Shown here: positions 1 to 61,461 of the stretch, one piece after another
Position numbering within the stretch: the stretch's first letter is position 1
Layout of the letters: every line of letters starts with the position of its first letter
From: Gemmatimonadota bacterium
GTDB taxonomy: Bacteria > Gemmatimonadota > Gemmatimonadetes > Gemmatimonadales > GWC2-71-9
Assembly: GCA_039586365.1 (NCBI GenBank)
Contig: JBDHKN010000014.1
Coordinates: 1-61,461 of the forward strand
Length of the DNA stretch: 61,461 bases
Direction of reading: 5' to 3'
Notes under the pieces: model-generated
Told to the model about the DNA's origin: nothing
What the model saw: the letters and a program-made list of their open reading frames with translations, nothing else
Database searches by the model: none
Program-made: the position numbers and the translations under genes

Positions 1-81
1 GGTCAAGGGTCGACGAGTGTCCCCAAAACGTAGGTCGATGTCGCAGGAACGCACTGGCGTGGCCTCTCTGATCTCTGGATC

Positions 82-336
82 TTAGATCACGCGGCGGAAG
101 AAGTCATCCCTTCGCGGATCGATCTCAACACCCTGGAGCTTGACAGGTGTCAGGCCATCCTGCTGACCCTTGGGGACGATACGAATAGCCCGCCGCACGT
201 TGGGGGCCTTCCCGGCCAGGAGAACAGATGCAACCAGATCGGGGCCTGCATACCATAAACCGCGATCGACCTCGACGGAGTTCACACCAATGCTCGGTAC
301 CGTGCTTGCTTCGTTGTACTGGGCGCGGAGTGGCAA
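82..336 (-). pseudogene. Internal fragment of a family B DNA polymerase resembling casposon-type PolB
   Basis: LPLRAQYN...IGVN...LWYAGPDLVASVLLAGKAP..RRAIRIVPKGQQDGLTPVKL.G.VEIDPRRDDFFRRVI resembles, from recall, the PolB segment preceding motif B in casposon-type enzymes. In-frame stops bound it on both sides. Confidence 0.62.
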
Positions 337-566
337 TCTCTACCCAACTCTTCACCCTTCAAATCTAATCTATATGCGACATAGGTAGTTTTCGGGTTGT
401 TTGCTAGCAAAGTGCCTGGTGCTGGTCTGAGGTCACTGCCTGTACAGCTATCGGTCCCCAGTCTAAGGCTCAATCCCGGTCCAGTCCTGCTAGCAACTCA
501 ACCTCCAAGTCCTGGTCCCGGTGCTATGCTGTGCTGCTCCATGGGGCGGAAGGGTGGCGGGGTTCC

Positions 567-605
567 GTTGCCTGGCCCGGCCCGGGGTCTGGGCGTAGTT
601 TAGGG
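567..605 (+). promoter_or_regulatory. Upstream motif shared between kinase paralogs, with -10-like TAGTTT
   Basis: GTTGCCTGGCC...GGGCGTAGTTTAGGG matches 26221-26259 (GTCGCCTGGCC...GGGCGTAATTTAGGG) at identical spacing; both precede GTG ACC GAA starts. Confidence 0.55.
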
Positions 606-628
606 GCAGGATCAGGAGGTCATGCAAT

Positions 629-3600
629 GTGACCGAAGATCTCCTAGGCCGTCTGAAGTCTGCGCTGGCTGACCGCTACCAGATTGAACGGGAGTTGGGT
701 AGCGGTGGGATGGCCACGGTCTATCTCGCCAAGGACCTGAAGCATGAGCGGCAGGTAGCCGTCAAGGTTCTCCGTCCTGAGTTGGCTGCAGCGCTAGGCT
801 CAGAACGGTTCCTCCGTGAAATCAAGATCGCTGCGAATCTGAATCACCCCCACATACTGCCACTGCATGACTCCGGAGATGCCGACGGTTTCCTCTACTA
901 CGTGATGCCGTACGTGGAAGGTGAATCACTCAGAGATCGGCTCAAGCGCGAGAAACAGCTTCCGATAGAGAACGCTCTCAGGATCGCCAGCGAAGTAGCC
1001 GACGCACTCGGCTTCGCACACGACCACAACGTCATCCACCGCGACATCAAGCCCGAGAACATTCTGCTAGAAGCAAAACACGCAGTCGTCGCTGACTTCG
1101 GTGTGGCTCGGGCAATCGAGCAAGCGGGAGAGACGAGACTCACAGAGACCGGGATCGCGATTGGCACACCAGCCTACCTGAGTCCAGAGCAGGCGAGTGG
1201 CGAGCGCGAGTTGGACGGCAGGAGCGACATCTACGCACTTGGCTGTGTGTTGTACGAGATGTTGGCTGGCCAGGCTCCGTTCACCGGCCCTACAGCCGAG
1301 AGCATCGTACAACAGCATCTCACCGCGAAGCCACACTCTGTAGCAGAAGTGCGGCCAACCGTTCACAGTGAAATAGAAGCCGCAGTGTCCAGAGCACTGG
1401 CAAAGGCACCCGCTGATCGGTTTCAGACCGGGGAGGAGCTTGTCACTGCATTGAGTGCAGTTTCCAGCATGCCCTCAGCTGCCACGTTGCCCGGCATCGC
1501 GTCACGCTGGAGCCATCCCGTGGCAGTGTCAGGGTTATTCGGTGCTGGAGCGGTGGCCGTGCTTGGCGTGGTCTACCTCCTCATGATGCGGCTTGGCCTG
1601 CCTGACTGGGTCTTGGTGGCCGCTGCCGTACTCCTAGTCGTGATCCTGCCGTTCGCACTGGGTACTGGACTAGTAGAGCGGCAGCGGGCGACTAGGACCG
1701 TACCAACTCCCTCATCCGGCTGGGGCAGTGTGGCGCACCGCTGGCTGCGGTGGCGGAAAGCGGCCCAGGGGAGCGTCATTGCTTTCGTTGGTCTCGGTGT
1801 GGTCACCACCGGCTACATGGGGATGAGGACATTGGGCATAGGGCCCATGGGCACGGTGATGGCGAGAGGGGTGCTGGAAGAGCAAGCTGAGATCATCTTA
1901 GCTGATTTCGAGAATCGTACTGCGGACTCGCTGATGGGCGTCACGATCACCGAAGCTCTGCGAATCGATCTGTCTCAGTCACAAGTGGTACGACTGGTCG
2001 ACCCAGCTACCATCGAGGCGGCCCTGGAGCGGATGGAGGTTGATCGCGTCGCCTTGTTTGACGATGAGCTGGCCCGCGAAGTGGCTCTTCGTGAGGGCAT
2101 CAAGGCAGTAATCGCGGGCGAGGTCGGCCAGCTCGGTCAAGGGTACATGGTATCGGCGAGGCTGATAGCCCCATCAGACGGAGATGTGCTGACAGCCGTC
2201 CGTGAGCGGGCGGACGGCGATGACCAGCTCTTTGATACCGTAGACCGGCTGTCGCGGCAGCTCAGGGAGCGGATCGGTGAATCCTTGAGAGATGTGAGAG
2301 CCAGCGCACCGCTGGAACAAGTCACCACTTCGTCGCTCGAAGCGTTACGTCTGTATACCCTAGCCTGGCCAGAGCAATCGATTGAGCTAATGGAGGAGGC
2401 AGTCCGTATCGACTCGACTTTTGCCATGGCATACTGGCGCTTGGCTGGGCAGTACGGGAACGAGGGTCGGATGCGTGAGCGGAATACCGCCGCACGAAGA
2501 GCATTCCGCTATCGTGACCGGCTGCCCCTCGTCCAGCGTTATCACGTAGAGTCCTTGTACTACTCCTATGTGGAGGGCGACCGCGACAAACGGATTTCGG
2601 CGTTACGCTCGGTCTTGGAGCTGGACCCATACAACACCTCAGCTATGAACAACCTCGGGAACTCGTTGAGCGGGCTGCGCAGGTTTGCCGAAGCCGAGAG
2701 CCTATACATCCAAGCGCGTGCTGTCCGCCCACATCACCTGCATTTCCAGGGCACTGTGGCTTCCCAAGTCAACCAGGGGAAGTACGAGGACGCCGACACC
2801 ACCCTTGATCTCTTCGCCGAGCATTTTCCTGGTCACCCAGGGTACTTCCGGTCCACGATCCGCTATGCAGCCGCCCGACATGACCTGGAAACCGTCGCGC
2901 TGTATCTCGATTCGCTGGAGCTGACGCAGCGAGAGAGCGTCTTGTGGAGGTACCGAGTCAGCGTCCATAGGACCTGGGTAGCCTTGAGACAAGGCAAGCT
3001 CTCCGAGGCCGAATACTACCTCCGGCAGGCGACAAGCCTACAGGAGCAGCGAGGACTGCTTGGAGCTTGCCTGGATCTGGCTGTGTCCCATCTCGGTAGA
3101 GTGGATATTGTCTACCGGGGCAATCCGTCCGCTGCCTGGCGGAAGGTCGAGGAAGCCTTGGAGCTATACCCGCTGGATTCGATTGCTCCCGAAGCGAGAC
3201 CATACGAGAATCTCGCGATTGCTGCAGCTATGGCGGACAGGGCCGACCAGGCGCGAGCATGGCTCGCAGAGCGGGTCGCGCTTGGGGAATCAGGCGAACT
3301 TGGCAGACTGAGGTCGGACCAGGAAGCTCGGGTCAGCGGCTACATCGCCCTCGCAGAGCTAAGGCCAGATGAAGCGATCACGGCCTACCTAGCATCCCAT
3401 GAGGGGTTTGCCTGCATCATCTGCGCACTCCCGGCCATAGCCCAGGCCTACGACCTCGCCGATTTGCCGGACTCCGCAATTGTCTTCTACGAGCGCTACC
3501 TGACCACACCTTGGATCAGGCGCTTGGAGGAAGATGCCTGGAACCTGCCCGGCACTCTGAAGCGTCTTGGCGAACTCTACGAGCAACGCGCCAACCACGA

Positions 3601-3718
3601 GAACGCGATTCACTACTACAACGAGTTCGTAGAGTTATGGCAGGAGGCCGACCCCGAGCTACAGCCGCAGGTGGAGGATGTGAGGCAGCGGATTGCGCGG
3701 TTGATGGGAGAGCCGTAA
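629..3718 (+). CDS. Ser/Thr protein kinase (Hanks type) with about 3 TM helices and C-terminal TPR region
   Basis: GSGGMA, VAVK, HRDIKPEN, DFG and GTPAYLSPE motifs intact; hydrophobic helices about aa 298-400; TPR-like repeats; AGGAGG RBS. Confidence 0.95.
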   Translation: MTEDLLGRLKSALADRYQIERELGSGGMATVYLAKDLKHERQVAVKVLRPELAAALGSERFLREIKIAANLNHPHILPLHDSGDADGFLYYVMPYVEGESLRDRLKREKQLPIENALRIASEVADALGFAHDHNVIHRDIKPENILLEAKHAVVADFGVARAIEQAGETRLTETGIAIGTPAYLSPEQASGERELDGRSDIYALGCVLYEMLAGQAPFTGPTAESIVQQHLTAKPHSVAEVRPTVHSEIEAAVSRALAKAPADRFQTGEELVTALSAVSSMPSAATLPGIASRWSHPVAVSGLFGAGAVAVLGVVYLLMMRLGLPDWVLVAAAVLLVVILPFALGTGLVERQRATRTVPTPSSGWGSVAHRWLRWRKAAQGSVIAFVGLGVVTTGYMGMRTLGIGPMGTVMARGVLEEQAEIILADFENRTADSLMGVTITEALRIDLSQSQVVRLVDPATIEAALERMEVDRVALFDDELAREVALREGIKAVIAGEVGQLGQGYMVSARLIAPSDGDVLTAVRERADGDDQLFDTVDRLSRQLRERIGESLRDVRASAPLEQVTTSSLEALRLYTLAWPEQSIELMEEAVRIDSTFAMAYWRLAGQYGNEGRMRERNTAARRAFRYRDRLPLVQRYHVESLYYSYVEGDRDKRISALRSVLELDPYNTSAMNNLGNSLSGLRRFAEAESLYIQARAVRPHHLHFQGTVASQVNQGKYEDADTTLDLFAEHFPGHPGYFRSTIRYAAARHDLETVALYLDSLELTQRESVLWRYRVSVHRTWVALRQGKLSEAEYYLRQATSLQEQRGLLGACLDLAVSHLGRVDIVYRGNPSAAWRKVEEALELYPLDSIAPEARPYENLAIAAAMADRADQARAWLAERVALGESGELGRLRSDQEARVSGYIALAELRPDEAITAYLASHEGFACIICALPAIAQAYDLADLPDSAIVFYERYLTTPWIRRLEEDAWNLPGTLKRLGELYEQRANHENAIHYYNEFVELWQEADPELQPQVEDVRQRIARLMGEP

Positions 3719-3739
3719 CACTGGCGGCGGAGCAATCAG

Positions 3740-6565
3740 ATGACTGACGCCATCGACCGCCTTAAGACCGCCCTCACCGACCGCTACGCCATCGAGCGAG
3801 AACTCGGTAGCGGTGGTATGGCTACCGTCTACCTCGCCGAGGACGTGAAGCACCACCGCAAGGTAGCGGTGAAGGTGCTGCGCCCCGAACTCGCTGCTGC
3901 ACTCGGCGCTGATCGGTTCCATCGTGAGATAGAGATCGCCGCTAATCTGCACCATCCCCACATCCTGCCACTCTACGACTCCGGTGATGCGGACGGCTTC
4001 CTCTACTACGTCATGCCGTACATCGAAGGTCAGTCGCTCCGTGAAAAGCTCGCCCATGAGGGTGAGCTACCGATTCCCGAAGCTGTCCGAATCCTCCGAG
4101 ACGTCGTTGACGCACTGTCAGAAGCACATGATCACGGTGTAGTGCACCGCGACATCAAACCTGACAATGTGCTGCTCACCAAGCACCATGCTGTGGTCAC
4201 CGATTTCGGAGTGGCCAAAGCGGTGAGTGAAGCCACCGGCGCTCAGAAGCTCACCACCGAAGGCGTAGCACTCGGCACACCAGCGTATATGTCCCCCGAG
4301 CAGGCCGCTGCTGATTCTCACATTGACCACAGAGCCGACATATATGCTGTGGGTGTTGTTGCCTACGAGTTGCTCACGGGCAGGACTCCGTTCCTCGGCA
4401 CCACTCCACAGATGATCCTCTCGGCGCACATGACTGATACTCCAGAGCCGGTAAGCAAGTATCGGGAATCAGTCCCTCCTCCTCTAGAGCAGTTGGTGAT
4501 GAGGTGCTTGGAGAAAAAGGCCGCCGATAGGTGGCAGAGTGCTGAGGACCTGTTGCCACATTTGGAGGCGTTGGTGACGCCGAGTGGGGGGATCACGCCC
4601 ACAGGCACGATGCCGGTGGATCGGGTAGCAAAAGGTCGATGGATGACGGCAGGGGCTGCGGTCGCGGTGGTCGCTCTGGTGGTGGCCCTGTGGCAGCCTT
4701 GGGCGAGTGAGGACGTGGCGGCCGAGGGCGCCAGTTGGGCCTGGACGATCCTGGCGGAAGTCGAGGGTTCGGCACCCGAGGACACCCGCAGTCTCGTCGG
4801 GAGCCTCCTGGCTGGTGATATCGATGCCTCCGGATCGCTCCTAACGCTGCCACAGGACCAGATACTGCGCGGTCTGGCAAGCGCCATGAAGCCGGACACC
4901 ACGAGTCTGACGCAGTCGGTTGCCAGAGAGCTGGCAGAGCGAGGCGGGATCGGGACTGTGTTCGCACCGGAACTGGATCTGGTAGGCGGCACCTACGCCC
5001 TGACGGTGCGGGTCCTGCATGCGGCAGGGGACAGCGTGCTGGCCACAGAACGTGTTTCGGCGGCGAATGACGACGCGCTGATTCCGGCCAGTCGTGAGGT
5101 CGTGGAGACGTTGATTCCTATCCTGACGGTGTGGATGGGCGGTGAGGTCAGACGACCCAGGGCCAACCCGCCGGTTACCTCGTCCCTTGCGGCCTTCCGA
5201 AAACACCAGGAGGCGCAACGAGCCAACGCACTCGGGCGGTACCACGAGGCAATCGCATTATTTCGGGAAGCCCTGGCGATCGATCCCGACTTCGCTGCGG
5301 CCTGGGTAAGGATGGGGGGCGCCTACAGTAATGCGCGATTCCGTGACTCCGCTGAGTACGCATGGCGGGAGGCTCTCGAGCGCCCTGAGCGCCTTACTGA
5401 GGACCAGCGTCTGAACTTAGAGGCCCGGCTTGCAGGTGACTGGGTCGCTCGATTCCAGCGCAGCGAGCGACAGTACCGGGAGACCGGCATAGCTAGTAAC
5501 GCATACGCAGCAGCCCTCGCCGATGGAATGGGCCGGTACGAGGACGCAGTGGCCATCTGGGAGCAAATGGCTGAGCAGTCTCCGTTCGGGACTTCGGACT
5601 TCGTCAAATGGAACTTGGCGTCCATACTGTTGTGTTTGGGACGGGTCGAAGAGGCCGAAGCCGTGGCGCGCCGTCTGGAAGGAACCCCCCGTGAACTCCC
5701 TGTGAACGCGAAGATTGCGCTGAGGAAAGGCAATTGGGGAGAAGCCGAGCGTCTGGCGGTGGACGTGGCGAGGGACCCGGCCATGAGCGTCAGATTCCGG
5801 TCCGACGCGATCTGGGTACTCGCGTCCGCTCGTGCGGCTCAGGGCCGAATCCACGAGGCGGTCTCCGCACTGCATGAGATGATACGAACGAACCAGCGTC
5901 CGGGCCGGGAGTTGATCCACCGCCGAGCGCACTTGAACCTCCTGATTCTCACAATTGTGGGAGGCCTGACCGCGGAGGCGTGGGACTTGGAGAGGCTCCA
6001 GGCCGACACGACGGAAGAGGCGAGGGTACTGTCCGGGCTCTGGGCCGCCGAGTTGGGTGATACGGCGTTCGCGAGATCCTACCTCGAAGAGTTACCAGTC
6101 CCGGAGTTCGGCGAGTTCGCTCCGTCCACACACCAAGAGGCAACCGTTGCCGCTCTCCATGCCCGCGTCGCCGGGCGCAGACTGGATTGGGAGGAAGCCG
6201 TCCGACTGCTGGCGCCGGTCACTGGAGACCGTACGCCGAGGGGGCAGTTGGCGCACACCCAACTCCTCAACTGGGTCGTCGCCGAAGCGTACGAGGAACT
6301 CGGGCACCTGGACTCTGCGGTCAAGTTGTACAGTGGTATTGCCGACGGGTACCGGTTCGTCTTCGATGAGGTTAACGGCTTCGGCCTCACCTACTCGTTT
6401 GCCCACCGCGAGGCTGCTCTCCTCTACGGCCAGCTCGGTCAGGACGCCGAGGCGATCGAGCACTGGCGCGCGTTCCTGGACGCCTTCACCGACCCCGATC
6501 CCGAGTTCGAGTGGATGATGGAGGAGGCGCGGGTGGAATTGGACAGGCTTCGTAGAGGACGCTAG
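3740..6565 (+). CDS. Ser/Thr protein kinase with single TM helix and TPR region
   Basis: GSGGMA, VAVK, HRDIKPDN, DFG, GTPAYMSPE; TM AGAAVAVVALVVALW; TPR ALAIDPDFAAAW; GGAG RBS. Confidence 0.95.
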   Translation: MTDAIDRLKTALTDRYAIERELGSGGMATVYLAEDVKHHRKVAVKVLRPELAAALGADRFHREIEIAANLHHPHILPLYDSGDADGFLYYVMPYIEGQSLREKLAHEGELPIPEAVRILRDVVDALSEAHDHGVVHRDIKPDNVLLTKHHAVVTDFGVAKAVSEATGAQKLTTEGVALGTPAYMSPEQAAADSHIDHRADIYAVGVVAYELLTGRTPFLGTTPQMILSAHMTDTPEPVSKYRESVPPPLEQLVMRCLEKKAADRWQSAEDLLPHLEALVTPSGGITPTGTMPVDRVAKGRWMTAGAAVAVVALVVALWQPWASEDVAAEGASWAWTILAEVEGSAPEDTRSLVGSLLAGDIDASGSLLTLPQDQILRGLASAMKPDTTSLTQSVARELAERGGIGTVFAPELDLVGGTYALTVRVLHAAGDSVLATERVSAANDDALIPASREVVETLIPILTVWMGGEVRRPRANPPVTSSLAAFRKHQEAQRANALGRYHEAIALFREALAIDPDFAAAWVRMGGAYSNARFRDSAEYAWREALERPERLTEDQRLNLEARLAGDWVARFQRSERQYRETGIASNAYAAALADGMGRYEDAVAIWEQMAEQSPFGTSDFVKWNLASILLCLGRVEEAEAVARRLEGTPRELPVNAKIALRKGNWGEAERLAVDVARDPAMSVRFRSDAIWVLASARAAQGRIHEAVSALHEMIRTNQRPGRELIHRRAHLNLLILTIVGGLTAEAWDLERLQADTTEEARVLSGLWAAELGDTAFARSYLEELPVPEFGEFAPSTHQEATVAALHARVAGRRLDWEEAVRLLAPVTGDRTPRGQLAHTQLLNWVVAEAYEELGHLDSAVKLYSGIADGYRFVFDEVNGFGLTYSFAHREAALLYGQLGQDAEAIEHWRAFLDAFTDPDPEFEWMMEEARVELDRLRRGR

Positions 6566-6649
6566 CATCTCAGCGACTACTCTGATGGCTTCGTGCTGCT
6601 CGGTTACCATCCTTGATCGCTTGCTGCCCGCTGTCGCGTCAGTGGCCTT

Positions 6650-6889
6650 TCCCTTCCGGATACGGTCTCTCCCACGGCTCCGATTCCGACCTGAAAGCGG
6701 CGTCGGTATTGACGCGTATGACACGCTCCGATTTGGCTTCGCTGCAGCCAAGGTCTGCGCCACGCGCTCAACCACTGGTGCCACGGCTCGTGACCATTTC
6801 ACACCGGTGAGTGCCAATTGTTGTGTCGCTGGTGGCATGACTCGGCAGGCACCTTGGCGGTTCTCGAAGAAGTCAGCCTTGCGGAACGC
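6650..6889 (-). pseudogene. C-terminal fragment resembling Cas1-solo/casposase
   Basis: Extending ORF 6092..6838 upstream in frame gives AFRKADFFENRQGACRVMPPATQQLALTGVKWSRAVAPVVERVAQTL...IPTPLSGRNRSRGR, resembling from recall the C-terminal part of bacterial casposon-type Cas1. An in-frame stop lies just upstream and the catalytic core is absent. Confidence 0.58.
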
Positions 6890-7045
6890 CGCTTGGAGCG
6901 GCCGCAGCTGCTACCCCCACGCACCCACGCTGCGAAGGCCGGAGCGCTAGCGACATCAGCCGGTCCTAGGAGAACCCGGGCAAAGCCTTTACATTACGAC
7001 TGTATTACTGCTGTCAGCCGTTAATATTACAAGGTAAATGACGTC

Positions 7046-8362
7046 ATGAAGCGCCTGATCACCCCCAGGCTGGTTGCCTGGAAGAACTCACAGCGACGCA
7101 AACCGCTCATCGTCCGCGGCGCCAGGCAGGTGGGCAAAACTCACTCCATCAAGTCGTTTGGAGAGGAGCACTTCGACGAGTGTGCGACCGTCGATCTGGA
7201 AAGGAACCGCGGCTGGCACCGGATCTTTGGCGACGACTTAGATGCCCGGCGCATCCTCTCGGAACTGCGGGTCGTGCTCGACAAGAGCATCGAGCCGGGC
7301 AAGACGCTGCTGTTCTTCGACGAGATTCAGAGCTGCCCTCGGGCAATCCTGGCACTCCGCTATCTGTACGAGGAGGTTCCCGAGCTGCACGTGATCGCTG
7401 CAGGCTCGCTGCTCGATTTCGCGCTCTCGGATATCTCGTTTCCGGTGGGTCGGGTGCAGTTCCTGGAGATGTCTCCCTTGGTCTTCGCCGAATACCTGTG
7501 GGCGATAGGACGAGACCGGTCTGCCGAGGTGGTCCTATCGAATCCGATCAGAGTGCCCGATTCGGTCCACCTATCGTTGCTGGCAGATCTCAGAGACTAC
7601 TTCTTCGTGGGCGGCATGCCGGAGAGTGTCCTGGCGTACGAACGGAACCGCTCGGTCCGGGATAGCCGTGCGGTGCACCACGAGCTGTGCGAATCCTACA
7701 GGCAGGATTTCGCCAAATACGCGCCGCGCGCCGACCCCTACTGCCTCGACGCCGTACTCGCCGGAACCGCCCGCCAGGTCGGGAGGCAGGTCAAGTACAC
7801 GAGCCTGGCGGAGGGCTACTCCGGTCCCACGATCAGGCGGGCGTTTAATCTGCTCACCAAAGCGCGCGTGGCGAGGAAGGTGCCGGCCACCAACCCGACA
7901 GGCGTGCCGCTGGGTGCCGGCGCGTCACCGCTACGCTTCAAGGCGCTGATGGTCGATATCGGATTGATGCAGCATCTACGCGGTGTTCCGATCGATCTCG
8001 ACTACGCCAAGGCGGATCTACTGAAAATCCACGAGGGTGACATGGCTGAGCAGTTCGTCGGGCAGGAGATGCTGGTGTCGCAACGGGCCGATCTGTACTA
8101 CTGGTCCCGCCAGGCCAAGAGCAGCACTGCCGAGGTGGATTTCTTGGCCGTGATTGGGGGCTCGATCGTTCCCGTCGAAGTGAAGAGCGGCCCGTCCGGG
8201 AGGCTCCGCAGTCTCCATCTGCTGCTCGATTCCTATCCGAACTGCGAGCGCGCCTACGTCTTCAGCACTGCGCCCTACGCCGAGCTTCCGGAACAGAGAC
8301 TCACGTTCCTTCCACTGTACTACGCGCTTCGGGCGACGTCGGAGCGGGCAATCGGAAGTTGA
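7046..8362 (+). CDS. AAA+ ATPase (AAA_14) with DUF4143 and C-terminal PD-(D/E)xK-like motif
   Basis: Walker A GARQVGKT, Walker B FFDEIQ, GGMPE, C-terminal EVDF...PVEVKSG. Confidence 0.9.
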   Translation: MKRLITPRLVAWKNSQRRKPLIVRGARQVGKTHSIKSFGEEHFDECATVDLERNRGWHRIFGDDLDARRILSELRVVLDKSIEPGKTLLFFDEIQSCPRAILALRYLYEEVPELHVIAAGSLLDFALSDISFPVGRVQFLEMSPLVFAEYLWAIGRDRSAEVVLSNPIRVPDSVHLSLLADLRDYFFVGGMPESVLAYERNRSVRDSRAVHHELCESYRQDFAKYAPRADPYCLDAVLAGTARQVGRQVKYTSLAEGYSGPTIRRAFNLLTKARVARKVPATNPTGVPLGAGASPLRFKALMVDIGLMQHLRGVPIDLDYAKADLLKIHEGDMAEQFVGQEMLVSQRADLYYWSRQAKSSTAEVDFLAVIGGSIVPVEVKSGPSGRLRSLHLLLDSYPNCERAYVFSTAPYAELPEQRLTFLPLYYALRATSERAIGS

Positions 8363-8528
8363 TGCCGCGGCGGGTCCACGGGCGAACCAGCCATTCCCGG
8401 ACCGGCCTCGATGGATCCGGTGAAACGACTCCGGGAGCTTGATTAGAAAATGCCCGCAAATCGCGGTTTCTCGGCGTCATGGATCGCACTTTCGGCACCA
8501 GATTTCACTTAGGTTGACAGTACCACCG

Positions 8529-11249
8529 TCATTCTCTTCTCAGGGCCTCCATCGGGTGGATTCCTGATGCTCTCCGCGCCGGGCCCAGGCTAGAAGTGAT
8601 AACCACGAAGAGCAGCAGCACTCCGGCGGAAAGGAAGGAGACGGGATCGACGGGGCTCAGCCCCAGGAACGTGGAGCGCAATGCCGCGGCCGTTCCGGCT
8701 GCCAAGAGGCCCCCTACCAACAACCCGGGCCCAGCCATCCGGAGGGCGTCCCCCAAGACGCCACGGATGACCACCCCCCGGGTGGCTCCCAGGGCAATTC
8801 GGAGGCCGATCTCACGGGTGCGATTGGTCACCCCAAGGGCCACGACCCCGTAGACGCCCATGGCAGAGAGGAGGAGGACCAGCAAGCCAAGACCCCCGGC
8901 AACTTGTCCGCCGGTCAGCTGCTCCTGGAAGGCAAGGGTCACCAGAGACTGGGCGGGAACCAGCCTTGGAATAGGTAGGCCGGCGTCCACCGACCGCAAG
9001 GCCTCACGAACTGGTCCAGCCAGTGCCACTGGATCGGTATCTGACCGGACCAAGATGATGAAAACAGGGCTGCTCGCCTGCCTTAGCGGAAAGAACACGT
9101 GGGGCAGATCTTCCGTTGCAGCACTCGACGCCACATGTCCTACTATCCCCACGACGGTCCAGGGGGTGTGGTTCTCGGCACCGGCCTGCCAGAACTGCCG
9201 ACCCAGAGCTTGCTCGCCCGGCCAAAGACGGTCTGCAAATGACCTGGTAATGACCGCCACTCGGGCGGACGTTCTGTCATCGGTTCGGAGGAGGGCTCTG
9301 CCTTGAAGGATGGGTGTGCCGATCGTGGAGAAGTACCCTTCCGTGGCAAGGGTGTAGTCCACACGCACCCCGGTTGAATCTGAGCTTGGCTGATCCGCCG
9401 GGCTGACGGAAAGATTGGCTCTCCATCGATCCAGGGGGAAACCGCTGGACAAGGCCACCGATGCTACGCCCGGACGAGACCCGATGGATTCTATCAGCTG
9501 GTCCAGTAGGGCCGTTCCGCCCTCTGCCATGCTCGGATAACCCTCTTCGGAAGGGTCCAGAAACCCAAGGAACGTCCCCCCGGTCCGGAAGTCGGTAACA
9601 GCCATACCTTCTGGTCTGAATCCGATTTGGCTCTCATCCGCATTTGTCAGGGAGCGGAGGAATAGGGCCGCCATCAGGAGTAGGAGAAAGGCCGCACCGG
9701 TCTGGGCAGATGCAGCGAACCGCTGGAACCTTCCCACCCGCCGCCCGCCTCCGCCGCTGTCGTCCTTCAGGGCTGAAACCAACTCTGGCCGGCTGAACCG
9801 AAGCGCAGGTAGCAGACCGAATGCCAGGGCCGCTACGAAGGAAAGGGCCAGGGACATTGCCAAAGTCCAGCCACTGGGTTCAAAGGTCGCGCCGGGAGCG
9901 GAGATGTTCAGGTCCATGGGGGAAACCCTGGTCATTGCTGTCATGGCCAGAACGGTCCCGACTCCCCAGCCAATCACTGACAAAAGCACCGCCTCTACCA
10001 TCAGATGTCTCACCAGGCGGACACGACTCGATCCCAAAGCCAGCCTCACTCCGATTTCCTGCTCCCTGGCGGCAGACCTGGCCAAGGCCATTCCGGCCAG
10101 GTTCCCGCAGATGATTAGAAGGAGAACGGCCAATAGCCCACAGATTCCGACTACGCCAACAAGGTCCCCGATCCGGTTCTGGGCTGGAAAGCGTCCAAAG
10201 CTGACAGCCTTGACCGTTCGGTCCCGGTTGGTCTCCGGGTACTCGGCCTCGAGGTTGGCGAACACCGCCTGAACCGCAGCCCGGGCTTCGGAGATTGTTG
10301 CACCCGGACGGAGCCTGCCCAACACCTGAACCGAGACGAGTCCCCTGTTCCTGAACACCGACTCATCGCCGCCCGCGTCCGGGTGCTGAAAGAGAGGCAC
10401 CCACATGTCCACGCTGTTCCTATTTACGCGCGCACCTATGAACTGCTCCGGCGCCACGCCAATCACCGTGTAGGGAATGCCGTCCAGCGGAAGGGACTGG
10501 CCCAGAATGTCGGAACGCCCACTCAGTTGGCCTTGCCAGAAGTCATGGCTCACCACCACCACCGGGTGTTGACCAGGGCCCCCATCCTCTGAGTCCAGAA
10601 ACCCCCTGCCCACAGTGGGAAGGGCTCCAAGAACATGGAAATATTCGGAAGTAGCATAAGCCACCCTGGCCCGCCTCCCCCCTTCTTCGGTACCGAAGGT
10701 GGCGTCCCTCTCGGCCCATGCGGTAAGGAACTCGAAAGGGGTGTCTGCATCTCTGACATTCTCGAAATCGGGATATGCCCAACTCCAGTAATCATGTCCC
10801 CTGATGACGGGAACCATGTCCACGATCCGGTCCTGGCCCGTCACACCCGGAACCGGGGCAAGCCATACGGCATGAATCGTCGTGAACAGCGCAGTGTTCA
10901 CCCCGATTCCCACGGCAAGCGAGAGGACTGCCACAATCGCGAAGCCTTTGGCTCTTCGCAGGCCCCTGAATGTGAATCGAACGTCCTGGAGGATCTCGGA
11001 GTAGAGCTCGCGGATGAACCGACGTCGCAGGCCTCCCTGGTCGATCTGGCGGCAGCGTTGGACCACCAACTCCGGGTCCCCGAATCGTCTCAGAGCCTCT
11101 TCCCGAGCCGCCTCAGCGGTTTTCCCCTCGGCAACCAACTGCCCCATCCTGGTTTCCAGGTGAAAATTGACCTCTTCATCCACGCTCCCCTCCAGATTCT
11201 TCCCGAACCGGTCCATGTGTATGGGCCTCTTCAGCCGTGGTCGTTTCAT
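8529..11249 (-). CDS. Duplicated MacB/FtsX orphan ABC permease (ADOP-like)
   Basis: Prefix EEVNFHLE...ARE.ALRRFG, two EIG(V/L)R.ALG motifs, ends PMEALRRE. Start set at ATG 11249, which overlaps the PadR stop (ATGA). Confidence 0.92.
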   Translation of the reverse strand: MKRPRLKRPIHMDRFGKNLEGSVDEEVNFHLETRMGQLVAEGKTAEAAREEALRRFGDPELVVQRCRQIDQGGLRRRFIRELYSEILQDVRFTFRGLRRAKGFAIVAVLSLAVGIGVNTALFTTIHAVWLAPVPGVTGQDRIVDMVPVIRGHDYWSWAYPDFENVRDADTPFEFLTAWAERDATFGTEEGGRRARVAYATSEYFHVLGALPTVGRGFLDSEDGGPGQHPVVVVSHDFWQGQLSGRSDILGQSLPLDGIPYTVIGVAPEQFIGARVNRNSVDMWVPLFQHPDAGGDESVFRNRGLVSVQVLGRLRPGATISEARAAVQAVFANLEAEYPETNRDRTVKAVSFGRFPAQNRIGDLVGVVGICGLLAVLLLIICGNLAGMALARSAAREQEIGVRLALGSSRVRLVRHLMVEAVLLSVIGWGVGTVLAMTAMTRVSPMDLNISAPGATFEPSGWTLAMSLALSFVAALAFGLLPALRFSRPELVSALKDDSGGGGRRVGRFQRFAASAQTGAAFLLLLMAALFLRSLTNADESQIGFRPEGMAVTDFRTGGTFLGFLDPSEEGYPSMAEGGTALLDQLIESIGSRPGVASVALSSGFPLDRWRANLSVSPADQPSSDSTGVRVDYTLATEGYFSTIGTPILQGRALLRTDDRTSARVAVITRSFADRLWPGEQALGRQFWQAGAENHTPWTVVGIVGHVASSAATEDLPHVFFPLRQASSPVFIILVRSDTDPVALAGPVREALRSVDAGLPIPRLVPAQSLVTLAFQEQLTGGQVAGGLGLLVLLLSAMGVYGVVALGVTNRTREIGLRIALGATRGVVIRGVLGDALRMAGPGLLVGGLLAAGTAAALRSTFLGLSPVDPVSFLSAGVLLLFVVITSSLGPARRASGIHPMEALRRE

Positions 11250-11596
11250 TTCACTTCCTGCATGGGGACCTCGAGGAGCGAGAGCATCGCCCGGGTGCTT
11301 GCGACCCAACACTCCAACTCACTGGACAGCGCGCGCTGTCCCTTCCGGGTTGTCTCATAGAACTTTGCCCGCTTCCCCTCCTCGGTCTTCCTCCACTCCC
11401 AGTCCACAAACCCTTTGGCCTGAAGACGATGGAGCGCTGGATAGAGGGAACCCTCCTCCACCCGAAACAACCCAGCCGACCGGGATCCGATATGATCGGC
11501 GATACCCACCCCGTGCATGGGCCCACAGAGTTCCAACGCTCTCAGAATCAACATCTCCAGCGTTCCATAGAGGTTTCCGGCTCGAATGGTGCCCAC
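11246..11596 (-). CDS. PadR family transcriptional regulator
   Basis: GTLEMLIL...HG..I...EEGSLYPALHRL...RAKFYETT; GTG start at 11596 after GGAGA. Confidence 0.92.
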   Translation of the reverse strand: MGTIRAGNLYGTLEMLILRALELCGPMHGVGIADHIGSRSAGLFRVEEGSLYPALHRLQAKGFVDWEWRKTEEGKRAKFYETTRKGQRALSSELECWVASTRAMLSLLEVPMQEVK

Positions 11597-11612
11597 CTTG
11601 AGTCTCCCGGGT

Positions 11613-11638
11613 ATAGATGGTCTATATAGACTGTCTAT
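11613..11638. promoter_or_regulatory. Tandem palindromic operator upstream of PadR
   Basis: ATAGATGGTCTAT directly followed by ATAGACTGTCTAT (ATAGA-N3-TCTAT twice), 17 nt before the start codon. Confidence 0.75.
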
Positions 11639-12098
11639 GTTGAATACGAGGCGGACCCTTCCGAAGTTTCGCGGTGTCGTCGAGGGGTGGTCGGTCATCC
11701 ACTTTGCATAGGGGCGAAGGAGACGCCATGTCGAGCGCCAGGGCTGAATCCATGCGGAAGGGCAACAAATACGTCTCCCCGATCACGCTAGTACAGCTGG
11801 AGTGCGCCCTGCGGTGTGCTTCGCGAAAGCCATCCCGAAGAGGCGGAGTCACTCTATGAGTTACCGCTGCTAGTGGTCAGTGACCTGCGGACGATGTGGC
11901 TAACCGAATATCCGCGTGAAGTTCTCTGGGATCTCAAAGAAGTGCTCCTAAGTGTGTCCAGGGTGCGTGCGTTTCCGAGTCTTCCAGCGCGTGCCTTTCC
12001 CAGTATTCCGATGTCGCCTTTGTGGCGGCGAGTTTCCCCTAGCGAGAGTGATAGAGCAGACAGTCACATGCCCGATGAGCCAATGCATGAGATTGGCC

Positions 12099-12230
12099 CT
12101 CGAAGCCGGCAAGATCACACCGATAATCGACAGTACCTACGCGCTGAGTGAGGCCCGCGAGGCTCTCCGGCACATGGTCGAGGAAGAACCCCAGGGAAAG
12201 GTGATCATCACCGCGGCAGAAGCTGCTTGA
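12099..12230 (+). pseudogene. C-terminal remnant of an NAD(P)-dependent alcohol dehydrogenase/quinone reductase (MDR)
   Basis: LEAGKITPIIDSTYALSEAREALRHMVEEEPQGKVIIT is a typical MDR C-terminus; no matching upstream coding sequence. Confidence 0.75.
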
Positions 12231-12360
12231 TATCAAACTTTGAAGTGCAACAACAGACCTTATCGAGCACAACATTCCTCCGGGGTGCGATAGCCGAGGC
12301 GTTTGCGCGGTCGGCGATGACGACACCACCGTCACCAGTGCAAAGACGAGGTGGATTTAG

Positions 12361-13146
12361 GTGCGTTTTCCCGAAGAGGTGACTCCACTACTTGCTGAGC
12401 TGCCGCACGCGCTCAAGCATCTTCTTGGCACGAACCTGGTGGGTTTCTATGTATACGGCTCCGTATTAGAGCCAACGTTTGACCCAGCGCGGAGCGACGT
12501 CGACTGCATTGCCGTGACGGAGCGGGCGTTGACCGATGTCGAGTATCGCCAACTCAATGACTGGTTGACCGAGACCGCTGCAGCCGATCCGTGGGTCAAG
12601 CGCCTGCAGCTGTCGTTCTTGAACAAGAGAAGCATTCTCTCCGAGGACCGGACGGCATGCCTCTATCAATTCGGGGTTCTAACACGCAGCGGCTCGGACG
12701 GAAATCCCCTCATCTGGATGGACTTGTTTCGGCGTGGCCGCACTCTCTTTGGCGCCGGGCCGGAGTCATTTGTTCCGGAAATCACGCCTGAGATCGTTCA
12801 CCAGGCACTGGTTCGAGAGGTTGGCTACCTGCGAGAGGAACTGAGCGGCAAGCCTGGTAGCGAATGGCGTGATAAGCTGTCCTATCGGATCTATGCTGTT
12901 CTCACACTCTGCAGGGTTCTCTACTCAGTGCGGACCGGCAAGGTTGCATCGAAGCAACGGGCTGCTCGCTGGGCACTCGACCATGTCCCAGCGGACTGGC
13001 ACGACCTGATCCATCGGGCATTAGAGATTGGTCAATCCGGTGGACTAGAAGGTCTCCCTGTCCCACGCCTATTTGCATTCATCGAGTATACGCACGCTCA
13101 GGTTCATTCCACGCCACCGGTTTCCCCAGATGTCGCTGACGTGTGA
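12361..13146 (+). CDS. Nucleotidyltransferase, AadA/ANT-like with DUF4111-type C-terminal domain
   Basis: GFYVYGS...SDVD motif; YAVLTLCRVLYS..TG.V.SK..AA.WA. Confidence 0.85.
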   Translation: MRFPEEVTPLLAELPHALKHLLGTNLVGFYVYGSVLEPTFDPARSDVDCIAVTERALTDVEYRQLNDWLTETAAADPWVKRLQLSFLNKRSILSEDRTACLYQFGVLTRSGSDGNPLIWMDLFRRGRTLFGAGPESFVPEITPEIVHQALVREVGYLREELSGKPGSEWRDKLSYRIYAVLTLCRVLYSVRTGKVASKQRAARWALDHVPADWHDLIHRALEIGQSGGLEGLPVPRLFAFIEYTHAQVHSTPPVSPDVADV

Positions 13147-13227
13147 GCAGCCTAACACGTCAAGCGGAATGGGGGTGTCCAACTGCAGCTCGGACAAGCA
13201 CGGCGCGGATTAGACGGCGCCCCAGCC

Positions 13228-13491
13228 TCAGCCGCCAGATAGCCGGTCGTCGTACTCGGCTCGTACGCGGGCCCGATCCTCTTTCCTGAGTGAATGCCAC
13301 CGCACGGCGTGAATCGCGCCTTCGAGAGCATACAGCAGATTGTAGCCGGTGTGGGCCCGTCCCCGCGTGATCCGTACAGCGGCCTCCACGCTGCCCAACT
13401 CGACCAACTGCTCCGCGCTCGTGATCCCCACTCTCTGCAATTCAGCAGCGAGTTTGTCGCCGATGTTGGGCAGAGCCGTCAGGTCAGTCAT
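13228..13491 (-). CDS. TfoX/Sxy C-terminal domain protein
   Basis: LPNIG..LA..L..VGI.S...L..LGSVEA...LLYALEGAI. Confidence 0.88.
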   Translation of the reverse strand: MTDLTALPNIGDKLAAELQRVGITSAEQLVELGSVEAAVRITRGRAHTGYNLLYALEGAIHAVRWHSLRKEDRARVRAEYDDRLSGG

Positions 13492-14168
13492 CGCCCCTCA
13501 CCGGTCACGGTTCGGGACGCATTAGCGATGAGCTGTATCCCGTATGGGACAAACGCAAACGCCAGCAGGATGGCTGCGGTCAAATTGATGATCTCAACAC
13601 CATCAGGAGTGCCCACCAGTAGAACACCAATCAAGAACAAGATGCTCTGCCAACGAGGTAGGGCCCGGCACTTGAGCAAAGCCATGGCCTGAATGGCAAA
13701 ACCGACTGGCAACAACAAAATGCCCCACAACAACACCAGCCAGCCTTCTTTCGAGAACATGGCCAACAAGCCGGGCATCATCTGCGCAAAATCACCATCA
13801 GGCAAGGTATCAAGAGCGCTCATAGTCAGGCACAACGCGCCCTTGTCAGCCGCAAGCATGAGAGCACCCAAGACAGCCAGCACGGCGCCCACAAAACCAG
13901 CCCAGGCAGCAGCATCGCGATCCAGCAGCTTCATGAAGTGGAGGGCGACCACCACGAGGAGAGCCGTATTCAGCGTGACCAATGCATGTCCGAATTGCAG
14001 CAATCCGTCATTGCGGGCTCTAAGGATGAGTTCCTCTGGACCAAGCAGGTGAGGATTCAGCAAACCAGGATGGACCGCAAAGGCGAAGATGAATACCAAC
14101 GGAAAGATGATGAAAGCCAGACCGGTGCCGATGCGTTTGGCTGGATTCAACACTCCATTCTCATTCAT
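13488..14168 (-). CDS. Hypothetical polytopic membrane protein
   Basis: About 6 hydrophobic helices; stop overlaps the start of the TfoX-domain gene. Confidence 0.8.
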   Translation of the reverse strand: MNENGVLNPAKRIGTGLAFIIFPLVFIFAFAVHPGLLNPHLLGPEELILRARNDGLLQFGHALVTLNTALLVVVALHFMKLLDRDAAAWAGFVGAVLAVLGALMLAADKGALCLTMSALDTLPDGDFAQMMPGLLAMFSKEGWLVLLWGILLLPVGFAIQAMALLKCRALPRWQSILFLIGVLLVGTPDGVEIINLTAAILLAFAFVPYGIQLIANASRTVTGEGR

Positions 14169-14183
14169 TCGATTCTTCCCTTT

Positions 14184-14618
14184 TCACTGGAGCGTATGAG
14201 GAGGCGCTCCCGCCTGCTCGATCGCTGCCACGAGCGCCTTGGCTTGCTTCCGATAGCGGCGCCGAATCTTGAGAGTGATGGCTCCGGGCCTCGCGCCAGG
14301 CATGCCTTGGAAGGCGTCCAAACGACGAGCCCGGAAAGCCATACGGGGCCACCACCAGCCGCCGTGCAGCCGTACCTCGGCGATCCAGCCCGCTTGCACC
14401 TCCAATGTCCCTATGGGTGAGTGATCTACGTCGGTGCCTATTCGCGAGAGCGACACCCGCTCCGTCCTTTCGATGGCGGACCACTCGAACTTGAGAGCGT
14501 CTGCTACCAGGTGAAGCAGGCCTTCGACCCGATAGCTGACGGACCGGATGCCACCGAAGTCGATGACGTCTTCGCCCTCCACCTGGATGCGGAACGGAAG
14601 CGGCTCAACGGGATGCAT
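14184..14618 (-). CDS. Hypothetical protein
   Basis: 144-aa ORF co-directional with and 16 nt from the next gene; protein-like composition. Confidence 0.65.
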   Translation of the reverse strand: MHPVEPLPFRIQVEGEDVIDFGGIRSVSYRVEGLLHLVADALKFEWSAIERTERVSLSRIGTDVDHSPIGTLEVQAGWIAEVRLHGGWWWPRMAFRARRLDAFQGMPGARPGAITLKIRRRYRKQAKALVAAIEQAGAPPHTLQ

Positions 14619-14916
14619 TGGCGCTAACGGTAACTCCTGTGACGCCGGGAGACTACTGCTCCAGATATGACATTCGGCCTGCCAGTAGCTGCTCTGCCTC
14701 TGCTACGGCACGCTCAGCACCTGCCCGTCGTAGAGCAGTCGCCTACGTAGCTGGGCGTAGCCGGCAGCGCCCACCCTATGACAGCTCCACCACCAGTTGC
14801 GAGATGTTACGCTCCCTGAGCGTCGCGTTGAACTCCGCCACAGCCGGTCTCACCATCTCCCTAGCCGCTCGTTCCCTCAGCCAATACCTTAGACCGGCCC
14901 CAGCCCAGGACCCTTC

Positions 14917-16017
14917 ATGACCGACCGGCTGAACCGCCTGATGACCACACTCGCCGACCTTTGTCGCGTCGCGCTCGTCCTCGCCGGGCTCCTCGTCGGT
15001 CCGGCGTTCCCCACGGCCACGGTCGCTCAGCAGCAGCAGCCGGCGCCACTCAAGGTCGTGCTGGATACCGACCTCGGATTCGCCAGCGACGATGCGATGG
15101 CGCTGCTCCTGCTGCTACAGTCCAGCAACGTGGATCTGCTCGGAGTCACCGTGGTGACCGGAAACGCTTGGCTGGAACAGGAAGTGGCCAATGCGCTGCG
15201 TCTGCTCGAGATCGCCGGCCGCGAAGAGATCCCGGTTCACGCCGGCGCCGCGGACCCTCTCGTGAACAGCATGGCAGAGATGAGGCTGCGGGAGTCCCTG
15301 TACGGTGAGACCAGCGAGGGCGGCTACAAGGGGGCGTGGAAAAGCGACGGTCCCGGGCGCGACGAGGTCCGCCCGCCCGACACCCGGTTTGCTCGGAGGC
15401 AAGCGGAGCCGCTCTCCGCCACCGAATTCCTCATCCGCACGATCCGCGACAACCCCGGAGAGGTGGTCGTCGCCGCCATCGGCCCGCTGACCAACGTTGC
15501 GCTAGCTGTAGCTGTGGATCCCGAAGTGGCTCGGTTGGCAAGGAAGCTGGTGGTCATGGGCGGTGGGATCGGTACCCGGCCTGAGTTCAACTTTTGGATG
15601 GATCCCGAAGCGGCGCGCATGGTGCTCCGTGCACCCTGGCCCGAGATCGTCCTCACGCCGCTCAACATCTGCCGGCAGGCACCGTTCACGCCGGAGGTGG
15701 CAGAGACAGTTGCTCGTGACGACTCCCCCATAGCCCGCTACTTCGCCGACACATTCGTGGCAGACCACTGGGCACCCGTAACCAGCCTCATGTACGACCA
15801 GATAGCTGTGCTGTCGCTGTTGGAACCCGATGTGGTGCTGCGCTCCGAAACCCTGTGGCTGGACGTCGAGATCGACCATGGCGCCTCGTATGGCACGACT
15901 CTGTCCTGGGATGCCCGGCTGGAACCACCGCCCGGCGCTAGACAGGTCAAGGTCCAGTTCGACCTCGACTATCCGCGCTTCGTCGAGCACTTTGTCGCGC
16001 TGATGGTGCAGCCATAG
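14917..16017 (+). CDS. Nucleoside hydrolase (IUNH family), probably exported
   Basis: DTDLG..SDDAMA, VTVVTGN, IGPLTNVA, MGGG, EFNFWMDPEAA; signal-like N-terminus ending TVA-QQ. Confidence 0.92.
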   Translation: MTDRLNRLMTTLADLCRVALVLAGLLVGPAFPTATVAQQQQPAPLKVVLDTDLGFASDDAMALLLLLQSSNVDLLGVTVVTGNAWLEQEVANALRLLEIAGREEIPVHAGAADPLVNSMAEMRLRESLYGETSEGGYKGAWKSDGPGRDEVRPPDTRFARRQAEPLSATEFLIRTIRDNPGEVVVAAIGPLTNVALAVAVDPEVARLARKLVVMGGGIGTRPEFNFWMDPEAARMVLRAPWPEIVLTPLNICRQAPFTPEVAETVARDDSPIARYFADTFVADHWAPVTSLMYDQIAVLSLLEPDVVLRSETLWLDVEIDHGASYGTTLSWDARLEPPPGARQVKVQFDLDYPRFVEHFVALMVQP

Positions 16018-16048
16018 CGCCGCAGATCACTGAGCTGGGAGAACCACC

Positions 16049-17047
16049 GTGGTCATAGTCGAGTCCTATCCGCTTGCGGTCCTCATGTGCTTCATCACGA
16101 TGCTGTGCTGGGGATCGTGGGCCAACACACAGAAACTGGCCAGCAAGGAATGGCGCTTCCAACTGTTCTACTGGGACTACGCCATCGGCGTGCTGCTGCT
16201 GTCGCTGATCTTCTCTCTCACGCTGGGCAGTTTCGGCTCCGCCGGCAGACCCTTTCTCGCCGACCTCGGCCAAGCCGACGGTAACGCGATTTGGTCCGCG
16301 CTACTCGGCGGGATCGTCTTCAACCTGTCGAACATCCTGCTGGTGGCGGCGATCGATATCGCGGGCATGGCGGTGGCATTTCCGATCGGCGTGGGCCTGG
16401 CACTGGTACTTGGTGTGGTCGTCAACTACATCAAGCTGCCCGTGGGTGATCCGGTGCTGCTGCTGGCGGGTGTAGCCGGTGTGGTGATCGCGATTCTCCT
16501 CGCTGCACTCGCATACCGGCGGCTCCCGACCGACAAGCAGACGACCACCAAGGGAATCGTGATCTCGATCGCGGCCGGCATATTGATGGGCTTCTTCTTC
16601 CGGTTCGTGGTGGCCTCCATGGCGACCGACTTCGCAAACCCCGCCGCGGGAAGGCTCACTCCATACACCGCCGTGTTCTTCTTCTCGGTGGGACTCCTGC
16701 TCAGCAACTTCGTGTGGAATTCGATCGTGATGCAGCGACCCTTCGTAGGCGACCCGGTGCCGTACGGCGACTACTTCACCAAGGGCAATGCCAAGCTCCA
16801 CTTGGTGGGCGTCCTCGGCGGCGTCATCTGGAACGTCGGGATGTCATTCAGTATCATCGCGTCGGGCACGGCAGGTCCTTCGATCTCGTACGGGCTGGGG
16901 CAAGGGGCGACCATGATAGCGGCCTTCTGGGGTGTGTTCGTCTGGAAGGAGTTCAAGCACGCCCCACCGCACACCGGTAGGTTGCTTACACTGATGTTCG
17001 TCTGCTACATCGTGGGTCTCGGTCTGATCGTGTACGCCGGAACGTGA
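16049..17047 (+). CDS. DMT-superfamily transporter (GRP sugar/ureide permease-like), putative ribose uptake
   Basis: About 10 TM helices; CWGSWANT, FYWDY, WGVFVWKEF; lies between hydrolase and ribokinase. Confidence 0.88.
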   Translation: MVIVESYPLAVLMCFITMLCWGSWANTQKLASKEWRFQLFYWDYAIGVLLLSLIFSLTLGSFGSAGRPFLADLGQADGNAIWSALLGGIVFNLSNILLVAAIDIAGMAVAFPIGVGLALVLGVVVNYIKLPVGDPVLLLAGVAGVVIAILLAALAYRRLPTDKQTTTKGIVISIAAGILMGFFFRFVVASMATDFANPAAGRLTPYTAVFFFSVGLLLSNFVWNSIVMQRPFVGDPVPYGDYFTKGNAKLHLVGVLGGVIWNVGMSFSIIASGTAGPSISYGLGQGATMIAAFWGVFVWKEFKHAPPHTGRLLTLMFVCYIVGLGLIVYAGT

Positions 17048-17078
17048 CGACACAGCGACAGCCCCAGAGGTTCTAGCA

Positions 17079-18017
17079 ATGGGAAACAAGGTCGTCGTAG
17101 TGGGCAGCTCCAACACCGACATGATCATCCAGCTCGATCGGATTCCGCAGCCCGGCGAGACGGTGATCGGGGGCGAGTTCTCTACTGCCGCCGGCGGCAA
17201 GGGTGCCAACCAAGCGGTAGCGGCAGCGCGCGCCGGCGCTGAAGTCACCTTCGTGGCGCGAGTGGGAGCCGACATGTTCGGTCGGCAGGCGGTGGAGCGG
17301 TTTGCGTCGGACCGCATCGATGTCAGCCATGTGCTGGAGGATTCCAGCGCACCGTCGGGCGTGGCCCTGATCTTCGTCGACCAACACGGAGAGAACAGCA
17401 TCGCGGTGGCGTCCGGTGCCAACGCTCGGCTCACACCCGCGGATGTACTGGCGGCGCGCGACGCGATCAGTTCCGCCGCCATCATGGTGATACAGCTGGA
17501 GACGCCGCTGGATACGGTGCGGGCGGCGGTGGAGCTAGCAGGGTCCCACGGCGTGCGGGTATTGCTAAACCCGGCGCCGGCCCAACTACTTGGTGCAGAG
17601 ATCCTGCGCCACGTTTCAGTTCTGACGCCCAATGAGACCGAGGCCGCGCTGCTTACGGGGATTGAGGTTTCGAGCGAAGCCGACGCCGCAGCTGCGGCGG
17701 AGAAACTGTCCTCCATGGGTGTCGCGGCGATCCTGATAACTCTGGGCGCCCGCGGGGCGTTCGTGTTCGACTCGGATCATCGGGAGCTGGTCGCGGGTTT
17801 CCCGGTAGAGGCTGTCGACACGACCGCGGCCGGCGACGTGTTCAACGGTGCGCTGGCCGTCGCCCTCGCAGACGGAAGCCCACTGGTCGAGGCAGTCCGC
17901 TTTGCCAACGCCGCCGCGGCGCTGTCCGTCACCAAGCTGGGTGCGCAACCCTCGGCACCGACCAGGGCGGAGATCGAGCGGTTGCTGCGCAGTCACGCCT
18001 GGCCGCGACCTGCGTAG
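17079..18017 (+). CDS. rbsK: Ribokinase
   Basis: VVGSSNTD, GGKGANQAVAAAR, NPAPA, PNETEA, DTTAAGDVFNG. Confidence 0.96.
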   Translation: MGNKVVVVGSSNTDMIIQLDRIPQPGETVIGGEFSTAAGGKGANQAVAAARAGAEVTFVARVGADMFGRQAVERFASDRIDVSHVLEDSSAPSGVALIFVDQHGENSIAVASGANARLTPADVLAARDAISSAAIMVIQLETPLDTVRAAVELAGSHGVRVLLNPAPAQLLGAEILRHVSVLTPNETEAALLTGIEVSSEADAAAAAEKLSSMGVAAILITLGARGAFVFDSDHRELVAGFPVEAVDTTAAGDVFNGALAVALADGSPLVEAVRFANAAAALSVTKLGAQPSAPTRAEIERLLRSHAWPRPA

Positions 18018-18094
18018 AGATGCCTCGCTTCCCCTGCTCATGGCGGTGACTAGACGCCACGAGACAGTGGCTCGTCAGCAGCCCTGTGGGTGGT

Positions 18095-18280
18095 CTATCG
18101 CTTTGGCGTGAACCGCACATCCGGTAGGTTCTCGCAGTCGGAGTCTTGAGTCCAGACCTGCGCCCCTTGATGCCGCGCAGTCGCAAAGACAACACTGTCT
18201 GCCAGAGGATACTGATACTCGATCCCGAACTTGGCAGCAGTCAATGCGATGCTTGCATTGAGATCGACAACGCGGCCCGG
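18095..18280 (-). pseudogene. C-terminal half of a VapC/PIN toxin
   Basis: GRVVDLNASIALTAA...PLADSVVFATAR..GAQVWTQDSD; N-terminal half and antitoxin missing. Confidence 0.78.
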
Positions 18281-18362
18281 CTCCCTCTGAAACCCCGCGG
18301 TATCCCGTTCCGTATATGAATTCAGATGTAGTATAAATTCCGCCACAGATCGGAGATCCCGA

Positions 18363-18701
18363 GTGGCTGGGAAGTTCCTTGCAGAGTTCGAGCTCTACGT
18401 GATGCTCGCGATCGCTCACCTGGCAGAGCAAGCTTACGGAGCCGCCATCCGCCGAGCTATCGAGGAGCGTACTGGTCGACCGGTCTCGGTCGGTGCCTTG
18501 TATGCCACGTTGTCACGGCTCGGGGACAAGGGACTCGTGAACTTCACGGTCTCGGAGCCACAACCGATCCGCGGTGGTCGGGCCCGAAAGTATTACAGGC
18601 TCACCCGTGGCGGCCAAGCAGCACTCAGCCACTCGACCGAGATGCTCGCACGCATGATGGACGGCCTCAGGCTGGCCCCGGCTTCGGGAGATGGATCATG
18701 A
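18363..18701 (+). CDS. PadR family transcriptional regulator
   Basis: LAEFELYVMLA...YGAAIRRAIEERTGR.VSVGALYATLSRL...GGRARKYY. Confidence 0.93.
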   Translation: MAGKFLAEFELYVMLAIAHLAEQAYGAAIRRAIEERTGRPVSVGALYATLSRLGDKGLVNFTVSEPQPIRGGRARKYYRLTRGGQAALSHSTEMLARMMDGLRLAPASGDGS

Positions 18702-21400
18702 GCCGACGCTGTGGTTCTCGAGTTCCGCGTTTCTGGCGCTGGCTCATCTCGCTGCTCATGAACCCAACCGACCGGGACTATGCGCTGGCAGACCTCGAGG
18801 AAGATTACGAGCGGCAGCTCACCCGGGCCGGACCCGGTGCTGCACGGCGATGGTATCGCGGTCAGGTCGTGAGATCGCTCTGGCCCTGTGTCAGGTCGCG
18901 GCTCTCGCACATCACCGCACCAGGCCTGGTGGGTCGGACGAAACCGATCGGACGCCATAGGGTTATCGCGTTCGACTTCGTGCGGGACTTCCGCTTGGCT
19001 CTACGCGGGATACGAAGCAGACCCGGCTTCGCGGCGATCGTTGTTCTAACCCTCACACTAGGCATCGGTGCCACGACTGCCGTGTTCAGCGTAGTGAATG
19101 GCGTTCTCTTGAATCCGCTACACCACCCGGATGCCGACCAACTGGTGATCCTGTGGGAAACCGACCAACACACCAATCCGCCGGGTACACGGAACAACGT
19201 GTCTCCCGCGAACTTTGCTGATTGGCGCGAGCTGAACCGGGTATTCGAGGACATCGCAGCCTACAGCATCGGTCAAGCAACACTCACGGGTCTGGGCAAC
19301 CCCGAGATGGTCACCAGGGGGTGGATCACGAGCGGATTCTTGTGGCTGCTCAGGGCCCGCCCAGCCTTCGGTCGTGGCTTCCTGCCGGGAGAAGGTTCGA
19401 ACGGCGCCGACAACGTGGTTGTGCTGAGCTACGACTTCTGGAATCGACGGTACGCCAGTGATCCGGATGTAATCGGCTCGACGCTGACCCTGAACGGGGA
19501 CAGCTACACGATCGTCGGTGTACTCGAACGTGGTGTCGACTTCCTCGCGCGCGGCATCCAAATCTGGACCCCGTACCGGATGGGGCCGTCCGACTTCGCG
19601 AACCGTGGTACACGGTCGCTCAACGTGCTGGCCCGGATGAAGCCCGGTGTCACGCTACAGCAGACAAGAACCGAAATGGCTGCGATAGCGGACCGCATCA
19701 GGTTGGAAGACCCCGAGTGGATGACGGGACGCGGAGTCAACGTGGTCCCGCTGCGAGACGAGTTGGTGGGCAGGGTGGAGCCTGCCTTGCTGGTTCTTTT
19801 CGGAGCCGTTCTGGTGGTGCTGCTCATCGCGACAGTGAACGTGGCAAACCTGTTCCTCGTTCGGGCCACCGAGCGTCGCCGCGACCTCGCGGTGCAGCAA
19901 GCGTTGGGTGCAGGACGCGGCCGGCTCATTCGCCGGTCGTTGGCCGAGTGTCTCACGCTTTCGGTAGGGGGCGGCACAATCGGACTGCTGCTGGCAGCCG
20001 TAGGCACCGACGCACTGCTCGCCTTCGCACCAAGCAACCTCCCCCGGATAGACGCTGTCGCAATCGATGCGCGTGTCTTGGTCTTTGGGCTGGTCGTCTC
20101 GCTGGTCACCGGGTGCGCATGCGGCGTCCTGCCCGCGTTGCAGAATCCAGGCGGCCAACTCAATGACGCTCTCAAGGAGGGCGCTCGAACCGCGACCAAG
20201 GGTGGGCGGGGACAACTGCGTCGCGGCTTGGTCGTCGCCCAAGTCGCGCTCTCGATGATACTGCTCATAGTTGCGGGGCTGCTCACACGCACCTTCTGGC
20301 AGCTGAACGCGATAAACCCCGGTTTCTCACCCGAGCGTGTTTTGACGGTGAAGGTGAGGCTACCGGCACGCGAGTATCCTGACGTCGCGTCGATGACAAC
20401 GTTCTACGACGAGCTGCTGCGCGCCGTACGTGCACTGCCCCAGGTGAACTCGGCGGCACTCACGCGGTTTCTCCCACTCAGCGACGGACCCTGGACCTAC
20501 ACATTCGAGGTCGAGGGGCAGCCGACGCCGGTACTCGGCCAGAAACAGAGCCGGGCATACCATCCTGTAAGCACCGACTACTTCCGGACCGCCGGCATCA
20601 CACTGCTCCAGGGCCGAGATTTCACGACAGCCGACAACGCCGACGCGGTGCCTGTACTGGTTATCAACGGGGCCATGAAACGCGTGTACTGGCCCAACCA
20701 GGACCCGATTGGCCAGCGCATCCGCTTCGACTTCGATGCCTCCGGTGGACCCTGGCGTGAGATCGTGGGTGTCGTAGCAGATGTGCACCACGATGCACTG
20801 CATTGGGACCCCCGCCCGACTGTGTACGGACCAGAGTCGCAGGCGTTCGCGGCAATAGCGAACCGTTTGAGGTTGCTGGTGCGAACGTCAGGGGAACCGC
20901 TGCAACTCGCACAGTCAGTGCGCCGGATTGTACAACGCATCGACCCCGACCTCCCGGTGTTCGACATACGCACCATGGACCAGATCGTCGCGGGGTCCGT
21001 GTCGCAACAGCGGTTCTCCATGCTGCTGATCGGAGGGTTCGCTGCAGCAGCGGCACTGCTGGCCCTGCTCGGCGTATACGGAGTGGTCTCCTACGCGGTG
21101 CGGGACCGCACCCAGGAGCTTGGGCTGCGTGTTGCACTCGGCGCCGGGACCGGCCGCACGGTGCGATTCGTCCTGCGGGAAGGCCTCACCCCTACGCTCG
21201 CCGGGATCGCGGTGGGCGTTACGGGCGCGCTGCTTACGAGTCGACTCCTCGACAGCCTGTTGTTTGGCGTCAGCTCGACCGACCCGCTCACCTATGCTAT
21301 GCTCGCCCCAGCTCTCGCAGTCGCAGCGGGCGTCGCCTGCTCGGTCCCGGCCTACAAGGCCGCGACGGTGGATCCGATCGCAGTATTGCGGCTGGAGTAA
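18698..21400 (+). CDS. Duplicated MacB/FtsX orphan ABC permease (ADOP-like)
   Basis: LGIGATTAVFSVVNGVLL, two FtsX-type domains, ends VDPIAVLRLE; ATGA overlap with PadR. Confidence 0.93.
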   Translation: MSRRCGSRVPRFWRWLISLLMNPTDRDYALADLEEDYERQLTRAGPGAARRWYRGQVVRSLWPCVRSRLSHITAPGLVGRTKPIGRHRVIAFDFVRDFRLALRGIRSRPGFAAIVVLTLTLGIGATTAVFSVVNGVLLNPLHHPDADQLVILWETDQHTNPPGTRNNVSPANFADWRELNRVFEDIAAYSIGQATLTGLGNPEMVTRGWITSGFLWLLRARPAFGRGFLPGEGSNGADNVVVLSYDFWNRRYASDPDVIGSTLTLNGDSYTIVGVLERGVDFLARGIQIWTPYRMGPSDFANRGTRSLNVLARMKPGVTLQQTRTEMAAIADRIRLEDPEWMTGRGVNVVPLRDELVGRVEPALLVLFGAVLVVLLIATVNVANLFLVRATERRRDLAVQQALGAGRGRLIRRSLAECLTLSVGGGTIGLLLAAVGTDALLAFAPSNLPRIDAVAIDARVLVFGLVVSLVTGCACGVLPALQNPGGQLNDALKEGARTATKGGRGQLRRGLVVAQVALSMILLIVAGLLTRTFWQLNAINPGFSPERVLTVKVRLPAREYPDVASMTTFYDELLRAVRALPQVNSAALTRFLPLSDGPWTYTFEVEGQPTPVLGQKQSRAYHPVSTDYFRTAGITLLQGRDFTTADNADAVPVLVINGAMKRVYWPNQDPIGQRIRFDFDASGGPWREIVGVVADVHHDALHWDPRPTVYGPESQAFAAIANRLRLLVRTSGEPLQLAQSVRRIVQRIDPDLPVFDIRTMDQIVAGSVSQQRFSMLLIGGFAAAAALLALLGVYGVVSYAVRDRTQELGLRVALGAGTGRTVRFVLREGLTPTLAGIAVGVTGALLTSRLLDSLLFGVSSTDPLTYAMLAPALAVAAGVACSVPAYKAATVDPIAVLRLE

Positions 21401-21593
21401 CGAGAGGACCCGCCCGCCACCGATCCCATCAGCCATGGTTCTGCAACAGCTCGTGAGGGTCAGAATAGAGCCAACCGAGTTAAGTTACCGTACCCGCGAG
21501 TGACGAATGATCCGAGCGCCACTGTAACGGCACCCACTGACGACGTGGCCGGACTGCTGCGATCTTTCAGGAAGTTGACAGGGGTTTCATCAA

Positions 21594-22547
21594 ATGCGAC
21601 GCGACTTCTATATCCCTTACCCACGTCGGACCGCGCCGACCGTCGCAGCTGTGCTCGTGCTCTCTGGTGCTCCCTTGACCAGTCAGGAGTCCCGGCCCCA
21701 GGAACCTCAGCAGGCTAGCGATAGCAGTCGAGCACCACGCGGGTCGCAATTCCTCATCCCCTTGGGGAGCCTGTTCGTGCCCGGCCTCGGCCAATACCTC
21801 AACGCGGCGGTCGGGCCCGGCGTCGCCTATACGGCGACCGCCGTTGCTGGCGCGGCGGTTGGTGCGACGGGTGATCCGGACGTCCTGGAAGACCTGCCGC
21901 GCGGCGCGGGCGACCAGTTGGCGTACGAGGGTTTGCACCTTGCCTTCACTGCGGGCGCGTTGAGTTCGTGGGATGCGTGGCGGCGTGCGATCCCCGCTCT
22001 CAAACGGGAGGGCAAGTACGGCTTCCTCCCCGAGCGCGGCGAATCGGTCGGCGACCTGCTCACCGCGCCGTTCGATGTGCGGTTCGCGGCCCGCTGGACG
22101 ACATGGGTGGACTTGCTGTATACCGGTGTCGTCGCGGGACTCCTGTTGCAGACTCGCGAGCCCGGCGTTGCCTACGAGCGTTTCCGTAGACACGACGCGG
22201 TTTTTCTCTCGGCGCTCTCATTCAACGCGGCAGTGGGGGAGGAGGCGCTGTTTCGTGGCTGGATATTCCCACTACTACACCAAACCACGGGCGAGCGGTT
22301 GTGGCTGTCGAACGGCATTCACGCAGGTATCTTCGGAGCACTCCACTCGGATCAGGCGGAGGCGTTTGCGTTCGTCATCGCGGGGTGGGCGTTCTACGAG
22401 GGGTGGCTGACCCGCCGCAACGACTGGAGTATCCGCGAGTCCATCTTTCATCATTTCTGGTACGACGTGATCATCGGGACAGCCACGTTCCTCGTGGACG
22501 AGGGGCGATCCACGCTGCAGGTACGACTTCCGCCGATTGCATTCTAG
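21594..22547 (+). CDS. CPBP/Abi (CAAX protease-like) intramembrane glutamic protease
   Basis: EEALFRG, FGALH and HHFWYD motifs; signal-like N-terminus. Confidence 0.82.
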   Translation: MRRDFYIPYPRRTAPTVAAVLVLSGAPLTSQESRPQEPQQASDSSRAPRGSQFLIPLGSLFVPGLGQYLNAAVGPGVAYTATAVAGAAVGATGDPDVLEDLPRGAGDQLAYEGLHLAFTAGALSSWDAWRRAIPALKREGKYGFLPERGESVGDLLTAPFDVRFAARWTTWVDLLYTGVVAGLLLQTREPGVAYERFRRHDAVFLSALSFNAAVGEEALFRGWIFPLLHQTTGERLWLSNGIHAGIFGALHSDQAEAFAFVIAGWAFYEGWLTRRNDWSIRESIFHHFWYDVIIGTATFLVDEGRSTLQVRLPPIAF

Positions 22548-22577
22548 CCGGTTTCTACACCCCACTGATTGACTATT

Positions 22578-22591
22578 TCTACACATGTAGA
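22578..22591. promoter_or_regulatory. Palindromic operator of a decayed PadR
   Basis: TCTACA-CA-TGTAGA, next to TTGACT (22569-22574), upstream of the PadR-like stub. Confidence 0.55.
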
Positions 22592-22635
22592 CTTTTCTGC
22601 CGCCTGGACCTGTAGTGCCGACGTGTAGGCGAGAG

Positions 22636-22725
22636 ATGGGCAAAGGCGACTACCTTGGCACCGTGGTGCTACCTTGCCACAACCTGAAGCACGGTCACAC
22701 AGTACGAGAAACGATTGCCGAACGA
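22636..22725 (+). pseudogene. 5' stub of a PadR regulator
   Basis: MGKGDYLG...HGHTVRETIAER resembles the intact PadRs here (MAKEILGEFE..., YGAAIRRAIEER); the HTH is lost. Confidence 0.5.
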
Positions 22726-22928
22726 GTGCCCCTGGCGGAGCTACACGTCGCACCGGGCGACTTGCCGCGCCTCCCGGAAGTGAGAAGCACAGAGCATTGG
22801 TTTAGGTTGCATTTCCAGGACGCAGCTTGTAGTCAAACGAGAGAGCTGCGCCATGGCGCTGCGGGCGATCGCCTCGTGAGGTACCCTGGATTGGCGGTAC
22901 GTCAGACACCATGACTCGGGAACTGGGC

Positions 22929-25900
22929 TTAGCGGCGTTCCCGGCTCAACCGTTCGATGCTCTCGCGCGCTTCGGCGACGAGCGGCTGCAACTCGGGATC
23001 GGCGTCCTTCCACAGATCGACGAAGCGGCCGTAATAGTCCAGCGCGCCGGCGACGTTGCCGCGCGCCTCGTACAGGGCCGCCAGGCGACGGTAAACGCCG
23101 GCTAGCTCGACGGGGTCGATCCAGAGCCGATCGTCCTCCGGGGTGAGAACGTAGCGCTCCAACACCGCCTGCAGAGAGTCCAGTTTGCCTTGCTCGTCAT
23201 AGATTCGAGCCAAGCCCGGGAGCACGCAGATCCTGCAGCTCCGGCGGTCGGCTCGCTGGAACATGTCAATGGCGTCCGCGAGCCGGCCTTCGGCGAGGAC
23301 GACCTGTGCGGCAGCACGATCGTACTCGACATCTACGAGCGGGCGGAACTCCGCCGGGACGTCGCGATCGAATTCCTCGAGATACTTTCTGCCCCGCACC
23401 GCATCCCCTGCTCGCGCATAGAACTCGGCAAGCTCCAGATAGGGCCGGTCAAACGGCTCCAGGCTGTCGAGCCGGAAGGACTCGAGCGCCGACTCGACGC
23501 GAGCGATGCCGGCGTCACGGTTACCGCGCACTAGCGCATCGTACAACCCCACCCCGATCACGGCGCGGAGGTACTCGGGTATCTGCTGCCCACGTTCCGC
23601 ACGCTCTCGGGCCGAGAGGAGTGCCTGCTCGCCAGCACGCAACTGTCCGCGGACTCCCGCCAGGCTCATGCGAAACGTTGTCATGAGGGCCGCAGTAGAC
23701 TCATCCTCGAATTCGGCCAGTTTTGCGACGGCGTCGGCCAGGGCGTCGTAGTCGAACTCGGCTGCCCCTATGATCGCCCGGTTGACTTGCAGCGTCAGGT
23801 GGTTGCCGATTCTCTCCGCGAACCGCTCGTTCTCGAGCTTCGCCTGCTCGAGGTTGCCCAAGTCGATATTGGTGACGACGACGTTGAAGTTCGCGTTTGG
23901 GTTGGTCGGGTTCTGATCCCGGGCACGCTCGTAGTACTCGAGCGAGCGAGCTTCCTCACGCATCTCGTGGTACACGACCCCGACATTGTTCAGCAACCGC
24001 GCGTCGTTCGGCGACAATTCCAGCAGCGTCAGGTACGGAACCAGCGCCGCCTGATACTCGTTGCGGCCCATGTGGTAAGAGCCTACGGTCCACAGCCGCT
24101 CGCGTTCCGGCAGCCGGTCGCGAAACTCGTACGCCTTTGACATCGACTGTGCCTGCAACGCCCGATCGATGCCGTAGTTCCCCAGCGTGACGGCGAGTCC
24201 GCGGTACGCTTCGGCGAAGCCGGAGTCGATCGCTATGGCCTCGCGATACAGCGACACCCCTCGGCCAATCGCCCCCGCTTCGATCGCGCGTGTGGCCTGG
24301 GAGTACTTCCGCAGTGCCGGGAGCGACGCGGTCGACACCCGCGCGAGCTGCGGAGACTGGCGGATCGAGCGCAAGGACTCGCCGATGCGTTCTCGCAGTT
24401 GGTTCGACAAACGGTCCACCGCGTCGACGATCTCGGTCGAGTCTCTCGCCGTCTCACGCACCGGGACCAGCACATCACCGGAACTCGCCACCACCAACTG
24501 AGCGAACAGCACGAACGAGCCACCGACGACGCTGATCTCGCCCGACACGACCGCTTTGATCCCCTCACGCTCCGCGACTTCCCGGGCCAGCTCCACTGTC
24601 ATCGTGCCAGGTACCTCTCGTTCCATCCGCTGGAACGCCTCGGCCAGCTGGGACTTCGTAACGAGCGTCAGCGACGGCGACTGCCCGAGATCGACGCGGA
24701 GCGCCTCGGTCACCGCCCACGCGCGAGTCGTATCACCACTCCGGTCCACGAAGTCTGTCAGGATGAGGCGATCCCGCTCCTCGAGCACCCCGGTGGCCAG
24801 CAACGTGCCTATCGGGCCGATGCCGAGCGTGCGCATGGCGGTATGGCCGACGACCACGACGGAGAGCACCCCGAAGGCCACGAGGCCGCCCACGATCGCC
24901 CGTCGCCATGTGAAGAAACTGCGGACACCGGATCGCGCCTGCTTCGGCACGGCGGCCGTCGCCAGTCGCCGGCGCTCCAAGTGCGCCGTCACCAGCATTA
25001 CCGGCAGCCCCACAATGAGCAGCGCCTCGGCACCCCGCAGCACCCAATCCGGCAGACCCAGCAGAAGCATCAGACCGTATGCGAGTCCCAGCACCACGAT
25101 CGACGCCGTACCATAGAGACCCACGACGTGAGCCGGCCCGCGAGCCGCTGCCCTGCTGCCGCTCGCCCTGGCCAGCGCCTCGAGCTGGTCAAGCAGCTCT
25201 TCCATCCGCTGCACGCGGTCTCCCGGGTGTTTTGCGAGACAGCGCATGACCAAGGTCGCCAGGGCCGGGGGAAGATTGTCGCGGTACCGCGTCACCGGCT
25301 CGGGCGTCTCGGTAACGTGCGCAGCGATGACCCGTTGCGCGGTGGCTCCCGCGAACGGTGGGCGGCCCGCCAGGATCTCATACGCCACGACGCCGAGCGC
25401 GTAGATGTCCGCCCGATGATCGATGTTCTCCTCTCCCGTCGCTTGCTCAGGGGCCATGTACGCGGGTGTGCCAACTGCCATGCCCGCCGTCGTGGCCGTG
25501 CTCCCGTCGGCAGCCTCGTGCACAGCCTTGGCCACCCCAAAGTCTGCCACCACGGCGTGATTCCCGGAGATCATCACATTGTCGGGCTTGATGTCCCGGT
25601 GTACCACGCCACGGCTGTGGGCATACTGGAGGGCGTCCGCCACGTCGCGCAGGATCCGCACGGCGCGATTCACCGGCAAGCCGCCCTCGCGAACCATCAG
25701 CGCGCTGAGCGACTCACCATCGGCGTAAGGCATGACGTAGTAGAGCAGACCGTCGGCCACGCCCGAGTCGTAGAGCGGCAGGACATGCGGGTGCTGCAGC
25801 GATGCTGCAATCTGGATCTCGCGCAGGAACCGTTCGGCGCCGAGTGCCGCCGCGATGTCGGGCTTGAGCACCTTGATCGCTACCTGGCGACGATGCTTCA

Positions 25901-26006
25901 GGTCGTGCGCCAAGTAAACGGTGGCCATGCCACCGACGCCGACTTCGCGTTCCACGGCGTAGCGATCCGTTAGGGCGGCCTTCAGGCGAGCGAGGTTATC
26001 GGCCAT
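22929..26006 (-). CDS. Ser/Thr protein kinase with about 3 TM helices and TPR region (paralog of 629..3718)
   Basis: GVGGMA, VAIK, HRDIKPDN, DFG, GTPAYMAPE; shares LGLPDWV, MRTLGIGP.GT and ADPELQP with kinase 1. Start set at MADNLARLK. Confidence 0.95.
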   Translation of the reverse strand: MADNLARLKAALTDRYAVEREVGVGGMATVYLAHDLKHRRQVAIKVLKPDIAAALGAERFLREIQIAASLQHPHVLPLYDSGVADGLLYYVMPYADGESLSALMVREGGLPVNRAVRILRDVADALQYAHSRGVVHRDIKPDNVMISGNHAVVADFGVAKAVHEAADGSTATTAGMAVGTPAYMAPEQATGEENIDHRADIYALGVVAYEILAGRPPFAGATAQRVIAAHVTETPEPVTRYRDNLPPALATLVMRCLAKHPGDRVQRMEELLDQLEALARASGSRAAARGPAHVVGLYGTASIVVLGLAYGLMLLLGLPDWVLRGAEALLIVGLPVMLVTAHLERRRLATAAVPKQARSGVRSFFTWRRAIVGGLVAFGVLSVVVVGHTAMRTLGIGPIGTLLATGVLEERDRLILTDFVDRSGDTTRAWAVTEALRVDLGQSPSLTLVTKSQLAEAFQRMEREVPGTMTVELAREVAEREGIKAVVSGEISVVGGSFVLFAQLVVASSGDVLVPVRETARDSTEIVDAVDRLSNQLRERIGESLRSIRQSPQLARVSTASLPALRKYSQATRAIEAGAIGRGVSLYREAIAIDSGFAEAYRGLAVTLGNYGIDRALQAQSMSKAYEFRDRLPERERLWTVGSYHMGRNEYQAALVPYLTLLELSPNDARLLNNVGVVYHEMREEARSLEYYERARDQNPTNPNANFNVVVTNIDLGNLEQAKLENERFAERIGNHLTLQVNRAIIGAAEFDYDALADAVAKLAEFEDESTAALMTTFRMSLAGVRGQLRAGEQALLSARERAERGQQIPEYLRAVIGVGLYDALVRGNRDAGIARVESALESFRLDSLEPFDRPYLELAEFYARAGDAVRGRKYLEEFDRDVPAEFRPLVDVEYDRAAAQVVLAEGRLADAIDMFQRADRRSCRICVLPGLARIYDEQGKLDSLQAVLERYVLTPEDDRLWIDPVELAGVYRRLAALYEARGNVAGALDYYGRFVDLWKDADPELQPLVAEARESIERLSRERR

Positions 26007-26281
26007 AACCATATAACCTACATGATGCGCTGCTTTTCTGGGAGCGCCGCTCACCCACGCCTCCCGAACCACTCCAGGCGTGAGAGCCGGTTGTTCAAAC
26101 CAGACTTTGCAGGGAACCTCAATGCCTCGGATGCGGCACCATGTCGCGTGATCGAATCTGCTCAGGTCTCCGCTGCTTGTACCATTGCGCTCAACCTTCC
26201 CAACTCCACCGGACCACCTCGTCGCCTGGCCGCGTCTCAGGTGGGGGCGTAATTTAGGGCCGGAACCCGGATTTGCATGAC

Positions 26282-28645
26282 GTGACCGAAAATGTCCTAG
26301 GTCGTCTCACCGCAGCATTGTCAGGCCGCTACACCATCGAGCGGGAACTCGGCGCGGGCGGGATGGCTGCGGTGTATCTGGCCGAGGACGTGAAGCATCG
26401 CCGCAAGGTGGCGATAAAGGTCTTCAATCCGGAGTTGGCGGCAGCAATCGGGGCGGAGCGGTTTCTCCGGGAGGTTGAAGTCACCGCCAACCTGAATCAT
26501 CCCCACATCCTGCCACTCCACGATTCAGGCGAAGCCGAGGGCTTCCTCTACTATGTCATGCCGTACGTAGCAGGCGAGACCCTGCGCGATCGGCTGAACC
26601 AGGAAAGACAACTGCCGCTCGAAGACGCGCTCGGAATCGCCCGCGAGGTGGCAGACGGGCTTTCTTACGCCCATTCGCGGGGTGTGATCCACCGGGACAT
26701 CAAGCCGGAGAACATCCTCCTGGAGTCGGGCCACGCCGTGATCGCCGATTTCGGAATCGCGCGTGCCGTGAGTGCCGCGGGCGCTGAAACGCTGACGCAA
26801 TCGGGCATTGCGGTCGGGACTCCTACCTATCTGAGTCCCGAGCAGGCGGCGGGGGAACGCGACCTGGATGGCCGGAGCGACCAGTACAGCCTGGCGTGCG
26901 TGCTGTACGAGATGTTGGCGGGCCGACCGCCGTTCGTCGGTCCGACGGTGGAGAGCCTGCTACGGCAGCATATCGCGGCCGAGCCACCACTCGTTACCAG
27001 TATTCGGCCCGCGGTCCCCGCCCCGGTCGTCGGGGCTCTCCACCGGGCGCTCGCCAAGAGTCCAGCCGATCGATTCAACGCCGTCGCTCAATTCACCGAC
27101 GCGCTCAGTACGGGCGAGGCCGCAACAGCAACCCACTCAGTGGCGCCGCAACGCAGCGGGCGCCGGTGGATCGCCGCGCTGCTGGGGGTGGCAGCGGTGG
27201 CGGTAGTCGCTGCTGTCGTTACGCTTCGCACCGGTGACGTCCCCGACCCCGTGGTGGATCGTCCAATGCTGGCCGTGCTTCCGTTTGAGAACCTCAGTGG
27301 TTCCGAAGACGAATACTTCGCCGCTGGGATCACCGAAGAGATCACCTCGCGGCTGGCAGAGATCTCGGGGCTCGGCGTGGTGTCCCGCACGAGCGCGCTT
27401 CGCTACAAGGGAGCTAACCAGAGCCTGCGAGAGATCGGGAGCGAGCTAGGCGTGCACTACGTGCTCGAGGGCACGATACGCACCGATCGAAGGCCAGGTG
27501 AAGCCGGCCAGGTACGTGTGACACCACAGCTCATTCGGGCCATTGACGATACCCATCTCTGGACGGAGCGGTATACGGCGAGCTTGGTGCCCGGCGAGAT
27601 CTTCGAGGTGCAAGCGGCGATCGCCGAACAGGTCGCCGCGGCCCTCGACGTCACGCTACTCGCCGGGGAGATGAGTGCACTGCACCGACAGTCCACCGTG
27701 GATTCAGCGGCACACCAAGCTTACTTGCAGGGACGCTACCTGTGGAACCGCCGTACGGCGCAGAGTCTCCAACTCGCCGTGCAGTATTTCGCCGACGCCG
27801 TTGCGCTCGACCCGCAGTACGCGAGCGCGTACGCCGGTCTCGCAGACTCTTACGCCCTGTTCCCGTTCTACCAAGTACCGGCTCTATCACGAGAAGAGGC
27901 ATACGCTCGCGCCGAAGAATCAGCTCGCCGGGCCCTGTCACTGGACAGTATGCTCGCGAGCGCGCATGCCTCACTTGCGTTCGCACTGATGCACGGCAAG
28001 TGGGATTGGGGTGCCGCGGAGCGCGAGTTCGGTCTGGCGCTCGGGATCGATCCGGACTATGCCACTGCCCACCATATGTATGCGCAGCTCCTGTATATCA
28101 ACGGTCGTATGGAGGAAGCCCTAGCGCATGCGGCGCGCGCCGTCGAGCTAGAACCGGCTCTGCCCATAGCTCATCACATCCATGGCTGGGTACTCCTCTG
28201 CATGGGGCGGATCGCCGAGGCGGAGGAGGCCGCGCGGCACGCGGTGCGTTTGGAGCCAGGCTTTCTCGCCCCTCATTCCGCGCTGGCCATGATCGGGCTG
28301 CTGCGCGGCGACGGGGATATGTATGTCCGGGAGGCGATCGTCTGGGGTATGGCGCAGGAGATAGCGCGCGCCGTCGTGGAAGTGCGGCGTGACCCCGCGC
28401 GGAAAACCGACGCGATCAATCTCGTAAGCGAATACCAGCGGGTTGGACAGCCTGCCGACCCCGCTACCGGGGCCATGGTGTACATGCTGATCGGCGCCCC
28501 GGACTCCGCCCTAGCCTGGTCCGAGCGTGCCTACGCGGAGCGGTCGGAGATGTTCCTCACCTTCATTCGCCTTCCGACGCTGCGCGAAGCATTTGCTGAT
28601 CGTAGGGTTCGGGACATCGTGCGCCGCATCGGTGTGGAACCGTAG
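26282..28645 (+). CDS. Ser/Thr protein kinase with TM helix, TolB-N-like domain and TPRs
   Basis: GAGGMA, VAIK, HRDIKPEN, DFG; LAVLPFENLS...EYFAAGITEEITSRL; TPRs. GTG start chosen by homology to kinase 1. Confidence 0.95.
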   Translation: MTENVLGRLTAALSGRYTIERELGAGGMAAVYLAEDVKHRRKVAIKVFNPELAAAIGAERFLREVEVTANLNHPHILPLHDSGEAEGFLYYVMPYVAGETLRDRLNQERQLPLEDALGIAREVADGLSYAHSRGVIHRDIKPENILLESGHAVIADFGIARAVSAAGAETLTQSGIAVGTPTYLSPEQAAGERDLDGRSDQYSLACVLYEMLAGRPPFVGPTVESLLRQHIAAEPPLVTSIRPAVPAPVVGALHRALAKSPADRFNAVAQFTDALSTGEAATATHSVAPQRSGRRWIAALLGVAAVAVVAAVVTLRTGDVPDPVVDRPMLAVLPFENLSGSEDEYFAAGITEEITSRLAEISGLGVVSRTSALRYKGANQSLREIGSELGVHYVLEGTIRTDRRPGEAGQVRVTPQLIRAIDDTHLWTERYTASLVPGEIFEVQAAIAEQVAAALDVTLLAGEMSALHRQSTVDSAAHQAYLQGRYLWNRRTAQSLQLAVQYFADAVALDPQYASAYAGLADSYALFPFYQVPALSREEAYARAEESARRALSLDSMLASAHASLAFALMHGKWDWGAAEREFGLALGIDPDYATAHHMYAQLLYINGRMEEALAHAARAVELEPALPIAHHIHGWVLLCMGRIAEAEEAARHAVRLEPGFLAPHSALAMIGLLRGDGDMYVREAIVWGMAQEIARAVVEVRRDPARKTDAINLVSEYQRVGQPADPATGAMVYMLIGAPDSALAWSERAYAERSEMFLTFIRLPTLREAFADRRVRDIVRRIGVEP

Positions 28646-28717
28646 CTATACACTCACCGCGCGGTTTGGGGAACCGCCTATCCCCCTCGAGGGAGGGAAG
28701 AGAGGAGAAGATCGATC

Positions 28718-30763
28718 ATGCCCACCATGGATCGCCGCCGCTTCCTAGGCGGGCTGGCCGCCGGAACGACGGCCTGGGCGGCAACCGGAGCGATACCCCT
28801 GCCTTTGGGAGCCACCGGGGAACCGACCAACTCGAGCAGTGGCTCTACCCCCTCCCACCCGGCGGTGCGCCGCCAAACCGAGTTACTCGAGCCTGCATTC
28901 CGGCCCCTCCCCTTGGGTTCCGTCCGGCCCCGGGGGTGGCTGGCTCGCCAACTCCGCATCCAGGCCGATGGGCTGAGCGGGCATCTGGACGAGTTCTGGC
29001 CCGACGTGGGCGAGAGCCAGTGGTTCGGGGGCCAGGCAGAGGGCTGGGAACGGGCTCCCTACTGGCTTGACGGCGTCATTCCTCTGGCGTGGTCCCTGGG
29101 TGCCGTGGACCTGCAAGCGAAGGTTTCGGAGTACGTCACCACGATCGTCCGGCGGCAGCGCTCCGACGGCTGGTACGGTCCCTACCCTATTGATGCCGGG
29201 GCGCGCCCCTACGACCTGTGGGCCATCCTGTTGGCCAACAAAATGATGGTCCAGTACCACGACGCGACGGGAGATGAAGCCGTTCTCGGAGCCGTCGCGG
29301 CGAGCCTCAGGGCTCTGGCCGCCGGAGTCGAGCGCACTCCGCTCTACAACTGGGGCAGGTACCGCTGGTTCGAAGGTCTCATCCCCAGCTACTACCTGTA
29401 CGAGAGAACCGGTGAGGCCTGGCTGCTGGAGCTAGCTCGGCGTCTCGCAGAGCAGGGATTCGACTACGGTGAGTTTTACCGGGGTGAGGACGTGACCATT
29501 CCCACTCCCCGCAGGGGACTGTGGACCTGGGGAAAACACGTGGTCAACACGGGGATGGCGCTAAAGGCAGGAGCCTTGGCCTGGCGCCTGGAGGGATTGG
29601 ACGCGCACCGCAGCGAGCCGACCCGGATGCTCGCGCTGCTAGACCGCTATCACGGCCAGGCCACCGGGATGTTCACCGGAGACGAGTGCCTGGCAGGCAA
29701 GAATCCGGTGCAAGGCTCGGAACTGTGTGCCGTGGTGGAGTTCCTCTATTCCCTGGAGACAGCGCTCTCCGTTTTGGGAGATCCCACTATGGGAGACCGG
29801 TTGGAACGGGTGGCGTTCAACGCCCTCCCCGCCACGTTCACCCCCGACATGTGGGCCCACCAATACGACCAGCAAACCAACCAGGTACAATGCACCCTCA
29901 ACCCGGACCACATGTGGACCACCAACGGACCGGAGTCCAACCTCTACGGGCTGGAGCCGAACTACGGTTGCTGCACTTCCAACATGCATCAGGGCTGGCC
30001 CAAGCTAGCCGCCCATCTCTGGATGAAGACCCCGGATGAAGGGCTCGCAGCAGTTGCCTACGCTCCCAGCGAAGCCCGCTTCACCTCGCGGGGGGTGCCG
30101 GTCACGGTCTCTCTGGACAGCGATTACCCGTTCCGGGAGAGTCTGGCCCTCACCGTCTCGGCAGACGCCGCAGTCTCCTTCCCCCTGCTAATGCGGGTGC
30201 CGGCCTGGACCGATGGAGCCGTTCTCACCGTGGAAGGAGAGGGAGGGACACCCCTCAGCCCCGCGTGCTTCCATCGTATCGAGCGGGAGTGGCACGGCAC
30301 CACCCGGCTTTCGCTGCGCTTTCCCATGCGTCCCCGGGTGACTCTCCGCTACAACGAAGCAGCGGCGATCGAGCGCGGGCCTTTGGTCTACGCCCTCGAG
30401 CTGGCGGAGAGCTGGACCAGGATCAACGCCGACGTCCCGGGACGGGAGCTGCCCCACGGCGACTTCGAAGTGCGGCCCGACTCGCCCTGGAACTACGGCC
30501 TCTCGTTGCCCGAGGGAGAGCTGGAGGCTGGGATCCAATTCGCAGAGCGGCCGGTGGGTGAGCGCCCCTTCTCCCCGGAGGGAGCAGGAATGACGGCCCG
30601 GGCCGAGGGTCGGTTGCTACCCGACTGGAAGCTGGCCCACGGGTGGGCTGGAGAAGTCGCGCCGGGGCTACACGAATCTTCCGAGCCTCTGGAGGAGCTT
30701 ACCCTGATCCCCTACGGCTGCACCAACATCCGGGTGACCGAGTTCCCGCGCGTGAAAGGGTGA
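28718..30763 (+). CDS. Tat-exported GH127-family glycoside hydrolase (beta-L-arabinofuranosidase-like)
   Basis: DRRRFL Tat motif; HVVN, ELCAVVE, CCTSN, RGPLVYA, LIPYG. Confidence 0.88.
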   Translation: MPTMDRRRFLGGLAAGTTAWAATGAIPLPLGATGEPTNSSSGSTPSHPAVRRQTELLEPAFRPLPLGSVRPRGWLARQLRIQADGLSGHLDEFWPDVGESQWFGGQAEGWERAPYWLDGVIPLAWSLGAVDLQAKVSEYVTTIVRRQRSDGWYGPYPIDAGARPYDLWAILLANKMMVQYHDATGDEAVLGAVAASLRALAAGVERTPLYNWGRYRWFEGLIPSYYLYERTGEAWLLELARRLAEQGFDYGEFYRGEDVTIPTPRRGLWTWGKHVVNTGMALKAGALAWRLEGLDAHRSEPTRMLALLDRYHGQATGMFTGDECLAGKNPVQGSELCAVVEFLYSLETALSVLGDPTMGDRLERVAFNALPATFTPDMWAHQYDQQTNQVQCTLNPDHMWTTNGPESNLYGLEPNYGCCTSNMHQGWPKLAAHLWMKTPDEGLAAVAYAPSEARFTSRGVPVTVSLDSDYPFRESLALTVSADAAVSFPLLMRVPAWTDGAVLTVEGEGGTPLSPACFHRIEREWHGTTRLSLRFPMRPRVTLRYNEAAAIERGPLVYALELAESWTRINADVPGRELPHGDFEVRPDSPWNYGLSLPEGELEAGIQFAERPVGERPFSPEGAGMTARAEGRLLPDWKLAHGWAGEVAPGLHESSEPLEELTLIPYGCTNIRVTEFPRVKG

Positions 30764-30840
30764 GGTCTATCGGCTGCCGGGATGCAGGTGGGCGTGCCCG
30801 CGGCAACCAATAATTGTCGCGGAGCCCGTCCCCGGCCCAT

Positions 30841-30882
30841 TCTTCATTCGTCAATCGTCACTCGTCAATCGTCAATCGTCAA
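30841..30882 (+). repeat. Heptamer tandem repeat (TCGTCAA), about 6 units
   Basis: tcttcat tcgtcaa tcgtcac tcgtcaa tcgtcaa tcgtcaa. Confidence 0.9.
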
Positions 30883-30961
30883 TTCCATGGGTTTTCTTTC
30901 CCCCGTGCGTCTTAACAGATAGCAGTCGCCAGCAACCTTGCAGCTCACCGGAGGATGCTAC

Positions 30962-31492
30962 TTGCTGCCAGAGGCTGAACTGATTCGGATCTATCGCGAG
31001 CACACCGGCCCGCTCTACGCCTACGTGTCGCGTCGGGCCGCCGGTGATGCCGCCCTCGCGGAGGACATCGTGCAGGAGGCGTGGCTGCGCGCCGTAGCGA
31101 CTTGGCCGCACCGCGGTGCACCGGACCATCCGCGGGCGTGGTTGTTCCGAGTCGCGAGCAACCTGCTCGCAAGTCATTTCAGGGACAAGCGACCTCAGAC
31201 AGTCGATCCTGCCGAGCTTGCCCTCGAGGACGATCGATGTTGTCCAGAGACCCCATGGGCAGCGGCGCTGGTAGCTTGGGGTCTATCCCGCATGCGACGC
31301 CGGCAAGCCGCCTTGATCGAGGCCTTCTACTTCGAGGGCAAGAGCACGCGCGAGATCGCTACAGAGTGTGGCTTGTCTGAGCGCGCGGTCGAGGGCCGCT
31401 TGCGCCGGGCGCGACAGAACCTCGAACGACGCCTGAGACCGTACTTGAGTTCCGACGGAGGCTATCCACATGCACAGCAAGCACGAGCCTGA
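30962..31492 (+). CDS. ECF RNA polymerase sigma factor
   Basis: AEDIVQEAWLRA, AWLFRVASN, region 4 STREIA...ERAVEGRLRRAR; TTG start after GGAGG. Confidence 0.92.
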   Translation: MLPEAELIRIYREHTGPLYAYVSRRAAGDAALAEDIVQEAWLRAVATWPHRGAPDHPRAWLFRVASNLLASHFRDKRPQTVDPAELALEDDRCCPETPWAAALVAWGLSRMRRRQAALIEAFYFEGKSTREIATECGLSERAVEGRLRRARQNLERRLRPYLSSDGGYPHAQQARA

Positions 31493-32408
31493 TCCCGGTT
31501 TCGTGGCGAACCTGGAATGGCAGCTCACCCGCGAGCTGCGACGCGGCAATCGAGCGGGAGTCCCGCGACAGACAAACCACCGCATCCTAAAGACGGCCGG
31601 GCTGATCCTGGGCTCGGTCGCACTGGGTGCGGCGGCCATGGGTGCCTCGCAACAGCTGGGTGAGTCCTGGCGCAGGGAACTGCTGGAAGCTCGGCTGGAA
31701 GTGCAGCTGGAAATGGCCCGGCAGAGGATTCAGATGCAGCAGGTCGCTATCGGGCAGTCGCGGGAGCGGGTCGCGCAGGGCCTGCGTGACGACCGGGATC
31801 TTATACACCTGGAACTCCAGGTCGCCCAGGCAGAAGCCGACGCGAAGATCATGGGGCTGGAGTTGGAAGAGCTCCGGCGCTCGGGTCGGGAGCCGCTCGG
31901 CGAGTTATCCTCGCCCCTGGTCGATGGACGCGATTTCGTCAGCGAGAGAATTCAGGTTCGCCTGGAACTCGCGCGCCAGCACCTAGCTGTGTCACAGCGC
32001 GAGCGGGACGAGACTCAGCGGCAGGCGGCAGCCGGAGTAATCGATCAGCGAGAACTGCAGGCTCGAGACCTGGTGATCAGGCAGGTGGAGCTGCAGCTGG
32101 AGGCCCTGGCTCAACAACTCGAGACGCGCAGTGCCTATCTCGCGTCGGAGATCACCGCCGTGGAGGCCGAACTCCAGCTCCTCGAGGTGGAGGCCCAGAA
32201 TCGAATAGCGTTGCTGGACCAACAGTACGAACACTTCCAGCTGGAGCTGGAACGCGCCCGGAATCTCACCGACTCTGGCACCCTCAGCCCCGCGGTCACC
32301 ACCCAGATGCAGCTGCAGCTGGCGGAGATCGAAGCGCAACTGCGCCTGGCTCAGACGGAGCGGGAGATTCTACGACGTGAGCTGGAGAGGAGGGCGGCGC
32401 AGCGCTGA
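31470..32408 (+). CDS. Putative anti-sigma factor: short N-terminal domain, TM helix, long coiled coil
   Basis: Overlaps the sigma stop; TM GLILGSVALGAAAMGA; E/Q/L/R-rich helical C-terminus. Confidence 0.7.
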   Translation: MHSKHEPDPGFVANLEWQLTRELRRGNRAGVPRQTNHRILKTAGLILGSVALGAAAMGASQQLGESWRRELLEARLEVQLEMARQRIQMQQVAIGQSRERVAQGLRDDRDLIHLELQVAQAEADAKIMGLELEELRRSGREPLGELSSPLVDGRDFVSERIQVRLELARQHLAVSQRERDETQRQAAAGVIDQRELQARDLVIRQVELQLEALAQQLETRSAYLASEITAVEAELQLLEVEAQNRIALLDQQYEHFQLELERARNLTDSGTLSPAVTTQMQLQLAEIEAQLRLAQTEREILRRELERRAAQR

Positions 32409-32548
32409 CCTTACTGAGCTACACCAGCGCAAGCCAAGGCTCCGGTCCGACCGCGGCCGGAACCAGCGCCGAACTCTCACAGCGCCGACCATGCAAACAG
32501 CCTGCGGAGTCTCGCAGCCGGTTATCTGGGTTCCGGACCGTTCGCCAA

Positions 32549-32579
32549 CTGTCAATCGTCAGTCGACAATCATCAGTCG
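32549..32579 (+). repeat. Degenerate heptamer repeat related to 30841-30882
   Basis: ctgtcaa tcgtcag tcgacaa tcatcag tcg. Confidence 0.7.
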
Positions 32580-33148
32580 CCCGGAGCGCACTGGTCACCA
32601 AACAACGACACACCAGGGATCTCCAGCTCGCGCACCAAGGCCGTCAGCCACCGCGTCAGTTCCCTTGCTGCGGCGGATGTGTTTTGCCGCGGGTGAGTCC
32701 CTTCCTCTCGCAGCGTGAGCGGGACATACCGCGCCGATGGAGCGTCGTAGGCAAACGCCGTGAAGCCCAAGCCGCCGGCGTCATAGCAGACGATGTCGGA
32801 TTGGGAGAACTCTTCCTTGACCTTGCGGATGAGCGCGAAGCCCTCAACGAGGCTGGCGGGACTCACCTGGCCAACCGATCGTCGTCCCAGTGCGTACTTT
32901 TTGACCAGCTCGTCCTCCCGGATCGAGCGCTCGACCTCCGGCGCCCACGGCAGGTCCCCGCGGTCGTACACAACGATCTCACCCAGCCGATCGATGTAGA
33001 ACCCTTTCCACGTGACGCCCCAAGCGAAGTTCACATACTCGACCTCGAACAGGAATTCCTGCTCGATCTCGTCGACGGTTGCGGTGGGTGAACTGCTGCA
33101 CGCTGCGATCCCGCATGCGATGGTCAAGGCAAATCCAACACGCTTCAC
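32573..33148 (-). CDS. Hypothetical lipoprotein
   Basis: MKRVGFALTIACGIAAC lipobox; GAGGGG RBS. Confidence 0.8.
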   Translation of the reverse strand: MKRVGFALTIACGIAACSSSPTATVDEIEQEFLFEVEYVNFAWGVTWKGFYIDRLGEIVVYDRGDLPWAPEVERSIREDELVKKYALGRRSVGQVSPASLVEGFALIRKVKEEFSQSDIVCYDAGGLGFTAFAYDAPSARYVPLTLREEGTHPRQNTSAAARELTRWLTALVRELEIPGVSLFGDQCAPGD

Positions 33149-33346
33149 GGCAATCCCCTCTCGCTAGGTTCCGTGACTCATACCACGGCTGACGGCCGCG
33201 CGTCACATCCCGCTCATTGACATGGCACCTGCAGGGAAGAGGCACGTGACTTCGTGAACCGGCACGGAGTCGCACCACATGACTAAGTCACGGCCCGTCC
33301 GTCGGCAGCATGCAGAGGGAATGTCAGCGAGGTCACGCCGCCGGGC

Positions 33347-35491
33347 TCAAGGCCGGGGCCGGGGAATGAGGGGCAGGATTACATGCGACGGCCGCGACGC
33401 ATCGTGGAACACCCGCTGATGTGCTGCCACATATTGCGTCTCGAGTTCGTTATTGCCGCCGGTGTTGAGATTGCGGTCGTATTTGGGAAACGCGGCCGAC
33501 GCGACCGCGACCCGCAGCCGGTGCCCTTGCGGGATGACGATACCAGTGAACCAAAGATCGATGTCGTAGCGATAGACACTGTCGGGAGTGAGTAGCACTG
33601 GCCGGTCGAATCCCTGGCGGAAGCGAGCGCGGGCGATCCCGTCCTGGACGCGCAGCGCCCGCCCGTCCGGATAGACTTGGAGCAGCATTATGTGCCAATC
33701 GGTGTCGCGCGCGCTCGTGGCCGCCCACAGTGTGGCAGACATCGGACCGGTTATCTCGATCGCTTCGGAGAGCGGTGGCGTCGTGAATACTAGCACGTCC
33801 GAGCGCTCCGCCTGAACCGCTGAATAGTCCTCGTTGAGGTTGAGCTCGAGTTCGCGGGCATCCACCAGGTATGGCGTCGGATCGCCGGGGTCGTACGTGA
33901 ACGTGTCCGCCGGTTCCTCCCCTGGTGGCAACGTGTCGAGGAGGCCATCACCCACCGACGTGTTGGCCCGGCCTCCTGAATGCAGGTAGAAAGGGGTCCA
34001 ACTGGTGCGAGCGAGCGGCCATTCCCGTTCCTGGCGCCAACTATTTTCACCCATGATGAACAGATCGATGGGTGGCTCGCGGTCCACGCCGTTATCGATG
34101 CCCTTGAGGAAGTGGTCGAACCAGCGCAGCTGGAGCATCCTGTGATCGAGGCGAGCTAAGGGACCGAAGTCGCCGTTGACGTAGTCAATGCCCTTGTGCG
34201 CCCCGGGATCCATCACTATCCGCTGGAAGGGGTGGTGTGGCAACGTATCGAGCCCCACGTAGTTGCGGATCGTGCCGCGCGCGTCGTCATACCATCCGGC
34301 AATGCCAAGCACCGGCACGCGTACGTTGCCGAGCCGGCTCTCAATGCTGAGTCCGCACCAGTAGTCGTCCAGCTGCTGGTGCTCGAACCAATCGTCCCAG
34401 AATCTCGGTCGGGGGCACCCGGCGCGTTCGGCGGCCTCTACTACGGGCAGGTGATTGAAGGCAGTGACCACATCAACGTTGCTGATGTCGGAGAGTGTCT
34501 CGCGCTCGGCTGTTAGGCAGAGCCAGGGCACGATGGTCGGTGAGAATACCATGTCGATGTACGGCACGAGACGAATGGGATCCGCGGTTGCCACCACCGG
34601 CGCGATCGCAGCGAGGTGCGGTGGCGCAGCGATGGCAGCGTACCAGGCGTAGAGGCCCGGGTTGGAGCGGCCGATCATGCCGACGCGCCCGTTGCTGCCC
34701 GGCAACCCTGCCGCCCACTCGACAGCATCGTAGCCGTCACTCTCTTGCCCGGCGTTCATGTCGAGCACGCCACCCGAACCACCACGACCACGGACATCCT
34801 GCTTCACGTAGATGTAGCCGCGCGACGCCCAGAACACCCCAGCGGCTGAATCGACTCTGAGGTAAGGCGTCCGTTCCATCACGACGCCAAACGGGCCGGG
34901 CCCCAGGGGCTGCGCCACGAAGTTCATCAGGACGGTGCCGTCTCTCGCGTTCATCGGCACGGCCGGATCGATTGCCACGGAGTAGGTGGAATCGGAGACC
35001 GGAGGATCCCACAGGGGAAAGTCCGGCTCGTACACGGGAGACGACGTGCGCCGGACGAACCAGACGCGATCGCGGGGTTCGTCACCGCGGTACAACAGCC
35101 CGGCGATAGTGTCGCTGCCGAGGACCGCTCGGATCGAGGAGCCGCCAGCGAAGTCGAGGAACAGCGAATCGGCGGCGAGCCGGATCCCCTCGATCGACTC
35201 GAGCGGTGTGGCGCTCCGGCGGTGAAACCAGCTACCAGCGGCGTCTTCACCCTCGAAGTGGGCGATGCCGAACCGTCGCCGGGCCTCGAAGCCACCGCTG
35301 GGCGCGACGCCCACCATGCGGTAGTAGTCCCAGTCGCCAGAGAGCAACGTGGAGCTGCGCGCCAGATCTTGCGCTGGTCCGCCGCAGGCTGCCGTCGCGC
35401 AGATCACAAGCCCGACCACCAAGCGAACGGAAGGTTGGACACCAGATCCGAATTGCGGGAAGCTCACTGTATGTCTCCTCGTGTAAGCCAC
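33347..35491 (-). CDS. CocE/NonD family serine hydrolase, probable lipoprotein with extra N-terminal domain
   Basis: ARDG..L, RTPY, DVRGRGGS.G, GMIGRSNPG, GWYD, PepX-C-type domain; TAAC lipobox; GGAGGA RBS. Confidence 0.92.
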   Translation of the reverse strand: MAYTRRHTVSFPQFGSGVQPSVRLVVGLVICATAACGGPAQDLARSSTLLSGDWDYYRMVGVAPSGGFEARRRFGIAHFEGEDAAGSWFHRRSATPLESIEGIRLAADSLFLDFAGGSSIRAVLGSDTIAGLLYRGDEPRDRVWFVRRTSSPVYEPDFPLWDPPVSDSTYSVAIDPAVPMNARDGTVLMNFVAQPLGPGPFGVVMERTPYLRVDSAAGVFWASRGYIYVKQDVRGRGGSGGVLDMNAGQESDGYDAVEWAAGLPGSNGRVGMIGRSNPGLYAWYAAIAAPPHLAAIAPVVATADPIRLVPYIDMVFSPTIVPWLCLTAERETLSDISNVDVVTAFNHLPVVEAAERAGCPRPRFWDDWFEHQQLDDYWCGLSIESRLGNVRVPVLGIAGWYDDARGTIRNYVGLDTLPHHPFQRIVMDPGAHKGIDYVNGDFGPLARLDHRMLQLRWFDHFLKGIDNGVDREPPIDLFIMGENSWRQEREWPLARTSWTPFYLHSGGRANTSVGDGLLDTLPPGEEPADTFTYDPGDPTPYLVDARELELNLNEDYSAVQAERSDVLVFTTPPLSEAIEITGPMSATLWAATSARDTDWHIMLLQVYPDGRALRVQDGIARARFRQGFDRPVLLTPDSVYRYDIDLWFTGIVIPQGHRLRVAVASAAFPKYDRNLNTGGNNELETQYVAAHQRVFHDASRPSHVILPLIPRPRP

Positions 35492-35645
35492 ACTGATCCT
35501 CCTCCGAATCTAGCATGGAGCGGATACGCAGCAACGCAACCACAGTGCTTCGCATCAGGGTAAGTCCGCCGTGTTCGGAGAGAGAACTCTGATTGGGGTG
35601 GAACCCCGGTAGACCGCGCAGTGGAGTGGAACCAGCCCCACCGTA

Positions 35646-35719
35646 CGCGCCCGGAGGGACTCGAACCCCCAGCCCTCAGATCCGAAGTCTGATGCTCTAT
35701 CCAATTGAGCTACGGGCGC
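35646..35719 (-). tRNA. tRNA-Arg, anticodon UCG, CCA not encoded
   Basis: GCGCCCG acceptor stem, D arm GCTCAATTGGATAGAGC, anticodon arm TCAGA-CTTCGGA-TCTGA, T loop TTCGAGT. Confidence 0.96.
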
Positions 35720-35859
35720 GGAACTTCACAGTCTAAGCAGTCTTCCAACCAGGCACCACCCTCACCGCACAGCGCCTTCATCAGCTAGAATGGCGAGGAA
35801 AACACAGAAACGAATGGCGGCGAGGAATAGTATCTCGTTCGGAGCCACGTGACTGAGTA

Positions 35860-36735
35860 CTACTGACTCAGCGATTGGTAGATCGTGTCGATCCAGTAGT
35901 CGGTGGTGATCCAATCGTACAGTCGGCTGTTCCAGGATCTCCATTCGTGCAACAGGTCCTCCCGCTGCATCGCCTCGGCGGTCTGTCCAGCATCCATGGC
36001 GTGCCGCACGAGATCGACGGTCTGTACGACCATGGCGTGATACTGCTTCAACTCCAGCATGGTGTAGTCGCGTCCGTGGGCGGACAGAAACCGAGTGTCG
36101 TCCGGAAACTGCTCGATGATGTGTGCGAGGACTCGAGCTAGTGGTACCACCCCCACCTCCTGCCCGTACTCGAGCCAGACGACGGGGAAGGTCTCGGGCA
36201 CTATGATGTCGCCCAGATAAACGATGCCCGAGCGAGACAGATGTGCGATGATGTCGCCGTTCGTGTGCCCTCCCGGCATGGCGATCAACTCGAGTCGGTC
36301 TGAACCGCAGCTGAGCCTCAGCGTATCGGTGAACGTTACGGCGGGGAGACCGGATGCCGGGAACCCTTCCTGTTCGGCCAGAGCGCGCCTGCAGTTTTCG
36401 TGAGAGAGGATCGTACTCTCCACTCCCAAGAGAGCGTTCCCGCCCGTGTGGTCCCTGTCCGCGTGCGTGTTGATCAGGAAGTCGATCCGAGTGACTCCCA
36501 ACTGCTCCAGCTGTGACGCGAGTTGGGTTGCGGTCTCTTCAAACCCGGAATCGAACAGCACGACCGTGTCACCACAGCGCAACACAACCACGTTCACGTA
36601 TCCGGCGACCCAGAGCTTCGTGAGCTGATCGTCGAATCGAGTCACTGCGATTTCCGGTAGTTGCGCTTGGGCCAAGGCTGATCCCCCGGTGACCATCGCG
36701 AGTGCAAGACCGCTTATCAGGATACCTGTCTTCAT
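35860..36735 (-). CDS. Exported MBL-fold metallo-hydrolase (cyclase-like)
   Basis: Signal peptide (ALA-QA), THADRDHTGGN, GHTNGD, YLGD, SAHG. Confidence 0.88.
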   Translation of the reverse strand: MKTGILISGLALAMVTGGSALAQAQLPEIAVTRFDDQLTKLWVAGYVNVVVLRCGDTVVLFDSGFEETATQLASQLEQLGVTRIDFLINTHADRDHTGGNALLGVESTILSHENCRRALAEQEGFPASGLPAVTFTDTLRLSCGSDRLELIAMPGGHTNGDIIAHLSRSGIVYLGDIIVPETFPVVWLEYGQEVGVVPLARVLAHIIEQFPDDTRFLSAHGRDYTMLELKQYHAMVVQTVDLVRHAMDAGQTAEAMQREDLLHEWRSWNSRLYDWITTDYWIDTIYQSLSQ

Positions 36736-36863
36736 GCTTGGCGAGCTTCCGTAAGGCACGGCAACCCATCCTATATGTATACGCCATGGTCATGTGTCAA
36801 CGCCGCTGGGCCTGTAAATGCAGCTCGGCGACTGCAGCTTGGCGGCCTGAACGGTGCACGCCA

Positions 36864-36928
36864 TCACTAACATTGTTATTGACTGCAACGATCTGCCGCA
36901 TTATAGTGTCTCACTAACAGTGTTAGTG
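36864..36928 (+). promoter_or_regulatory. Sigma70-type promoter bracketed by two palindromic operators
   Basis: TTGACT (36879)-N17-TATAGT (36902); TCACTAACATTGTTATTGA overlaps the -35; perfect CACTAACA-G-TGTTAGTG at 36912-36928. Confidence 0.85.
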
Positions 36929-36939
36929 GGAGTCCGAAG

Positions 36940-37269
36940 ATGGCCAAGGAGATACTCGGCGAGTTCGAACATCAGGTGTTGCTGGCGATTCTGCGCCTGG
37001 GTGGGGAAGCGTACAGCGTAGCGATCGTCGTGGAGCTGGAGGAGCGCACCGGGCGCGAAGTCGCTCAGGCTGCGGTCTTCATCGTGTTGCGCAGGCTGGA
37101 GGAGAAGGGTCTCCTGACCTCCCGCATGGATGACCACGCCACCCACGACACGGGCAGGGTGCGGCGCTACTTCAAGCCGACACCGGAGGCCCTGCGCCGC
37201 CTCAAGGAATCCCGTCGCACTCTGGCGCGGTTGTGGGAGGGGCTGGAGACCACCCTGGAGGAGGCGTGA
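36940..37269 (+). CDS. PadR family transcriptional regulator
   Basis: LGEFEHQVLLA...LEERTGREV...LRRLEEKG...GRVRRYF. Confidence 0.93.
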   Translation: MAKEILGEFEHQVLLAILRLGGEAYSVAIVVELEERTGREVAQAAVFIVLRRLEEKGLLTSRMDDHATHDTGRVRRYFKPTPEALRRLKESRRTLARLWEGLETTLEEA

Positions 37270-39968
37270 TGGGAGGTGAGAGGCGACCGTTCCGGTCCCG
37301 GCGGCACCTGCCGGTCATCGCGCGGTGGACGATCCGCCTGCTGCTGAGCCGCGACGACAGCCGCAGCGTGACGAGCGACCTGTCGGAACTGTACGAGGCC
37401 CGGCGGAAACGCGACGGAGACCACGCGGCCAGGGCGTGGCTGCGGCGCCAAGTGGCATCCTATCCCCACCGATTGGCAGCCGACCGCCTACGACGGCTAA
37501 TGCCCGCGCGCATGCGAGCACGAAGCGGCCATCATCGCTCGACAGGTCGGGTGGAACCCGCGCGGAACTTGTTGCGTGACTTGCGCCACAGCCTCCGGAG
37601 CCTGATGAGGACTCCGGTGCTCAGTGCCACGATAGTTCTCACAGTGGGGCTGGGGATCGGGGCCACCACCACCATCTTCAGCATCATCAACTCGGTGCTG
37701 ATCCAGCCGCTGCCGTATCGCGATCCCGGTCAGTTGGTCCGCATCTACACCGACGCGCCGCCCAACCGGTGGCCACTGTCGGTCGCCGATTACCGGGCGC
37801 TCGAAGAACAGCAGACCAGCTTCAGCAGCATCGCCGGTTACAACAACCAGACGGTGACACTGAGAATCGGGCAGGTGGCGGAGCGGATTCGGGGCAAGTT
37901 CGTGACCGGCAGCTACTTCTCCCTGCTCGGCGTCGCCCCGCTCCATGGGCGCGTTTTCGACCGGTCGGAAGGTGCCCCCAGAGACGTCCCCACGGTCGTC
38001 ATCAGTCATGGGCTCTGGACGCGCTACTTTGGTGGTGACGCGGAGGCGATCGGCCGGTCTATCAGTCTGAACGACCGGCCCTACACAGTGGTGGGCGTGC
38101 TGCCGCCCGACGTTGGTCCGTTCGAGCAGAACCGTGATTTTTTCGCCGCGGTCCAGTGGGAGCCGCCGCCGCGCAAGGGGCCCTTCTTCATCGTCGCGTT
38201 GGGGCGCCTGAAGCCGGGCACCGAGGCCACCGTTGCGGTGGAGGAACTCAGGTCCATAAACCGCCGGATCTTCCCAGTCTGGCAGGACTCCTACCAGGAC
38301 GAGGCTGCCTCCTGGGGAATGATGGACCTCAAGGAAGTCGTGGTTGGTGATGTCGGCGGCACCCTGGTAATCGTCCTCTGCGGCGTGGGATTCGTGCTTC
38401 TCATTGCATCGACCAACGCTGCCAACTTGCTGCTGGCCCGCGTCACGCACAGAGGCCGCGAGCTCGCGGTGCGCGCCGCCATCGGCGCATCCCGGGGTCG
38501 GCTGCTGCAGCACCTGCTGTCGGAGAGCGCACTGCTAGCCGTGGGCGGCGCCGCTTGCGGAATTCTGTTACTGCTGGGCGGGCTGAGGCTGCTCTCCACG
38601 GTTGGTGGTGACTACCTGCCCCGGGCGGCGGAGATCAGCGTGGACGGCACCGTACTCTGGTTTCTGGCCGCACTCACTGTGGGCTCAGGCCTGCTGTTCG
38701 GTACGATCCCGTCACTGCAGGGCACGAGAGCGCGCACCGATCAGGCACTTCGTTCGGGTGGGAGGGCATTCACGGAAACCAAGGGCCAACGGCGGATCCG
38801 CCGAGCTCTGGTGGCTTCGCAGTTTGCCATCGCCGCCCCGCTCTTGATTGGAGCGGGTCTGTTGATCGGTAGTCTGGCACGGCTCAGCAACGTCGACCCG
38901 GGAATCGACACCCACAACATCCTTTCGGCCGGCGTCTTCCTGCCCCCCGAGAGATACCGCGAACCGGGCGAGATCAACGCGTTCTGGACCGAGGCGATCG
39001 CACGGGTACAGGTGCTGCCCGGCGTGCAGTCCGCCACCCTCGGTAACGCCCGACCGCCCGACCAGATACCGATGACCAACAACTTCAATCTGGAGGACAA
39101 GCCCACACCCCCCAGCGAGACCCAGCCCAGCGTTCCGTGGCTCGGTGTGCTGCCGGGGTACTTCGAGACGTTGGGTATATCTCTGTTAGCAGGAAGGCCG
39201 TTCGACGTCGGGGACCGCGATGGCGCCGCACCAGTTGCCATTGTCGATCGAGCGTGGGCGCAGCGTTTCTTCCCCAACGAACGGGTGGTCGGACGGAGGT
39301 TCCAGAGCGGTGGCTGTACCACGTGCCCCTTGGTCACGATCGTCGGGGTGGTGGCAGACGTCAAGTACACCGGCCTCGACGGTTTCAACCGGGGAACCGT
39401 ATATCGGCCGATATTGGATGGTGGGTACCGCTCGATGTACTTCCTGGTGCGCACGTCCGCCGACCCGATGATGGTGCTGCCGGCTCTACGCAATGTGATG
39501 GGAGAGTTGGACCCCACACTCCCCCTCTCCGAGATCGCGACCATAGACGAACGCATGCGGGACTCGCTGGAGGCGCCGCGCTATCTCGCTTCACTCGTGG
39601 CCGGTTTCGCCACCATCGCCCTGCTGCTCTCAATCGTCGGCATCTACGGTGTGATGTCGCACTTCGTGCAACAACACGCGAAGGACATCGGCATCCGCAT
39701 CGCGCTTGGTGGTGGGCCGCGGAGGGTCCTAGGGTCTATCGTCGGTCAGGGAATGCGGGTCGTCGGTTTCGGCACGGCAGTGGGGGTTGGATTGGGACTG
39801 GTCGTCACGCGGTTCATGTCGAGCCTGCTATTCGGGGTGGGCACCGCCGACCCGCTGACTTTCGCGGCGGTAGCCACGCTGATGCTGGGTGTTGCTCTGA
39901 TCGCCTGCTTCGTGCCGGCTCGGCGAGCAGCCCGAGTGAATCCGGTCGAGACCCTAAGGGAAGAGTAG
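37269..39968 (+). CDS. Duplicated MacB/FtsX orphan ABC permease (ADOP-like)
   Basis: LGIGATTTIFS, ELAVRAAIGA, DIGIRIALG, ends VNPVETLREE; TGATG coupling with PadR. Confidence 0.93.
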   Translation: MGGERRPFRSRRHLPVIARWTIRLLLSRDDSRSVTSDLSELYEARRKRDGDHAARAWLRRQVASYPHRLAADRLRRLMPARMRARSGHHRSTGRVEPARNLLRDLRHSLRSLMRTPVLSATIVLTVGLGIGATTTIFSIINSVLIQPLPYRDPGQLVRIYTDAPPNRWPLSVADYRALEEQQTSFSSIAGYNNQTVTLRIGQVAERIRGKFVTGSYFSLLGVAPLHGRVFDRSEGAPRDVPTVVISHGLWTRYFGGDAEAIGRSISLNDRPYTVVGVLPPDVGPFEQNRDFFAAVQWEPPPRKGPFFIVALGRLKPGTEATVAVEELRSINRRIFPVWQDSYQDEAASWGMMDLKEVVVGDVGGTLVIVLCGVGFVLLIASTNAANLLLARVTHRGRELAVRAAIGASRGRLLQHLLSESALLAVGGAACGILLLLGGLRLLSTVGGDYLPRAAEISVDGTVLWFLAALTVGSGLLFGTIPSLQGTRARTDQALRSGGRAFTETKGQRRIRRALVASQFAIAAPLLIGAGLLIGSLARLSNVDPGIDTHNILSAGVFLPPERYREPGEINAFWTEAIARVQVLPGVQSATLGNARPPDQIPMTNNFNLEDKPTPPSETQPSVPWLGVLPGYFETLGISLLAGRPFDVGDRDGAAPVAIVDRAWAQRFFPNERVVGRRFQSGGCTTCPLVTIVGVVADVKYTGLDGFNRGTVYRPILDGGYRSMYFLVRTSADPMMVLPALRNVMGELDPTLPLSEIATIDERMRDSLEAPRYLASLVAGFATIALLLSIVGIYGVMSHFVQQHAKDIGIRIALGGGPRRVLGSIVGQGMRVVGFGTAVGVGLGLVVTRFMSSLLFGVGTADPLTFAAVATLMLGVALIACFVPARRAARVNPVETLREE

Positions 39969-40048
39969 GGCGAGTCTCCGCAGGAGACATCCCACAGCCG
40001 TGACCACCCGTCACCTATGACGGCGCGTTTGCCAACGCGCCTGCTTGT

Positions 40049-41704
40049 CTAGCGCGGGGGCCGGTGCCGAGTCACCTCGCCCGGAAGCGCACCCGTAGCA
40101 TTTCCACCATCGATGACCAACTCTCCGTTCACGACGACGTAGTCGATGCCCTCCGAGTACTGCAACGGATCGGTGAACGTAGCACGGTCCTGGACCGTGT
40201 TGGGATCGAAGACCAACAGGTCCGCACGCATCCCGACAGCGATCCGTCCCCGGTCTGCCAGGCCCAAGAGCGTGGCCGGAAGCGACGTCAACTTGCGGAC
40301 GGCCTCGCCTAGACCGATCACTCCCTCTTCACGCACGTACTTTGCCAGCACCCGAGTGAACGAGCCGAAAGCACGGGGATGTGCACTAGCCACTGAGTCC
40401 GGATTCGTAGGCGACGCGTCGGTGTCGAAGCATACGAACGGTGCCCGCATTGCCTGGTGCTTCTGTTCCTCGTTCATGCTCAACGGATTCACGCTCACGC
40501 GACCGGCCTGTACCAGATCGAAGAACGCCTGCCACGAGTCGACACCGCGCAAGTCAGCTACCTGTTGTACTGACAAACCCACGAAGGCCGAATCGGTGTC
40601 GGGTCCCACCCGGGCGATCAGCACGTTGTCCCAATTGAACCCGACGTGCCGGTACCAGTTCTCCCAGTCCGACGTAGCCTCGATCTCCCGACGCAGTTGA
40701 CGCCTGACGTCGACTCTGCCCAGCGTTTCCAAAAAGACGTCCTCGCCCCTGGCGTAGTGCCGCGGGTGAATGAATGACCCGAGGCCAATTCCGTTACGCA
40801 CATAGGGGTAGATATCCGCCGTGATCGCGAGACCGCTGCTTCGTGCGTCCTCGATCAGGCGGAGCGCGTCGGTCATGAGGTGCCAGTTCTCCTGCCCCGC
40901 TGCCTTGAGGTGATAGACGTGCACCGGGATCTCGGCTTCCCGACCGATGCGCACCGCCTCCTCAATCGCCTCGAGTACCTGGCCGCTCTCGTTCCGCAGG
41001 TGCGTGAAGTACACGCCACCGGACGCCGCAGCAGCTCTGGCCAGTTCAACGAGTTCGTCGGTCGTGGCGTACGAGCCGGGCGGATAGATCAACGCCGACG
41101 ACAGTCCCACGGCCCCTTGCTCCATCGCCTGGGCAACCAGTTCCTTCATGCGCGACAGTTGCTCCGCGTCCGGCTCTTGGTCCACGTCGCCCAGAACGAG
41201 GCGACGCACCTGAGCCGCACCCACATTGTGCACCACGTTGAGGCCGACTCCCTTGCCTTCGAGCAGCGGGAGGTACTCTCCGTACGTGGTCCAGCTGGTG
41301 TCGACGTTGAATTGCTCCTGGACTTCCTGCATGGTTCGCTCGTCTTGCGGCGCAGGTGAGCCGCCCTCACCCATCATCGCCGTGGTGATACCCTGACGGA
41401 GTTTGCTTTGCGCGCTGACGGCATCCAGCAGCAGGGGCAGGCTGCTTCCTCCCATCATGTCGATGAATCCGGGTGTGACGACCATGCCGTCCGCACGGAT
41501 ACTGCGTCGTGAACTCTCGCCCGAGAGATCGCCCACTGCCGTGATATCACCGTCCCTTATGCCCACATCGGCGGTGTACTCCAATCCACCCGACCCGTCG
41601 AACACGAGCCCACCAGCCACTATGAGATCATACGAGGGAGGTGCACAGCTCGAGAGAGCGATAACGGCGAGCAGCGAGACGATTGTGTCACAACGGCGGT
41701 TCAT
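40049..41704 (-). CDS. N-acyl-D-amino-acid deacylase-like amidohydrolase, lipoprotein
   Basis: PGFID, GLSSALIYPPG, THLRNE, HPRAFG.F, ADLLVFD; LSSC lipobox. Start set at 41704 after GGGAGA. Confidence 0.9.
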   Translation of the reverse strand: MNRRCDTIVSLLAVIALSSCAPPSYDLIVAGGLVFDGSGGLEYTADVGIRDGDITAVGDLSGESSRRSIRADGMVVTPGFIDMMGGSSLPLLLDAVSAQSKLRQGITTAMMGEGGSPAPQDERTMQEVQEQFNVDTSWTTYGEYLPLLEGKGVGLNVVHNVGAAQVRRLVLGDVDQEPDAEQLSRMKELVAQAMEQGAVGLSSALIYPPGSYATTDELVELARAAAASGGVYFTHLRNESGQVLEAIEEAVRIGREAEIPVHVYHLKAAGQENWHLMTDALRLIEDARSSGLAITADIYPYVRNGIGLGSFIHPRHYARGEDVFLETLGRVDVRRQLRREIEATSDWENWYRHVGFNWDNVLIARVGPDTDSAFVGLSVQQVADLRGVDSWQAFFDLVQAGRVSVNPLSMNEEQKHQAMRAPFVCFDTDASPTNPDSVASAHPRAFGSFTRVLAKYVREEGVIGLGEAVRKLTSLPATLLGLADRGRIAVGMRADLLVFDPNTVQDRATFTDPLQYSEGIDYVVVNGELVIDGGNATGALPGEVTRHRPPR

Positions 41705-41884
41705 GCTGAGATCTCCCATGGTCCTGCAACGATTGATTTGATTGCCCCCTACTGCCTGGGCTGCACGGACTCCTGGTACGGCGGGTGGTCGCGTAACGGA
41801 TCGAACAGCACCCGCATACTCTGGTACCTTCCAACGATCAGATCCGGCCGGCGCTGGGCGGTCTCGCCGAGAGTGCCAAGGCTC

Positions 41885-42034
41885 GTGAGGATCGGCGGCG
41901 GCCTGTTCGGGGCACATGTACACCGGCGTGCCGAATGTTAATCCTTCTGTGGTGAGTTCGTTTGCGCCGGTAGCTTCACTCAGCGCCATGGCAACGCCGC
42001 AATCGGTCACAAGCGCGTGGTGCTTGGTGAGCAG
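41885..42034 (-). pseudogene. Fragment of a Ser/Thr kinase (DFG/activation-loop region)
   Basis: 38 of 50 aa identical to kinase 2 at 4172-4321; DFG changed to DCG. Confidence 0.9.
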
Positions 42035-42219
42035 CCATTTCGGTTTTGAGACGACCGGGTGAATCGCTCAGCGCGGACTAAGATGTGGTCGGGATGTAGG
42101 GGGCGCCAGGCGATGGCAACAGTCGGGCGCAGGGTGTCAGGTCGATCCCGACTGTCGGGCTACCTGGTGGTACACGGGAGCGGGGCGCTCAAGAAGCGGA
42201 CACTACAACATAGAGTGAG

Positions 42220-43479
42220 ATGACAACCATGATATCTCGTCGTTACTTCGTGGCCAGCGGTGTGGCCGGGTTGGCAGCCGGTACGCTCACCGGCTGCCGC
42301 GGTGGGGAGTCACATCCCCGTCCACAGATGATCCTCCCGGTTGCTCCGGACGACGCAGCATGGACCACTGTCCGCGCGCAGTTCGATGCCGGCGCAGCGG
42401 TCACCTATCTAAACAACGCTAGCCTTGGCATGCCTCCGGCGATCGTGGCCGAAGCCGTCGCGCGTGGGTTTGCGTTGCACTCCCAGGATCCGCTCCGCGC
42501 CAAACACGAATTGTCCGACATCATGACCAACCGGACGATCCCGCACCTAGCTGCGTTCCTCGGCGTGGATCCGGACGAGATCGTCCTGACTCGGAACGCC
42601 ACGGAGGCGTTGCACCTGCAAGCCATCGGCTTGGATCTCCAGCCCGGGGACGAGGTCCTGATGACCACGCAGGAACATCCGGCGGGGGCGAAACCGTGGC
42701 GCTACCGGCAAGCCAGGGATGGCATTGACGTGAAGGAGGTCTTCGTTCCCAGTCCGTTCGAGAGCCCGGATCAAGTAGTTGAACTGATGACGGCAGAGAT
42801 GACGGACCGTACCCGCGCGGTAGCGTTTTGCCACGTGACGCGGGGTGGACATCTCTACCCCGTGAAGGAACTGTGTGCAGCCGCACGGGAACGCGGGATC
42901 GCCAGCGTGGTGGATGGGGCACAGGCACTCGGCATGTTTCCGATCGACCTCCACGACCTGGGATGCGATGTCTACGCGGCGAGCCTGCACAAATGGATGC
43001 TCGGCCCTATTGGCACCGGGATGTGGTACGTGCGGCGGGAGGCGCGCGAGCGTTGGCGCTCACCGTTTGAGCCCGCGCCGACGCTAGAACAGCCCGGATA
43101 CGCGCCGGGGGGAACGGCCGATCTGGCGGTGCGAGCGGCCATCGACACGGCGGTCGGGTTCATTGAGAGCATCGGAATCGAGTCGATCGCGGCGCGTGAC
43201 CGCCACTTGTCGGATTATCTGAAAGCACGGCTTGCCGAGCAGCGCTCAGTGAGGATCGTGAGCGGCCCCACACACGACACTTCGGCACCGGGATCCACGA
43301 TCTTCGTCCTCGACGGCGTCGATCCGATCGCCGGGGTGGCCACGCTAGATGAGCAGAAGCTGTACATCGACGAGCACGTCCGGGACGGTCATCCGGCGTT
43401 CCGCGTGTCCACACACTTCTACAACACCACCGATGAGATCGACCGCATCCTGGCGGGGCTGCGGGTGTTGCCGGGCTGA
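42220..43479 (+). CDS. Tat-exported class V PLP-dependent enzyme (isopenicillin N epimerase/cysteine desulfurase-like)
   Basis: SRRYFV Tat motif, LTGC, YLNNAS, RNATE, VDGAQ, SLHKW.LGP.GTG. Confidence 0.9.
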   Translation: MTTMISRRYFVASGVAGLAAGTLTGCRGGESHPRPQMILPVAPDDAAWTTVRAQFDAGAAVTYLNNASLGMPPAIVAEAVARGFALHSQDPLRAKHELSDIMTNRTIPHLAAFLGVDPDEIVLTRNATEALHLQAIGLDLQPGDEVLMTTQEHPAGAKPWRYRQARDGIDVKEVFVPSPFESPDQVVELMTAEMTDRTRAVAFCHVTRGGHLYPVKELCAAARERGIASVVDGAQALGMFPIDLHDLGCDVYAASLHKWMLGPIGTGMWYVRREARERWRSPFEPAPTLEQPGYAPGGTADLAVRAAIDTAVGFIESIGIESIAARDRHLSDYLKARLAEQRSVRIVSGPTHDTSAPGSTIFVLDGVDPIAGVATLDEQKLYIDEHVRDGHPAFRVSTHFYNTTDEIDRILAGLRVLPG

Positions 43480-43523
43480 AAAAGACCCCACGGGACTGAC
43501 CGCTCCCCGCTCTCCGCTCCCCA

Positions 43524-45290
43524 CTAGAACGACAGCATCCTCTCGTCGCGCCCGGCTTTGGCAGCCGCCACCTGAATTCGTACTGTGCAGGGGCGCCCGC
43601 TCCCGTCTTTCTTGATGACCCACTCGACCGTCTTAGATGGCAGTTGCCGGTCATTTTCAGAGAACAGGAAGTAACCGTCCTCACCCGGCGCGTTGCCCAG
43701 CAGGTGTCCTAGCTCGCTGCGGCCATGCCCTGAGACGATCTCCCCGTTGGCGACGTCGATGCTCAAGATCACCGGCATGTCGCGTTGGTTACCTCGGGCA
43801 GTCTCCGACACGAAAGTGGGTAGGAACCCATAGTTCGAGACCTCCGCCGTGACTTTGTAGACGTCGTCTGCAATAGCCAAGTGGCTCACGTCACTCAGCC
43901 GGAGCAGCGGCGAGAGTGAGGCCTGGTACAGCATGAACTCGGTGTGCTGTCGGCAGATCTTCTCCAAGCCACTGTCAATCGGCGCCACCTTCTTGACCCA
44001 ACCACCTACCTCGACCGGTCCTAGCTGGGGGTGGTCGAACGGCGTCCAGTCCACGTAGTAGCGACCTCCCTTTTCGGTGTCCTGCCATCGCAGCATCTCT
44101 GTCTCGGACACCCGGCCGTCACCGTCGTAGTCCGCATCGATACCACTCATCTCAGGCGTAAAGGCAAAGACACCGTACTGGTGGTAGGCCCAGGAGACGA
44201 ACAAGCCCCAGCCGTATGGTCCCACTCGCCGTTTCATGATCGTGTCGCCCCACAAGCTGACCACCTGTTCGCCACCAGTGATGGCGCTGTACCTGGCACC
44301 CATCATCTGCAGGACGTCCACGTCAAAATCAGGCAACGCATCATCTGGCACGTTGGCCGGCGGGCGCACCACCCAATTGGTTGCCCACCCGCCGCCATGA
44401 ATCGAGTAGGCGCCAGTGATGTTGGGGTGGCGGGCGAAGAAGTCGACCACTGCGCGCGACTCGGGGATGGCCAGGGGATAGGGTCCCGATCCCCGCTGTG
44501 CTGGGTCCCATTCGTAGGGATAGGTGCGGTTCACGTTGATACCACCCACGTCGTCTTCGTTGAAGCGCCCGTCTCCGTCGTTGTCCAGGCCTTCGCCCAT
44601 CAGCCTGAACTCGCCGCGCTCCCACTCCTCCCGTGTGGTGACGAGCCGTGGGTCGAGCGGAGAGACTTTCATCGGTCCCGACTCATCCCGCACTCGCATG
44701 ACCGTGATCGCGCCGTCTCCGTTCAAGTCTTCCGGTGGGTCCTCATCCACTAGCCCGTCGCGGTCATCATCCCACGGCATCGCGTGTGAGATCATGCCTG
44801 GCTGTGTCAGGTAGTAATCGACCGCGTCGGGATTGACCTTGGGCATGATGTAGAAAGCTCGTGTGTCGACGAGATCGGTGATGAACGGATCGTTGCCAAA
44901 CCCGAGCAGCAGGACTTGCGCGGTATGCAGCACCATGGGCGTGCCCACTGGCTCGTCTGGGTGCGTACCGCCGTCTGCCCAGAAAGCCGGCTTCTCTTCA
45001 CCTGGACCCGTGTCGAAGTTGGTGATCTCCAGCACCCAGAGGTCCTTCCCCTGATAGCTCGACCCGACCTTGTGGATCCGGGTCAGGTTTGGGAACGCCT
45101 CATGCCAGGCCCTGAGCGTCTCGCCGACCTCTTCATGCAGCAGGTAGCGGGTGAAATCGACTTTGGGAATACTCGGCACCTGACCATGGACGCCCGCGGC
45201 TCCCGATACGAGAAGGATAGCGCTGCCAACCAACACACGTCTGCTGTGTTTCGCAACAGAAGCACCACTGAGTATCCAGGTCCATTTCAT
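43524..45290 (-). CDS. M14 family zinc carboxypeptidase, exported
   Basis: HPDE zinc motif, VNPD, DxDxDG loops, NVNRTYP, PESRA. Start set at MKWTW. Confidence 0.88.
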   Translation of the reverse strand: MKWTWILSGASVAKHSRRVLVGSAILLVSGAAGVHGQVPSIPKVDFTRYLLHEEVGETLRAWHEAFPNLTRIHKVGSSYQGKDLWVLEITNFDTGPGEEKPAFWADGGTHPDEPVGTPMVLHTAQVLLLGFGNDPFITDLVDTRAFYIMPKVNPDAVDYYLTQPGMISHAMPWDDDRDGLVDEDPPEDLNGDGAITVMRVRDESGPMKVSPLDPRLVTTREEWERGEFRLMGEGLDNDGDGRFNEDDVGGINVNRTYPYEWDPAQRGSGPYPLAIPESRAVVDFFARHPNITGAYSIHGGGWATNWVVRPPANVPDDALPDFDVDVLQMMGARYSAITGGEQVVSLWGDTIMKRRVGPYGWGLFVSWAYHQYGVFAFTPEMSGIDADYDGDGRVSETEMLRWQDTEKGGRYYVDWTPFDHPQLGPVEVGGWVKKVAPIDSGLEKICRQHTEFMLYQASLSPLLRLSDVSHLAIADDVYKVTAEVSNYGFLPTFVSETARGNQRDMPVILSIDVANGEIVSGHGRSELGHLLGNAPGEDGYFLFSENDRQLPSKTVEWVIKKDGSGRPCTVRIQVAAAKAGRDERMLSF

Positions 45291-45505
45291 TAGAGGTCCC
45301 CCAAGTTGGTCAGTTTCACAACCAATTCCTGTCCGTTTACTAGCTAATCTGTTTCCGGATTCGACCTCCGCTAGTCGTGCGGCGGTCGCAGTGAGATCGC
45401 AGCGCATTGCGAAGCGGGGCCGGGCGGCGGTACGCGGCAGTTAAGTGGGGCCCGAGGCACTCGCCACGAGTTCCCTTGCCGTCGCTTCCCGTTTCCTACC
45501 GACCT

Positions 45506-47368
45506 TTACCGACTCTCGCTCGCCAGTCCCACCAGCGCCATCAATTTGAGAGCATTGGTCGTCGCGGCCATGCCGGGCCTGAGCTTGTAGTCAAACGAAA
45601 GTCGGGGTCCTGCCTCACCCAGTTCCACCGTCTCCCGGAAATGCACGGCCCTGCAGGCCGGCTCCAGTTCCGCCGAACTCGCGAGAGCGAGATCATGCGT
45701 CGTGGCCACGCCGATTGCGCCCGCGTCGAGCAGAGCGTGGAGAATCCGGCGCAGCGCGATCTGCCGTTCCCCCGTGTTCGTGCCGTGCAAGACGTCGTCC
45801 AACAGATACAAAGTGAGCCGGTCGCCATCGCTGTCGGCGCATTGCGCCGCATCCACGATCTGTTTCACTCGTGTGAGTTCCGCCATGAACAGTGATACTC
45901 CGCGCTCCAATGAGTCCTGCACGTTGACACTCGCATACACGTCCAGCGGAGAGATCCTCATTCGCGTCGCACACACGGGTGCGCCAGCCTGCGCCAGCAC
46001 TGCGTTTAGCCCGATCGCCCTCAGCAACGTGCTCTTCCCCGACATGTTGGAGCCGGAGATCAGCAGGAACGTACCCGGTGGGCCCACGGTCACGTCGTTA
46101 ACGACGCACGCATCTGAGTGCAACAGCGGATGACCCAGACCTTCTGCCTCTATCATTGACTCACCGTCCTGGTCGATCTCGGGGATCGCCCAGCCAGGAT
46201 GGCTGTGTTCCAGCGCACTCAACGCGGCGAGCGCCTCGATGCTGCCGAGCGCGGACAGCCAGGACTGGATGTGGCTCCCGTTCACCCGCTTCCACCCCTC
46301 GAGCACTCGAAGTACATGGAAATCCCATAGAGTGACAGCATGAATGGCGAAGTGCATGAAGTCGGAGTACCGCAGATCGGCGCACGCAAGCACACGCGAC
46401 AGCCGACGCATCTGCGTGTTGGCGACAACATCCTCAGCGCGCAACTCGCTCTGCAGCGCCACGAGCAGCGGCGAACGGAACCGCTCGCTCGAGAGCAGCT
46501 CGAACAGCTCGCTGTAGCGACGGAGCCCGGCATCGCCCGAGGACGCGCGATCCAGTTGGTCATCAATACTCTGCCGCAGGGGAATAGTCACCGCGACGCC
46601 GAAGAACAGCGGTAGCAGCCAGAGCGGGTACGCTAGCCAGCCCGCTACTTGTGTGAAGAAGAGCACCAGAGTCGCTGTCGGAATCAACTGGACCAACCAG
46701 GCCAGGAAAGGTCTGCCAAGCAACCAAGGCCGCTCGACGGCCCATGCGACGAAGCGGGTGACCACCTCGGAGCGCACCGTACCGATCAACCTGCTGCGCG
46801 CCTCCAGCCGCTCTCTGAAAGCCAGTCGCTCTGCCAGTTCCGTCACGGCCTCTTGTCGCTGGATGACCGTGGCGGGCGGTGCTGCCGCCAGCAGCCAGCT
46901 CCACAGCGTCCGTAGCCCGGGCTGCGTTCGGACCGTGCCGAGCAGCCTGAGCAGCGACGCGTGCCCCGAGAGGTTCAAGTCTGCTGCGTACGGATGGTCT
47001 TCGGGTGCCGTCACCGGGCCCGGTTCTCTGAGCTGGTCCCACTCGCGGAGCAGACGATTCTCGGCATCTCCCCATACGTCCGCCAACGCGTCATACCAAC
47101 GCATCTCCCGAGCGCTCCTGCCATACACTACCACCAACAGCACGAAGGCGACCGAGCACAGGGCGGTGACGATGACGGGAAGAAGGTATTGCTCCGAGAT
47201 GGCGACCCAAACCAGGCATGCGATGGCGCAGACGAATGCGATGAGTCTGCCGTGCATCGAACGCCGATTCCGCCGGCTGAGGCGCTCGACTTCTGTCAAG
47301 TATCCTGCGCGGCGCGTGCGGATCATATCGAGGACTTCGCGTTCGACGGGCGACATGTGCATCAGCAA
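45506..47368 (-). CDS. MutS-related protein (membrane-anchored, MutS domain V ATPase)
   Basis: HPYA.DL, GHPLL, GSNMSGKST, SLFMAEL, LLDD..HGTN, TTHDL; N-terminal TM helices. Confidence 0.92.
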   Translation of the reverse strand: MLMHMSPVEREVLDMIRTRRAGYLTEVERLSRRNRRSMHGRLIAFVCAIACLVWVAISEQYLLPVIVTALCSVAFVLLVVVYGRSAREMRWYDALADVWGDAENRLLREWDQLREPGPVTAPEDHPYAADLNLSGHASLLRLLGTVRTQPGLRTLWSWLLAAAPPATVIQRQEAVTELAERLAFRERLEARSRLIGTVRSEVVTRFVAWAVERPWLLGRPFLAWLVQLIPTATLVLFFTQVAGWLAYPLWLLPLFFGVAVTIPLRQSIDDQLDRASSGDAGLRRYSELFELLSSERFRSPLLVALQSELRAEDVVANTQMRRLSRVLACADLRYSDFMHFAIHAVTLWDFHVLRVLEGWKRVNGSHIQSWLSALGSIEALAALSALEHSHPGWAIPEIDQDGESMIEAEGLGHPLLHSDACVVNDVTVGPPGTFLLISGSNMSGKSTLLRAIGLNAVLAQAGAPVCATRMRISPLDVYASVNVQDSLERGVSLFMAELTRVKQIVDAAQCADSDGDRLTLYLLDDVLHGTNTGERQIALRRILHALLDAGAIGVATTHDLALASSAELEPACRAVHFRETVELGEAGPRLSFDYKLRPGMAATTNALKLMALVGLASESR

Positions 47369-47504
47369 TTCTGTGCGGCTTCGCGCCCGAAGGGAACCCT
47401 AGATAGCCGATCGAGCAGAGAGGTTGGTGGTTGGCCGGCGGTTGGCGTTGTCCTTGCGCTGGGATGGCCAAGCGCACTTCCTCCGCAGGCGCCTTTCCCT
47501 TATC

Positions 47505-47537
47505 ATTATCGACGACCGACTATCGATAGTCGATAAT
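47505..47537. promoter_or_regulatory. Palindromic operator region upstream of PadR
   Basis: Perfect 16-bp CGACTATCGATAGTCG (47517-47532), overlapped by ATTATCGAC-N15-GTCGATAAT. Confidence 0.75.
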
Positions 47538-47566
47538 CGCTCACGTGGCTCTCCACAGGCGGACAA

Positions 47567-47935
47567 ATGAAAAGACACAAAGCCCGCGAGTACCTGCCGC
47601 TAACTCCCGCGACCTTCCACATCCTCGCAACCATTGCTGCGGGGCCGAGGCACGGATACGCCATCAAGCGTGAAGTAGAGGACCGTACCGACGGCGTCGT
47701 GCGGCTCGGCGCCGGCACCTTATACACGGGAATCCAGCGGATGGAGCGCGAGGGCCTCCTCGCCGAGTCACCTGCTCCGGAGGAGAGCTCCCACGACGCG
47801 GGTTCCCGTTGGCGGTTCTACACAATCACTGACCTCGGCCGAAAGGTGCTGGATCTGGAGATAGCGCGGCTCGAGAGCGACCTGGCGCTGGTGCGCTCGC
47901 GGATACCGCGCGCACACGCGAGACAGACGCCATGA
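47567..47935 (+). CDS. PadR family transcriptional regulator
   Basis: PLTPATFHIL...HGYAI...LGAGTLY..IQRM...RFYTITDLG. Confidence 0.93.
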   Translation: MKRHKAREYLPLTPATFHILATIAAGPRHGYAIKREVEDRTDGVVRLGAGTLYTGIQRMEREGLLAESPAPEESSHDAGSRWRFYTITDLGRKVLDLEIARLESDLALVRSRIPRAHARQTP

Positions 47936-50652
47936 GGATGCCGCAACCAAGGGATCGAGGCAGCATCGGTATTAGACTGCTGCTCCTCGCGCATCCCAGG
48001 TCACTTCGACGCCAATGGGGTGCGGACATTGTGAAGTTCCTGTCCCACCAGCGCCAAGAGCCGCGGTACGAAGATGGAGCTTTCGGCACACTCCGATTCT
48101 ACGGTGACGTGCTCGGTGACATCCTGACGAACGCAGTCAGGCACCGGGCTTCGTTGCTGCGGAGCCTGAGTGGCGGACCCAACCCGCCCCAGAAGCGCTT
48201 CGGCAAGGGGCGGGATGAGTCCGGACGAACGGCCAGTTTCATCGACGGGTCAATCCAGGACCTCCTCTTTGCCAAGCGGACCCTGATCCGATCGCCGCTG
48301 TTCACCCTCGCCGCCGTCGCTACTCTTGCCGTCGGCATCGGTGCGAACGTAGCCATGTTCAGCGTGCTGGATGCAGTACTAATACGCGCCCTTCCCTACC
48401 CGAGCCCCGAGCGACTGGTGTTCGGTCGGGCCACGTTCGACGCAAGGATCAACTCCACTGTCTCCTATCCCGATTACATCGATTACCGGGACCGGAGTGA
48501 CGCGTTCGAGTCGCTGGCCTTGATCCGCTCCGGTCTACAGTGGTTTCCGATCACTGGACTCGCTGAGCCGGAGCGCGTTAGTGGCAACTGGGTCACCGTC
48601 GATTTCTTTCCCACGCTGGGTGTAGATCCACAGCTGGGGCGGCAATTCACCGCCGACGAAGCGGAGCCCGGAGCGCCCGACGCGGTGTTGCTCAGCCACG
48701 GCTACTGGCAGCGTCGGTTTGGAGGCGACCCCGACGCCGTAGGTCGGACGATCTCGGTCGAAGGGTACCCCAGCACAATCGTGGGCGTGATGCCTGCCGA
48801 TTTCCGATTCCGCTACGACGCCGACATCTGGCTACCGATCCGGGAAGGTTACATGGACACCGGTGGAAGAACGTCACACAGCTGGCAGATCGTGGGACGT
48901 GTGCGTTCGGGTGTCTCCATCGATCAGGCCCAGGCACAGGTGGATGTGATCTCTGAGCAGCTGGCGGCGGCATATCCCGAATCGCACCAGAACAAGGGCC
49001 TCCTGCTGACCCGCCTAGACGAGGCACTGGTGGAGGGCTACCGCCCGACTCTGATGTTGCTGATGGTGGCCACTGGCCTCGTATTGCTCATCGCCTGCGG
49101 CAACGTGGCCAACCTGCTGCTTGCCCGCGGCACAACACGTAAGCTTGAGCTCTCCGCACGGGCGGCGCTGGGGGCCTCACGGGGGAGATTGACTCGCCAG
49201 TTCATGACAGAGAGCCTGCTCCTTGCCGTCCTTGCCGGGTGCATCGGTACCGTGCTGGCGCTGTGGCTGCAGTGGCTGATCGTCCTGTTCATGCCGCTCG
49301 AATCACTGGGAATCACCGAGATAGGAATGTCGCTGCCGATGCTGGGATTTGCCCTTGTGGCATCGTTCGCCACGGCTATCGCCTTTGGTGTGGGACCAGC
49401 ACTCACTGCGTCCCAGGCGAATCCAGCGGAGGCTCTGAGCAGCGGGCTGCGGACCTCCGCCCACCGTCGGGCCGCTCGGATGAGGAGTGGCCTCGTGGTT
49501 CTACAAGTCACGCTCACGGCGGTGCTTCTCACCTCGTCAGGGCTTCTTGTACGGAGCTTCGTGCGGCTGCAGGGTGTGGATGTAGGATTCGCTCCCGAAA
49601 ACCTCCTCACTGCGCGGGTACAGATTTCCTCATCAGAGTATGACTCGCCTGCGCGGGCGCGATTCTACCGCGGTCTGCTCCAGCGCATCCGGGCAATCCC
49701 CGGAGTCGAAGCCTCCGCGGCCATCAGCCACATCCCGATCCTGCATCCGTACATGGATTGGTCCGCATGGGATCCCGAGGGCCCATCCCAGGATCGCGAG
49801 GATTGGCTGGCGGTCTATTCGCGCACCGTATTGCCGGGCTATTTCGCGGCGATGGGTATCCCCATGTTGCTGGGTCGCGATCACCGAGACGCAGACGAGG
49901 CAAACCCTCAACCTCTAATGGTGATCAACGAGGCGGCCGCGGAGCGACTCTTTCCCGGTCAGGATCCTGTCGGTCACTTGGTGAACGTCTACAACCACGT
50001 GAGCGATCCGATGCTGGTGCAGATAATCGGGGTGGTCGGTGACGCACGCATAACTTCGCTCGACCTCGCTCCGGCGCCTCAGATGTACTTCAACCACTCG
50101 AGCTCGGCGTGGTCTACAATGAACCTGATCGTGCGAGCATCAGGCAATCCAACGTCGCTGGCAGCACCGATCCGAGCTGCGGTCCTCGAGCTCGACCCTG
50201 ATGTTCCGCTCTCGGACGTGGCCACCATGAGTGAGATCCTCTCCGAGTCCCTCGGCAGGAACCGAGTGGTGAGCATGACGATCGCGCTGTTCGGAGCCGT
50301 GGCGTTGTTGTTGACGGTGATCGGGCTCTATGGAGTGCTCGCTTACTACGTGACCAGGCGTACGCAGGAAATCGGAGTTCGCGTTGCATTCGGCGCTACC
50401 GGCGGTCATGTCATACGGTCGGTCGTGAGCCGCGGACTCACTCTGGTTGTGGGCGGTCTGGCAATCGGACTGCCAGGCTCGGTCGGCGTAACGCGTCTAC
50501 TTCAGTCGCAGCTCTACGAAGTGGCACCAACCGATCTCCTCACCTTGACCGGCGTGGTCACGTGCTTACTGCTGGTTGGTACGCTGGCATGTGTCGTTCC
50601 AGCTCGGCGGGCACTCAGTATCGACCCGGTGGTCGCGCTGAGGGCCGAGTAG
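47932..50652 (+). CDS. Duplicated MacB/FtsX orphan ABC permease (ADOP-like)
   Basis: VGIGANVAMFS, IACGNVANLLLAR, EIGVRVAFGA, ends IDPVVALRAE; ATGA overlap with PadR. Confidence 0.93.
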   Translation: MRMPQPRDRGSIGIRLLLLAHPRSLRRQWGADIVKFLSHQRQEPRYEDGAFGTLRFYGDVLGDILTNAVRHRASLLRSLSGGPNPPQKRFGKGRDESGRTASFIDGSIQDLLFAKRTLIRSPLFTLAAVATLAVGIGANVAMFSVLDAVLIRALPYPSPERLVFGRATFDARINSTVSYPDYIDYRDRSDAFESLALIRSGLQWFPITGLAEPERVSGNWVTVDFFPTLGVDPQLGRQFTADEAEPGAPDAVLLSHGYWQRRFGGDPDAVGRTISVEGYPSTIVGVMPADFRFRYDADIWLPIREGYMDTGGRTSHSWQIVGRVRSGVSIDQAQAQVDVISEQLAAAYPESHQNKGLLLTRLDEALVEGYRPTLMLLMVATGLVLLIACGNVANLLLARGTTRKLELSARAALGASRGRLTRQFMTESLLLAVLAGCIGTVLALWLQWLIVLFMPLESLGITEIGMSLPMLGFALVASFATAIAFGVGPALTASQANPAEALSSGLRTSAHRRAARMRSGLVVLQVTLTAVLLTSSGLLVRSFVRLQGVDVGFAPENLLTARVQISSSEYDSPARARFYRGLLQRIRAIPGVEASAAISHIPILHPYMDWSAWDPEGPSQDREDWLAVYSRTVLPGYFAAMGIPMLLGRDHRDADEANPQPLMVINEAAAERLFPGQDPVGHLVNVYNHVSDPMLVQIIGVVGDARITSLDLAPAPQMYFNHSSSAWSTMNLIVRASGNPTSLAAPIRAAVLELDPDVPLSDVATMSEILSESLGRNRVVSMTIALFGAVALLLTVIGLYGVLAYYVTRRTQEIGVRVAFGATGGHVIRSVVSRGLTLVVGGLAIGLPGSVGVTRLLQSQLYEVAPTDLLTLTGVVTCLLLVGTLACVVPARRALSIDPVVALRAE

Positions 50653-50792
50653 GATAGTGGAGGATGAGGATAGAGCAAGGGATCGTGAGTAACGGAGCAC
50701 CAGCGAAGCCTCCCCGATCCCGCTGACTCCGGGCGGAAACGAAAGTGCCGCTGTCTTGACTCTCACCTGATTCCCCATGATTACCGTGGGGT

Positions 50793-51350
50793 ATGCCGAC
50801 AGTAGCCGTGGACGCGGGATGCGAGACGGCTGGAGCGTGGCGCCATTTTCGGGCATGGTTGCTCGTTTGCGCAGCTGTAGCTGTGAACGCGGCGTGCTCT
50901 CAGCTCTTGTGGGACGATCGCTGCGGCGTGGAATCACGGACCGTAGTCGTCAGCGCGCGCTTCGCCGAGCCCGGAAACCTGGAAGCCGGATACGTACAAC
51001 TCGATCTGTTGGAACGCGACCGCGACAACCCGGAGCGCACCATCTGGTGGATCTTGCTGAGTGCAAGCCTGAAAGGGCACATTCTCGAGGCACGGCTGCT
51101 GGAGACCCCCGGAACTTCACAGCCGACTCTGCTCTTCGAGATTCCGGCCGACACGGGTATCGGCGACGAGGCCCTGCGAGGCCAGCCACAGCCGTATCAG
51201 TTCCCCACTGCGTTCGAGGAGCTGTTCGGGCTGTTACTCAGAAACAGAGTGGCACTGGAGCTTGTGACCGATCTACCGGAGCGGGAACTGCTGCGTGAGA
51301 CCCTCTACCTGGGCTACCACCAGGATTGGAGTCAGGCGCATTGCAGTTGA
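50793..51350 (+). CDS. Hypothetical lipoprotein, possibly CHRD-like
   Basis: Hydrophobic segment ending NAAC; protein-like composition; start uncertain. Confidence 0.6.
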   Translation: MPTVAVDAGCETAGAWRHFRAWLLVCAAVAVNAACSQLLWDDRCGVESRTVVVSARFAEPGNLEAGYVQLDLLERDRDNPERTIWWILLSASLKGHILEARLLETPGTSQPTLLFEIPADTGIGDEALRGQPQPYQFPTAFEELFGLLLRNRVALELVTDLPERELLRETLYLGYHQDWSQAHCS

Positions 51351-51502
51351 GGGGCGGTTGGTAGGGCGGCCGGGCGGCACGCAGCAGTGTGCCGTGATCA
51401 ACCCATTCTTGCGCCGGAGACGCCGCGCTCGCCTTGCTCGCCAGGCCGCAGTGCTCAAGCGATGAGCATCGTCCCTGGTTGCCTGCCGGCTCGGATCAGC
51501 CA

Positions 51503-51541
51503 TCAACTATAGTTGACGGCCGCATTAACAATAGTTAATAT
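51503..51541 (+). promoter_or_regulatory. Sigma70 promoter with two AAC-N4-GTT palindromes, likely leaderless mRNA
   Basis: TCAACTATAGTTGA and ATTAACAATAGTTAAT; TTGACG (51513)-N17-TAATAT (51536); ATG follows 6 nt later with no RBS. Confidence 0.8.
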
Positions 51542-51547
51542 GCCCGT

Positions 51548-51919
51548 ATGCTGCTTGAACTCGGAAAAGAACTCAGCACAGCGCGGGAAACCAAGGGCGT
51601 GTCGCTCGAAGCAGTGGCGCAACCGGCCGAGATCTCGGCGGCGTATCTGCACAAGCTCGAGCGTGGCACGGTCAACAGCCCTTCGCCGCGGGTCCTTGCT
51701 CGGATCGCGCGGGCCCTGGAGGTTCCCTACCTTCGTCTGATGGAACTAGCTGGGTATCTCGCTGAGACTCAGCTGGCAGAGGCTCGCATGCGTGAGTCGT
51801 CTCCGGCACCCCACCCACTTGCCCACCAGCAGTTGACTCCCGAGGAATGGCGTGCGGTCGGTGCCTTCATCAAGAGCCTGGTTGCCCAGAGAGACCCGAA
51901 AGGGGCCGAACCCGCCTAG
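51548..51919 (+). CDS. XRE-family HTH transcriptional regulator
   Basis: SLEAVA...ISAAYLHKLERG...PSPRVLARIARAL.V....LMELAGY. Confidence 0.92.
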   Translation: MLLELGKELSTARETKGVSLEAVAQPAEISAAYLHKLERGTVNSPSPRVLARIARALEVPYLRLMELAGYLAETQLAEARMRESSPAPHPLAHQQLTPEEWRAVGAFIKSLVAQRDPKGAEPA

Positions 51920-52279
51920 GGCCTCTCATACATAGCCGGACCATCACAGATTCGTCCGCTCCACGTCAGTTGATCCTAGCTCAGCGGTTTGGACTGCCCG
52001 GACGGCAGAGGTGTTGGGTGCCGCGGTACAATCTCGCCCGGGGCGACCGTCACCGGGTCCTATCAGTGAATCATGAAGACCGTTGGGCTCGAGAACCGCC
52101 CGCCGGGCGGCGAATTCTGACCACTCAGCCGTAATTGATTGGCAAATAATGACTTAGAATCGCCTGCGCGACCCTGCGATCGGTCTGCACGTCGTGTCGA
52201 GTCGTCGATTCGTGGCTTCGAGTCGCCTACCTGACGGAACTTGGGGCTGATTTTCGGGGCGGGTAGATCATGCGACCTC

Positions 52280-52447
52280 ACGACGGCCTCCCTGCACAGG
52301 TCGAATCACCTGTTCCACGCCGCGAGGCACCTATTCGAGCCCGCGAGGCGGCCGCGCGTGGTGTCGAGTAGGTCATTCGAAGCATCGACTCGGCGAGTCG
52401 AACTTACGACCAGGCGGCTAGCAGCTTCGTCCAGCGGACTCGCCCCG
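52280..52447. repeat. Degenerate 21-bp period array, 8 units
   Basis: Units start with NCGA at 52280, 52301, 52322, 52343, 52364, 52385, 52406 and TCGT at 52427. Confidence 0.6.
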
Positions 52448-52674
52448 CGCCAATGCTGGCAAGTGTATGCCAGCTTGGCGCAACACGTCTTGGTTGATTC
52501 GAAGGTGGGTTTTCTCAGAATGATCTGAGACGCCGCTTGCATCCTCTCGCTTCTCAGCAAGGGACCAACCCCTTTGGTATAACCAGGGGTCGCGGTGCGT
52601 TTCATGTCTGGGCGGGCGACGACCGTATCGCCGGCCCCGGTGCATCAGTCACCCCCCACATAGGAGCTGGCGAC

Positions 52675-55017
52675 ATGGTGTTGTTGGGCGGCACGCTCCC
52701 GCTGATCCTCTCCGCGAGCCTTCTCCTCCACGCTCCATCGCATTCTTCGGTCCGTCAGTCGGGAACCCTCGTGGGTCGAGTCCTGGCCGTGCCGGACAGC
52801 CAGCCGGTGGCCGACGCAATGGTGCGGGTGGACGGTCGCTCTGATACTGAGTCCGTGGATGGGCGAGGACGGTTTGCACTCACGCTGCCCCCCGGCGTAT
52901 ACGGACTCAGGGTAGCGGCCTTTGGCTTCGTCCCGGCCGAGCTGAGCGACGTCCGCGTGTCCCTGGGCGACACATCACGAGTGACCGTTCTGCTGCAGCG
53001 CCAGCCGTTCGAGTTGGCCACGGTCGTGGTTTCGCCCAGTGCGTTTGGGATCACGGAAGAGGCGGCCGTCTCGGCCCAGACCCTCACCCGGCGAGAGGTA
53101 GAGGCCAGCCCTCATATGGGCGCCGATCTCTTCCGCGCCATGAACCGGCTCCCCGGTATCGCTACCCACGACGTCTCAGCCAAGCTCCGGGTGCGGGGTG
53201 GGCCCGACGACCAGGTGCTCACCCTGCTGGACGGTCTCGAGCTCTACGAGCCCTACCACATGAAGTACTGGGACGGCAGCCTGAGCGTGGTGGACCCCGA
53301 TGCGGTGGGCAACGTGGAGCTGCTCACCGGAGGCTTCTCCGCGGAATACGGCGATCGGCTCACCGGTGTGTTGTCCATGCGGAGCGTGACACCAGCGCCG
53401 CAGCTAGAGACTGCCCTGGGCGTGAGCACCACCAACGCGACCCTGCAGAGCTCGGGGGGATTTGCCGCTGGCAGGGGAAGATGGCTGCTCCTCGCACGGC
53501 GGGGATTCCTCAAGTACGTCTTTGCCGTCACCGGAGTTAACGACGGCGGGGACCTGGAACCGAACTACTATGACGTCTTCGCGAAGACCCGGTTCGAGCT
53601 GGTGCCGGGCCACATTCTCACGGTACACCTGCTCCACACGGGTGAGAACCTGCGGGCGGTGGAGGAAGACAGCACTCTCATCGACGGGAAGTACGGGAGC
53701 AGCTACGGGTGGCTGACCTGGAATGCCTCTCTAGGGCCGGCCCTCTCGGCAGAGACCATCCTATCGACCGGTGGTGTCATGGGGGACCGCGACGGCGAGG
53801 ACGATGAGGGCGGGGGTGTTAGCCTCACGGTCAGGGAGCAGCGCACCCTGAGCTTCTCCGGCATCTCCCAGAATTGGAGCTATCAGCCCACTCCGGCGCT
53901 GCTGTTACGCTGGGGCGGAGGTTTCAAGGGGGGAGCGGCGGAGTACAGCTACTTCCGCCGCGGCACGTCCTATCGTCCCAACCTCGAGGATTACACCGGC
54001 TACCCCTATAGCCTGGAGCTGGACCGCGTGGGCGTCACCGCGAATCCCTCGGGGAACGAGGCGTCGCTGTATCTATCTGGCCGGGCTCGAGTGCTGGCCT
54101 CTCTCACCACGGAGGTCGGCGTCCGCTACGACGACATCTCGTACACCGGTGACCGGAGCCTGTCGCCCCGGGTGGCCCTGGCGCTTGAACTCGACCCACG
54201 AACGACCATCCGGGGCGCCTGGGGGCACTACTACCAGTCCCAAGGGCTCCACGAGCTCGCCGCAGCCCACGAGGACCTGACCTTCTATCCGGCCGCCCGA
54301 GCGGAGCACCGGATTATCGGCCTGGAGCACCGGCGCCCGGGCGGCACCACCTTCCGCCTGGAAGCTTACCAGCGCCTCGTCCGGGACCCGCGCCCAGAGT
54401 ACCGCAATCTCGTACCGGAGGTGGAGGGACTCTGGGAAGAGAGCCTATCCGATATGGTTCGCGTCGCGCCGAGCCGGGCGCGCTCACGGGGTATCGAAAT
54501 CTTGGGGAAGGGGCGGTTCGGAGAGCGGTTGGCATGGTCCGGCAGCTATGCGCTGGCGATTTCGGAGGAGGAAATCGACGGGAGCTGGGTCCCCCGGCCC
54601 ATGGACCAGCGCCATACTCTCACCGCGGAGCTGGCCGTCCGGCCTACCCCCACTTGGTCCGTGAGCTGGGCCTGGAGCTACCACTCCCCGTGGCCGTACA
54701 CCCGGAAGTCATTCACCCTGGTTCCGGTAATGAACGGCTCGGGCGAGAGCGTCTTCCAACCGTCCTTCGGCCCGCTCTACCATGAGAGGATGCCCACCTA
54801 CCACCGGCTGGACACTCGCCTGACAAAGCGGTTCGACCTCAGACGGGGCTCGCTCTTCGTGTACCTCGATGTCTTCAACGCCCTCAATCGGGAGAACCCC
54901 TTGGCCGTGCATACGAACGCCTTCTGGAACCCGAACCTGCAACAGCCTGAGTACCTGGACCGCGTCGAAGCACAGCTCGGCGTGCTGCCGACCCTCGGGC
55001 TCCGCTGGGAGTTCTGA
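52675..55017 (+). CDS. TonB-dependent receptor with N-terminal carboxypeptidase-regulatory-like domain
   Basis: LPGI...VRGG.....LLDG plug, GGFSAEYG, barrel strands, C-terminal LRWEF; ATG 52675 after AGGAG. Confidence 0.92.
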   Translation: MVLLGGTLPLILSASLLLHAPSHSSVRQSGTLVGRVLAVPDSQPVADAMVRVDGRSDTESVDGRGRFALTLPPGVYGLRVAAFGFVPAELSDVRVSLGDTSRVTVLLQRQPFELATVVVSPSAFGITEEAAVSAQTLTRREVEASPHMGADLFRAMNRLPGIATHDVSAKLRVRGGPDDQVLTLLDGLELYEPYHMKYWDGSLSVVDPDAVGNVELLTGGFSAEYGDRLTGVLSMRSVTPAPQLETALGVSTTNATLQSSGGFAAGRGRWLLLARRGFLKYVFAVTGVNDGGDLEPNYYDVFAKTRFELVPGHILTVHLLHTGENLRAVEEDSTLIDGKYGSSYGWLTWNASLGPALSAETILSTGGVMGDRDGEDDEGGGVSLTVREQRTLSFSGISQNWSYQPTPALLLRWGGGFKGGAAEYSYFRRGTSYRPNLEDYTGYPYSLELDRVGVTANPSGNEASLYLSGRARVLASLTTEVGVRYDDISYTGDRSLSPRVALALELDPRTTIRGAWGHYYQSQGLHELAAAHEDLTFYPAARAEHRIIGLEHRRPGGTTFRLEAYQRLVRDPRPEYRNLVPEVEGLWEESLSDMVRVAPSRARSRGIEILGKGRFGERLAWSGSYALAISEEEIDGSWVPRPMDQRHTLTAELAVRPTPTWSVSWAWSYHSPWPYTRKSFTLVPVMNGSGESVFQPSFGPLYHERMPTYHRLDTRLTKRFDLRRGSLFVYLDVFNALNRENPLAVHTNAFWNPNLQQPEYLDRVEAQLGVLPTLGLRWEF

Positions 55018-55019
55018 CC

Positions 55020-56471
55020 ATGGCACACTCGACGGAGGAACGGAGAGAACGGGGTCGGCGCGGCACCCGACTCCGGGCTACGACCCTCGTCCTGGCACTC
55101 CTCCTCGCGGGATCTATCGGCGGATGTCACGACGCCTTCGCCCCGATCCCCGAGGCCACGGACCTCCTCGACCGTCTGAACGAGCTGCCGGGGGTCACGG
55201 CATGGGAGGTTCCGTCTTCCGTAGGATTCGGTCGGGCCTTCGAGCTGGACATAGTGCAACCGCTGGATCATCAGGATCCGGACGGCCGCAGCTTCGTCCA
55301 ACGGGCGTACCTCACCCACACCAACGAGTCCGATCTCATGGTGTTCGCGCCCGGCGGCTACGCTGCGAACTGGAGATCGAGCCAGGAGCTTGGGGTCATC
55401 CTGCGCGCGAACACACTGAACGTCACCCACCGCTTCTTCATCGACTCGGAGCCCAATCCGATGGAATGGCGGTATCTAAACGTTCGCCAGTCCGCCGCTG
55501 ACCACCATAGGATCGTGACCCTGCTCAAGCAGATCTACTCCGGGCAGTGGCTCAGCTCTGGGGCCAGCAAGTCCGGGGAAACCGTGCTGTTCCACCGCCG
55601 GTTCTATCCCGGCGATGTGGCTGCTTCGGTGGCCTACGTAGCGCCGCTGCTCTTCTCCGCCGAGGATCCCCGGTTCCAGCCCTTCCTCGAGTCGATCGGA
55701 ACCCCTGAGGATCGGGCGGCCATCCGCAGCTTCCAGCGCAGGCTGCTCCTCGCCCGCGACAGCCTGCTCGGGCAGTTTGAGGCATGGTACGAGGCCAACG
55801 GTTATACCCTTTCCCTCCCGGTGGGGCCGACCTTCGAGGGCGAGGTGATGAGCTACGACTGGTCGTTCTGGCAGTACACGCGCAAGACGATCGCCGACAT
55901 CCCGGGGCCCGAGGCGAGCTACGACGAAATGCTGGACAACCTAGCGGTGGTGAGCGGCATCGGGGGCTCAGCGGACCGGAACCGGTACTACTACCGGCCC
56001 TACGTGTACCAGGCATACACCGAGATCGGCTATCCCGCGCGGGACCACTCCCACTTGGCGGACCTGCTGGTCTACGAACCCCTCTCCCTTCGGGAGGAGT
56101 ACGACATCCCGCTTGAAGTGCCGCTGGAGTACCGGCCGGAGGTGATCCCCGACATCCTCCAGTGGGTCCAAACCGAGGGAAACAACATCATCTTCATCTA
56201 CGGGGGTGCCGACCCCTGGACCGGCGGAGCCATCGAGCTGACCGGCCAGACCAACGCCCTGAAGATCACCAAGCCGGGTGCCAACCACCGCGTGCGCATC
56301 GCAGAACTCGCCGAGCGTGAGGTGGTATTGGCGACACTCGGCCAGTGGCTGGGATTGGACCTGAATGCGCGGGTTTCCTGGCCGGCCCCCGCAGCGACAT
56401 TTGACAGCCCGAGGGCGGAGGATCTCTTCGTGATCCAGCCGCCCGGGGGAGGTTTGAGGCTGGGCAGGTAA
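55020..56471 (+). CDS. S28/S37-type serine aminopeptidase, lipoprotein
   Basis: QPLDH, HRFF..S.P, SAADHHRIV, SGASKSG, YG..DPW, GANH; IGGC lipobox. Confidence 0.88.
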   Translation: MAHSTEERRERGRRGTRLRATTLVLALLLAGSIGGCHDAFAPIPEATDLLDRLNELPGVTAWEVPSSVGFGRAFELDIVQPLDHQDPDGRSFVQRAYLTHTNESDLMVFAPGGYAANWRSSQELGVILRANTLNVTHRFFIDSEPNPMEWRYLNVRQSAADHHRIVTLLKQIYSGQWLSSGASKSGETVLFHRRFYPGDVAASVAYVAPLLFSAEDPRFQPFLESIGTPEDRAAIRSFQRRLLLARDSLLGQFEAWYEANGYTLSLPVGPTFEGEVMSYDWSFWQYTRKTIADIPGPEASYDEMLDNLAVVSGIGGSADRNRYYYRPYVYQAYTEIGYPARDHSHLADLLVYEPLSLREEYDIPLEVPLEYRPEVIPDILQWVQTEGNNIIFIYGGADPWTGGAIELTGQTNALKITKPGANHRVRIAELAEREVVLATLGQWLGLDLNARVSWPAPAATFDSPRAEDLFVIQPPGGGLRLGR

Positions 56472-56702
56472 GGCAACCTCGGCACGACGAACAGCGACCC
56501 GAGATCAGGCGCCGAAACGCATGAGAATGACGCCAACGCCCTGTTGAACCGCCTCAACCGACGGTTCTGACTTCCCGCAAGCGGACTCCACCCTCCCCCA
56601 TACCCTCACGTGCCACACCATCACCGGCTTGGGTGGCGCCAAACTCAATCCTGCTGCAGTATCATGCGGTCAAACGGTACGTCACCAGGGAGAGGACATC
56701 AC

Positions 56703-57368
56703 GTGATCCAGGCGGTGATCTTCGATATGGACGGCTTGCTCGTGGACAGCGAGCCAGTGTGGTTCGAGGCGCGGCGCGAGCTGCTGGCACGGTTCGGGAA
56801 GCAGTGGACCGAGTCGGACCAGGAGCGGTTGATGGGCGTCAGCACATCGGTCTGGGTCGATTACGTCACGGAGAAACTCGACGGGGCCATGCCTCGGGAT
56901 GAAGTGTTGCACGGCGTTGTGGGAATCATGGCCGCTGCCTACCGGCGGGGCGACGTCCCGCTGTTGCCTGGCGCGAGCCAGGCATTGGGATACTGCGTCG
57001 GCAAGTACCGCGTCGGATTGGCTTCTGGCTCACCCAGACTGCTGATAGATGCGGCGCTCTCTGGTGCCGCTTGGCACGGCTATTTCGAGGAGGTCGTATC
57101 GAGCGATGAATGTTCGCGCGGCAAACCGGCGCCCGACGTCTATCTCGCGATCATGAGTCGTATGGGTCTCAATCCGGATACAACTGCGGTGGTGGAGGAC
57201 TCTCCGGCCGGCATCCTCGCAGGCAAGGCAGCCGGTGCACAGGTCATTGCCGTTCCCCGGGGCTACACCTCACCTGACGACCCGGCGGTGGCGGAGGCCG
57301 ACGTCCAACTGGCATCGCTGGACGAGTTTCCGAGTGTGCTCGCAGAACTCGACACGCCGACTGCCTAG
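56703..57368 (+). CDS. HAD family phosphatase (subfamily IA)
   Basis: FDMDGLLVDSE, GKPAPDVY, VEDS..G; GTG start after GAGGA. Confidence 0.93.
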   Translation: MIQAVIFDMDGLLVDSEPVWFEARRELLARFGKQWTESDQERLMGVSTSVWVDYVTEKLDGAMPRDEVLHGVVGIMAAAYRRGDVPLLPGASQALGYCVGKYRVGLASGSPRLLIDAALSGAAWHGYFEEVVSSDECSRGKPAPDVYLAIMSRMGLNPDTTAVVEDSPAGILAGKAAGAQVIAVPRGYTSPDDPAVAEADVQLASLDEFPSVLAELDTPTA

Positions 57369-57454
57369 CTCAGGCCGAAGGCCACAGGCGTCAGCGGCTT
57401 CCGAGTCTGTTTGCCTCCAGAGGATTGATTGCTGCTGCGCGGCCGGCTCCGCGC

Positions 57455-58048
57455 CTACGACGCGTCGGGAGCGTAGTAGGGATTCGCACCCGATGCGTGG
57501 TCAGTGACGTCCCTGACTCCTTTTAGCCCTGGGATGGCCCGCCTGAGCGTTGCCTCCACACCCTGCCGCAGCGTCACGGCCGCCATGCCACACCCATGAC
57601 AACCGCCCATGAGGCGGACTATTACAGTGGCGTCCTGCACATCGATTAACTCGATCTTGCCCCCATGCTGCGCCACCACCGGATTCACCTGAGTGCGGAA
57701 CACCTCCTCCACGACGCCGTATATGGCATCGTCATCCGCTGGCTCCGGCCCCGGAGTCGCTGACTCCTCCTGACGAGCGGCACCGGTATTGACGGCGTAG
57801 CGTACCTGGGGTTCGAACACGCTCCACGGCACGTCCGGATCCGATTTCACAACCGTGAGAACATTGCCAGAAACAATCACTTGGTCTATTCCGCTGATGC
57901 CCAGCACGTCCTGAGCGACCGGTGAGTCGGCAGCATCGTCCTGCGTGGTGTACACGGTGACACCCGGTTTCTCAACCGGACGGCTCAGGATGAACTTGCA
58001 GCGGACATCGTCGACGGGCTCTGCCGTCAAGTCAATAGGAGTAGCCAT
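57455..58048 (-). CDS. NifU/NfuA-family Fe-S cluster carrier
   Basis: Nfu N-terminal domain plus HGG.I.L...GGCHGCG...TLRQGVE...DVTDH.SG.NPYY. Confidence 0.92.
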   Translation of the reverse strand: MATPIDLTAEPVDDVRCKFILSRPVEKPGVTVYTTQDDAADSPVAQDVLGISGIDQVIVSGNVLTVVKSDPDVPWSVFEPQVRYAVNTGAARQEESATPGPEPADDDAIYGVVEEVFRTQVNPVVAQHGGKIELIDVQDATVIVRLMGGCHGCGMAAVTLRQGVEATLRRAIPGLKGVRDVTDHASGANPYYAPDAS

Positions 58049-58098
58049 ATATCAATGTACCTCCTGCCGGGAGCCGGGGCAGCGCGGGGCAATGCCCG

Positions 58099-59298
58099 CT
58101 ACGCCAAGACTTGTCGTATCTCCCCCAGCGCCCACTCGAGTGTCTCTTGCTCAATAACCAACGGAGGAGCAAACCGTATCACCTGCTCATGAGTCTCCTT
58201 GGCGAGGATGCCACGCTCCATCAGGGCCTCACAGAAGGGCCGCGCGGTGCCGCTTTCGCCGCGAACGACGACACCGATCAACAGGCCCTTGCCTCTCACC
58301 TCCGACACGTGAGCGGATCCTAAAGCACGGAGTTGCTCCATGAACCAGTTACCCAACTCGTTAGCACGTTCGGGCAGCCGCTCTTCGACGAGTACCTTGA
58401 GGGCCGCCCGGGCGATGGCCGCACCCAACGGGTTTCCACCAAAAGTGGATCCATGGTCGCCAGGTGCGAAGACGTCCATCACCTCCCGGTCTGACAGCAT
58501 GGCCGAAACCGGATAGAATCCGCCGCTCAGCGCCTTTCCCACCATTACGACGTCAGCTCTCACATCCTCCCAATCGCTGGCGAACCAGCGGCCCGTGCGG
58601 CCCAGTCCAGTCTGGATCTCATCGGCCATGAACAACACGTCATTGTCATGGCACAGCTTATAGGCGTCGCGCAGATATCCTTCCGGAGGTATCACCACGC
58701 CACCTTCACCTTGAATGGGCTCGACTAGGAAACCAGCAGTGTTGGGCGTGATCGCCGCTGCCAACGCCGCGGTATCCCCGTAGGGAATCGTAACGAATCC
58801 GGGAGTCAACGGTCCGAAGCCATTCCGATACGACTCCTCGGTGGAGAACGACACGATGGTGGTCGTCCTCCCGTGGAAGTTGTTCTCACAGACGATGATC
58901 TCCGCCTGGTTGTCGGGGATCCCTTTCACACGATAGCCCCAGCGTCGCACGGCCTTGATGGCGGTCTCCACCGCCTCCGCTCCAGTATTCATCGGCAACG
59001 CCTTCTCATACCCTGTCAGTTCACACAACTCCCGCAAGAATGGTCCCATCTCGTCGTTGTGGAATGCACGAGATGTGAGCGTCAGCCGGTCGAGTTGCCG
59101 TTTGGCAGCCTGAACGATTGCCGGATGGCGGTGTCCCTGATTGACCGCTGAGTAGGCAGATAGACAGTCGAGGTACTTGTTCCCATCCACGTCCCAAACC
59201 CACGCACCCTCTCCCCGTTCGAGGACTACCGGAAGCGGATGGTAGTTGTGAGCGCCGTACAGGTCGGCTTCGGCGATGTAATCTGCGGTACTTGGCAT
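58099..59298 (-). CDS. rocD: Ornithine--oxo-acid transaminase
   Basis: GAHNYHPLPVV, SAYSAVNQGH, EPIQGEGG, DEIQTGLGRTG, GKALSGG, HGSTFGGNP. Confidence 0.96.
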   Translation of the reverse strand: MPSTADYIAEADLYGAHNYHPLPVVLERGEGAWVWDVDGNKYLDCLSAYSAVNQGHRHPAIVQAAKRQLDRLTLTSRAFHNDEMGPFLRELCELTGYEKALPMNTGAEAVETAIKAVRRWGYRVKGIPDNQAEIIVCENNFHGRTTTIVSFSTEESYRNGFGPLTPGFVTIPYGDTAALAAAITPNTAGFLVEPIQGEGGVVIPPEGYLRDAYKLCHDNDVLFMADEIQTGLGRTGRWFASDWEDVRADVVMVGKALSGGFYPVSAMLSDREVMDVFAPGDHGSTFGGNPLGAAIARAALKVLVEERLPERANELGNWFMEQLRALGSAHVSEVRGKGLLIGVVVRGESGTARPFCEALMERGILAKETHEQVIRFAPPLVIEQETLEWALGEIRQVLA

Positions 59299-59420
59299 GG
59301 TCGCTAGACTCTTCTCGGGCGTTCGGTTGGCTGTTTGATCTGCTGCGTGGGATGCCCCGCAGCGGCTGTTGCCTCAGCAACCTACATGGCGGGTGACCGG
59401 TAGTAAACTGGGAGTGAGGA

Positions 59421-59538
59421 GTTGGTGGAAGACGGTGAGGGACGGTGAGGGTAGCTGGTAGCTATCAGGCCGAATCCGCTTTCTGTGTCCCCCTCCACTC
59501 TTCACCATCTGCCACCGTCCTTCACCGTTCACCATCCC
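59421..59538. repeat. Inverted pair of decamer tandem arrays
   Basis: About 3 GACGGTGAGG-type units at 59421-59450 face CTTCACCGTC-like units at 59500-59538. Confidence 0.75.
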
Positions 59539-60561
59539 TTACCGTCTCAACAACAGCACCGCGAACTTCTTCTCATCATCGGTGAACACGCGCCGCACTT
59601 CAAACCCGAACTGCGCCAGGTCACGCTTCATGTCTTCCAGGATGAATTTCTTACTGATCTCGACCCTTACTTCTTCCCCGGCAGGAATTTTCACCACTTG
59701 ATGGAGCGGAGTGATCGAGATCTCCTGCTCCGTGAGAAAGCGAACCCGTATGTCGACCTCTTGCCGCTTCGAGTCGTAGGTTGCAACGTGCTCGATCCCG
59801 GCCAGATCGACACCGGCGTCGAGCTCCCGGTTCATCCGCGCAAAAATATTCTCCGTGAACTGCGCCGTGATGCCGGCGGAGTCATTGTATGCTGACTCTA
59901 GTATCGCTGCATCTTTGACAAGATCGATACCCAACAGGAAGTAGTCTCCCGCTGACAGACTGCCCGCGATGCGACTCAAAAACTCTGCTGTCTCTTCCTC
60001 ACTGAGATTCCCCAGCGTACTCCCAAGGAACAGCACTAGCGATGGAGAGTGCTCGCGGAACAGCGAGAAAGCCAGCTCATACTGACCCACGATGCCCACG
60101 ACCTGTACCGCCGGGTGCCGTGCAGTGATGTTCCGAGCTGCGATCCTCAGAGCGGATTCACTGATATCCACCGGCATGTATCGCACGTTGTGATCCTTCC
60201 TGCTGTACGCTGCAAGCAGGTAGTCGGTCTTGACCGAAGTGCCGGACCCAAGCTCAATCAATGTCACCTGCCCGGTTTCTTGCCGAATGTCAGCAGCGTG
60301 CCGCGCCAAGATCGAGGCTTCCGTGCGAGTCAGGTAGTATTCCGGAAGCTCGCAGATCTTCTCGAACAGCTCGCTACCTCGGTGGTCGTACAAATAGCGA
60401 CACGGTAGTGAGCGCGGATGAGCGGTCAACCCCTCGGCTGCTGCCGTTGCGAAGTCGAGGATCGGATCCCCTTCCAGCCGTTCCAGGACAACGAACTGGA
60501 CCTGTGCACCAGCCTGCCAAGAAATGCGATCTCTCCGGGTGATGACGGAACTTCCGGGCAT
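59539..60561 (-). CDS. egtD: L-histidine N(alpha)-methyltransferase
   Basis: YD.RGSELFE.IC.LPEYYLTRTE, ELGSG, FLGST.GN, G.DLVKD...AYNDSAG.TA.F, EIS.KF. Confidence 0.92.
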   Translation of the reverse strand: MPGSSVITRRDRISWQAGAQVQFVVLERLEGDPILDFATAAAEGLTAHPRSLPCRYLYDHRGSELFEKICELPEYYLTRTEASILARHAADIRQETGQVTLIELGSGTSVKTDYLLAAYSRKDHNVRYMPVDISESALRIAARNITARHPAVQVVGIVGQYELAFSLFREHSPSLVLFLGSTLGNLSEEETAEFLSRIAGSLSAGDYFLLGIDLVKDAAILESAYNDSAGITAQFTENIFARMNRELDAGVDLAGIEHVATYDSKRQEVDIRVRFLTEQEISITPLHQVVKIPAGEEVRVEISKKFILEDMKRDLAQFGFEVRRVFTDDEKKFAVLLLRR

Positions 60562-60837
60562 GGGAAGCGCTTTCGTGGGAATTCCAGGGAGCTTGCGAGG
60601 TGAGTTTCAGTGTATCCAACGTACGAAACGGCGCCGATCCGTGCAAGGTTGCGTCAGTAGGTTGCCGCAGCTCGCTATTGTGCAACATCACAGGCACCTC
60701 GAGCGTATTAGAGTTGGGGTGCCGCGAGCACCTGCCGTCACTGCGGTTGGTGCGGTGCCACAACCCCACTATCTTGCGCGGACCTTTTAGCTGACCGAGC
60801 ATACGTCCCCAAATTGAACGCCACACTTGAGGACTGC

Positions 60838-61461
60838 ATGAATAGATTAGCAGCAAGCATGACTCCGCTCTTGGTAGCCTCGCTGGTACCACTTGTTGCG
60901 GCCGGAGCCCAACAGCCTGTTCCACCATCAGAAACAGCCACAGGCCTCCGAGTGTTCCTCGACTGTCAGAGGGCTCGCTGCGACCAGGACCACTTTCGCC
61001 GCGAGATCAATTTCGTGAACCACGTGCGCGATCGCCGCGACGCCCAGGTGCACGTGCTCATCACGTCGCAGAGCACGGGCGGAGGCACCGAGTACACCTT
61101 CCTCTTCATCGGGCTGCAGGATTTTGCCGGAGCGGCGGACACGCTGCGATTTGTCACCAGCGCGACCGACACGCAAGACGAGCGCCGGGAAGGTCAGACG
61201 CAGACAATCAAACTCGGCTTGATGCACTATGTGGCCCACACTCCAATCGGTAACCTAGTCAATATCTCTTACCGAGCACCCCAACAGATCGTTTCGACCG
61301 GACAGGCCGTAAACGATCCCTGGAACTTCTGGGTGTTTCGGATACAAGCCGGCGGCAGGCTGGAGAAAGAGAGCCTAACCGACGAGTACTCCATAAACGG
61401 CTCCATTTCGGCAAACCGAACGACGGAGTTGTGGAAGACTTCGTTTTCTGCCAGAGGTAAC
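60838..61461 (+). CDS. Partial exported hypothetical protein, probably outer-membrane (runs off the window)
   Basis: Open frame MNRLAAS...AGA-QQ...VFLDC...CD..HFRREINFVNHVRDR...DPWNFWVF to the window end; GAGGA RBS. Missing from the ORF track because it has no stop. Confidence 0.85.
   Translation, partial: MNRLAASMTPLLVASLVPLVAAGAQQPVPPSETATGLRVFLDCQRARCDQDHFRREINFVNHVRDRRDAQVHVLITSQSTGGGTEYTFLFIGLQDFAGAADTLRFVTSATDTQDERREGQTQTIKLGLMHYVAHTPIGNLVNISYRAPQQIVSTGQAVNDPWNFWVFRIQAGGRLEKESLTDEYSINGSISANRTTELWKTSFSARGN

Follow-up and report, generated by a model that had tools for sequence, protein, structure and literature searches.

A casposon relic and a tandem kinase pair on a contig of a Gemmatimonadota bacterium

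Casposons are transposons that insert by means of a Cas1 enzyme. In the window analyzed here (the entire contig G000:C4 of a Gemmatimonadota bacterium, 61,461 nt), two minus-strand gene fragments resembling cas1 and the family B DNA polymerase gene (polB) of such elements lie on either side of two plus-strand kinase genes (Table 1). This arrangement raises the question of whether the fragments are the two ends of one decayed casposon, and how the kinases came to lie between them.

Table 1. Features of the relic and its surroundings, with positions in the window.
Feature	Position	Strand	Remarks
Homologous to DNA 175-290 bp inside a second candidate casposon end, on contig C50 of the same genome	1..85	+	
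Casposon PolB internal fragment	85..337	-	residues ~432-516 of P0021 (~1050 aa), between motifs A and B
Inner box of casposon terminal inverted repeat	342..357	+	aligns with inner half of the G402:C312 and G403:C164 repeat
Sub-terminal region and kinase 1 leader	358..628	+	homology to G402, G403, C50
Ser/Thr kinase 1: kinase, predicted membrane segment, TolB-N-like and TPR region	629..3718	+	1029 aa, intact
Ser/Thr kinase 2: kinase, predicted membrane segment, TPR	3740..6565	+	941 aa, intact
Casposon Cas1 internal fragment	6581..6888	-	residues ~280-383 of ~450 aa
Possible worn outer repeat piece	6899..6918	-	weak hint; 13/20 to the G402 outer repeat
AAA_14 + DUF4143 ATPase	7046..8362	+	adjoins relic; PADLOC candidate PDC-S01 model, E 1e-128

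Protein homology confirmed the identity of both fragments. Of 487 candidates, 19 longer proteins matched the cas1 piece (6650-6889, minus strand) at E ≤ 0.001; 17 of the 19 have the Pfam Cas1 domain (PF01867), and the best were 77-82% identical. The polB piece (85-336, minus strand) matched 25 proteins among 122 candidates with 49-61% identity, five of them with PF03175. The first-pass annotation, which had called the locus a decayed casposon-like element with remains of Cas1 and PolB, was therefore correct in that both pieces come from casposon genes, whereas the limits it gave needed adjustment. Because the match reaches over 6581-6889 with full-length homologues, the cas1 piece is ~70 nt longer than the 6650-6889 first given; and because polB homology starts at ~85, where homology to another locus stops, positions 82-84, taken as the end of an ORF at 82-336, are not the stop codon of polB itself.

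The Cas1 fragment is 73-82% identical to intact copies; against the intact element of locus L063, which has the closest Cas1, the values are 75% (nucleotide) and 73-82% (amino acid). It begins past the conserved E164, H247, D259, and E262 of the intact homologues and has neither the catalytic core nor the C-terminal helix-turn-helix (HTH), and the PolB fragment, 49-62% identical to casposon PolB, holds no catalytic residue or motif. A stand-alone casposase-type cas1 gene and a family B polymerase gene are thus present in the relic as fragments only, the latter without catalytic motifs, and the relic is unable to move by itself. Pfam and NCBIfam searches with the bare fragments returned no relevant family. 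No closer relative of the Cas1 fragment was found in 400 order-level genomes (G579 in this set is unpublished and supports no claim here), and a metagenome scan yielded only four loci, short and distant. In the window's own genome (86% complete), the PolB fragment is the sole PolB match, and no intact casposon-type cas1 or polB was found.

Intact cas1-polB loci with terminal inverted repeats, which had been proposed as a check, were found in related genomes. We examined 83 loci, comprising 57 simple and 5 complex divergent loci and 21 without polB in reach. In all 62 loci with both genes, polB lay upstream of cas1 on the opposite strand. The same divergent pair was present in six genomes of the phylum with both genes on one contig, in agreement with the suggested casposon lineage in this host group. 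Perfect 14-bp (14/14) duplications flanked 22 of the 55 testable loci, giving complete elements of 10.5-17 kb, and an additional complete element was found in G423. These relatives are complete casposons, with Cas1 and PolB between inverted repeats and a target duplication. At 16 of the 22 loci the duplication ended in TTG[AC]C, accompanied in 15 of the 16 by a -10 box; the two casposon orientations were about equally represented at this target (9 vs 7), with the host genes on the outer side of the casposon. Targeting of tRNA 3' ends was rejected: there was no tRNA in seven phylum loci, and of the 19 complete elements scanned, just two (L097 and L112) lay near a tRNA, both on its 5' side. No description of a promoter -35 target choice was found in the papers that could be searched.

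The relatives carry an HTH on both Cas1 and PolB. Their PolB gave only borderline matches to PF03175 (organellar/viral PolB), had no solved relative, and has CDTDS as motif C. L063 additionally encodes a MerR-type HTH protein and a protein in which an HNH-like motif was recognized by eye (Pfam found DUF7097 only); a homologue of the latter was detected in 7 of the 22 complete elements. Partial relics that retain a repeat were found in G344, G127, G641, and G388, and a co-oriented cas1 with a stray polB piece occurs in L107 (5.5 kb apart), L074, and L131.

The statement that the window holds no terminal inverted repeats proved right for an intact repeat, but an inner-half remnant exists at ~342-357. 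Positions 342-500 comprise the inner portion of a casposon terminal repeat followed by sub-terminal DNA, and the outer ~21 nt of the repeat are replaced by the polB piece. On a matrix built from 44 independent ends, the ends in G402:C312 and G403:C164 scored 20.9 and 21.3, above all 10.87 million positions of the window's own genome; the remnant by itself scored only 4.3, on the inner-box matrix. The alignment score of 330-530 was 251 against G402 (shuffle maximum 171), 163 against G403 (137), and 161 against C50 of the same genome (140), none of which was reached in 1000 shuffles each, and identity to G402 was 94% at 570-640. In the congener G402, a complete repeat lies ~280 bp ahead of the same kinase pair. 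When 250 family genomes were searched with this end, only G403 gave a clear match. The G402/G403-type repeat is linked to casposons via its profile and target geometry, not via a contig shared with cas1 or polB: G402 has polB on a separate contig only and no cas1 match, and L063 has no match to the window's repeat end.

Other searches for repeats in the window gave little. A repeat search of 1-8500 returned kinase-kinase similarity and chance pairs only, and a 16-column repeat matrix with 57 genome matches at a score ≥14 marked nothing useful in the window. As previously reported, no target-site duplication was found in the window; its left flank is missing, since the window, as an entire contig, cannot be carried further to the left. 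A 14-mer at 13159, in an attC-like stretch, matches the C50 target at 13/14 positions; its interpretation as a far duplication uniting C50 and C4 in one island is unsupported, because the genome has three such near-matches and the congeners all differ in the sequence ahead of the tRNA-Leu promoter.

Both kinases are intact, as had been noted, and keep the VAxK, HRD, and DFG motifs (Pkinase E 6e-52, with TPR, for kinase 1; E 5e-50 for kinase 2). The kinase domain of kinase 1 is 85% identical to that of the gene located ~280 bp inward of the G402 repeat, whereas the C-terminal part differs; residues 1-302 of kinase 2 share 93% identity with the second kinase of G402:C312, and its 3' flank matches the congener G406 as far as 6580. 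The kinases are not special to the casposon: their family has ~85 loci in the genome and occurs in none of the 22 complete casposons. A same-family kinase (58%) in G278 starts ~270 bp inside a repeat, at a repeat-14 bp-repeat junction, and in G407 and G402 the kinase leader motif is also present ahead of kinases that adjoin tRNA/integrase remnants. Models of the PD-T4-6 and MAD6 defense kinases match the window kinases, but in the kinase domain only and at 179-184 bits versus an NCBIfam cut-off of 460 bits; with this sub-cut-off match and ~85 family loci in the genome, a defense role is unsupported. The AAA_14 + DUF4143 ATPase next to the relic was absent from the 22 complete casposons examined.

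The left edge of the window aligns from 1 to ~85 with C50 (46/53 nt to C50:2024-2076, E 1e-10) and is likely, from this homology, the sub-terminal region of a neighboring element, its repeat lying off the contig. The core motif of this segment recurs in three congeners without visible casposon context. The candidate end on C50 scored 7.8 on the two-box matrix and was called on sub-terminal homology, target geometry, and by-eye resemblance to the AceAut-C1 repeat. No overlap was found between the contig ends of C4 and C50. Contigs from other public runs span two of the four junctions: X1 covers 205-539 with no differences, and X5 covers 110-373 with one difference and 6629-6936 with three. No spanning contig for the junctions at 85 and 6581 was present among the matches listed from these runs. 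Sequencing-run shares were ≤0.31, and no habitat inference was drawn from them. The sole Rfam match was one tRNA, and a promoter scan of positions 1-7100 gave a signal at chance level.

How, then, do the pieces fit together? The first-pass annotation read cas1 followed by polB on one strand as the element's own layout, enclosing the kinases. Divergent genes in 62 of 62 relatives and the position of polB beyond the repeat remnant show that the fragments do not frame one intact element. A single element with co-oriented genes and kinases inserted in its middle does account for two minus-strand pieces flanking the kinases, but it is largely refuted and retains hardly any probability: besides the divergent relatives, a repeat remnant lies between polB and the kinases, and both pieces are internal gene fragments that kinase insertion alone would not have cut. 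Because the congener has a whole repeat before the same kinase pair, the order repeat, kinase, kinase, and inverted cas1 is that of the cas1-side arm with the kinases as cargo. Of the two possibilities first offered, that the element captured the kinases or was invaded by them, capture is the one that agrees with kinases placed just inside the terminal-repeat remnant. We thus lean, with some reserve, to the reading that 342-6888 represents a dead casposon's cas1-side arm, with host-type kinase genes as cargo just inside its end, and that the polB stub belonged to a back-to-back neighbor, the stack having collapsed. The cas1-to-end distance of ~6.25 kb in the window lies within the 1.7-7.1 kb of the 22 complete elements, and the PolB fragment probably derives from a neighboring casposon. 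The arm reading is weakened by the loss of every intact repeat and target duplication from the window, by the link of the G402/G403-type repeat to casposons through profile and target geometry only, by the lack of a match between L063 and this end, by the absence of the kinase from the 22 complete elements, and by the leader motif beside tRNA/integrase remnants.

The same order and strands would also result from one casposon rearranged by an inversion with breaks in polB and in the cas1-side repeat, followed by deletions. We regard this history as doubtful, if a serious contender: it needs no parts beyond those seen and predicts an outer-repeat-like piece directly after the cas1 piece, where a weak 20-mer (13/20) lies. 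However, this 20-mer has a matrix score of 2.0 and no matching target geometry, and its background rate is 2.9e-4 per position, yet 16 such sites occur in the first 16 kb; no precedent was seen for an inversion with a break inside the repeat, whereas neighbors in opposite orientation do occur. The gap between Cas1 and PolB identity to L063 (73-82% vs 56%) was considered as proof of two sources and rejected after calibration on 57 intact loci. The two identities are only weakly coupled among intact elements (r=0.28; where Cas1 identity is 70-90%, PolB identity is ≤56% in 59 of 75 pairs). The gap therefore proves nothing, which leaves the inverted element unharmed. It is rather improbable that the kinases are part of a recombination hotspot of the host beside which casposon scraps gathered, and that they never traveled in an element. 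The abundance of the kinase family in this genome, its absence from the complete elements, the tandem kinases common among relatives, and C-terminal halves unlike those of G402, as expected from shuffling, all speak for such a hotspot; but in both the window and G402, kinase 1 is found inward of the repeat at an equal distance, as is the family member in G278, whereas host genes at the target occupy the outer side.

Under the arm reading, casposons of this clade would reuse one promoter -35 site and stack there. Cargo would have been acquired between cas1 and the element end, at least four deletions would have taken out the core genes together with the outer repeat, and the kinases with their own leader may have been retained throughout. 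Reuse fits the known chemistry, in which repeat ends are joined by the casposase to a staggered target that repair then duplicates (reviewed in PMC9939771), so that the site is reusable. A broader idea is that -35-docking, stacking casposons, which leave promoters unbroken, were the vehicle of the Ser/Thr kinase expansion in Gemmatimonadota, with kinase-plus-leader cassettes outliving the element and the casposase or a partner reading the sigma-70 promoter; we consider it unlikely as it stands.

The relic is real but ordinary and belongs to a group of bacterial casposons, the intact members of which sit mostly at the -35 box of host promoters. It is itself dead DNA and matters modestly, because it points to casposons carrying signaling genes and then leaving them behind, and because the group, with complete members mostly at promoter -35 boxes, now extends to Gemmatimonadota. 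How a Cas1 integrase locates a promoter is a testable question, for which the intact relatives L063, L090, and G150 are better material than the window.

Among known systems, CRISPR Cas1 resembles the intact relatives in that Pfam, NCBIfam, and PADLOC Cas1 models match them, and the source annotation calls them CRISPR Cas1. Among solved structures, the intact L063 Cas1 was matched best by 6OPM, the M. mazei casposase (E 6e-21); since the CRISPR Cas1 entry 4N06 scores almost equally (E 3e-20), this match alone is not diagnostic. In contrast to CRISPR Cas1, however, the relatives' Cas1 adjoins PolB between inverted repeats, and CRISPR Cas1s of the same phylum are just 25-37% identical to it over partial length. 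Family 2 (euryarchaeal) casposons share with the relatives an HTH on Cas1 and PolB and the motif C CDTDS, which also names a cluster including the A. boonei casposon PolB (PMC7544198). They too have tandem copies, inactivated copies, and solo repeats (tandem and decayed copies of archaeal casposons have been published), but they differ in their archaeal hosts and in their targets, tRNA 3' ends or intergenic sites. Family 3 casposons (PMC4046053, PMC4779613) have a solo Cas1 with a C-terminal HTH, PolB, an HNH-like gene, terminal repeats, and a target duplication, as do the relatives, which also share the bacterial host and the HNH and HTH accessory genes; the window has fragments only. The accessible text of these papers gives bacterial targets simply as 'intergenic' and does not name Gemmatimonadota or Acidobacteriota hosts or kinase cargo; it reports a 14-bp duplication for NitAL212-C1 and, for AceAut-C1, a repeat starting with GGGATAG and a 15-nt direct repeat with GTCAA at its outer end (PMC4046053, PMC4779613). 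This GTCAA is the -35 pentamer of our relatives reversed, likewise at the outer end, and by end and target similarity only, the relatives appear close to family 3 AceAut-C1.

The minus-strand frame at 6650-6889 matched 19 longer proteins (487 candidates), 17 with Pfam Cas1 and the best 77-82% identical, and the frame at 85-336 matched 25 proteins at 49-61% identity (122 candidates), in agreement with the Cas1 and PolB fragments proposed by the first-pass annotation. Full-length homologues, Cas1 proteins of ~450 aa that carry a C-terminal HTH, placed the cas1 piece at residues ~280-383; the polB piece covers residues ~432-516 of a ~1050-aa PolB. Both pieces lack catalytic residues, because the conserved E164, H247, D259, and E262 of intact Cas1 all precede the start of the former and the latter lies between motifs A and B. 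No further cas1 or polB matches of these types were found in the own genome (5.44 Mb, 86% complete; the window is its entire contig C4). Contigs from two other studies run across ~338 and ~6888 and show 0-3 differences from the window, and these junctions are therefore not assembly artefacts; the records listed included none bridging 85 or 6581.

Near-full solo Cas1 together with this PolB occurred in seven of 400 other genomes of the phylum, on one contig in six, all divergent. In the species-genome scan, 79 loci were recovered, the best with 80 of 103 matches, and four metagenome loci brought the set for layout to 83. polB was in reach at 62 loci (57 simple and five with extra pieces, two duplicate pairs included) and was always (62/62) on the strand opposite cas1 and upstream of it. 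The closest intact Cas1 was that of Gemmatimonadota record L063, with the order MerR-type HTH, PolB, HNH-like gene, and 172-aa gene, then a divergent 333-aa gene and Cas1. The search for intact cas1-polB relatives with terminal repeats returned inverted repeats starting with GGG and a perfect 14-bp duplication at 22 of the 55 loci with enough flank. These results indicate that both fragments derive from true casposons, whose native layout differs from the same-strand order in the window. The earlier description of a casposon-like relic with kinases holds as an observation and in its casposon origin, but its same-strand cas1-polB layout is not supported; a casposon lineage in this host group, also proposed, is supported, and complete elements from the phylum include L090. 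Complete casposons with perfect 14-bp duplications (L073-L137) were distributed in Acidobacteriota, Gemmatimonadota, Gaiellaceae, and one Patescibacteria-labelled record, and several had repeat-14 bp-repeat junctions resembling a CRISPR array.

Features of the window
Feature	Coordinates	Strand	Remark
polB piece	85-337	-	
Repeat remnant	~342-357		
Kinase 1	629-3718	+	intact
Kinase 2	3740-6565	+	intact
cas1 piece	6581-6889	-	
Repeat-like 20-mer	6899-6918		weak match
Gene fragment	~12098-12230		
AadA_C/nucleotidyltransferase gene, then integron attC-like stretch	12361-13225		attC-like by eye (CCTAAC ... ATTAGAC)
Start of nucleoside-hydrolase-like frame	14917-14960		opens with kinase-N-terminus-like residues (by eye); possibly chimeric 5' end
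Variable island	1 to ~15030		longer synteny with congeners only from ~15031

A two-box repeat matrix built from 44 independent ends scored 20.9 and 21.3 for the ends on congener contigs G402:C312 and G403:C164, against an own-genome maximum of 18.4 over 10.87 million positions. Window 342-500 aligned with the inner half of these repeats and the DNA behind (G402, 251 versus a shuffle maximum of 171; G403, 163 versus 137), and the polB piece stands in place of the outer ~21 nt. The reported absence of terminal inverted repeats is correct for an intact repeat, but a remnant of one is present. At the start of G402:C312, a complete repeat is followed after ~250 bp by homologues of kinases 1 and 2, with kinase domains 85% and 93% identical, respectively, and unlike C-terminal parts; congener-level relatives carry the same kinases, and their family occupies about 85 loci in the own genome. 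The sequences mark a modular kinase family: leader and kinase domains are kept (85-93%), while congeners (G402:C312, G406) differ by swaps of the C-terminal sensor/TPR halves. The kinase-2 flank matches congener G406 as far as 6580, and Cas1 homology begins at 6581. The end-to-cas1 distance of 6.25 kb falls within the 1.7-7.1 kb range of the 22 complete elements. Judged by this layout, repeat, kinase 1, kinase 2, and inward-facing cas1 would be exactly the cas1-side arm of a casposon. In genome G278, a kinase of this family begins ~270 bp on the inner side of a repeat that forms part of a repeat-14 bp-repeat junction. Three or more casposon ends with 14-bp spacers are stacked in this region (G278:C2:344407-377192), which also contains two cas1 genes and one polB; two kinases lie near ends or cas1. 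Against generality of kinase carriage, this kinase was found in 0/22 complete elements, and no contig combined a G402-type end with cas1 or polB.

The polB stub lies outside the repeat remnant, pointing away from it towards 1-85, a stretch homologous to DNA inside a candidate casposon end on own contig C50. Stub and stretch together are arranged as in the polB-side arm of a putative neighbour in opposite orientation. Precedents are L107, in which cas1 is followed 5.5 kb downstream by a polB piece of the same orientation, and the similar L074 and L131, and repeat-plus-fragment relics are present in other genomes of the phylum. Identity to L063 over matched regions was 82% for Cas1 versus 56% for PolB; this gap was rejected as proof of two source elements, because among 75 intact pairs whose Cas1 proteins are 70-90% identical, 59 have PolB identity of 56% or less. 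Since the identity argument failed on this calibration, a single casposon, inverted, is a live alternative source of both pieces, slightly helped by the repeat-like 20-mer beyond cas1. Cas1 and PolB identities were weakly coupled between elements (57 intact loci; r=0.28, short regions), which suggests frequent exchange of the two arms.

Sixteen of the 22 14-bp duplications had TTG[AC]C at one end (expectation 0.4% per 14-mer), although such counts are not independent draws because the elements are related; the targets themselves differ. A TAnnnT box lay 16-18 nt past the hexamer at 15 of these 16, compared with 345 of 7069 (4.9%) control TTG[AC]C sites; at the sixteenth, another repeat comes next instead. 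Full -35/-10 geometry was thus present in 15/22 complete elements, and orientation was 9 versus 7 at TTG[AC]C targets. The rule was looser in Gemmatimonadota, where L090 is the one complete element of five that fits fully; the single site shared by G228 and G077 does not fit, nor does G423. Single ends fitting the rule were those of G403 (degenerate -35), own C50, and same-family genome G344, the last at apparently the same promoter as Gemmatimonadales record L090. The C50 candidate (~2050-2311; L160, L207) has a 14-mer ending in TTGAC, located at the -35 box of a tRNA-Leu(GAG)/tRNA-Thr promoter conserved in five of six congeners, the sixth being masked. Its repeat starts with GGGATA, AceAut-C1-like by eye (matrix score 7.8), followed by sub-terminal DNA common to the window and an unannotated 174-codon frame. 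At L097:857-958, a casposon is inserted about 12 bp upstream of a tRNA-Glu 5' end without the TTGAC motif.

In other casposons, according to PMC9939771 and PMC4779613, the casposase has a preferred target into which it integrates DNA flanked by the repeats; the target is duplicated and is reusable in tandem. Repeated insertions at one promoter would build a stack of elements in both orientations, one carrying the kinase cassette in its cas1-side arm; deletions may then have removed core genes while the kinases were retained. Candidate promoter readers are the Cas1 HTH, an accessory HTH protein, or RNA polymerase.

The surrounding island corresponds piece by piece to dispersed positions in congeners, and it also holds a PDC-S01-like ATPase, PadR with an ABC permease, and TfoX_C. 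A 14-mer in the attC-like stretch matches the C50 target at 13/14 positions, probably by chance.

Casposons and family 3 are defined in PMC4046053, which describes family 3 element AceAut-C1 with a repeat starting GGGATAG, a direct repeat whose outer end carries GTCAA, and a target given as intergenic only. On the basis of this repeat start and direct repeat, the relatives of the window element most likely belong to family 3 or its sister. Titles searched in the literature included no account of casposon -35 targeting or Gemmatimonadota hosts, and PMC9966878 mentions an unpublished casposon survey. We conclude that the window feature is a decayed casposon, a known kind of element, to which kinase cargo and a likely Gemmatimonadota host are modest additions.

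Follow-up and report, generated by a model that had tools for sequence, protein, structure and literature searches.

How a stretch resembling part of a Cas1 gene came to lie between a kinase gene and an ATPase gene of a Gemmatimonadota bacterium is the question raised by this locus. The window, meaning the whole stretch of DNA that was analyzed, spans 61,461 nucleotides (assembly GCA_039586365.1, contig JBDHKN010000014.1). A sequence-only reading had assigned positions 6650 to 6889 to a C-terminal Cas1 fragment of casposase type rather than CRISPR type. A casposon is a rare self-copying transposon related to CRISPR.

The minus-strand frame from 6910 to 6092 is open and contains the peptide quoted in that reading, which had correctly placed the beginning of the match upstream of the first ATG. 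The 115 residues that lie outside the kinase gene (P0001) matched 11 of 773 candidates at an E value of ≤0.001 (best E value, 1.5e-41; 72% identity), and all 11 carry Pfam Cas_Cas1, showing that the Cas1 homology is real. In a library clustered at 50%, 417 proteins matched the remnant at the same threshold. The remnant aligns, with 72% identity, to residues 280 to 383 of Cas1 proteins of approximately 450 amino acids, among them P0002 (449 amino acids), and it contains no stop and no frameshift in 103 codons. A blastn search gave 75% DNA identity between positions 6580 to 6886 and the cas1 gene of locus L001, and the bounds of the HMM match are 6575 and 6892. The interval first proposed thus does carry Cas1 homology, but the match extends approximately 70 bases further, to 6580. 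P0001 alone retrieved no family in Pfam, NCBIfam, or the PDB sequences, since the Cas1 profile ends almost where P0001 starts.

The fragment is internal instead of C-terminal, as it has no N-terminal domain and ends ahead of the HTH (Pfam HTH_3, positions 440 to 468 of the L001 frame, below the cut-off). In the Methanosarcina mazei casposase, the active site consists of E162, H232, and E247, and deletion of the HTH abolishes activity/integration, according to the available sections of PMC6977970. These three residues align with E164, H247, and E262 of P0002 (counted on the alignment), all upstream of the remnant. A full cas1 with the catalytic E/H/E residues and the HTH, as an intact casposon would have at this locus, is absent, and residues 280 to 383 are all that was found. 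The sequence-only reading was silent on the missing active site and on the family B DNA polymerase (PolB) remnant at the beginning of the window.

TABLE 1 Features of the window, with positions numbered from its first nucleotide
Feature	Positions	Strand	Remarks
Internal part of a casposon gene for a family B DNA polymerase, 84 codons bounded by stops	85..336	-	54.7% over 86 amino acids to L001 PolB, E value 1.6e-18
Ser/Thr kinase-TPR gene between the two remnants	629..3718	+	Pfam
Second Ser/Thr kinase-TPR gene, stop 15 bases ahead of the cas1 remnant	3740..6565	+	Pfam, sequence
Open frame containing the cas1 remnant, ATG at 6838	6092..6910	-	Below 6580, only antisense of the kinase gene 3' end
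Left junction, where the beginning of an orphan kinase-tail motif breaks off past the three bases (6580 to 6582) in common with the cas1 remnant	6566..6582	+	G406 match ends at 6580; X3 and X4 alleles diverge after 6582
Internal casposase (Cas1) gene remnant, residues ∼280 to 383 of 449	6580..6892	-	In frame, no stops; without catalytic residues, without HTH
Right flank, probably the kinase-tail motif again, in a second and decayed copy	6906..6950	+	21 to 26 of 45 bases, ungapped, versus five copies
ATPase gene (AAA_14 + DUF4143) flanking the cas1 remnant opposite the kinase gene	7046..8362	+	Pfam
Core block: NifU-like, class III aminotransferase, histidine methyltransferase, ORF at 60814	57455..61461		Synteny with a block next to the closest intact casposon

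The source genome is a metagenome bin of 132 contigs (86% complete, 3.3% contamination). In this 86% complete genome, a profile built from nine close relatives gave a single match, the remnant itself, and neither Pfam Cas1 nor cas2 (Pfam Cas2) was found. A simple repeat test for CRISPR arrays flagged one of the 132 contigs, the remnant-bearing contig not being among them, and the repeat of the flagged contig looks by eye like a tandem coding repeat. The earlier statement that neither an array nor cas2 accompanies the fragment is in line with these results.

A quick IQ-TREE run on 58 rows, in which the remnant fills 24% of the columns, nests the remnant inside a clade of 33 PolB-linked rows (support, 100; stem, 2.36) and, within it, in a subclade with L001 and P0002 to P0009 (support, 97). 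The remaining 25 rows, which are array-linked or weakly matching Cas1, are separate from the PolB-linked clade. The profile search and the phylogenetic placement that had been proposed returned Cas1 matches, and these were not confined to CRISPR-linked Cas1. The assignment to the casposase type is borne out, as the closest relatives are of casposon type and the PolB-linked clade stands apart from CRISPR-type Cas1 (SH-aLRT, 100).

The nearest relative with a known context, L001, is part of a casposon with 158-bp inverted repeats and IS3 and Mrr-family cargo (G425:C365, positions 1 to 22778, loci L001 and L134), the contig of which ends ahead of the second target duplication. It combines cas1 with a 1,072-amino-acid PolB-like gene, a 156-amino-acid HNH-like gene, and an HTH gene. 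The polymerase has only a weak Pfam match, to DNA_pol_B_2 (E value, 6.8e-6, just under the cut-off). The 156-amino-acid ORF beside polB is conserved in seven genome loci, and its His/Cys pattern suggests an HNH-like protein, the only Pfam match being DUF7097 below the cut-off. A search of 401 Gemmatimonadota genomes (the family sample) gave matches to the remnant in 10, one of which, G624 (E value, 3.8e-4), showed no casposase match on re-check and was dropped. Eight other genomes contain relatives at E values below 1e-41, and PolB lies beside cas1 in six of them; the contig of G148 is 4 kb long, and G344 has no PolB in 46 kb. The 75 metagenome loci comprise 61 close and 14 distant ones, divided by a cut drawn after the table was seen, with PolB present at 26 of the close loci and at none of the distant ones. 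Where at least 4 kb upstream was available at close loci, PolB was present in 20 of 23. CRISPR-like arrays were detected at none of the 61 close loci, many of which are short, versus 5 of the 14 distant loci.

Six complete elements of 10.5 to 18.8 kb were delimited by TIRs and flanking direct repeats (G150, G077, G278, L074, L081, and L087). The direct repeats measure 14 to 18 bases when their overlap with the G/C run of the TIRs is counted and 12 to 14 bases without it. Casposases integrate TIR-ended DNA at a leader-plus-target site, duplicating approximately 14 to 15 bp, as described in the accessible part of PMC9939771. A TIR-like stretch adjoins the duplicated target, as a built-in leader, in the complete casposons L034 (1807 to 12340), L038 (6455 to 18098), L074, L081, and L087. 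G278:C2 (344400 to 377200, loci L035 and L036) holds tandem casposon copies with a shared target duplication between them, PolB being found in the second only. The stretches of G228, G343, G111, G344, G429, G637, and G538 contain no clear TIR pair with a duplication. The cas1 and polB genes are divergent in 24 of 26 metagenome loci; the other two have cas1 upstream of polB on one strand, cargo genes lying between. This same-strand arrangement is found in the casposon-like loci L063 and L066, and a nucleotidyltransferase-like gene pair beside cas1 in L066 resembles a CBASS module by eye. No tRNA lies near the elements of the relatives, and a tRNA target is thus not supported; the one tRNA of the window is 29 kb away.

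The relatives thus show the features of the casposon superfamily, which are Cas1 without cas2 or an array, PolB beside cas1, and TIRs with a target duplication. Family 3 consists of bacterial casposons located in intergenic regions, with PolB and HNH genes, in the portions of PMC4046053 and PMC4779613 that could be consulted. The relatives have a bacterial host (Gemmatimonadota), and the HNH-like gene is found in the element. The DFF-E-x-G-x-CR motif, which the sequence-only reading had tied to casposase-type Cas1, has counterparts in the published family 3 rows AKRDFFETPEG and TRKDFYETNEG, and the displayed rows of families 1 and 2 are without it. The basic PTPL tail named alongside it has no match in the accessible PMC4779613 supplement, where the displayed alignment block stops short of it. 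The clade of the remnant likely belongs to family 3, as judged by eye against the published alignment.

A second casposon remnant is located near the end of the contig. The frame of this PolB remnant matches 25 of 122 candidates (best, 61% identity), the full-length matches being approximately 1,000 amino acids long, and it is the only match of the L001 polymerase in the 86% complete genome. It lies 6.2 kb from the cas1 remnant, which is upstream of it on the same (minus) strand, with two kinase-TPR genes in the interval. The two may come from one element with replaced cargo or from two separate elements. A search for the L001-type TIR in the genome gave no match, nothing near the remnants is convincing as a G-run end, and one side may lie beyond the end of the contig, which comes 84 bases past the PolB remnant. 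GGGTAG precedes the 5' edge of both remnants on the gene strand; it resembles a casposon end and may be due to chance.

Kinase alleles free of the cas1 remnant define its left junction. In G406, a genome of the same genus, the match to the 3' end of the second kinase gene stops at 6580, and the DNA beyond it contains no cas1. Runs X3 and X4 yielded contigs with a kinase allele that is approximately 98% identical, and the X3 allele has other DNA after 6582 and no remnant. After the junction, both G406 and X3 have an orphan copy of a 45-base kinase-tail motif (..DYPPFQELMRPKG-stop); what had looked like a hairpin after the kinase stop in G406 is this coding motif instead. The motif has seven copies in the genome at E values up to 0.08, of which four end reading frames, one of these having a kinase motif. 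Copies were noted in this genome (G000) on contigs C44, C49, C50, C52, C89, C104, and C125 and in L047. Its presence at the end of several long frames and as orphan copies after kinase genes suggests recombination among kinase gene tails. Positions 6580 to 6582 are common to the scrap-free allele and cas1, a 3-base microhomology that chance can give.

On the right side, positions 6906 to 6950 read ..YP....LRRP..stop, and the anchored score of this stretch was reached by 3 of 20,000 random windows, with the anchor chosen after looking. The right flank shares approximately 13 of 32 bases (by eye) with the scrap-free X3 allele. This poor match argues against a clean insertion with a target duplication, which was rejected, and for a deletion between separate remnants. 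Contigs from two studies span the right junction, an X2 contig covering 6834 to 7293 with 0 differences and an X3 contig covering 6629 to 6936 with 3 differences. No contig bridging the left junction was seen among the matches listed.

Relative to L001, the cas1 remnant has a dS of 0.93 and a dN/dS of 0.20 over 103 codons, a ratio that mostly records the time when both were working genes and does not date the break. Near-identical run contigs show four listed base differences within the remnant, all of which change the residue, two of them restoring the family consensus, and a 1-base gap is present in one contig; the depth is under 5, and these differences may be errors. It is truncation rather than erosion that speaks for decay. 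Five other Gemmatimonadota genomes likewise contain broken copies (G425, G538, G344, G644, and the same-genus G403). In G425, a 171-base cas1 piece lies closely outside one end of the intact element, approximately 40 bases after a kinase stop; in G538, cas1 and polB are frameshifted; and in G403 (L056, 1249 to 1598), cas1 is internally deleted, so that a short N-terminal piece adjoins the HTH-coding end.

The homology and the absent domains, together with the casposon organization of the relatives, the nearby PolB remnant, and the scrap-free kinase alleles, make it very probable that the 310-base cas1 piece is the leftover of a family-3-type casposon that inserted in a variable region and was then deleted away. 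A casposon, or two, would have integrated here through its own Cas1, by a staggered cut at a leader-plus-target site and a duplication of approximately 14 bp. Successive deletions would then have removed the ends and most of the genes, one of them probably via the 3-base microhomology at the left junction, and the remnant would now be functionless, its conservation reflecting its past as a working gene. Against this reading stand the uninterrupted frame with its dN/dS of 0.20, the lack of any element end among the sequences found, and the rarity of the same-strand layout of cas1 and polB (2 of 26). It is very unlikely that the casposase instead pasted the piece into a kinase-tail motif in the manner of a spacer, or that the clade targets kinase gene tails, the D-Y-P codons of which resemble a casposon end. 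Imperfect 12-base direct repeats (6571 to 6582 and 6905 to 6916; 9 of 12 bases by eye) are near the size of a casposon duplication, a TIR-like stretch stands directly ahead of the duplicated target in G150, G278, and L074, the G425 piece also follows a kinase stop, by approximately 40 bases, and in vitro the M. mazei casposase accepts a variety of substrates for integration (PMC6977970, in the sections available). A clean insertion nevertheless predicts near identity beyond the right repeat, where the match to the X3 allele is poor. In the closest intact element, the end sequence is different and the contig stretch shows no kinase-tail motif; nor was any of the six complete elements seen to lie in one. 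Kinase genes are moreover common, with 56 motifs in the genome and 4 in the window. There is little chance that the casposase took a TIR-less piece of its own element into a kinase-tail repeat with a short duplication, which would make the locus a natural repeat-spacer-repeat and multicopy kinase gene ends a new kind of casposon target.

A retained mini-protein translated from the ATG at 6838, which might bind DNA or interfere with incoming casposases via its basic tail, is a highly improbable explanation. The open frame with its ATG, the dN/dS of 0.20, and a second genome that keeps an overlapping part of cas1 would fit such a product, but 158 codons of the frame would be antisense to the kinase gene, no minus-strand promoter-like site was found in 6400 to 7200, and no matching piece was present in seven same-genus genomes searched. 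The two cas1 remnants furthermore differ in their ends, and their dS is 0.82 between them versus 0.93 and 0.68 to the intact gene, so that they look independent. An assembly chimera, in which a cas1 read from another organism was joined into the contig, is extremely unlikely: the fragmented bin with its contamination, other cas1 copies in similar samples, and the left junction unbridged among the matches listed are compatible with it, but the right junction recurs in contigs of two studies and a second casposon remnant lies on the same contig. Descent from the cas1 of a CRISPR adaptation module is suggested by databases, which label the matches "CRISPR-associated Cas1," and by full-length relatives that pass TIGR00287. 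None of seven relatives passes a subtype cut-off, however, a long, fully supported branch separates the clade from array-linked and other Cas1, cas2 was not found in the genome, and the relatives sit with PolB inside TIRs. This origin, which has next to no probability, is already refuted by the tree and the contexts.

The G425 element ends approximately 8 kb from a four-gene block that corresponds, in identical order and strand, to the core block at the far end of the window, approximately 50 kb from the cas1 remnant, and this synteny hints at a shared variable region. No casposon gene occurs in the 4 to 20 kb beside the NifU-like block in five same-genus genomes, and no other examined casposon stretch carried this block; a general hot spot beside it is thus not supported. 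The region of the window collects gene fragments, such as the C-terminal end of a zinc-binding dehydrogenase (11952 to 12227) and, by eye, a kinase-like stretch ahead of an amidohydrolase gene (∼40049 to 40190). Positions 12361 to 13146 encode a protein that ends in an aminoglycoside adenylyltransferase C-terminal domain (AadA_C; E value, 4e-17). A single tRNA-Arg(TCG) at 35645 to 35720, in the middle of the variable region, is a possible island integration site. A repeated noncoding element of approximately 190 bases with internal short repeats was observed in L047 (∼1260 to 1440) and in G000 on C107 (1201 to 1387) and C109 (39689 to 39884), and its first bases resemble the inverted repeat at G278.

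The remnant is most likely dead debris from an element type that is already known, and the finding is ordinary. As debris it matters little in itself, and the relatives it led to are of modest value. They indicate that family-3-type casposons occur across Gemmatimonadota and in soil or sediment metagenomes. A literature search for "casposon" together with "Gemmatimonad" found nothing, although supplements listing casposase hosts may name the phylum, and PMC9755687, the one paper that a search for work since 2020 on casposons in metagenome-assembled genomes returned, does not mention Gemmatimonadota in the accessible text. Among plasmid records, the only matches were three distant CRISPR Cas1 proteins of Thermus. 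No biochemical test of a family 3 casposase was found in the portions of the literature covered, and the six complete elements, with defined ends and target duplications, could serve directly as substrates when such an enzyme is first assayed in vitro. If the piece had after all been captured by the casposase, it would give in vivo support to the proposed route from casposon to CRISPR array.

Among known casposons, the relatives resemble family 3 in having PolB, an HNH-like gene, TIRs starting with a G run, and target duplications, whereas the window holds two remnants only, without ends. Gemmatimonadota are not among the phyla named for family 3 in the available text. The Cas1 of AceAut-C1, from Candidatus "Acetothermum autotrophicum," has C-terminal zinc-binding and HTH domains (PMC4046053, as far as available). 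By eye, it is like this clade in the N terminus, in the catalytic blocks NPANA-LNYLY and H-A-D, and in the DFFE-x-x-G motif, at which the remnant begins (displayed part of the PMC4779613 supplement). The P0002 subclade, in contrast, has the C-terminal HTH but not the zinc-binding domain. The family 2 casposase of M. mazei (PDB 6opm; PMC6977970) is the second-best PDB sequence match of a full-length relative (E value, 1e-16). In the available sections of its description, it shares with the relatives the identical three catalytic positions, the C-terminal HTH, and a 14-bp duplication; it differs in being archaeal, in targeting tRNA-Leu, and in being without the DFFE-x-x-G motif, and the cas1 remnant lies outside the region of its catalytic triad. 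Decayed casposons in Methanococcoides burtonii and tandem inactivated copies in Methanosarcina are described in the accessible part of PMC4779613, where repeated use of one locus builds islands. Like the window, these have no TIR or target site duplication and have fragmented core genes, but decay in the window has gone much further, leaving approximately 310 bases of cas1 and approximately 250 bases of polB.
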